A DNA stretch of 32,000 bases from Pannonibacter sp. SL95 (lineage in GTDB: Bacteria; Pseudomonadota; Alphaproteobacteria; Rhizobiales; Stappiaceae), in assembly GCF_026672425.1 (NCBI RefSeq), contig NZ_JAPPRC010000003.1, positions 1,853,541-1,885,540 of the forward strand, written 5' to 3'. Every line of letters starts with the position of its first letter. Within the stretch, counting starts at the first letter, position 1. A program made the position numbers and the translations under genes. Shown here piece by piece: positions 1-32,000 of this stretch. The notes below the pieces were generated by a model that saw only the letters and a list, made by a program, of their open reading frames with translations, ran no database searches and was not told where the DNA came from.

Positions 1-1
1 G

Positions 2-340
2 ACGCTGCTGACCGGCTGCCGGCAGGAGATGGAGATCATCCGGGAAGAGGTGTTCGGTCCGGTGCTGGCGGTGGTGCGGGTGAGCGACCTCGACGAGGCC
101 CTGCGTCTCGCGAACGATCACCAGTTCGGCCTGAGCTCGGTGCTCTTCAGCAATGACCACCGCAAGGTGATGCAGATCGCCAACAGCATGGAGGCGGGCG
201 AGCTCTACGTGAACCGCTTCCCGGCCGATCCCTACCAGGGCTACCACGCCGGCTGGAAGCGCTCGGGTCTGGGCGGCGACGACGGCAAGCACGGGCTGCT
301 GGAGTTCACCCAGACCCGGCTCGTGGTGCTGGCACCCTGA
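2..340 (+). CDS. aldehyde dehydrogenase family protein, C-terminal ~112 aa only (5' end lies upstream of the window)
   Basis: The frame is open from the window edge (TLLTGCRQEMEIIREEVFGPVLAVVRV...). The EE[IV]FGPV motif and the ...GELYVNR...GWKRSGLGGDDG... tail are typical of NAD(P)-dependent ALDH C-termini. Stop at 338-340. Confidence 0.8.
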   Translation, partial: TLLTGCRQEMEIIREEVFGPVLAVVRVSDLDEALRLANDHQFGLSSVLFSNDHRKVMQIANSMEAGELYVNRFPADPYQGYHAGWKRSGLGGDDGKHGLLEFTQTRLVVLAP

Positions 341-385
341 CATGTTCTCAATTTGTTCTCACGCTCCCTCAAGCCAGGTGCGCCC

Positions 386-1603
386 ATGAAGCTCGTTTCG
401 CTCACCACCGATGTCGTCGCCGTGCCTCCGCCGCATCTGGGCGGGATGTACTGGATCTTCGTGACGCTGAAGACTGCCTGCGGGATCGAGGGCGTGGGCG
501 AGATCTATGCGACGGCCTTCCATCCCAGTGCCCTGGTGCCGGTGATCGAGGATGTGTTCGTGCGGCATCTGGAAGGGCATGATCCGCACCGGATCGAGCG
601 TTTCTGGCGCTCGGCCTATTCCAGCGGCTTCACCCAGCGCCCCGACCCGACGATGATGGGCATCGTCTCGGGGCTGGAGATTGCCTGCTGGGACATCATT
701 GGCAAGGCCGCCGGCCGGCCGGTGATGGATCTCCTGGGCGGGCAGGTGCATGAGCGGCTGCGCGCCTATACCTATCTCTATCCGAAGAACGCGGCCGGCG
801 AGTACGACTACAACGACCCGGATCTGGCGGCGGACTGCGCGGCGGAGATGGTGCGGCAGGGCTTCACGGGCGTGAAGTTCGATCCGGCTGGGCCCTACAC
901 CGCCTATTCCGGTCACCATCTGTCGCTGGGGGTGATGGAGCGCTGCGAGACCTTCTGCGCCAAGGTGCGCGAGGCGGTCGGTGCCTCGGCTGATCTCCTG
1001 TTCGGCACCCATGGCCAGATGGTGCCGTCCTCGGCGATCCGGCTCGCCAAGCGGCTGGAGCGCTTTGATCCGCTGTGGTTCGAGGAGCCGGTGCCGCCGG
1101 GACAGGAAGCGGCCATGGCCGAGGTGGCGCGGGCGACCTCCATACCGGTTGCGACGGGTGAGCGGCTGACCACCAAATACGAGTTTCACCGGGTGCTGGA
1201 GCTGAAGGCGGCCTCGATCCTGCAAATGAACGTTGCCCGGGTGGGCGGCCTGCTGGAGGCCAAGAAGATCGCCGGCATGGCCGAGGCGCAGTATGCCGAG
1301 GTCGCGCCGCATCTCTACAACGGTCCCGTGGGGGCGGCAGCCTCGATCCAGCTGGCTGCGACCCTGCCGAACTTCCTGATCCACGAGGCGATCCTCGATT
1401 TCTCCGGGTTCCATGCCGAGGTGCTGAAGACCAAGCTCACGCTGGAGGATGGCTATCTCATCCCCAGCCGCGAGCCGGGGCTCGGCATCGAGCTGAACCG
1501 GGAGGTGATTGCACGCCACACGCCCTATACGGGCACACGGCTGCACCTGCAGATGGGCGACACACCGGCGGACGTGAAACAGTTCGCTCCCGCCAAGGGC
1601 TGA
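386..1603 (+). CDS. enolase-superfamily enzyme (mandelate racemase/muconate lactonizing family, galactonate-dehydratase-like)
   Basis: N-terminus MKLVSLTTDVVAV...GVGE, then GLEIACWDIIGKAAGRPVMDLLGG, GVKFDP, LWFEEPV, ATGERL and APHLYNGP. This is the capping domain plus TIM-barrel metal-ligand pattern of the MR/MLE family. ATG 386 is preferred over the TTG at 353, but the start is uncertain. Confidence 0.8.
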   Translation: MKLVSLTTDVVAVPPPHLGGMYWIFVTLKTACGIEGVGEIYATAFHPSALVPVIEDVFVRHLEGHDPHRIERFWRSAYSSGFTQRPDPTMMGIVSGLEIACWDIIGKAAGRPVMDLLGGQVHERLRAYTYLYPKNAAGEYDYNDPDLAADCAAEMVRQGFTGVKFDPAGPYTAYSGHHLSLGVMERCETFCAKVREAVGASADLLFGTHGQMVPSSAIRLAKRLERFDPLWFEEPVPPGQEAAMAEVARATSIPVATGERLTTKYEFHRVLELKAASILQMNVARVGGLLEAKKIAGMAEAQYAEVAPHLYNGPVGAAASIQLAATLPNFLIHEAILDFSGFHAEVLKTKLTLEDGYLIPSREPGLGIELNREVIARHTPYTGTRLHLQMGDTPADVKQFAPAKG

Positions 1604-1611
1604 GACCGACC

Positions 1612-3294
1612 ATGACCGAGACTTCCCGCGCTGACCTGGCCGCTGCCGGCCGGGAGGAGTTCGACTTTGTCATCGCAGGGGCAGGCTCCGCCGGGGCGAT
1701 CCTGGCGGCGCGGCTGAGCGAATGCGGGCGCTACACGGTGGCGCTGGTGGAGGCGGGCGGCGAGGACCGCTCGTTCTGGCTGAAGATCCCGGTCGGCTAT
1801 GCCAAGAGCTACTACAATCCGGCGGTCAACTGGATGTATCGCAGCGAGCCGGAGGCGGCGCTGGGCAACCGGCAGGTCTATGTGCCGCGCGGCAAGGTGC
1901 TGGGCGGCTCCGGGGCGATCAACGCGATGATCTTCGTACGGGGCGCGCGGGAGGATTTCGACGACTGGCGGGCGGCCGGCAACCCCGGCTGGGGCCATGA
2001 CGATGTGCTGCCCTATTTCCGCAAGCTGGAAACCCACGCGCTGGGCGAAAGCCCCTTCCATGGCGGCGACGGCCCGATCCATGTGACGCCGATGCGGGGG
2101 GAGACTCATCCGACCGCGGATCGCTTCCTCTCCGCCTGCGCCGAGTTGCAGCTGCCGGCGACGCCCGACTTCAACGGCGCAAGCCTGGAAGGGGCGGGGA
2201 TCTACGACGTGAACACCCGGGCGGGCCTGCGGTCGTCCTCCGGCGTGGAGTACCTGAAGCCGGCGCGGCGGCGTAAGAACCTCACTGTGTTTACGAGGAC
2301 GCGCGCGCTGGAAGTCGTGCTCGACGCCGAGGGCCGGGCGCGGGGACTGGTGGTGCGCGCTGAGGGGGCAGGGCATGACGAGGCGGGGCAACGGCTGCTC
2401 CTGGCGCGGCGCGACGTGATCCTGGCAACGGGAGCCATCGCCACACCGGTGCTGCTGCAGCGCTCCGGGCTCGGCGCGGCGGCCCGGCTTCAGGCGCTGG
2501 GCTTACCCACGCGACGCGATCTGCCGGGCGTTGGCGCCAACCTGCAGGATCATCTGTGCGCCAGCTTCTATTTCCGCTCCCGCGTGCCGACGCTGAACGG
2601 GCCGTTCGGGTCGATCTTCGGCCAGGCGGCGCTGGCCCTGCGCTGGGCGTTGACGCGCAAGGGGCCGTTTGCCGGCAGCGTCAATCAGGCGGGCGGGTTC
2701 TTTCGCTCGCGGCCGGATGCGCTGCGGCCGAACCTGCAGCTCTACTTCAATCCGCTGTCCTACCGCATTCCTGAGGACCCGAAGAAGGGGCTGGCACCGG
2801 AACCCTATCCGGGCTTTCTCGTCGCCTTCAACTCCTGCCGGCCGACCAGCCGGGGGCGGGTGGATCTTCGCATCAATGGCGGGCTCGACGACCTGTCGCC
2901 GGTGATCCAGGGCAATTACCTCTCAACCGAGGAAGACTGCCGCGAGGCGGTGGAGGGAAGCCAGTTCGTGCGCCGGCTGATGCAGGCCCCCTCGCTTGCC
3001 GCCATCACCGAGGCGGAGATGAGCCCTTCGGTCGAGGCGCAGAGCGACCAGGAACTGCTGGAGCATTTCCGCGCCAATTGCGGCTCGATCTACCACCCCT
3101 GCGGCACGGCGGTGATGGGGCCGGACCCGTCCAGCGCTGTTGTCGATCACCGGCTGCGGGTGCATGGCGTGCCGGGCCTGCGCGTGGTCGATGCGTCTGT
3201 GTTTCCCAACATCACCTCCGGCAACATCAACGCTCCCGTGATGATGGTGGCGGAGAAGGGCGCGGACATGATCCTGGAAGACGCGCGGGCCTAG
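1612..3294 (+). CDS. GMC family FAD-dependent oxidoreductase (choline/alcohol dehydrogenase-like)
   Basis: N-terminal FAD fold DFVIAGAGSAGAILAARLSE, GGSGAINAMIFVRG, and C-terminal HPCGTAVMG...HRLRVHGVPGLRVVDASVFP...NINAPVMMVAEKGADMI. 560 aa. Confidence 0.9.
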   Translation: MTETSRADLAAAGREEFDFVIAGAGSAGAILAARLSECGRYTVALVEAGGEDRSFWLKIPVGYAKSYYNPAVNWMYRSEPEAALGNRQVYVPRGKVLGGSGAINAMIFVRGAREDFDDWRAAGNPGWGHDDVLPYFRKLETHALGESPFHGGDGPIHVTPMRGETHPTADRFLSACAELQLPATPDFNGASLEGAGIYDVNTRAGLRSSSGVEYLKPARRRKNLTVFTRTRALEVVLDAEGRARGLVVRAEGAGHDEAGQRLLLARRDVILATGAIATPVLLQRSGLGAAARLQALGLPTRRDLPGVGANLQDHLCASFYFRSRVPTLNGPFGSIFGQAALALRWALTRKGPFAGSVNQAGGFFRSRPDALRPNLQLYFNPLSYRIPEDPKKGLAPEPYPGFLVAFNSCRPTSRGRVDLRINGGLDDLSPVIQGNYLSTEEDCREAVEGSQFVRRLMQAPSLAAITEAEMSPSVEAQSDQELLEHFRANCGSIYHPCGTAVMGPDPSSAVVDHRLRVHGVPGLRVVDASVFPNITSGNINAPVMMVAEKGADMILEDARA

Positions 3295-3325
3295 GGTGAC
3301 GCGGTAGGGGCACAAACCCTCGATC

Positions 3326-3454
3326 GTCATCCCGGCCAAGCGAAGCGCCGAGCCGGGACCGGAGAGCCGACGCGTCCATGGTTCTGGGACTTCCCCTCCC
3401 GAGAGACATTGGCTCTCCGGTCCCGGGTCTCCGCTTCGCTGCGCCCGGGATGAC
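3326..3454. repeat. repeat family A, copy 1 (129-bp palindromic unit: ~42-bp imperfect inverted arms around a variable centre)
   Basis: Left arm gtcatcccggccaagcgaagcgccgagccgggaccggagagcc pairs with right arm ggctctccggtcccgggtctccgcttcgctgcgcccgggatgac. The same arms recur at 8560, 15271 and 29068. Confidence 0.8.
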
Positions 3455-3539
3455 GATGGAGAGGTCTGTCATAAAGCTGAGGCGCGTCCTGAGGGCATGC
3501 CGTCAAAACCACCGCGACAGCACGTAGACCAGTCCCGCC

Positions 3540-4460
3540 TTACAGCTCGTGGGCCCAGGGCGGGTTGGCGCCGGCGCGGGAGACGGTGACGGCGGCGACG
3601 GATGTGGCGCGGATGAGGGCGGCGGTGAGGACTGCGTCGCTCAAGGCGCCGACACCCGTCTTGGTGAGCACACCGGCTTCGGCGAGCGAGGACAGGAAGC
3701 CGGCGTTGAACGTGTCACCGGCACCGACCGTGTCCACGACCTCGACCTTGCGGGCCGGAACGGTGATGTCCTGCGTCGCCGTCAGGGCGCGGGCGCCGTC
3801 CTTGCCGAGGGTCTTCAGGACGACCTTGATACCGCCGGCGATCCAGGATTTCGCCATCGTGTCGAAATCGGAGCCGGGGGCGTACCACTCGAGGTCTTCC
3901 TCGCTGAGCTTCAGGATGTCGGCCTTGGCGAAAATGCGTGACAGACGCGCACGATAGGCCGTTTCATCGGTAATGAAACCGGGGCGGATGTTGGGGTCAA
4001 GCGCGATCACCCGCGAACCGGCCTCGCGCATCAGCAGCGCTTCCAGGGCCGTGCCGCAGGGCTCGCCGATCAGGCTGATGCCGCCGAAATAGAGCGTCGA
4101 GACGGCAGCCGGCAGGGCCGGCAGGTCGGCGGCCGTGATCATGCGGCCGGCGGAGTTCTCGTCGTAGAAGGTGTAGGTGGCGTTGCCGTCCTTCAGCCGC
4201 ACGAAGGCGAGGGTCGTCGGGCGCGGCGAGCGGATCGTCAGGTCGGTGGCAACGTTCGAGGCGGCGAGATGGGCGAGGAGCTGCTCGCCGAACAGGTCGG
4301 TCGAGACGCCATAGAGGAAGCCGGCCGGTGTGCCGAGCCGGCCGAGCGCCAGCGCCGTGTTGAAGATCGCGCCGCCGGGCACGGGCAGGAATGCAGTTCC
4401 TTCGCAGCCGATCTCTCTCGGCAGCATGTCCATCAGCGCTTCACCGCAACACAGGATCAT
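3540..4460 (-). CDS. PfkB-family carbohydrate kinase (fructokinase-like)
   Basis: N-terminus MILCCGEALMDMLPRE...GGAIFNTALALGRLG and PfkB signature DTVGAGDTFNAGFL. 306 aa. Resembles rhizobial Frk. Confidence 0.85.
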   Translation of the reverse strand: MILCCGEALMDMLPREIGCEGTAFLPVPGGAIFNTALALGRLGTPAGFLYGVSTDLFGEQLLAHLAASNVATDLTIRSPRPTTLAFVRLKDGNATYTFYDENSAGRMITAADLPALPAAVSTLYFGGISLIGEPCGTALEALLMREAGSRVIALDPNIRPGFITDETAYRARLSRIFAKADILKLSEEDLEWYAPGSDFDTMAKSWIAGGIKVVLKTLGKDGARALTATQDITVPARKVEVVDTVGAGDTFNAGFLSSLAEAGVLTKTGVGALSDAVLTAALIRATSVAAVTVSRAGANPPWAHEL

Positions 4461-4640
4461 CGGTCAGGTCCATCCAGAAAGCAGGGTCCCCCTCTTCGGG
4501 CGAGGGGTGTTCACTTGTGGTCATCACAGGGCGCTTTTTGTGCCCCGGATCCGGCAGCGACGCAAGGGCAGGAGTGCCGGTTTCCAGTCCGGTGCGGACA
4601 CGAAGCTGACCGTTGACAGGAGGCACTTTGCACGTCTAAA

Positions 4641-4654
4641 TGAAACCGGTTTCA
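4641..4654. promoter_or_regulatory. candidate LacI-family operator (perfect 14-bp palindrome TGAAACCGGTTTCA)
   Basis: Perfect palindrome 21 nt upstream of the TTG start of the first ABC permease gene, in the divergent kinase/ABC intergenic region. It fits the generic LacI/GalR operator shape (TG-AA-CG-TT-CA). A LacI gene lies at 8733-9770. Confidence 0.45.
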
Positions 4655-4674
4655 CTTTCACCTGGGAGGCGCCC

Positions 4675-5346
4675 TTGGGCTTCGACCTTTCGATCCTGGC
4701 CAAGCATGTGCCGTTCCTCCTGGAGGGGCTGTGGCTGACAACGGTGGTCTGCCTCGGCGCACTGGCGGGCAGCATCGTGCTTGGCATTGTCGTGGCCGCC
4801 TGCCGCACGGCTGCGTCGCCGCTGGCCCGGCGCCTGTCGGCGATCTATGTCGACGTGTTCCGCAACATCCCCTTCATCGTGCAGCTGTTCTTCTTCTATT
4901 TCGGGCTGCCGGAAGTCGGGATCTACATCGAGGCCGCGCCGACCGGGATCATCGCCCTGTCGATTGCCGGCGGCGCCTACACGTCGGATGTGATCCGCGC
5001 GGGCATCCTGGCCATCGAGCCGGGTATCCTGGAGGCGGCAGAGGTCAGCGGTCTTACCCGGCGCAAGATCTTCACCAAGGTGATCCTGCCCATCGCACTC
5101 AGGACCTCGATCCGCCCGCTCGGGGCGGTCTGCGTCAATCTGGTGCTGACCTCGTCGGTGCTGTCGACGATCACGCTGAACGAGCTGACCGGCTCGGCGA
5201 AGATCGTGGCGGCCGAGACGTTCCGGCCCTTCGAGGTCTATGCGGCGCTGCTGGTGGCCTATGCCTGCCTGACCTATGCGGTCTCCGGCCTGTTCGGCGC
5301 GGTGCACCGCCATGTCAACCGCCATACGGCCGGGGAGGTGGCGTGA
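4675..5346 (+). CDS. amino acid ABC transporter permease (His/Glu/Gln/Arg/opine, PAAT type)
   Basis: TTG start preceded by GGGAGG (4663-4668). Multi-TM protein with the EAA loop GILEAAEVSGLTRRKIFTKVILPIAL. The part of the ORF upstream of 4675 overlaps the kinase gene and is not permease-like. Confidence 0.85.
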   Translation: MGFDLSILAKHVPFLLEGLWLTTVVCLGALAGSIVLGIVVAACRTAASPLARRLSAIYVDVFRNIPFIVQLFFFYFGLPEVGIYIEAAPTGIIALSIAGGAYTSDVIRAGILAIEPGILEAAEVSGLTRRKIFTKVILPIALRTSIRPLGAVCVNLVLTSSVLSTITLNELTGSAKIVAAETFRPFEVYAALLVAYACLTYAVSGLFGAVHRHVNRHTAGEVA

Positions 5347-6017
5347 TGCGCTACACCGAGTTTACCCCCTATGACATCGTCTTGCTGCTGCAGGGCCTGT
5401 CGGTGACGCTTTGGCTGTTCGTGGCCTCGACGCTGATCGGCGGCGCGCTCGGGCTCGGCTTTGCGGTGGTGCGCTACTACCGGGTGCCTGTGCTGCGCCA
5501 GCTGGTGCATGGGCTTGCCGAACTCCTGAAGAACTCGCCGGTGCTGGTGCAGCTGTTCCTGGTGTTCTTCGGTCTGCCGGTGCTGATGAAGATCAACCTG
5601 ACGCCGTCGCAGGCTGCGTTGATCACCCTTTCCGGCAATACCGCGGCCTTCGTCTACGTGATTGCGGTTTCGGCCATCGAGGCGATCTCACGCGAGCAGA
5701 TCGAGGCGGCGCGGGTGTTCGGCCTGACACGCTGGACCATCCTGAGACGGGTGATCGCGCCGCAGGCACTTGCCTTTGCGATCGGGCCGCTGACGGGCCT
5801 GCTGGTCAACCAGCTGCAGGTGACCTCGCTCATCTCCGTCATCGGCGTCATCGACCTGACCAAGGTCGGCAACATCCTCAACCTGCGCACGCTGAAGCCC
5901 TTCATCGTCTGGGCTGTCGTGGGCGCGCTCTATTACCTCACCGCCAAGGCGGTCGCCTATGCCGGGTCCCGGCTGGAACGGCGGCTGCGGGCGCATACGG
6001 ACTGGAAGGGGGTCTGA
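5346..6017 (+). CDS. amino acid ABC transporter permease (second subunit)
   Basis: The ATG overlaps the preceding stop (gTGATG). Begins MRYTEFTPYDIVLLLQGLSVTLWLF..., with EAA loop IEAARVFGLTRWTILRRVIAPQAL. 223 aa. Confidence 0.85.
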   Translation: MRYTEFTPYDIVLLLQGLSVTLWLFVASTLIGGALGLGFAVVRYYRVPVLRQLVHGLAELLKNSPVLVQLFLVFFGLPVLMKINLTPSQAALITLSGNTAAFVYVIAVSAIEAISREQIEAARVFGLTRWTILRRVIAPQALAFAIGPLTGLLVNQLQVTSLISVIGVIDLTKVGNILNLRTLKPFIVWAVVGALYYLTAKAVAYAGSRLERRLRAHTDWKGV

Positions 6018-6754
6018 TGCTCTCCGTCAACGGCCTGTGCAAATCCTTCGGCACCCACAAGGTGCTCGACGGGGTCAATCTCACGCTCAATCCGGGCGAA
6101 GTGGTCTCGGTTCTGGGCGCCAGCGGCTCGGGCAAGTCGACCCTGATCCGCTGCATCAACGGTCTTGAAAAATTCGAGGCCGGGGCGATCACGGTCGATG
6201 GCTTCGATGTGGCCAAGCCAAAGGAGCTGGCGGAAGCGCGCCGCCGGTCGGCGACCGTGTTCCAGCAGTTCAACCTCTATCCGCACATGACGGCGGTGGA
6301 GAACATCGCGCTTGCCCCCGTCGAGGTGCTGAAGCGGCCCAAGGCCGAGGTGATCGCGGAAGCGCGCGCGCTGCTCGACCGGGTCGGCCTCGCGCACCGG
6401 GCCGATGCCTATCCGGCGCAGCTGTCGGGCGGCCAGCGCCAGCGGGTCGGCATCTGCCGGGCGCTCGCGATGCAGCCGCGCTATCTGCTCCTCGACGAGG
6501 TGACCAGCGCGCTCGATCCGGAGATGACGGCGGAGGTGCTGGACATCCTCAAGGTGCTGGCGACCACGGGCACGACGATGCTGTTCGTTACCCACGAGAT
6601 TGCCTTCGCCCGCTCGATCTCGCACCGGATCGTCTTTCTCGAGAAGGGCGAACTCATCGCCGACATGCCCACGGCCGATTTCTTTTCCGAACGGGGGCGG
6701 TCGCTGCCGCGCGTTGCCCAGTTCCTGTCCAAACTGCAAGGGGAAGCCCTCTGA
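6017..6754 (+). CDS. amino acid ABC transporter ATP-binding protein
   Basis: Walker A GASGSGKST, signature LSGGQRQRV, Walker B LLLDE. The ATG overlaps the preceding stop (ATGA-type coupling). Confidence 0.9.
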   Translation: MLSVNGLCKSFGTHKVLDGVNLTLNPGEVVSVLGASGSGKSTLIRCINGLEKFEAGAITVDGFDVAKPKELAEARRRSATVFQQFNLYPHMTAVENIALAPVEVLKRPKAEVIAEARALLDRVGLAHRADAYPAQLSGGQRQRVGICRALAMQPRYLLLDEVTSALDPEMTAEVLDILKVLATTGTTMLFVTHEIAFARSISHRIVFLEKGELIADMPTADFFSERGRSLPRVAQFLSKLQGEAL

Positions 6755-7677
6755 TGATCCTCATCGCCAATTCCGAGGCCTGGCCCGGCTTTGCCAAGAC
6801 GGTGGCCGCGCTGAAGGCCGGAACCTATGGCATCGACGCCATGATCGAGGGCATTGCCGAAGTCGAACGCGAACCGAAGGTGCGCAGTGTCGGTTACGGC
6901 GGCTGGCCGAACATGATCGGCGAGATGGAATGCGATGCCGGCGTGATGGACGGCACCACCCGCGAGGTGGGCTGCGTGGGCGCCGTGCCGAGCACGATCC
7001 CGGTGGCAGCGCTCGCCCGTGAGGTGATGCGCCGCCTGCCGCATGTGATGCTGACCGGGGCCGGCGCCCGCCGCTTTGCTGATGAATGCGGCTTTGTCCG
7101 CGACGACGCGCTGTTTCCCGACAGCAAGCGGGTCTGGTGGGAACGACTGGAACAGGAGCTCTCGCCCGAGGATCAGGCGAAGTTCCCGAACATCCCGCTG
7201 GTGCCGCTCAACCACACGATCACCGATCCCGAACGCGTGCGCGACACGACGGTGTTCCTGGCCCGCGATGCAGCTGGTGGTGCCCATGCTGTGACGTCGA
7301 CCTCCGGCTGGGCGTGGAAATATCCGGGCCGGCTGGGTGACAGCCCGATCCCGGGGGCCGGCTTCTATGCGGACAGCCGCTATGGCGCGGCCGCCTGCAC
7401 CCACACCGGCGAGATGACCATGCGCGCCGGCACCTCGCGCAGCATCGTCCTCGGCCTGCGCATGGGCCTGTCGCTGACCGAGGCCGTCGACCTTGCGGTG
7501 GCCGACGTGCGCGACCTGACCGGCGGCTTCATCGGCGCGCTGGTCATCCATGCCATCGACATTCACGGCAACCACCGGGTTGTCGCCCTGAATTGCCACG
7601 AGCCGATCAAGTACTGGCTGTGGCATCCCGGCCTTGCGGAGCCCGAGCACCGCGAGGCGGAACATCTGACTGCATAA
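6754..7677 (+). CDS. Ntn-hydrolase of the asparaginase-2 family (glycosylasparaginase / isoaspartyl peptidase homologue)
   Basis: Candidate autoprocessing site ...RVRDTTVFLARD... (D-T), followed by TSTSGWAWKYPGRLGDSPIPGAGFYAD...GAAACTHTGEMTMRAG. This matches the family hallmark (GRVGDSP-GAG-YAD ... TG-GE). The start is coupled to the ATPase stop. Confidence 0.8.
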   Translation: MILIANSEAWPGFAKTVAALKAGTYGIDAMIEGIAEVEREPKVRSVGYGGWPNMIGEMECDAGVMDGTTREVGCVGAVPSTIPVAALAREVMRRLPHVMLTGAGARRFADECGFVRDDALFPDSKRVWWERLEQELSPEDQAKFPNIPLVPLNHTITDPERVRDTTVFLARDAAGGAHAVTSTSGWAWKYPGRLGDSPIPGAGFYADSRYGAAACTHTGEMTMRAGTSRSIVLGLRMGLSLTEAVDLAVADVRDLTGGFIGALVIHAIDIHGNHRVVALNCHEPIKYWLWHPGLAEPEHREAEHLTA

Positions 7678-7707
7678 CCATAACCACAACCTGGAGGGTC
7701 GTGACTG

Positions 7708-8502
7708 ATGTTGAGACTGATGAAACTGGCGGGCGCCGCGCTCGCAGCAACCCTTGTGTTCACCGGTGCAGCGAGCGCCGGCAAGATCGACGAGATCCGC
7801 TCGCGCGGCGTCGTGCGCGTCGGCGTGTCGCTGGGCGGTGAGCCGATCGGCTTCCGCGACGCGCAGAACAATCCCGTCGGCTATGACGTGGACGTGGCGA
7901 CGCGTCTTGCCGAGAAGCTGGGTGTGCCGGTGGAATTCGTCGACGTGTCGGGCGATGCCCGCATCTCGATGCTGGTGTCCGGCCAGATTGACGTGGCGGT
8001 CGCCAACACCTCGGCGACGCTGGAGCGCGCCAAGACCGTCGACTTCTCGATCCCTTACAACCGGGCCGGCCTGCGCGTCATCGTGCAAAAGGACGCGGGC
8101 ATTGCCTCGCTCGATGACCTCAACGGCAAGAAGGTCGTGGTCGGTCGCGGTTCGACCGGCGAGACCTTCATGAAGGCCAAAGTGCCGGGCGCCGAGCTGG
8201 TCTACACCGACACGTTCTCGCCGGACGGCGTCCTGCTCCTGCAGCAGAAGCGCGTTCAGGCGGCCATCGAGGACTCCTCGCTGCTCGACTATCTCGCCAC
8301 CACCTCCGACAATCTGGTGACGCTGCCGGGGCTCTATTCCAATGACCCGATCGGCATTGCGGTCGCCAAGGGCGACCCGCATTTCACCCGCTGGCTGGAC
8401 ATGTTCGTCTCCGACTACATCCAGTCGGGTGCCTATGAGGCGAATTACAAGAAGTGGTGGGGTGAGGAATCCAACCCGCCGGCCCTGACGCCGCTCTGGT
8501 AA
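7708..8502 (+). CDS. ABC transporter substrate-binding protein (family 3, polar amino acid type)
   Basis: Signal peptide MLRLMKLAGAALAATLVFTGAASA. SBP_bac_3-like body (GVVRVGVS..., GYDVDVA..., GQIDVAVAN...). GGAGGG lies upstream of the ATG. Confidence 0.85.
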   Translation: MLRLMKLAGAALAATLVFTGAASAGKIDEIRSRGVVRVGVSLGGEPIGFRDAQNNPVGYDVDVATRLAEKLGVPVEFVDVSGDARISMLVSGQIDVAVANTSATLERAKTVDFSIPYNRAGLRVIVQKDAGIASLDDLNGKKVVVGRGSTGETFMKAKVPGAELVYTDTFSPDGVLLLQQKRVQAAIEDSSLLDYLATTSDNLVTLPGLYSNDPIGIAVAKGDPHFTRWLDMFVSDYIQSGAYEANYKKWWGEESNPPALTPLW

Positions 8503-8508
8503 CAGGCA

Positions 8509-8538
8509 AGGCTGCCGGTGCGATGGTGCCGGCAGCCT
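8509..8538 (+). terminator. stem-loop after the binding-protein gene (possible terminator)
   Basis: Perfect 10-bp stem aggctgccgg / ccggcagcct with a 10-nt loop, 7 nt after the stop. The downstream T tract is weak (cagtttc). Confidence 0.4.
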
Positions 8539-8559
8539 CAGTTTCAAGCAGCTGATACC

Positions 8560-8686
8560 GTCATCCCGGCCAAGCGAAGCGGAGATCCGGGACCGGAGCG
8601 TCACTGTTCCTCGACTTTCGGTACAATGAACAGCTCAGACCTCGGCTCTCCGGTCCCGGCTCGGCGCATCGCTTGGCCGGGATGAC
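8560..8686. repeat. repeat family A, copy 2 (opposite orientation to copies 1, 3 and 4)
   Basis: Left arm gtcatcccggccaagcgaagcggagatccgggaccggag and right arm ggctctccggtcccggctcggcgcatcgcttggccgggatgac. The arms are swapped relative to copy 1. Confidence 0.8.
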
Positions 8687-8732
8687 GCAGGTGAGAGCGA
8701 GGCTTGCCTCCCGCCAGTCCGCCAGAGGACGT

Positions 8733-9770
8733 TCAGCCTTCTGCCGGCCAGCGCTCGAAGGCGGCGGGGCCGCCGCAGGAGGGATGCGGCATGAAGCTGC
8801 CGGGGATGGTGATGACACCTGCCGGCGCCTCGAACAGCTCGGGTTGCCGGAGATGGTCGATCACCCGGGCGATGTAGGCATCAAGGTCATAGCCGATGGA
8901 CGAGATCGGATAGGCTTCCGAGCGGGCGAGCGGCAGCGCATCAAAGCCGTAGAAGGCCCAGTCACCCGGCTTGCGGGCGATCTCCGCCCGGCCGGCATCG
9001 ATGACACCCATGGCCATGGCGTCGGCGGTGGCGAAGATCGCGGCTTCCGGTCCATCGCGCAGGACGGCGGCAGAGAGGCTGCGGCCACTTTCATAGGAAT
9101 AATCGCCGGCGTGTTCGGCACTCAGGGTGAGGCCCTGGGCGGCGAAGGCAGCGCGGTAGGCGGCGATGCGCGCCTGTTCCACCGGCGAGGTCTGGCGACC
9201 CGTGACGAGCACGGCCCGGCTCTTGCCACGTGCCCTGGCATGGGCAACGGCTGCGGCAATCGGCGTTGCCTCGTCGGCGACAATCGAGGGGGCCGTGTCA
9301 TCGCGCATGCCGTTGAGCATCACGATCCGGTTGGTGCGGAACATGGTGCGGACGGTTGCGGCATTGGCGAAGTCGGAGAAGACCAGCGCGGCGTCCACAT
9401 GCCAGGCAACGCCATTGCGCAGGAACTCCTCGACCCGGTCGAGCGAGCCAACGCGCAGCAACACAACCTGCTTGCCGGTGTCCTGGATGGCCGCGATGAG
9501 GCGATCAAAGAGGACAAGATCGGAAAAGTCGTGAATGTGATTGACGATGACCGCGACCAGATTAAGCGTGCGCGACTTGAGGCTGCGGGCAATCAGATTC
9601 GGCTTGAAACCGAGCTGTTCGGCCGCAGCCAGTACCTTTGCCTTCTTCTCGGCCGACACGGGGCGGTCTTCCGGTGACAGCGCGCGTGAGGCGATGGCAC
9701 GCGACACCCCGGCAAGCGCGGCGACATCCGCGATGGTGATGTTGGTCGAGGACTTGTCTTTGGAACTCAT
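8733..9770 (-). CDS. LacI family transcriptional regulator
   Basis: N-terminal HTH NITIADVAALAGVSRAIASRALS, followed by a periplasmic-binding-protein-like effector domain. 345 aa. Confidence 0.9.
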   Translation of the reverse strand: MSSKDKSSTNITIADVAALAGVSRAIASRALSPEDRPVSAEKKAKVLAAAEQLGFKPNLIARSLKSRTLNLVAVIVNHIHDFSDLVLFDRLIAAIQDTGKQVVLLRVGSLDRVEEFLRNGVAWHVDAALVFSDFANAATVRTMFRTNRIVMLNGMRDDTAPSIVADEATPIAAAVAHARARGKSRAVLVTGRQTSPVEQARIAAYRAAFAAQGLTLSAEHAGDYSYESGRSLSAAVLRDGPEAAIFATADAMAMGVIDAGRAEIARKPGDWAFYGFDALPLARSEAYPISSIGYDLDAYIARVIDHLRQPELFEAPAGVITIPGSFMPHPSCGGPAAFERWPAEG

Positions 9771-9820
9771 ACGCTTTTTTGACGGGTCCCGGGCGGGGCG
9801 TCAATCACAACCGGAAGAAC

Positions 9821-10793
9821 ATGTCTGTCACAATGAGCAAATCCATGCTGGCCTGTTTTGATATCGGTGCAAGTGCCATCAAGGGCGCACCCTTTCACGC
9901 GCCCTCCGACCGTCCGGTTGCGACGCGGCTGGCGACGCCGCTTGAAGACCTTGACCTGTTCGCGGCAACGCTCGGGCAGGGGATTGCCGACATGGAGCGG
10001 TCGCAAGCCACTGAGGCAGCGGCTGTCGCGATCTCGATTGCCGGGGTGGTTGATGCGCGGACGGGGATCATGACCTGCGCCAACATCCCCGCGATCCATG
10101 GGCGCAATCTTTCGGGCGAACTCTCCGCCCGGCTGGGGCGGCCGGTCTTTATCGCCAATGATGCGGATTGCTTTGCCCTGGCGGAAGCAAGCCAGGGGGC
10201 CGGGCGGGGCCATGACGTGGTGTTCGGCGTGATCCTCGGCTCCGGCGTCGGCGGCGGGCTGGCGATCAACCGGCGCATCGTTTCCGGGCCCGGCGGCTAT
10301 GGCGGCGAATGGGGGCATGGACCGGTGTTTGGCTGCGTGCCGGCATTGCGCGGACGCCTGGAAGCCGCAGGTCTGCCGGTGTTCGACTGCGGCTGCGGCC
10401 AGATCGGCTGCGTTGACACGGTGGGCGGTGCGCGCGGGCTGGAACGCCTCCACCGCTTTGTCGGCGGCGCGGCGCTGGCCAGCCACGAGATCACCGCCGG
10501 ATGGCTGGCTAAGCGAGGCCAAGGCCAGCGAAGCCATTGACCTCTATCTCGATCTTGTGTCCGGACCGCTAGCCATGATGGTCAACACGGTCGGCGCCTC
10601 GGTGCTGCCGGTCGGCGGCGGGCTTTCGGGGTGCCGGCCTCTCGTTGCCGCGCTGGACGAGCGCCTGAGGGCCCGCATCCTGTGGCGCAGCGACGCGCCG
10701 CTGCTGGTGCCGGCCGAACTTTCCCCCGAGCCCGGCCTGATCGGCGCGGCGATGCTCGGCCTGACCCACCTGTCGGAGATGCGTGATGTCTGA
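9821..10793 (+). pseudogene. ROK-family sugar kinase (N-acetylglucosamine-kinase-like), interrupted by a +1 frameshift near 10500-10520
   Basis: Frame A carries CFDIGASAIKGA, ANDADCFALAEA, GSGVGGGLA...GGYGGEWGH and the Zn motif CGCGQIGCVD, then stops at 10540. Frame B continues ROK-like (EAKASEAIDLYLDLVSGPLAMMVNTVGASVLPVGGGLS...PGLIGAAML) to 10793. Removing one nt near 10512 joins them. Confidence 0.7.
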
Positions 10794-11541
10794 TGTGCTG
10801 CCTGAGGTGCTGCTTGAAGTCTGTGTCGACGGTCCGGAAGGCTTGCTGGCGGCCGTGCGGGGCGGGGCAGGGCGCGCCGAACTCTGCGCGGCTCTTGCCA
10901 TCGGCGGACTGACGCCGGCCCCGGGGCTGATGGCGCTGGCCGCCGAGCAGCCGATCCCGGTGTGGCCGCTCCTGCGCGTCCATCCCGGGCCGTTCCGCTA
11001 CACCCCGGCGGATGTGCGGGCGCTGAAGTCCGACATGGACACGGTGGCGGGCTTCGGCCTTGCGGGTGTGGTCATCGGCGCCAATGATGCCTCCGGTCAG
11101 CTGGACCGGCCTGTGCTGGCGGAGCTGGCGGACCATGCCCGTGGGCGCGGCCTCGGGCTGACGCTGCACCGGGCCTTTGATCTGGCGGCGGTGAATGATC
11201 CGGAGGGCGCGGTCGATCTGGCGGTGGAGCTGGGCTTTGACCGGATCCTGACGTCCGGTGCGGCGCGGACGGCCGAGGCGGGGCTTGCCGTTCTGGAGCG
11301 GATTGTCGCCCATGCCGGCAACCGCATTTCCATCCTGCCGGGCTCGGGCATCTCGCGGGCCAATGTGGATGCGATCCTCGACCGGCTGGGCGTGCGCGAG
11401 GTGCATTCCTCCTGCTCGGCCCCCGACCTGACCGGCACCGAGGGCGAGCGGGCGCTCGGGTTCCTGGCCGATGCGCCCAAGCGCACTGATGAGGCGACAG
11501 TGCGGGGGCTGGTGCAGCATCTGGCCGCGCGAGGGCGCTGA
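10786..11541 (+). CDS. cutC: CutC family protein (copper homeostasis protein CutC homologue, TIM barrel)
   Basis: LLEVCVDGPEGLLAAVRGGAGRAELCAAL..GGLTP, LTLHRAFD, RILTSG, ILPGSGI and REVHSS match the CutC family pattern. The start overlaps the end of the ROK gene. Confidence 0.85.
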   Translation: MSDVLPEVLLEVCVDGPEGLLAAVRGGAGRAELCAALAIGGLTPAPGLMALAAEQPIPVWPLLRVHPGPFRYTPADVRALKSDMDTVAGFGLAGVVIGANDASGQLDRPVLAELADHARGRGLGLTLHRAFDLAAVNDPEGAVDLAVELGFDRILTSGAARTAEAGLAVLERIVAHAGNRISILPGSGISRANVDAILDRLGVREVHSSCSAPDLTGTEGERALGFLADAPKRTDEATVRGLVQHLAARGR

Positions 11542-11565
11542 GGCGGCATTACAGGATTGTTCCAG

Positions 11566-11595
11566 TCGTCGCTCCTGCCTTCGCAGGAGCGACGA
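11566..11595. terminator. perfect 13-bp stem-loop between convergent genes (possible bidirectional terminator)
   Basis: Stem tcgtcgctcctgc and gcaggagcgacga around loop cttc. No clear U tract on either strand. Confidence 0.35.
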
Positions 11596-11635
11596 AGGAT
11601 AGGGTTCCACCGTCACTTGGGGCCGGTTGCCGGGA

Positions 11636-12793
11636 TTATTCGCCCGGCGCGCCTTTGGCCGCGTCAGTCTGATCGGCGCCTGCGGTGCGGTTGGTCCGCC
11701 GCTTTTCCAGAAGCGTCAGGATCAGCGGTGCGAAGGCGATCAAAAGGACGATACGGGCGATGTGGTGGCTGGCCACATAGGCGACTTCGGCCTTCATCGC
11801 GAGGGCGATGAGGCTCATTTCGGTGAGGCCGCCGGGCGCATAGGCGAGCACGATCTGCGCCGGTGTCTGCATCATGATGCCGGCGAAGAGGGCGGCAAAG
11901 ACCAGGGTCAGACCGAGGGTCATCACGGTCGCGCCGAAGCTCAGGGCCAGCGCCTGTGCCACCTCGCGGCTGCCGGCGCCGAGGAAGCGGCAGCCCATGA
12001 TGGTGCCCATCAGCACTTGCGCGATGATGATCAGCAGAGCAGGTGGTGCGCTGGCGGTGAGCCCGGTGATATGGACCAGGGCGCTGAGCAGCATCGGCCC
12101 CATCAGCGTGGCAGCTGGCAGTTTCAGACGGGTTGCACCGACCGCGCCGATGACGCCGCAGAGCGTCAGGAGGGCGATGTCCTCCAGTGCGAGCGGATTG
12201 GTCTTCGCCATGATCGTGCCGACCGACTGGCCCTCGACGATGCGGAACCAGAAGGACACGAGGCAGATGGTGACGACGATGCGGGCGGCGTGGGCAAGGA
12301 TGATCTTGCGCTCGTCGCCGCCGAGATCCGCGCCAAGCGTGACCATTTCCATCAGGCCGCCCGGCATGCCGGAACAGAAGGCGGTGACCCGGTCAAAGCC
12401 GCCAAAGCGCTGGTAGAACGGCACGGCGAGCAGGCCGGCGATGGCGAGATAGAGCGCGAGGAAGCCGAGGGAAATGGCCCAGTCGTCGAGGTGGCCGATG
12501 AGGTCGGGTGAAAAGCCCGAACCCAGCATCACGCCGATGACGGTGACAAGCGCCGGGCGCAGGCGCAAGGGCGCGCGGATCGGTGCCTTTGCGACGGCTG
12601 CGACCATCGTGAAGATCATCGAGCCCAGCGTCCAGGGCAGCGGCATGTGCAGAAGATAGAAGATGGCACCGCCGAGGGTTCCGATGGCGATGCCGGCCGC
12701 GATCCGGCCGAGAAGGGCAAGGGTGTCGCCCTTGCCGCTTCGTTCAAGGGGCTCCGCCGATGGGGAGCCGTCAGGGGAGCCAGTTTCAGACAC
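11636..12793 (-). CDS. AbrB-family membrane protein (duplicated 'putative ammonia monooxygenase/AbrB' domain; likely transporter-like)
   Basis: Highly hydrophobic with two similar halves (...[17 protein letters not shown]... and ...[18 protein letters not shown]...). The GTG at 12793 overlaps the stop of the upstream acyltransferase by 8 nt. The start is uncertain. Confidence 0.7.
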
Positions 12794-13397
12794 GGTACTT
12801 TTCGATGAATTCGTCGATGGACAGCATGCGGATGTCGGGCAGGACTGCCCTGAGGGCGTCGTGGCTCCAGTCCCACCAGGCGATGGCCTGAAGGGCGTCC
12901 GCCTGGGCTTCAGAGAATCGCCGCTTGATCGGACGGGCCGGAACGCCGCCAACGATGGTATAGGGCTCGACATCCTTCGACACAACCGCGCCGGCACCGA
13001 TGACCGCCCCGTTGCCCACCGTCACACCGGCGAGGATGGTGACACCGTGGCCGATCCAGACATCATGGCCGATGGTGACCCAGTGATCCTTGCGCCACTG
13101 GAAGAATTCGGCGTCATCCTCGCCAAGGCCATACTGGGCGGCGCGGTAGGTGAAATGATGCTGGCTGGCGCGCCAGGTGGCGTGGTTGCCCGGATTGATG
13201 CGTACGCCTTCGGCAATGGAGCAGAACTTGCCGATGGTGGACCAGACGATGTTGCCGCCCTTCACGATGTAGGAATAGTCACCCACGCTGGATTCGCGCA
13301 GCGAGACATGCGCCATGATCTCGGTCCACTTGCCGATTTCACAATCGACGACAGTGGCGGTCTCGTGGATGCTGGGGGCTTCGGAGAGCATTTTCAT
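12786..13397 (-). CDS. hexapeptide-repeat acyltransferase (phosphonate-metabolism-associated transferase family)
   Basis: Left-handed beta-helix repeats ([44 protein letters not shown]). The start shares 1 nt (13397) with the phnE stop codon. This position matches the hexapeptide transferase seen in many phn clusters. Confidence 0.8.
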
Positions 13398-14275
13398 TAT
13401 CGTGTACCGTCGTATTTGCCGATGAAACGGGTGCGGATGTAGGCGGACAAGGCGTCGATGACATAGACCATGGCGATGATCAGGAAGATGATCGACCAGG
13501 CCTCGTCCCAGCGGTAGGCGCCGATGCGGTCGGAGAGCAGGAAGCCGATGCCGCCGGCACCGACGATGCCGAGGATCGTACCCGATCGCACGTTGGATTC
13601 GAAGTTGTACAGCGTGATCGACAGCAGCACCGGCAACACCTGCGGCAGGATGCCGAAGCGGATCGACTGCAGCGGCGAGCCGCCCGAGGCGATCACCCCT
13701 TCCACCGGCTTCTTCGAGGTGTTCTCGATCGCCTCGGCATAGAGCTTGGCGAGGACGCCGATCTCGCCGACCGCGATCGCCAGCACGCCGGCGAGCGGAC
13801 CGAGGCCGAAGGCGCGGATGAAGATCAGGGCGAGGATCAGCGTCTCGAAGGCCCGGATGATGTCGAAGCCACGCCGCACACCGAAGCGCAGGAACGGGAT
13901 GCGGTTGATGTTCTTGGCGCCGAGGAAGGACAGCGGAAAGGCGATGAGCGCGCCGAGCAGCGATCCGAGGAAGGCCATCGACAGGGTCTGGGCGAGGCCG
14001 GTGAGGATCTCGGAGATTTCCTTCCAGGAGGTCCAGATGTGCGGCGGGAACATGAAGGACAGCACCTTGCCGAGGCGCAGGATGCCGTTCCAGAGCCGCT
14101 CGGGAGCGGCGTTGAAGTCATAGAGGCACCAGGCGAACAGGGCGGTGAAGGCGGCCCAGAAGGCCAGCCTTGCCAGGCGCTGGGACAGCGGTGCGCGGAA
14201 GGCATGCGGCAGACGCGCCTTGGCCGCGGCGATGTCGGCGGGGGAGACGGGCTGAGCTTTGACCGAGGGCATCAC
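13397..14275 (-). CDS. phnE: phosphonate ABC transporter permease PhnE (second copy)
   Basis: PhnE-like TM protein (…[29 protein letters not shown]…, [35 protein letters not shown]). 4-nt overlap with the upstream phnE. Confidence 0.9.
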
Positions 14276-15183
14276 GCAGTCCTTTCAAGGCCAATGATAT
14301 GATGGCGGATCTTCTCCGACACCCAGTCGATCACGGTGACCGTGACGAGGATGATCAGGAACAGGGCGGAGAGATCGGTGTATTCCTGGTAGGAAAGCGC
14401 GGTGCGGAACTCCTGGCCGAGACCGCCGGCACCGACATAGCCGATGATCGAGGACGAGCGGACGTTGATCTCGAAACGCAGCAACGTGTAGCTGATGATG
14501 TTGGGCATGATCTGCGGCACGATGCCGTAGCGGATCTGGTCGAACCAGCTGCCGCCCGAGGCTTTGACGCCCTCCAGCGGGCGCATGTCGGCATTTTCGT
14601 TCACCTCGGAATAGAGCTTGCCGAGGGAGCCGACCGTGTGCAGCGCGATGGCGAGGACGCCGGCGAGCGGACCTGCACCAAAGCAGAAGACGAAGATCAG
14701 CGCGAAGACCAGTTCCGGAACCGTGCGGGCAATCTCCAGCGCGCGGCGCGAGATCCACAGCGTGACCGGTCCGGGCGTCAGGTTGCGGGCGGCCAGGAAG
14801 GACAGCAGGAAGCCGCCAACGAGGCCGAGCACGGTGGCCATGAAGGCGATCAGGATGGTCTCCAGCAGCAGCCAGAGCCACACTTTCCAGCGCCAGAACC
14901 AGCTTGCGAGATCCGCGCCAAGGCTGTCGAGTGACAGGGCCGGGATGGTCTTCCAGAGATATTCACCCAGGCGCGGCAGGCCCGCGAGCAGCACCCAGCG
15001 CTCGGCGCGGCTGCCGTCGGACAGGGTGATCTGGCTCACCTTGAAGAAATCAGAGAAATTGGCGGTGACTAGGAACAGCACCAGGAAGATCAGCGTCACG
15101 CCGAGGAAGGTCAACCGCGACCGGTTGCGCTGTGCGGCATAGTCCCGCTCGAAGGCGAGCACCGACGGGGGTACCAAAGTCAT
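14272..15183 (-). CDS. phnE: phosphonate ABC transporter permease PhnE (first copy)
   Basis: PhnE-like (…LLETILIAFMATVLGLVGGFLLSFLAARN…, EVNENADMRPLEGVKASGGSWFDQIRYGIVPQIMP). 303 aa. Confidence 0.9.
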   Translation of the reverse strand: MTLVPPSVLAFERDYAAQRNRSRLTFLGVTLIFLVLFLVTANFSDFFKVSQITLSDGSRAERWVLLAGLPRLGEYLWKTIPALSLDSLGADLASWFWRWKVWLWLLLETILIAFMATVLGLVGGFLLSFLAARNLTPGPVTLWISRRALEIARTVPELVFALIFVFCFGAGPLAGVLAIALHTVGSLGKLYSEVNENADMRPLEGVKASGGSWFDQIRYGIVPQIMPNIISYTLLRFEINVRSSSIIGYVGAGGLGQEFRTALSYQEYTDLSALFLIILVTVTVIDWVSEKIRHHIIGLERTA

Positions 15184-15270
15184 GGATGTTTCCGTTGCTG
15201 GCTGTTGCCTGACAGGCTAAGGCGCGGCAGAGCCGGGCACAGGGTGAAGACAAGCCTCGACCGCACCGCA

Positions 15271-15398
15271 GTCATCCCGGCCAAGCGCAGCGCCGAGCCG
15301 GGACCGGAGAGCCGGGGCCTTCCATATTTCACGGAGTTGCCCCGGATAGACCTTGCCTCTCCGGTCCCGGATCTCCGCTTCGCTACGTCCGGGATGAC
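15271..15398. repeat. repeat family A, copy 3 (inside the phnD-phnE intergenic region of the operon)
   Basis: Left arm gtcatcccggccaagcgcagcgccgagccgggaccggagagcc and right arm ...ctctccggtcccggatctccgcttcgctacgtccgggatgac. Confidence 0.8.
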
Positions 15399-15491
15399 GG
15401 AGGAGGGGGTGTCATCAACCTGAGCCCGGCATAGCCGGCCCCAATCTTGTCGACTTGAGCCCGGCAGAGCCGGGCTCGGGGCATAGTGCGA

Positions 15492-16400
15492 TCAGCCGCG
15501 GCGCTGCTTCTTGAACCAGTCGCGCATGTCGATGATCCACTGGTAGCGGTCGTGGTTCACCTCGACATAGCCCTTGGCGGTCGACTTTTCGGCGCCCGAC
15601 ATTTCCTTGAAGGCGACCGGGTCGGCGGTCGGGACGTTCTTGACGGCGTCCTTCATGGCGGTGATCAAGCCTTCCGGCAGGTTGGCGCGGGCGGTGAAGG
15701 GGCCGGAGGTGATTTCCGGGGACTGCCAGATCCAGCAGATCTCGCCCTTCTTGATCATGCCCTTGGCTTCCATGCGCTGCGGAATGCCGTTGATCTCGTT
15801 GTTGATGTAGGTGGCGGCGGCGTCGAACTGGCCGTTGGCGACACCGGCGACACCGGCTTCATGGCTGCCCGAGAAGGGGATCGCGCCGAAGAATTCGGTC
15901 GGCTTGAAGCCCTGCTTGTCGAGGTTGAAGTAGGGAACGTTGTAGCCGGAGGTGCTGTCCGGATCGGCGAAGGCGAGCGTCTTGCCCTTCAGGTCCTCGA
16001 CCTTCTTGTAGGGGCTGTCGCAGCGCACGACGACAACCGAGAAATAGCCGGTGGAGCCGTCTTCCTGCTGCTGGGTGAGCAGCGGCACCATGCCGCCTTC
16101 GGACTCGGTGTAGGCGGCCGCATAGGCGGAGGAGCCGAGGAAGGCGAATTCGATCTGGTTTGCGGCCAGAGCCTGGATGACGCCGTCGTAGTTGCCGGCG
16201 GTGAAGATCTCCACGTCCACGCCGACCGTCTTCTTCAGGTAGTCCTTGAAGGGGGTGTAGCGGGCGATGCGGTCGCTTTCGTTTTCGCCGGACAGGATGC
16301 CGAACTTGACGACCTTGTAGTCCTTCTTCCAGTCCTCGGCATGGGCGGCGGTGGCGCCGAGGCCGAGGGCAAGCATGGTGGCGGCTGCAATGATACGCAT
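15492..16400 (-). CDS. phnD: phosphonate ABC transporter substrate-binding protein PhnD
   Basis: Signal peptide MRIIAAATMLALGLGATAAHA. PhnD-like body (FGILSGEN..., DPDSTSGYNVPYF, SGSHEAGVAGVANGQFDAAA). GGGAGA RBS. Confidence 0.9.
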   Translation of the reverse strand: MRIIAAATMLALGLGATAAHAEDWKKDYKVVKFGILSGENESDRIARYTPFKDYLKKTVGVDVEIFTAGNYDGVIQALAANQIEFAFLGSSAYAAAYTESEGGMVPLLTQQQEDGSTGYFSVVVVRCDSPYKKVEDLKGKTLAFADPDSTSGYNVPYFNLDKQGFKPTEFFGAIPFSGSHEAGVAGVANGQFDAAATYINNEINGIPQRMEAKGMIKKGEICWIWQSPEITSGPFTARANLPEGLITAMKDAVKNVPTADPVAFKEMSGAEKSTAKGYVEVNHDRYQWIIDMRDWFKKQRRG

Positions 16401-16434
16401 GTCAGTCTCCCTTGAGAGGTCAGAGAAGGTGAGA

Positions 16435-17241
16435 TCAGGCCGGCACCGCGAGCTTCAGGCTCGTCGATGTCACGGATTCGGAGAAGTCTTCCAGCTCTTC
16501 ACTGCCGTAGATGCTGCGCATCACGTCACCGGTGAGCAGGCGCGGCGCGCCGTCGAACATCACCCGGCCGGCGCGCATGGCGATGATGCGGTCGCAGTAG
16601 TTGCGGGCGGTGTCGAGGGTGTGCAGGTTGACCAGGATGGTGATGCCATCCTCACGGTTGATGGTGCGCAGGGCGTCCATCACGCGGGTGGCATTGCCCG
16701 GATCGAGGCTGGCGATCGGCTCGTCGGCGAGCAGGATGCGCGGGTTCTGGACCAGGGCACGGGCAATGGCGACGCGCTGCTGCTGGCCGCCTGACAAGGT
16801 GCCGGCGCGCTGCAGTGCCTGCGGAGCGAGATCGAGGCGGTCCAGCGCGTGAATGGCGAGGGTGCGTTCCTCGTCGGAGAACTGCATCGCCATGGAACTG
16901 AGAAAACCATGGGCCGAAAGGCGGCCGACCAGCACATTGGTCAGAACGTCGAGGCGTTCGACCAGATTGAACTGCTGGAAGATCATGGCGCAGTCGCGCC
17001 GCCAGTCGCGCAGGGCCTTGCCCTTCAGCGCACCGACGTTGAGACCGCCGAAATGAATGCTCCCCTCGGTCGGGTCAATCAGCCGGTTGATGAGGCGCAG
17101 CAGCGTGGACTTGCCTGCACCTGAGCGTCCGATCACCCCGACGAACTGGCCCGGGGCGATGGTGAGCGTGACGTTGTCGACGGCGCGGGTGGCGCCGAAG
17201 GAGCGGCCGAGGCCAGAGAGGGAAAGAATGTTCTGTTCCAT
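16435..17241 (-). CDS. phnC: phosphonate ABC transporter ATP-binding protein PhnC
   Basis: Walker [28 protein letters not shown] and LLADEP. First gene of the phnCDEE unit. Confidence 0.9.
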
Positions 17242-17308
17242 GACGGGAACAGTGCCCGGGCTCTGTTACAGCGCCGCGTCATCCGAATGAATTTTCGATC
17301 CGGATTTT

Positions 17309-17326
17309 GTGACGCAGCGGTGACGC
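17309..17326 (-). promoter_or_regulatory. Pho-box-like direct repeat upstream of phnC (GCGTCAC-CGCT-GCGTCAC on the minus strand)
   Basis: Two identical 7-mers spaced by 4 nt (11-bp period), 68-85 nt upstream of the phnC ATG. Resembles the PhoB box CTGTCAT-N4-CTGTCA(C/T). A sister motif lies upstream of phnF (25394-25411). Confidence 0.45.
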
Positions 17327-17590
17327 CTTTTTGCCCCGCGGGCCGGAAAGGTCCTCCGGATCGTGGGAGAACCCCTGGGATGCTGACCGTCCAGTGGTCT
17401 CAACTCATAAAAAACAATGGGTTAGAACTTTGAACACATCGGTGGAAAGCAGCCGATGCCATGGAAAGTTCATCGATGGGTCGCGGAACTGTCATGTGCT
17501 TCGCGCAAAGTCATTCGAACCAATTTTGCGCTGGCTGCCCCGTACTCCGACGCGCCCGCCCCATGCCTGCCATGCCGTCAGGAAAAGGCA

Positions 17591-18400
17591 ATGATCGAGA
17601 CTGCCGACCAATTCGAGGGACTGGCCGAATTCTATGAGGCCAACCGTCCCGGCTATCCTTGCGATGTGTTTGCGCATCTGGGCCAGACCTGTCCGACGCG
17701 GCAGGGTCTTCGGGTGGCCGTCGACGTGGGGGCAGGACCGGGCAACTCGACAGAGAACCTGCTGACCGGTCTCGGCGAGGGCTGGAGCGTGATCGCCAGC
17801 GAACCGGGCGAGGACATGCGCCGGGTGCTGATGCGCCGGTTCCGCACAACGCCGCAGGTGCAGATCATCGCAGCGCCGGCCGAGCAGCTGGCGCTGCCAT
17901 CGGGCTTTGCCTCGCTGGTGGTCGCCTGTTCGGCAGTGCACTGGTTCGACCGGCCGAAATTCTATGCCGAGGCGGCGCGGATCCTGGCGCCGGGCGGCGT
18001 GCTGGCACTGGTGCGCAACCGGCGGCGGCCGGCGCAGATCTTCGACGACTTCGAGGCCTATGTCAGCGAGCATTATCCGAGCCGGGTGGAGCTGGAAGCC
18101 CGCGAGCTGCGCAAGGAGCCGAGCCACACGGAACTCTCCGGCCTCGACGGCTTCCTGACGGCGCACAGCCGGCGCTGGCCCTGGTCGCGTGCCTTCACCG
18201 CGCGCGAGCTGATCGACTTCTACCTGACGCGGGCGACCGTCTGGGCTGTGGTGCGGCGTCTCGGGCTGTCGCGGGTGATGGCGGATTATCTGGAAATCTG
18301 CGCCCGGCACGGGCTCTCCGGCGAGACGCGGATGGAGGTGCAGTTCGACACACTGGTGCGCTGGACCCAGCGCCGGGCTCGGTCGGCCAAGGGCGGCTGA
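17591..18400 (+). CDS. class I SAM-dependent methyltransferase
   Basis: Motif I VDVGAGPGNST, then IASEPGEDM and LAPGGVLAL. ATG 17591 is preceded by AGGAAAAGG. 269 aa. The longer ORF from 17456 has no support. Confidence 0.75.
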   Translation: MIETADQFEGLAEFYEANRPGYPCDVFAHLGQTCPTRQGLRVAVDVGAGPGNSTENLLTGLGEGWSVIASEPGEDMRRVLMRRFRTTPQVQIIAAPAEQLALPSGFASLVVACSAVHWFDRPKFYAEAARILAPGGVLALVRNRRRPAQIFDDFEAYVSEHYPSRVELEARELRKEPSHTELSGLDGFLTAHSRRWPWSRAFTARELIDFYLTRATVWAVVRRLGLSRVMADYLEICARHGLSGETRMEVQFDTLVRWTQRRARSAKGG

Positions 18401-18465
18401 GCGGGAGGCTGGTCGGGTGCGGGGAGGGGCTACTCGCTGCCCTTACCGGGGGCTGTCGCATGTGC

Positions 18466-18682
18466 GGCCAGACGGTTTTCGAGGCCTCTCAGCTCCCCTC
18501 CCCCTCGTGGGGAGGGGTAAGGGGTGGGGGGGCACGGGCAGACGTTGGGTCGCAAAGCGTCCGAAGTAAGCCCAATCAGCAACGTATTTACCCTGGATTT
18601 AAGTCCGCTCCCCCACCCCCAAACCCCTCCCCACGAGGGGGAGGGGAGCCGAGAGGCTCCGGCAGGGTGAAACCGTCTGGCC
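18466..18682. repeat. repeat family C: ~217-bp nested palindromic element
   Basis: Left arm ggccagacggttttcgaggcctctcagctcccctccccctcgtggggaggggtaaggggtggggg pairs (with small indels) with right arm cccccacccccaaacccctccccacgagggggaggggagccgagaggctccggcagggtgaaaccgtctggcc. Each arm contains its own CCCCTCCCC/GGGGAGGGG hairpin. The centre is ~80 nt. Confidence 0.65.
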
Positions 18683-18752
18683 TAACCAGCGATTGCCCAG
18701 CCCAGAAGGGGGCTGGGTGAGCATTTGCGTTGGCAGATCAAGCCGCGGCTGG

Positions 18753-19925
18753 TCAGGCGGCGCGCAGGGTGCTGCCGAGGGAGCCGTCGGAGTAGATGAA
18801 CCGGCCCTGACGCAGGGTGGCACAGACATGGCCGATACCCGTTTCATCCGCAATGACAAGATCGGCAAGGCGGCCGGTCTCGAGGCTGCCGCGGTCGGTC
18901 AGACCCAGGGAATCTGCCGGGTTGCGGGTGGCGAGGCGCACCGCGCCGGGCAGGCCGGCGGGATCGGTCTTCGCCAGTTCCAGAAGCGCCGGCAGCATGG
19001 CGGAGGGATGGTAGTCCGAGGCCAGCATGTCGAGTACACCGGCCGCATGGGCCTCCCGGGCCGACAGGTTGCCGGAGTAGGACTGGCCGCGCAGGGCGTT
19101 GGGGGCGCCCATGGCGGTGGCGAGCCCGAGGCGGCGGGCCTCCTGGGCGGCCTCGATCGTCACCGGGAACTCGCTGATGACGACGCCGAGGCCCTGCATC
19201 AGTGCGACCTTGGCCAGCGTGTCGTCGTCATGGCTGGCCAGCGCCACGCCATGGCTGCGGCACAGGTCGGAAATGGCCGAGAGGGTGGCGGCCAGCACGT
19301 CGGCCGGCTGGGTGCGTTCCTCGATGCGGCGGGCGACCGCCTCGGCGGCCTCCTCGCGGCTCATGCCCTTCTCGCGGGCCATCTTCTGCACGTGGCGCTC
19401 GATGTCGCGGTACTGGCCCTGACCGGGGGTGTGGTCGGTCAGGGAGATGAGGTCGACTGTGCCTTCCGAAATCAGCTCGCCGATGACGTCCAGCGCCTTG
19501 GGGAAGGTGATCTCGAAGCGGGCGTGGACGCGGTGGTCGACGTTGAGGCTGCCGCGCATGGCCTTGAGCTTGCGGATGATCGCGCTGGTATGCTCGTAGC
19601 TGCGCAGGTGGCCATAGGTCGACATGGGGCTAAAGGACACGGCGGCATAGGCCGTCGTGAAGCCGGCGCCGGCCAGGCGCCGGTCGAGGTCGCGCAGGCC
19701 CAGTTCCAGCGGCATCGGTACGTTGGGCCGCGGCTCGACCTCGCGCTCGACCATGTCGCCGTGCATGTCGACGAAGCCCGGCAGGAGCAGGAGGCCGTTG
19801 CCCTGAAGGCTGGCACCGGCGACGGGGCCCTCGCGCAGCTCGGCGATGTGCCCGTCCTCGATGCGCAGCGAACCGTGCTCGATCACCTCGGTCGGGGTGA
19901 CGATGCGAAAATCAGACAGCCACAT
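18753..19925 (-). CDS. phnM: PhnM (alpha-D-ribose 1-methylphosphonate 5-triphosphate diphosphatase, amidohydrolase fold)
   Basis: LLLPGFVDMHGD, SLTDHTPGQGQY, ALASHDD, EFPVT, MGAPNALRG and ASDYHPSAM are PhnM-type motifs. Start ATG 19925 (MWLSDFRIV...) overlaps the end of phnL. Confidence 0.85.
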   Translation of the reverse strand: MWLSDFRIVTPTEVIEHGSLRIEDGHIAELREGPVAGASLQGNGLLLLPGFVDMHGDMVEREVEPRPNVPMPLELGLRDLDRRLAGAGFTTAYAAVSFSPMSTYGHLRSYEHTSAIIRKLKAMRGSLNVDHRVHARFEITFPKALDVIGELISEGTVDLISLTDHTPGQGQYRDIERHVQKMAREKGMSREEAAEAVARRIEERTQPADVLAATLSAISDLCRSHGVALASHDDDTLAKVALMQGLGVVISEFPVTIEAAQEARRLGLATAMGAPNALRGQSYSGNLSAREAHAAGVLDMLASDYHPSAMLPALLELAKTDPAGLPGAVRLATRNPADSLGLTDRGSLETGRLADLVIADETGIGHVCATLRQGRFIYSDGSLGSTLRAA

Positions 19926-20673
19926 GCTCAAGGTCTCCAGGTGCGGCTTTGGGGGCGGCTTGGGTTTCAGCGCCAGCTTCATCCGGCAGGCGCTGGGTGG
20001 TCAGGAGGATTTCCCGGTCGATGAGGTCGGCCACGTCGCCGGGATGGTGGAAGACGCCGATCATGGCGACCCCGGCGGACTTGAGATCGGCGAGGCGGCG
20101 GACGAGCGCCGCACGGGCACCGGCGTCGAGCGAGGCGGTCGGCTCGTCGAGCAGCAGGAGCTTCTGCGGCAGGATCAGCGCGCGGGCGAGGTTCACCTTC
20201 TGCTGCTCGCCGCCGGAGAAGGTGGTGGGATAGGCGCGCCAGAGGTCGCGCTTGACGCCGAACTCGCCGAGCCAGCGGCGGGCTTCGTCAAGGGCTTCGG
20301 CCTGAGCCACGCCGGCCCGGCGCAGCGGTTCGGCCACGATCTCGTCGGCCGCAACACGCGGACGGGCAACGAGGAACTGGGTGACGAAGCCGATTTCGCG
20401 GCGGCGCAGCAAGGTGATGTCCACGTCGGCAGCGGTGGCCAGGTCAATGCGGCCCTCTGCGGCCTGGTACCAGACGTGACCGTCCTGGGGCAGGTAACTG
20501 CGGTAGAGGGTGCGCAGGAGGGTGGACTTGCCGACGCCGTTCTCGCCGCGCAGCAGCAGGAATTCGCCGGCGTGAAGACGGAAGGAAATGCCGCTGAAGG
20601 CGTGCAGGTCCTGGTCGAGGTGATACATGTGGAAGCGCTTCGACAGGCCTTCCACGTCGAGAACCGGGGTCAT
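19912..20673 (-). CDS. phnL: PhnL (C-P lyase system ATP-binding subunit)
   Basis: Walker A GENGVGKSTLLR, FSGGEQQKVNLARAL and LLLDEPTASLD. ATG 20673 with an AAGGA RBS is preferred. A TTG at 20697 (TTGA overlap with phnK) is the alternative. Confidence 0.85.
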   Translation of the reverse strand: MTPVLDVEGLSKRFHMYHLDQDLHAFSGISFRLHAGEFLLLRGENGVGKSTLLRTLYRSYLPQDGHVWYQAAEGRIDLATAADVDITLLRRREIGFVTQFLVARPRVAADEIVAEPLRRAGVAQAEALDEARRWLGEFGVKRDLWRAYPTTFSGGEQQKVNLARALILPQKLLLLDEPTASLDAGARAALVRRLADLKSAGVAMIGVFHHPGDVADLIDREILLTTQRLPDEAGAETQAAPKAAPGDLEHVAV

Positions 20674-20693
20674 GCGAGCGTGATCCTTAGCTG

Positions 20694-21521
20694 TCAAAGT
20701 TTCGCGTGGACAAGCTGCTGGGTGTATTCGTGCTGCGGGTCCTGGAAGACCTGGTCGACCAGTCCCTGCTCGACCACCCGGCCGCGGCGCATGACCATGA
20801 CCCGGTCGGCCATGGTGTGAATGACGCCGAGATCGTGCGAGACGATGACCATGGTGATGGAGCGGTCGCGCTGCAGCCGCTTCAGCGTGTCGAGGACGAG
20901 GGCCTGGACGGAGACGTCAAGCCCGGTGGTCGGCTCGTCGAGCAGCAGGAGCGCCGGCTCCAGCGCGATGGCCTTGGCGAGCTGGACGCGCTGCTGCATG
21001 CCGCCCGACAGTTCGATCGGCCGTGCATCCATGCGCTCCAGCGGGAACTCGGACGCGTCCAGCGCCTCGCGGGCCTTGTCGCGCAGCACCTTGAAGCTGC
21101 GCTCGCCGGCGATGAGCAGGCGTTCGGCCACGTTGCCGGAGGAGGAATGGCGCATCAGCAGGCCGAGATGCGGGTTCTGGTAGACGATGCCGATGTTGCG
21201 GGCGCAGAGCATGCGCCGCTCGAAACGGTCGAGGCCGAACAGGTTGCCGCCAAGGCCCGGCAGGTCCAGCTCGTAGGTGCCGGTGTCGGGCGTGTCCTCG
21301 AGGTTCATCATGCGCAAGAGCGTCGACTTGCCGGAGCCGCTCTCGCCGACGATGCCGAGCACCTCGCCCGGATAGACAGTGGCATCCACGTCCTCGAGCG
21401 CGGTGACCTTGCCGAAGCGGCGGGTGATGCCGCGCATGGTGAGAAGCGGCGGTGTCGTCATCAGCTGCGGCAGCTGGCGCGGAGCGGCCTCGCCGCGCGG
21501 CGCGGGGCTTTGGGCGGTCAT
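20694..21521 (-). CDS. phnK: PhnK (C-P lyase system ATP-binding subunit)
   Basis: [41 protein letters not shown] and C-terminal DPQHEYTQQLV, as in PhnK. Confidence 0.9.
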   Translation of the reverse strand: MTAQSPAPRGEAAPRQLPQLMTTPPLLTMRGITRRFGKVTALEDVDATVYPGEVLGIVGESGSGKSTLLRMMNLEDTPDTGTYELDLPGLGGNLFGLDRFERRMLCARNIGIVYQNPHLGLLMRHSSSGNVAERLLIAGERSFKVLRDKAREALDASEFPLERMDARPIELSGGMQQRVQLAKAIALEPALLLLDEPTTGLDVSVQALVLDTLKRLQRDRSITMVIVSHDLGVIHTMADRVMVMRRGRVVEQGLVDQVFQDPQHEYTQQLVHAKL

Positions 21522-22435
21522 GGCTGGAGCTCTCCGTTCTTGTACCAGGTGTCGATGGCGGCCAGGGCCTCGCCCTCGCTGCGGCGGATGGCCTTGATGC
21601 CGAAGTGGCTGTCGGAGACCTCGAAGCTGGACGAGCCGTCGTCCTGCGGGATCTCGTTCATGAAATAGCCGGTGAGGCCGGAGCGGTGGCAGGTGAGGTC
21701 GTGGTGCTCCTCGACCTTGTAGGGCACGTCGGAGAAGACCAGCGGCTCGACCCGGGTGTAGGGCGGCACGGCATAGAGGCGCTTCTCGCGGCCGGCCGAG
21801 AGGAACGTGAGGTGCCTTGCCATGTGCAGCTTCGGCACGTCCCAGCGCGGGATCGGCGAGGGCGTCATCACATGGCGGCCGTTGACGAGGCTCGGGTAGG
21901 CCGCGCCCTGCATGATGCGGCCGGAGCGGACCATCTGCTCGTAGAGCGTCAGCCAGAGCCGGCCGTAGTCGGCATCGGCGTGCATCTGGCGGGCGACCGA
22001 CATGTTGGGCTCGACAGGACGCAAGGGTTCCGGGTTGGGCACCTGCAGCACGAGGATCTGATCCTCGCGCAGCACTTCCTCCGGCACCCGGTGGCGCGAC
22101 TGCAGGATGGTCGCCTCGCCCGTGTCCCAGGTCTCGCCGGCGCCGGAGACGCGGGAGAGGAACTTGCGGATCGAGGCGGCGTTGACGCTGTCGTCGGCGC
22201 CCTGGTCGATGACCTTGACCACGGAGGTGGGCTTCAGCAGCGTCAGGGTCACCTGCAGGCCGCCGGTGCCCCAGCCGCGGGCAATCGGTACCTCGCGGCT
22301 GGCGTAGGGCATCTGGCAGCCGGGCACGGCGACCGCCTTCAGCATCTTGCGGCGCAGCTCGCGCTTGGCCGAGGCATCGAGGAACCCGTAGGAGAAGGCC
22401 TCCCAGGGCTTTGTCAGGCTGGCAAGGCTGGTCAT
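21518..22435 (-). CDS. phnJ: PhnJ homologue (C-P lyase catalytic subunit family), atypical: lacks the conserved C-terminal cysteine cluster
   Basis: PhnJ blocks RGWGTGGLQVT, KVIDQGADDSVNA and SAGREKRLYAVPPYTRVEP. 4-nt overlaps with phnI and phnK. Only two Cys in 305 aa (see findings). Confidence 0.85.
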   Translation of the reverse strand: MTSLASLTKPWEAFSYGFLDASAKRELRRKMLKAVAVPGCQMPYASREVPIARGWGTGGLQVTLTLLKPTSVVKVIDQGADDSVNAASIRKFLSRVSGAGETWDTGEATILQSRHRVPEEVLREDQILVLQVPNPEPLRPVEPNMSVARQMHADADYGRLWLTLYEQMVRSGRIMQGAAYPSLVNGRHVMTPSPIPRWDVPKLHMARHLTFLSAGREKRLYAVPPYTRVEPLVFSDVPYKVEEHHDLTCHRSGLTGYFMNEIPQDDGSSSFEVSDSHFGIKAIRRSEGEALAAIDTWYKNGELQP

Positions 22436-23538
22436 GCGGGAACCTCTTCGGTCACGGCCGGCTGGCGGGCAGGGGCGGGCGCGGTGGACGCCGCGTCCGG
22501 GGCTGCGGCCTTCGCCTTGGCGTCGCGCAGGGCATCCAGCGCCGACTGGAAGGTGACATAGTGGGGGAGCTTGAAGTGGATGCAGAAGCCCGAGGCCTCG
22601 ACCGGCTCGGTGTGGTAGAGGAAGAACTCCTCGTTGACCGGCGAGTTCTGCGGCGCATCTGGCGCGTTGAGATCGAGCGTAGCGCCGGCGATGACCTTGA
22701 TCTCGTTCCAGCCGAAGGTGGCGCAGAAGCCGAGATCGAGCTGGCCGGAGCGGCCCTTGGAGGTCACTTCCGCCTGCGAGACCTTGACCCGGCCGGCGCT
22801 GAACATGGTGCCGCGCGGATGGCGGACGACCACTTCGGCCTCAGCCAGGCGCAGCTCGTTGACAGTCGGATGGGCGTTGCCATAGCCGCGCATGGCGGAA
22901 TAGCCGAGCGCCAGCACGCCGCCGGTGTCGGCGCGGGCGAGGCTCTGCAGCGTGTGGGCGCGCTTGGCCGGGAACAGCAGCGGCTCACGCGTCAGGTCGG
23001 GAATGTCGTCGAGGGCGACATCCTCGCGCGCCGGATCGGCGACGAGGCCTTGCGCCTTCTGCCAGGCGGCCAGCGAGGGCTGCTCAGCCGGGGCGGGCGT
23101 GCTGGCCGGTTCGACCGGAGCGGGCACGAAGGGTCGGCCCTCGAGCACGCCGGTGGCGAGCAACCGGTGCGAATAGTCGAGCGTAGGCCCGAGGATCTGG
23201 CCACCGGGGATGTCCTTGAAGGCGGCGGAGATGCGGCGGTGGGTGAAGAGCTTGTCCTGCGTCACCGGCTCCGCGATGGTGAGGCGCGGCTGGGTGGTGC
23301 GCCAGGCGCGCAGCAGCAGCACCGCCTCGTAGAGGTCGCCGCCGGACTGGGCCAGCGCCAGTGCCGCGAGATCGGCCTCGTAGAGCGAGGCCTCGCCCAT
23401 CACCCGGTCGATCAGCCAGGGCAGGGCGCTGCGGATTTCCGCAACTCGCCCGGCGTCGATGGTGCCCATGTCGGCGCGGTAGAGGCGCTCGGACTGGTCA
23501 ATGGCTTTTTCCCCGCCACGGGTTGCGACATAGGCCAT
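22432..23538 (-). CDS. phnI: PhnI (C-P lyase core complex subunit)
   Basis: MAYVATRGGEKAID..., LLLRAWRTT, FKDIPGGQILGPTLDYSHRLL, RGYGNAHP and HFKLPHYVTFQS match PhnI. Confidence 0.9.
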   Translation of the reverse strand: MAYVATRGGEKAIDQSERLYRADMGTIDAGRVAEIRSALPWLIDRVMGEASLYEADLAALALAQSGGDLYEAVLLLRAWRTTQPRLTIAEPVTQDKLFTHRRISAAFKDIPGGQILGPTLDYSHRLLATGVLEGRPFVPAPVEPASTPAPAEQPSLAAWQKAQGLVADPAREDVALDDIPDLTREPLLFPAKRAHTLQSLARADTGGVLALGYSAMRGYGNAHPTVNELRLAEAEVVVRHPRGTMFSAGRVKVSQAEVTSKGRSGQLDLGFCATFGWNEIKVIAGATLDLNAPDAPQNSPVNEEFFLYHTEPVEASGFCIHFKLPHYVTFQSALDALRDAKAKAAAPDAASTAPAPARQPAVTEEVPA

Positions 23539-24122
23539 CAGAGCACCTCGATCCGGGTCGAGCGGGGCAGGCCGATGACATCGCTGCCATCGACGATGAA
23601 GAGGTCAAAGCCGAGCGGGTAGCGGCAGAGCCGGTCGCGCAGGGCGAAGAAACCCGCCGGCAGGCCGGCGACGGCGATCTCGCGGGTGGTCTCGATGCCC
23701 GGACCCGACAGGCTGAGGCGCTGGCCGTCGCCCTCGGCACGGCCAAGCCGGGCCTCGACGACGACGGTGGCCGCGTCATCGGGATAGAGCGCGGAGCCGA
23801 CCTTCAGGGCGGCGAGGCGCACGATGTCGGCACCCGTCTCCAGCGACAGGAAGACGTGGTCGGCGTCCGCCAGCGGCGTCAGGGTCGCGCCGGTCCAGGC
23901 GGCCAGCTCACCGATGACCGCGTCATCCGCATGGACGCGGCACTCGCGGTCGACGAGGGCGAGCAGAATGGTGCGCGGACCGGGTTCGGGCAGATGGCGG
24001 ATCTCGCCGGGACGGCTCAGCGCCCAGAGGATCGCCTCGAAGGCGGTGTTGTCGCGGATTTCGTCCGCGCCGCGCAAGGGCGCGGTGATCAGGGCGTGGG
24101 AACTGGGGGGCAGGGCACCCAT
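23538..24122 (-). CDS. phnH: PhnH (C-P lyase core complex subunit)
   Basis: 194 aa starting at ATG 24122 (GGAGA RBS). AFEAILWALSRPGEI..., LSLSGPGI..., YPLGFDLFIV and GLPRSTRIEV resemble PhnH. Confidence 0.8.
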   Translation of the reverse strand: MGALPPSSHALITAPLRGADEIRDNTAFEAILWALSRPGEIRHLPEPGPRTILLALVDRECRVHADDAVIGELAAWTGATLTPLADADHVFLSLETGADIVRLAALKVGSALYPDDAATVVVEARLGRAEGDGQRLSLSGPGIETTREIAVAGLPAGFFALRDRLCRYPLGFDLFIVDGSDVIGLPRSTRIEVL

Positions 24123-24150
24123 GAGCGGGTCTCCGTGACGAGGATGAAGA

Positions 24151-24603
24151 TCAGAAGGTTTCCATGTCGACGCGGGTGGCCTCGACGGCGCACAGGCGCG
24201 CCCGGTCGCGGTCGGCATTGGCCGCTTCCAGCCCGGTGACGAAGGCGTCGATGGCCTTGGGCGCGAGGCCAGCTGCCGCTGCGGCATCAATCAGCGCCAT
24301 GGCCATCGCCCATTCCAGATCGCGGCCCGTGACCATGCCGTAGCCGGTGGCGTCGTGGTCGGTGAGGCGGACCTCAGCTTCGGCGACGAGCACCTCGCCG
24401 AGGTGGAAATCGGTGCCTTTCACCGTGTCGCGGAACGGCAGCATGACCAGGCCGGTGCGGCTGCGCAGGACCTCGACGGCTCCGAGCTGCGTCAGCAGGC
24501 CTTCGGCGAAGCGCTTCACGCTTTCCGCATCGCCATGGGAGAGCGCGGTGAGAAAGGCGCTGTGGCCGCTGGTGGCCTCATGAGTGGTTGTGGTCTCAGT
24601 CAT
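24151..24603 (-). CDS. phnG: PhnG (C-P lyase core complex subunit)
   Basis: 150 aa, the same length as E. coli PhnG. ...TGLVMLPFRDTVKGTDFHLGEVLVAEAEVRL...GYGMVTGRD...A..ALIDAA... The start overlaps the phnF 3' end by 8 nt. Confidence 0.8.
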   Translation of the reverse strand: MTETTTTHEATSGHSAFLTALSHGDAESVKRFAEGLLTQLGAVEVLRSRTGLVMLPFRDTVKGTDFHLGEVLVAEAEVRLTDHDATGYGMVTGRDLEWAMAMALIDAAAAAGLAPKAIDAFVTGLEAANADRDRARLCAVEATRVDMETF

Positions 24604-25342
24604 CCTGGTCAGGACTCCGGGGTTCGGCTTCGTCGGGAAGATCAAAGGAGAATTGCACCCGGTCGGCGGACCAGATGGCCTGGGAATAGCCGATCGGCCG
24701 TCCGGCAAGATCAACGTCCGTCTTGGTCACGACCAGCACGGGCTGGTCGGGATGCTGCTTGAGCAGTCGCGCCTCTTCCGCTGTCGGACGGCGGGCGTAG
24801 ATGGTGGTGCTCTTGCGCAGGTAGTCGGTGATGCCGTGCGCGCGGTAGATGTCGGTCACGGAGCGGCCGGCGCGGCGCTGCTCTGCCATGTCGGGAAAGA
24901 GGTCGAAGGGATGCCAGGCGACGCCGAGGCTGATCGGCACGCCGTCGGCAAGACCGCGGCGCATCAGGCGATGCACGGGCGTGTTCTCGGTCAGCTCCAG
25001 TGCCTCGGCAACGCGGCGCGGGGCCGCGATCACGTCGTCGGTCACCTGTTCGCCGGCCGGCGTTACGCCCTGGCTCAGAAGGTTCTGACGAAAGCGGGTG
25101 CGGCGGCCGATCTGGTAGTTGATGAGAGGCGCGCTTTCGACGAAGGTGCCGCGGCCTTGTTCGACGCGCAGCTTGCCCTCGACTGCAAGAGCGGAAATGG
25201 CCCGGCGGACCGAATGGCGTCCGGCACCGAACTGGGCGCAGAGCTCCGGCTCGGTCGGCAGTTGCGCGCCAGGTGCCAGCACGCCGGAGAGGATGTCGGC
25301 TGCCAGCCGGTCCCGGATCGACTGCCACGTTTCACGCGCCAT
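24596..25342 (-). CDS. phnF: PhnF, GntR/HutC-family transcriptional regulator of the phosphonate operon
   Basis: wHTH LPTEPELCAQFGAGRHSVRRAISALAVEGKLRVEQGRGTFV plus a UTRA-like C-domain. ATG 25342 is preceded by GGAGG at a 7-nt spacing. Confidence 0.85.
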   Translation of the reverse strand: MARETWQSIRDRLAADILSGVLAPGAQLPTEPELCAQFGAGRHSVRRAISALAVEGKLRVEQGRGTFVESAPLINYQIGRRTRFRQNLLSQGVTPAGEQVTDDVIAAPRRVAEALELTENTPVHRLMRRGLADGVPISLGVAWHPFDLFPDMAEQRRAGRSVTDIYRAHGITDYLRKSTTIYARRPTAEEARLLKQHPDQPVLVVTKTDVDLAGRPIGYSQAIWSADRVQFSFDLPDEAEPRSPDQDD

Positions 25343-25393
25343 CAAGGCCTCCAATTCATTCGAATGACTTTGGAGGTGTGATAGCCGGTTTAG

Positions 25394-25411
25394 GTGACAG
25401 AGCCGTGACGC
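25394..25411 (-). promoter_or_regulatory. Pho-box-like direct repeat upstream of phnF (GCGTCAC-GGCT-CTGTCAC on the minus strand)
   Basis: 7-4-7 architecture with an 11-bp period, 52-69 nt upstream of the phnF ATG. The second repeat equals the E. coli Pho-box half-site CTGTCAC. Confidence 0.45.
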
Positions 25412-25532
25412 GTCGAGGGAATTGCCGGCCGAGGCGCATATCTGGCATCCAGCCGGTTTACGTTATCGACCTGTCACGCTGCCGCTTCTATGGTCCGTGA
25501 CACCTTGTGCTAGCATCAGGATTGCCTTTGCT

Positions 25533-32000: not shown

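Follow-up and report, generated by a model that had tools for sequence, protein, structure and literature searches.

How might a C-P lyase operate when its PhnJ subunit lacks the cysteines on which the reaction is held to depend? C-P lyase is the main broad-range bacterial route to phosphorus from phosphonates, and the 'aerobic' methane formed from methylphosphonate is generally attributed to it. The accepted mechanism depends on four cysteines of PhnJ. In the E. coli protein C241, C244 and C266 hold a [4Fe-4S] cluster, C272 bears a thiyl radical and Gly32 is a radical site; cleavage there depends on SAM and turns PRPn into an alkane and the 1,2-cyclic phosphate. An initial annotation of a 32,000-nucleotide stretch of Pannonibacter sp. 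SL95 (hereafter the window) described a phnJ homologue without this motif in an otherwise intact operon. It left two readings, a catalytically dead lyase or a diverged machine that obtains its cluster or radical differently or carries out another chemistry.

The answer bears on how C-P lyases are understood and counted, as surveys treat the PhnJ cysteines as a marker of functional enzyme (PMC11978286). Structural work has failed to reconcile the four-Cys site, 30 Å from Gly32, with the apparent active site, and the product of the reaction has been modelled at a zinc site between PhnI and PhnJ (PMC9947105). A Cys-poor clade is a natural experiment on this conflict. If such a clade is active, a second explanation of how the C-P bond is cleaved is required and Cys-based phnJ filters undercount functional genes in metagenomes; if it is inactive, family-level phnJ counts overcount them.

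PhnJ of the window and its cysteines

The 305-aa ORF had been called PhnJ-like, translationally coupled on both sides and part of an undisrupted operon, and each of these points held. A Pfam profile search matched protein residues 13-280 to PF06007 at 386.9 bits (cut-off 25), a full-length family match that takes in profile positions 2-270 out of 275. Alignment to E. coli PhnJ (PDB 4xb6_D / 7z15_D) gave 49-50% identity (E 1e-82). The window PhnJ is predicted to share the fold of the solved E. coli protein, its AlphaFold model matching 7z19_D in Foldseek (TM 0.74/0.81, E 2e-31) with a pLDDT of 80-87 in the C-terminal domain. The C-terminus carries an extension of about 25 aa relative to E. coli, ending in TWYKNGELQP. 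phnJ is encoded between phnI and phnK inside the phnGHIJKLM cluster, with ATGA overlaps joining the phnI stop to the phnJ start (22432-22435) and the phnJ stop to the phnK start (21518-21521), and phnF, G, H, I, K, L and M are undisrupted, each with a family match (Table 1). To judge by profile and alignment, the ORF is a genuine full-length PhnJ.

The E. coli motif quoted in the initial annotation agreed with the MG1655 sequence (...WDEPCAICGSTHSYLDEVVLDDAGNRMFVCSDTDYC...). Pairwise alignment, confirmed with MAFFT, sets C249, S252, V274 and G280 of the window protein against C241, C244, C266 and C272 of E. coli. Cys is therefore absent at three of the four motif positions, as had been claimed, and the possibility that a proper alignment would recover all four was not borne out: of CX2CX21CX5C only the C241 equivalent survives. 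The whole protein contains two Cys, also as first counted, C249 and C40. The latter immediately follows G39, the counterpart of Gly32 (PGCQ vs PGYQ in E. coli), so that the Gly itself is kept, and H115 conserves E. coli His108.

A rhizobial PhnJ was included in the comparison. Sinorhizobium meliloti 1021 carries on pSymB an alphaproteobacterial phnGHIJKL cluster, as does the window, and this rhizobial C-P lyase was reportedly characterised genetically by Parker et al. in 1999. Its PhnJ, 49.6% identical to that of the window, is canonical (KPCALCG...FVCSDTDHC) and therefore provides no precedent for a Cys-less PhnJ. The alignments to the Pfam model, E. coli and S. meliloti that had been proposed as a check returned a family member in which three of the four motif Cys are missing. 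The functional Rhodobacteraceae fosmid of Martinez 2013 was likewise set aside as evidence, as it is probably a canonical system and encodes an RcsF/2H phosphoesterase.

Table 1. Features of the phn cluster in the window.
Feature	Position	Strand	Basis or remark
hexapeptide-repeat transferase of phosphonate clusters	12786..13397	-	NCBIfam TIGR03308, 289 bits vs cut-off 202
phnE permease genes, two (14272-15183 and 13397-14275)	13397..15183	-	
phnD, periplasmic phosphonate-binding protein	15492..16400	-	Pfam PF12974, E 1e-57
phnC, phosphonate ABC transporter ATPase	16435..17241	-	
Pho-box-like direct repeat GCGTCAC-CGCT-GCGTCAC	17309..17326	-	85 nt upstream of phnC
phnM, about 390 aa	18753..19925	-	NCBIfam NF011988, 551.9 bits vs cut-off 369
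phnL, ABC ATPase, about 253 aa	19912..20673	-	
phnK, ABC ATPase, 275 aa	20694..21521	-	start overlaps phnJ stop
phnJ, Cys-poor type, 305 aa	21518..22435	-	Pfam match, alignment to E. coli PhnJ
phnI, 368 aa	22432..23538	-	Pfam PF05861, E 1e-104
phnH, 194 aa	23538..24122	-	Pfam PF05845; ATG at 24122
phnG, 150 aa	24151..24603	-	Pfam PF06754; length matches L134 homologue; stop codon read
phnF, GntR/UTRA regulator	24596..25342	-	248 aa from the ATG at 25342, the length of its homologue in Pannonibacter XCT-34
Pho-box-like direct repeat GCGTCAC-GGCT-CTGTCAC	25394..25411	-	upstream of phnF

The cluster compared with known systems

The E. coli C-P lyase core complex (PDB 4XB6, 7Z15-7Z19; alpha-D-ribose 1-methylphosphonate 5-phosphate C-P lyase) has its Pfam family in common with the window, and in both phnJ sits between phnI and phnK. 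Gly32, His108 and the PhnI His219/328/333 site are also common to the two. Unlike the E. coli protein, the window PhnJ lacks three of the four motif Cys, including the thiyl-radical Cys272. Moreover, all window subunits are more diverged from E. coli than are those of S. meliloti, with identities of 39% vs 58% for PhnI and 44% vs 68% for PhnK. The His residues are not peculiar to the window: PhnI His219, His328 and His333 and PhnJ His108, described as metal site and pocket residues (PMC9947105), are conserved in alignments of the window, Haematobacter, Thermus and Synechococcus OS-B' clusters.

Compensating cysteines in other subunits were considered and rejected, no conserved Cys being found in alignments of PhnG, H, I, K, L or M from the Cys-poor clusters; PhnH, PhnI and PhnM of Thermus have no Cys whatsoever. 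A conserved extra neighbour gene fared no better as an explanation. Neither a radical-SAM gene nor any other additional gene is conserved beside the Cys-poor clusters at the nine loci viewed. The sole radical-SAM neighbour seen was a housekeeping rlmN near one locus (L128), a one-off, and the methyltransferase gene that adjoins the Pannonibacter cluster has an IS66 element in its place in Haematobacter.

Unlike E. coli, the window cluster is without phnN, phnO and phnP; phnN and phnP/DUF1045 were not found in it, and they are missing from most of the other Cys-poor clusters too. One Cys-poor cluster does contain a gene for a 2H/DUF1045-type phosphoesterase, a hint that the cyclic-phosphate product is unchanged. 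The assembly of Pannonibacter sp. XCT-34 holds both a syntenic copy of the window cluster and a canonical cluster (L132). The latter encodes, unlike the window, a four-Cys PhnJ (P0554), and it carries DUF1045 and phnN (its PhnN is 39% identical to that of E. coli) but, unlike the window cluster, no adjoining transporter. Since a canonical cluster is present in at least one Pannonibacter genome, the Cys-poor cluster is not needed to explain the phosphonate use of the genus.

With regard to regulation, the Pho-box-like repeat upstream of phnF recurs at equal distance in three further loci (L134, L001 and L130), and the one upstream of phnC is conserved in L134. Both sites came from a relaxed repeat pattern, the strict Pho-box consensus giving no match at ≤3 mismatches. 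The mechanically called ORF of phnF starts upstream of the position in Table 1, at a TTG at 25354.

A lineage of Cys-poor PhnJ proteins

A search for orthologues with the same C-terminus had been suggested and was carried out with the best 120 homologues of the window PhnJ and the best 120 of its Thermus relative. Cys is absent at the 244, 266 and 272 positions in 120/120 of the former and 120/120 of the latter, 240/240 across both sets. The hosts are Alphaproteobacteria, Chloroflexota, Deinococcota and hot-spring Synechococcus. No Cys position is universal among these proteins, and 6/240 contain no Cys at all. A compact phn cluster like that of the window was seen at each of the nine loci whose neighbourhoods were viewed, spanning four phyla. 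A scan of the genome collection gave at least 120 loci, one per genome; a representative search at 50% identity helped little, since most of its hits were fragments or chimeras. No mention of a Cys-less PhnJ was found in the searchable literature, though older primary papers on C-P lyase may contain one.

In a tree built from the N-terminal domain only, all Cys-poor sequences fall in one clade (bootstrap 94/100); by this tree, the Cys-poor PhnJ lineage is distinct and of single origin. Among five phnJ genes compared, the core gave dN/dS of 0.06-0.14 and the C-terminal domain 0.06-0.41, with no indels. These values, below 1, and the absence of indels rule out a decaying pseudogene. On such comparisons, a large clade evolving under purifying selection has the Cys-poor state as a conserved trait. 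A further suggestion is that the missing Cys reflect a sequencing or assembly error or a C-terminal frameshift. Frameshifted canonical phnJ genes do exist in public assemblies (L019, L020). However, the exact protein of the window is already in NCBI as WP_268136627.1 (Pannonibacter sp. SL95, in a 34-member cluster), its C-terminus is collinear and conserved across the 240 homologues and the five phnJ genes lack indels, which together make an error of this kind vanishingly improbable and led us to reject it.

Within the lineage, all 120 alpha-type sequences have Cys33 beside Gly32 and Gly at 272, as if the two residues had been exchanged. The Thermus/Chloroflexi type has mostly Tyr or His at 33 and Ala, Leu or Met at 272, which rules out such a swap as a general solution; from the residues aligned, it is at most a feature of a sub-clade. 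As judged by alignment, PhnJ of the Cys-poor lineage offers no site for the [4Fe-4S] cluster and no Cys272 thiyl.

Probable activity and possible mechanism

The PhnJ of Synechococcus sp. JA-2-3B'a(2-13), also known as OS-B', falls in the Cys-poor clade (ABD01166.1) and is the sole member found with physiological data, at strain level. Its minimal phnCDE-GHIJKLM cluster is the core gene set of the window, without phnF and the hexapeptide transferase. The protein is about 58% identical to the window PhnJ, lacks the long C-terminal tail and carries His in place of Cys33 and Met in place of the Gly at 272. Work by Adams in 2008 and Gomez-Garcia in 2011 is said to place a single phn cluster in OS-B'. 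Growth of this strain on methylphosphonate or phosphonate as sole phosphorus source has been reported (PMC5955973), and it is to work on this strain that methane release from methylphosphonate by cyanobacteria is credited (PMC6962044, PMC11665274). The initial annotation had regarded Cys-less PhnJ as an ordinary part of functional C-P lyases as a finding that would count against it. The physiology of this one strain supports that finding in part, and the case is strengthened by it, in that the accepted mechanism then misses a working enzyme.

These data weigh on the reading in which the lineage no longer cleaves unactivated C-P bonds, PhnJ serving only as a scaffold or the complex having turned to a different chemistry or substrate. 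Residues essential in E. coli are indeed gone, phnN and phnP/DUF1045 are missing from the window and most Cys-poor clusters, and the sister strain XCT-34 keeps a canonical cluster beside the Cys-poor one. Against this, all of the PhnI-PhnJ pocket residues checked are conserved, the seven core genes stay together in four phyla under purifying selection, and phosphonate transporter genes and Pho-box-like sites remain linked to them. Together with the reported growth of OS-B' on methylphosphonate and the cyanobacterial methane credited to work on it, this makes loss of C-P cleavage quite unlikely. The catalytically dead lyase named at first finds no support in view of clade-wide purifying selection, complete clusters, Pho-box-like sites and the reported growth of OS-B'. 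The Cys-poor lineage probably still works, in which case the textbook mechanism cannot apply to it. The alternative of a diverged machine gains ground, as PhnJ can hold no Fe-S site and none was seen in the other six Phn subunits (G, H, I, K, L and M).

The evidence for radical-SAM chemistry in E. coli is strong, and it is not obvious how an enzyme devoid of Cys would generate a radical or employ one. A protein-radical enzyme might nevertheless be kept if the conserved Gly were activated in trans by an unlinked radical-SAM activase, the arrangement known from glycyl radical enzymes; in two-cluster genomes the canonical PhnJ could be that activase. Together with the Pro and Gln that flank it, Gly39 is invariant in a diverse set of 68 Cys-poor sequences. 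This invariance does not itself imply radical formation there; it is consistent with the proposal, as is the presence of both cluster types in the one XCT-34 assembly. However, no radical-SAM gene is conserved beside the nine Cys-poor clusters, rlmN occurring near L128 only, and OS-B' and Thermus have the Cys-poor cluster alone within the regions examined. Moreover, the six members without any Cys cannot run the relay that passes a radical from Gly to Cys in known glycyl radical enzymes and in E. coli PhnJ. More generally, the 240 homologues share no catalytic Cys partner and the nine loci no dedicated activase gene, the two hallmarks of glycyl radical enzymes. We consider activation in trans unlikely.

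Taken together, we favour, with a probability of about 0.65, the reading of the window cluster as an active, phosphate-starvation-induced C-P lyase for phosphonate scavenging that operates with neither a [4Fe-4S] cluster on PhnJ nor a Cys272 thiyl. By homology, PhnCDE would import the phosphonate, PhnI with PhnG, H and L would couple it to ribose triphosphate, PhnM would remove pyrophosphate, and PhnK and PhnL would remodel the core complex. C-P cleavage may be retained in the conserved pocket between PhnI (the His219/328/333 metal site) and PhnJ (His108), initiated by something other than the CX2CX21CX5C motif; the invariant Gly39 may still bear a protein radical. The product would probably still be a 1,2-cyclic phosphate and an alkane. 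For the later steps Pannonibacter may rely on a DUF1045 phosphodiesterase and PhnN encoded by a second, canonical cluster at another site in its genome.

A stronger claim, that the lineage cleaves unactivated C-P bonds and releases alkanes by a route independent of PhnJ radical-SAM chemistry, with neither Fe-S nor Cys in PhnJ, is one we put forward tentatively, at somewhat less than even odds. Were Cys-independent cleavage true, the four-Cys site would be no universal requirement for C-P lyase catalysis. Such a route might also tolerate oxygen, because the hosts that can be named include aerobes and an oxygenic phototroph. Lastly, a Cys-poor PhnJ is encoded on plasmid pVV8 of Thermus thermophilus HB8, an organism well suited to structural work.

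Cysteine content of the window PhnJ

The window carries a single phosphonate locus on its minus strand, in which the ATGA overlaps proposed in the initial annotation, four bases each between phnJ and phnI and phnK, are both present. No phnN, phnP or DUF1045 gene was found within the 32 kb window.

Features of the phosphonate locus and its surroundings (window positions)
Feature	Position	Strand	Match or remark
phnF	24596-25342	-	GntR/UTRA
phnG	24151-24603	-	PF06754
phnH	23538-24122	-	PF05845
phnI	22432-23538	-	PF05861
phnJ	21518-22435	-	PF06007; product 305 aa
phnK	20694-21521	-	ABC ATPase
phnL	19912-20673	-	ABC ATPase
phnM	18753-19925	-	NF011988
Class-I SAM-dependent methyltransferase	17456-18400	+	Methyltransf_11/25; between phnM and phnC
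phnC	16435-17241	-	ABC ATPase
phnD	15492-16400	-	PF12974
phnE, two genes	13397-15183	-	BPD_transp_1
Hexapeptide transferase	12786-13397	-	TIGR03308
Pho-box-like direct repeat	25394-25411	-	GCGTCAC-N4-CTGTCAC; upstream of phnF
Pho-box-like direct repeat	17309-17326	-	GCGTCAC-N4-GCGTCAC; upstream of phnC
Chromate transporter ChrA	25422-26846	+	PF02417; divergent from phnF
ORF, 458 aa	25488-26864	-	over chrA; no family match; looks like a shadow ORF
Protein, 207 aa	27236-27859	+	mostly RTX calcium-binding nonapeptide repeats
Putative ORF, 256 aa	9767-10537	-	no Pfam match
Putative ORF, 344 aa	10582-11616	-	no Pfam match
Putative ORF, 303 aa	28051-28962	-	no Pfam match

The phnJ product, identical to NCBI WP_268136627.1 of Pannonibacter sp. 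SL95, is PhnJ-like as had been claimed, matching PF06007 (Pfam PhnJ) at 386.9 bits over nearly the entire profile and aligning with the solved E. coli chains 4xb6_D and 7z15_D at E about 1e-82. In this HMMER alignment E. coli C241 pairs with window C249, and C244, C266 and C272 pair with S252, V274 and G280. A MAFFT alignment including MG1655 and S. meliloti PhnJ returned the same pairing, bearing out the suggestion that three of the four motif Cys are absent. The protein has two Cys in total, also as noted earlier: C249 and C40, the latter (codon 22316-22318, context PGCQ) immediately following G39, the Gly32 equivalent. The roles ascribed to the E. coli residues agree with passages of PMC11978286 and PMC9947105, where C241, C244, C266 and C272 make the iron-sulfur/zinc site and Cys272 and Gly32 relay a hydrogen radical. 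An AlphaFold2 model of window PhnJ (68-sequence alignment) has pLDDT 80-87 at residues 241-300, low confidence being confined to the PhnK-binding insertion, and this predicted structure compares with E. coli PhnJ at TM 0.74-0.81.

Around the locus, the methyltransferase gene is kept in P. tanglangensis (L133/L134), an IS66 element taking its place in Haematobacter, and the ChrA-phnF adjacency recurs in one further locus (L135). The PhnG ORF (24151-24714, minus strand; also L130 7940-8398) scores weakly against the Pfam profile of PhnI (E 1.7e-4, profile 188-292), which suggests that PhnG and part of PhnI are distantly homologous.

Extent and history of the Cys-poor group

The two-Cys pattern is shared by all of the best 120 database homologues, which are 82-95% identical to window PhnJ (one exception at 68%) and whose hosts include Pannonibacter, Rhizobium, Ochrobactrum, Devosia, Paracoccus and Cereibacter. 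All of these alpha-type proteins have Cys33, and all carry Gly where E. coli has Cys272. Thermus thermophilus PhnJ, encoded on plasmids pHB5008b and pVV8 (strain HB8), is 62% identical to window PhnJ and has one Cys. Its own best 120 homologues are every one Cys-poor, with hosts among Anaerolineae, Roseiflexaceae, Oscillochloris, Deinococcus, Meiothermus and hot-spring Synechococcus/Thermostichus; in this second group a single Cys is present in 92/119 proteins and none in six. Across both sets, 0/240 proteins have Cys at the C244, C266 or C272 equivalents. Cys33 (PGCQ) is only sporadic in the Chloroflexi-type group, and is the sole Cys in three such proteins.

A neighbour-joining tree was restricted to the PhnJ N-terminal domain, so the Cys motif could not drive grouping. 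All Cys-poor sequences formed one group nested among canonical (four-Cys) lineages (bootstrap 94/100), and the nearest canonical relatives checked (Methylibium, Haloarcula, P0126, P0145) all have four Cys. One loss followed by horizontal spread is therefore the simplest history, and Cys-poor PhnJ is a clade, not an accident. It is a minority, at 4/110 classifiable PhnJ loci listed in an arbitrary set that takes one genome from each species, and about 16/215 plasmid records, mostly assigned by identity with two checked directly. In two MAGs (L019 and L020; Enterobacterales and Rokubacteria) a canonical phnJ is frameshifted just past the first motif Cys, which a naive Cys-count screen would misclassify as Cys-poor. 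Proteins P0415 and P0555 and locus L053 are labelled Microvirga tunisiensis in NCBI, yet are identical to Pannonibacter proteins, suggesting a mislabelled or contaminated assembly.

The initial annotation had also raised a diverged C-P-lyase-like machine, and identities to E. coli are in keeping with this: 39% for PhnI, 44% for PhnK, 40% for PhnL and 50% for PhnJ in the window cluster, against 58%, 68%, 60% and 79% in S. meliloti. The entire cluster is a diverged lineage. Using a canonical Stappiaceae PhnJ as query, a four-Cys PhnJ was found in Pannonibacter sp. XCT-34 and XCT-53. The XCT-34 assembly (GCA_009915685.1) has a canonical cluster with phnF, GHIJKL, hexapeptide transferase, DUF1045, phnM and phnN and without a transporter (L132), as well as a Cys-poor cluster syntenic with that of the window (L134). 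Complementary content, with the transporter in one cluster and DUF1045 and phnN in the other, is suggestive only.

Catalytic residues and function

Five alpha-type phnJ genes compared are collinear, their pairwise dN/dS ranging from 0.06 to 0.14 for the core and from 0.06 to 0.41 for the C-terminal domain, and Cys-poor phnJ is maintained. Cys-poor clusters conserve Gly32 and the equivalents of PhnJ His108, which touches the cyclic phosphate in cryo-EM structures, and of PhnI His219, His328 and His333, the zinc site (both in passages of PMC9947105). No conserved Cys column was found in PhnG, H, I, K, L or M among four Cys-poor clusters compared, and Thermus PhnH, PhnI and PhnM have zero Cys. 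Nothing in these subunits replaces the lost PhnJ Cys, and the other catalytic residues checked are intact.

The catalytically dead lyase that had been proposed is not supported, given the conserved clade and these dN/dS values. An active C-P lyase fits best, one that cannot work through a [4Fe-4S] cluster bound to PhnJ or a thiyl on Cys272. Catalysis probably takes place in the conserved pocket between PhnI and PhnJ, with an initiation step other than that of the four-Cys motif. The main rival to this reading is an activase acting in trans, loss of C-P cleavage being a weaker one; the nine Cys-poor loci compared share no radical-SAM gene and no other additional gene near the cluster. Recent work regards the four PhnJ Cys as conserved (PMC11978286) and the entire PhnJ Pfam family as radical SAM. 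Full-text literature searches, which did not extend to the 2014 review or the main primary papers, gave no mention of a Cys-less PhnJ, and an earlier mention is possible.

One clade member, the PhnJ of Synechococcus sp. JA-2-3B'a(2-13) (OS-B'; ABD01166.1, on CP000240.1), is encoded in a minimal phnCDE-GHIJKLM cluster. Gomez-Garcia 2011 is said to describe OS-B' as having one phn cluster and giving off methane or ethane depending on the phosphonate supplied. Phosphonate as sole phosphorus source reportedly supports OS-B' growth (a passage of PMC5955973, citing Adams 2008), and passages of PMC6962044 and PMC11665274 cite Gomez-Garcia 2011 for cyanobacterial methane formation from methylphosphonate.

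Pho-box-like repeats were searched as nnGTCAY-N4-nnGTCAY, with about 0.04 chance matches estimated in the sequence scanned. In the window and three further loci (L134, L001, L130) such a repeat precedes phnF by 57-67 nt, and in the window and L134 one precedes phnC by 85 nt, the distances being conserved in Pannonibacter XCT-34, Haematobacter and Devosia.

In an Anaerolineae Cys-poor cluster (L131) a 2H-phosphoesterase that only just passes the DUF1045 cut-off (25.7 bits against 24.3) follows phnL, which hints that the product may still be a 1,2-cyclic phosphate. There, an endonuclease/exonuclease/phosphatase-family gene and this DUF1045-like gene lie directly past phnL (12464-13956), with phnM apart, upstream.
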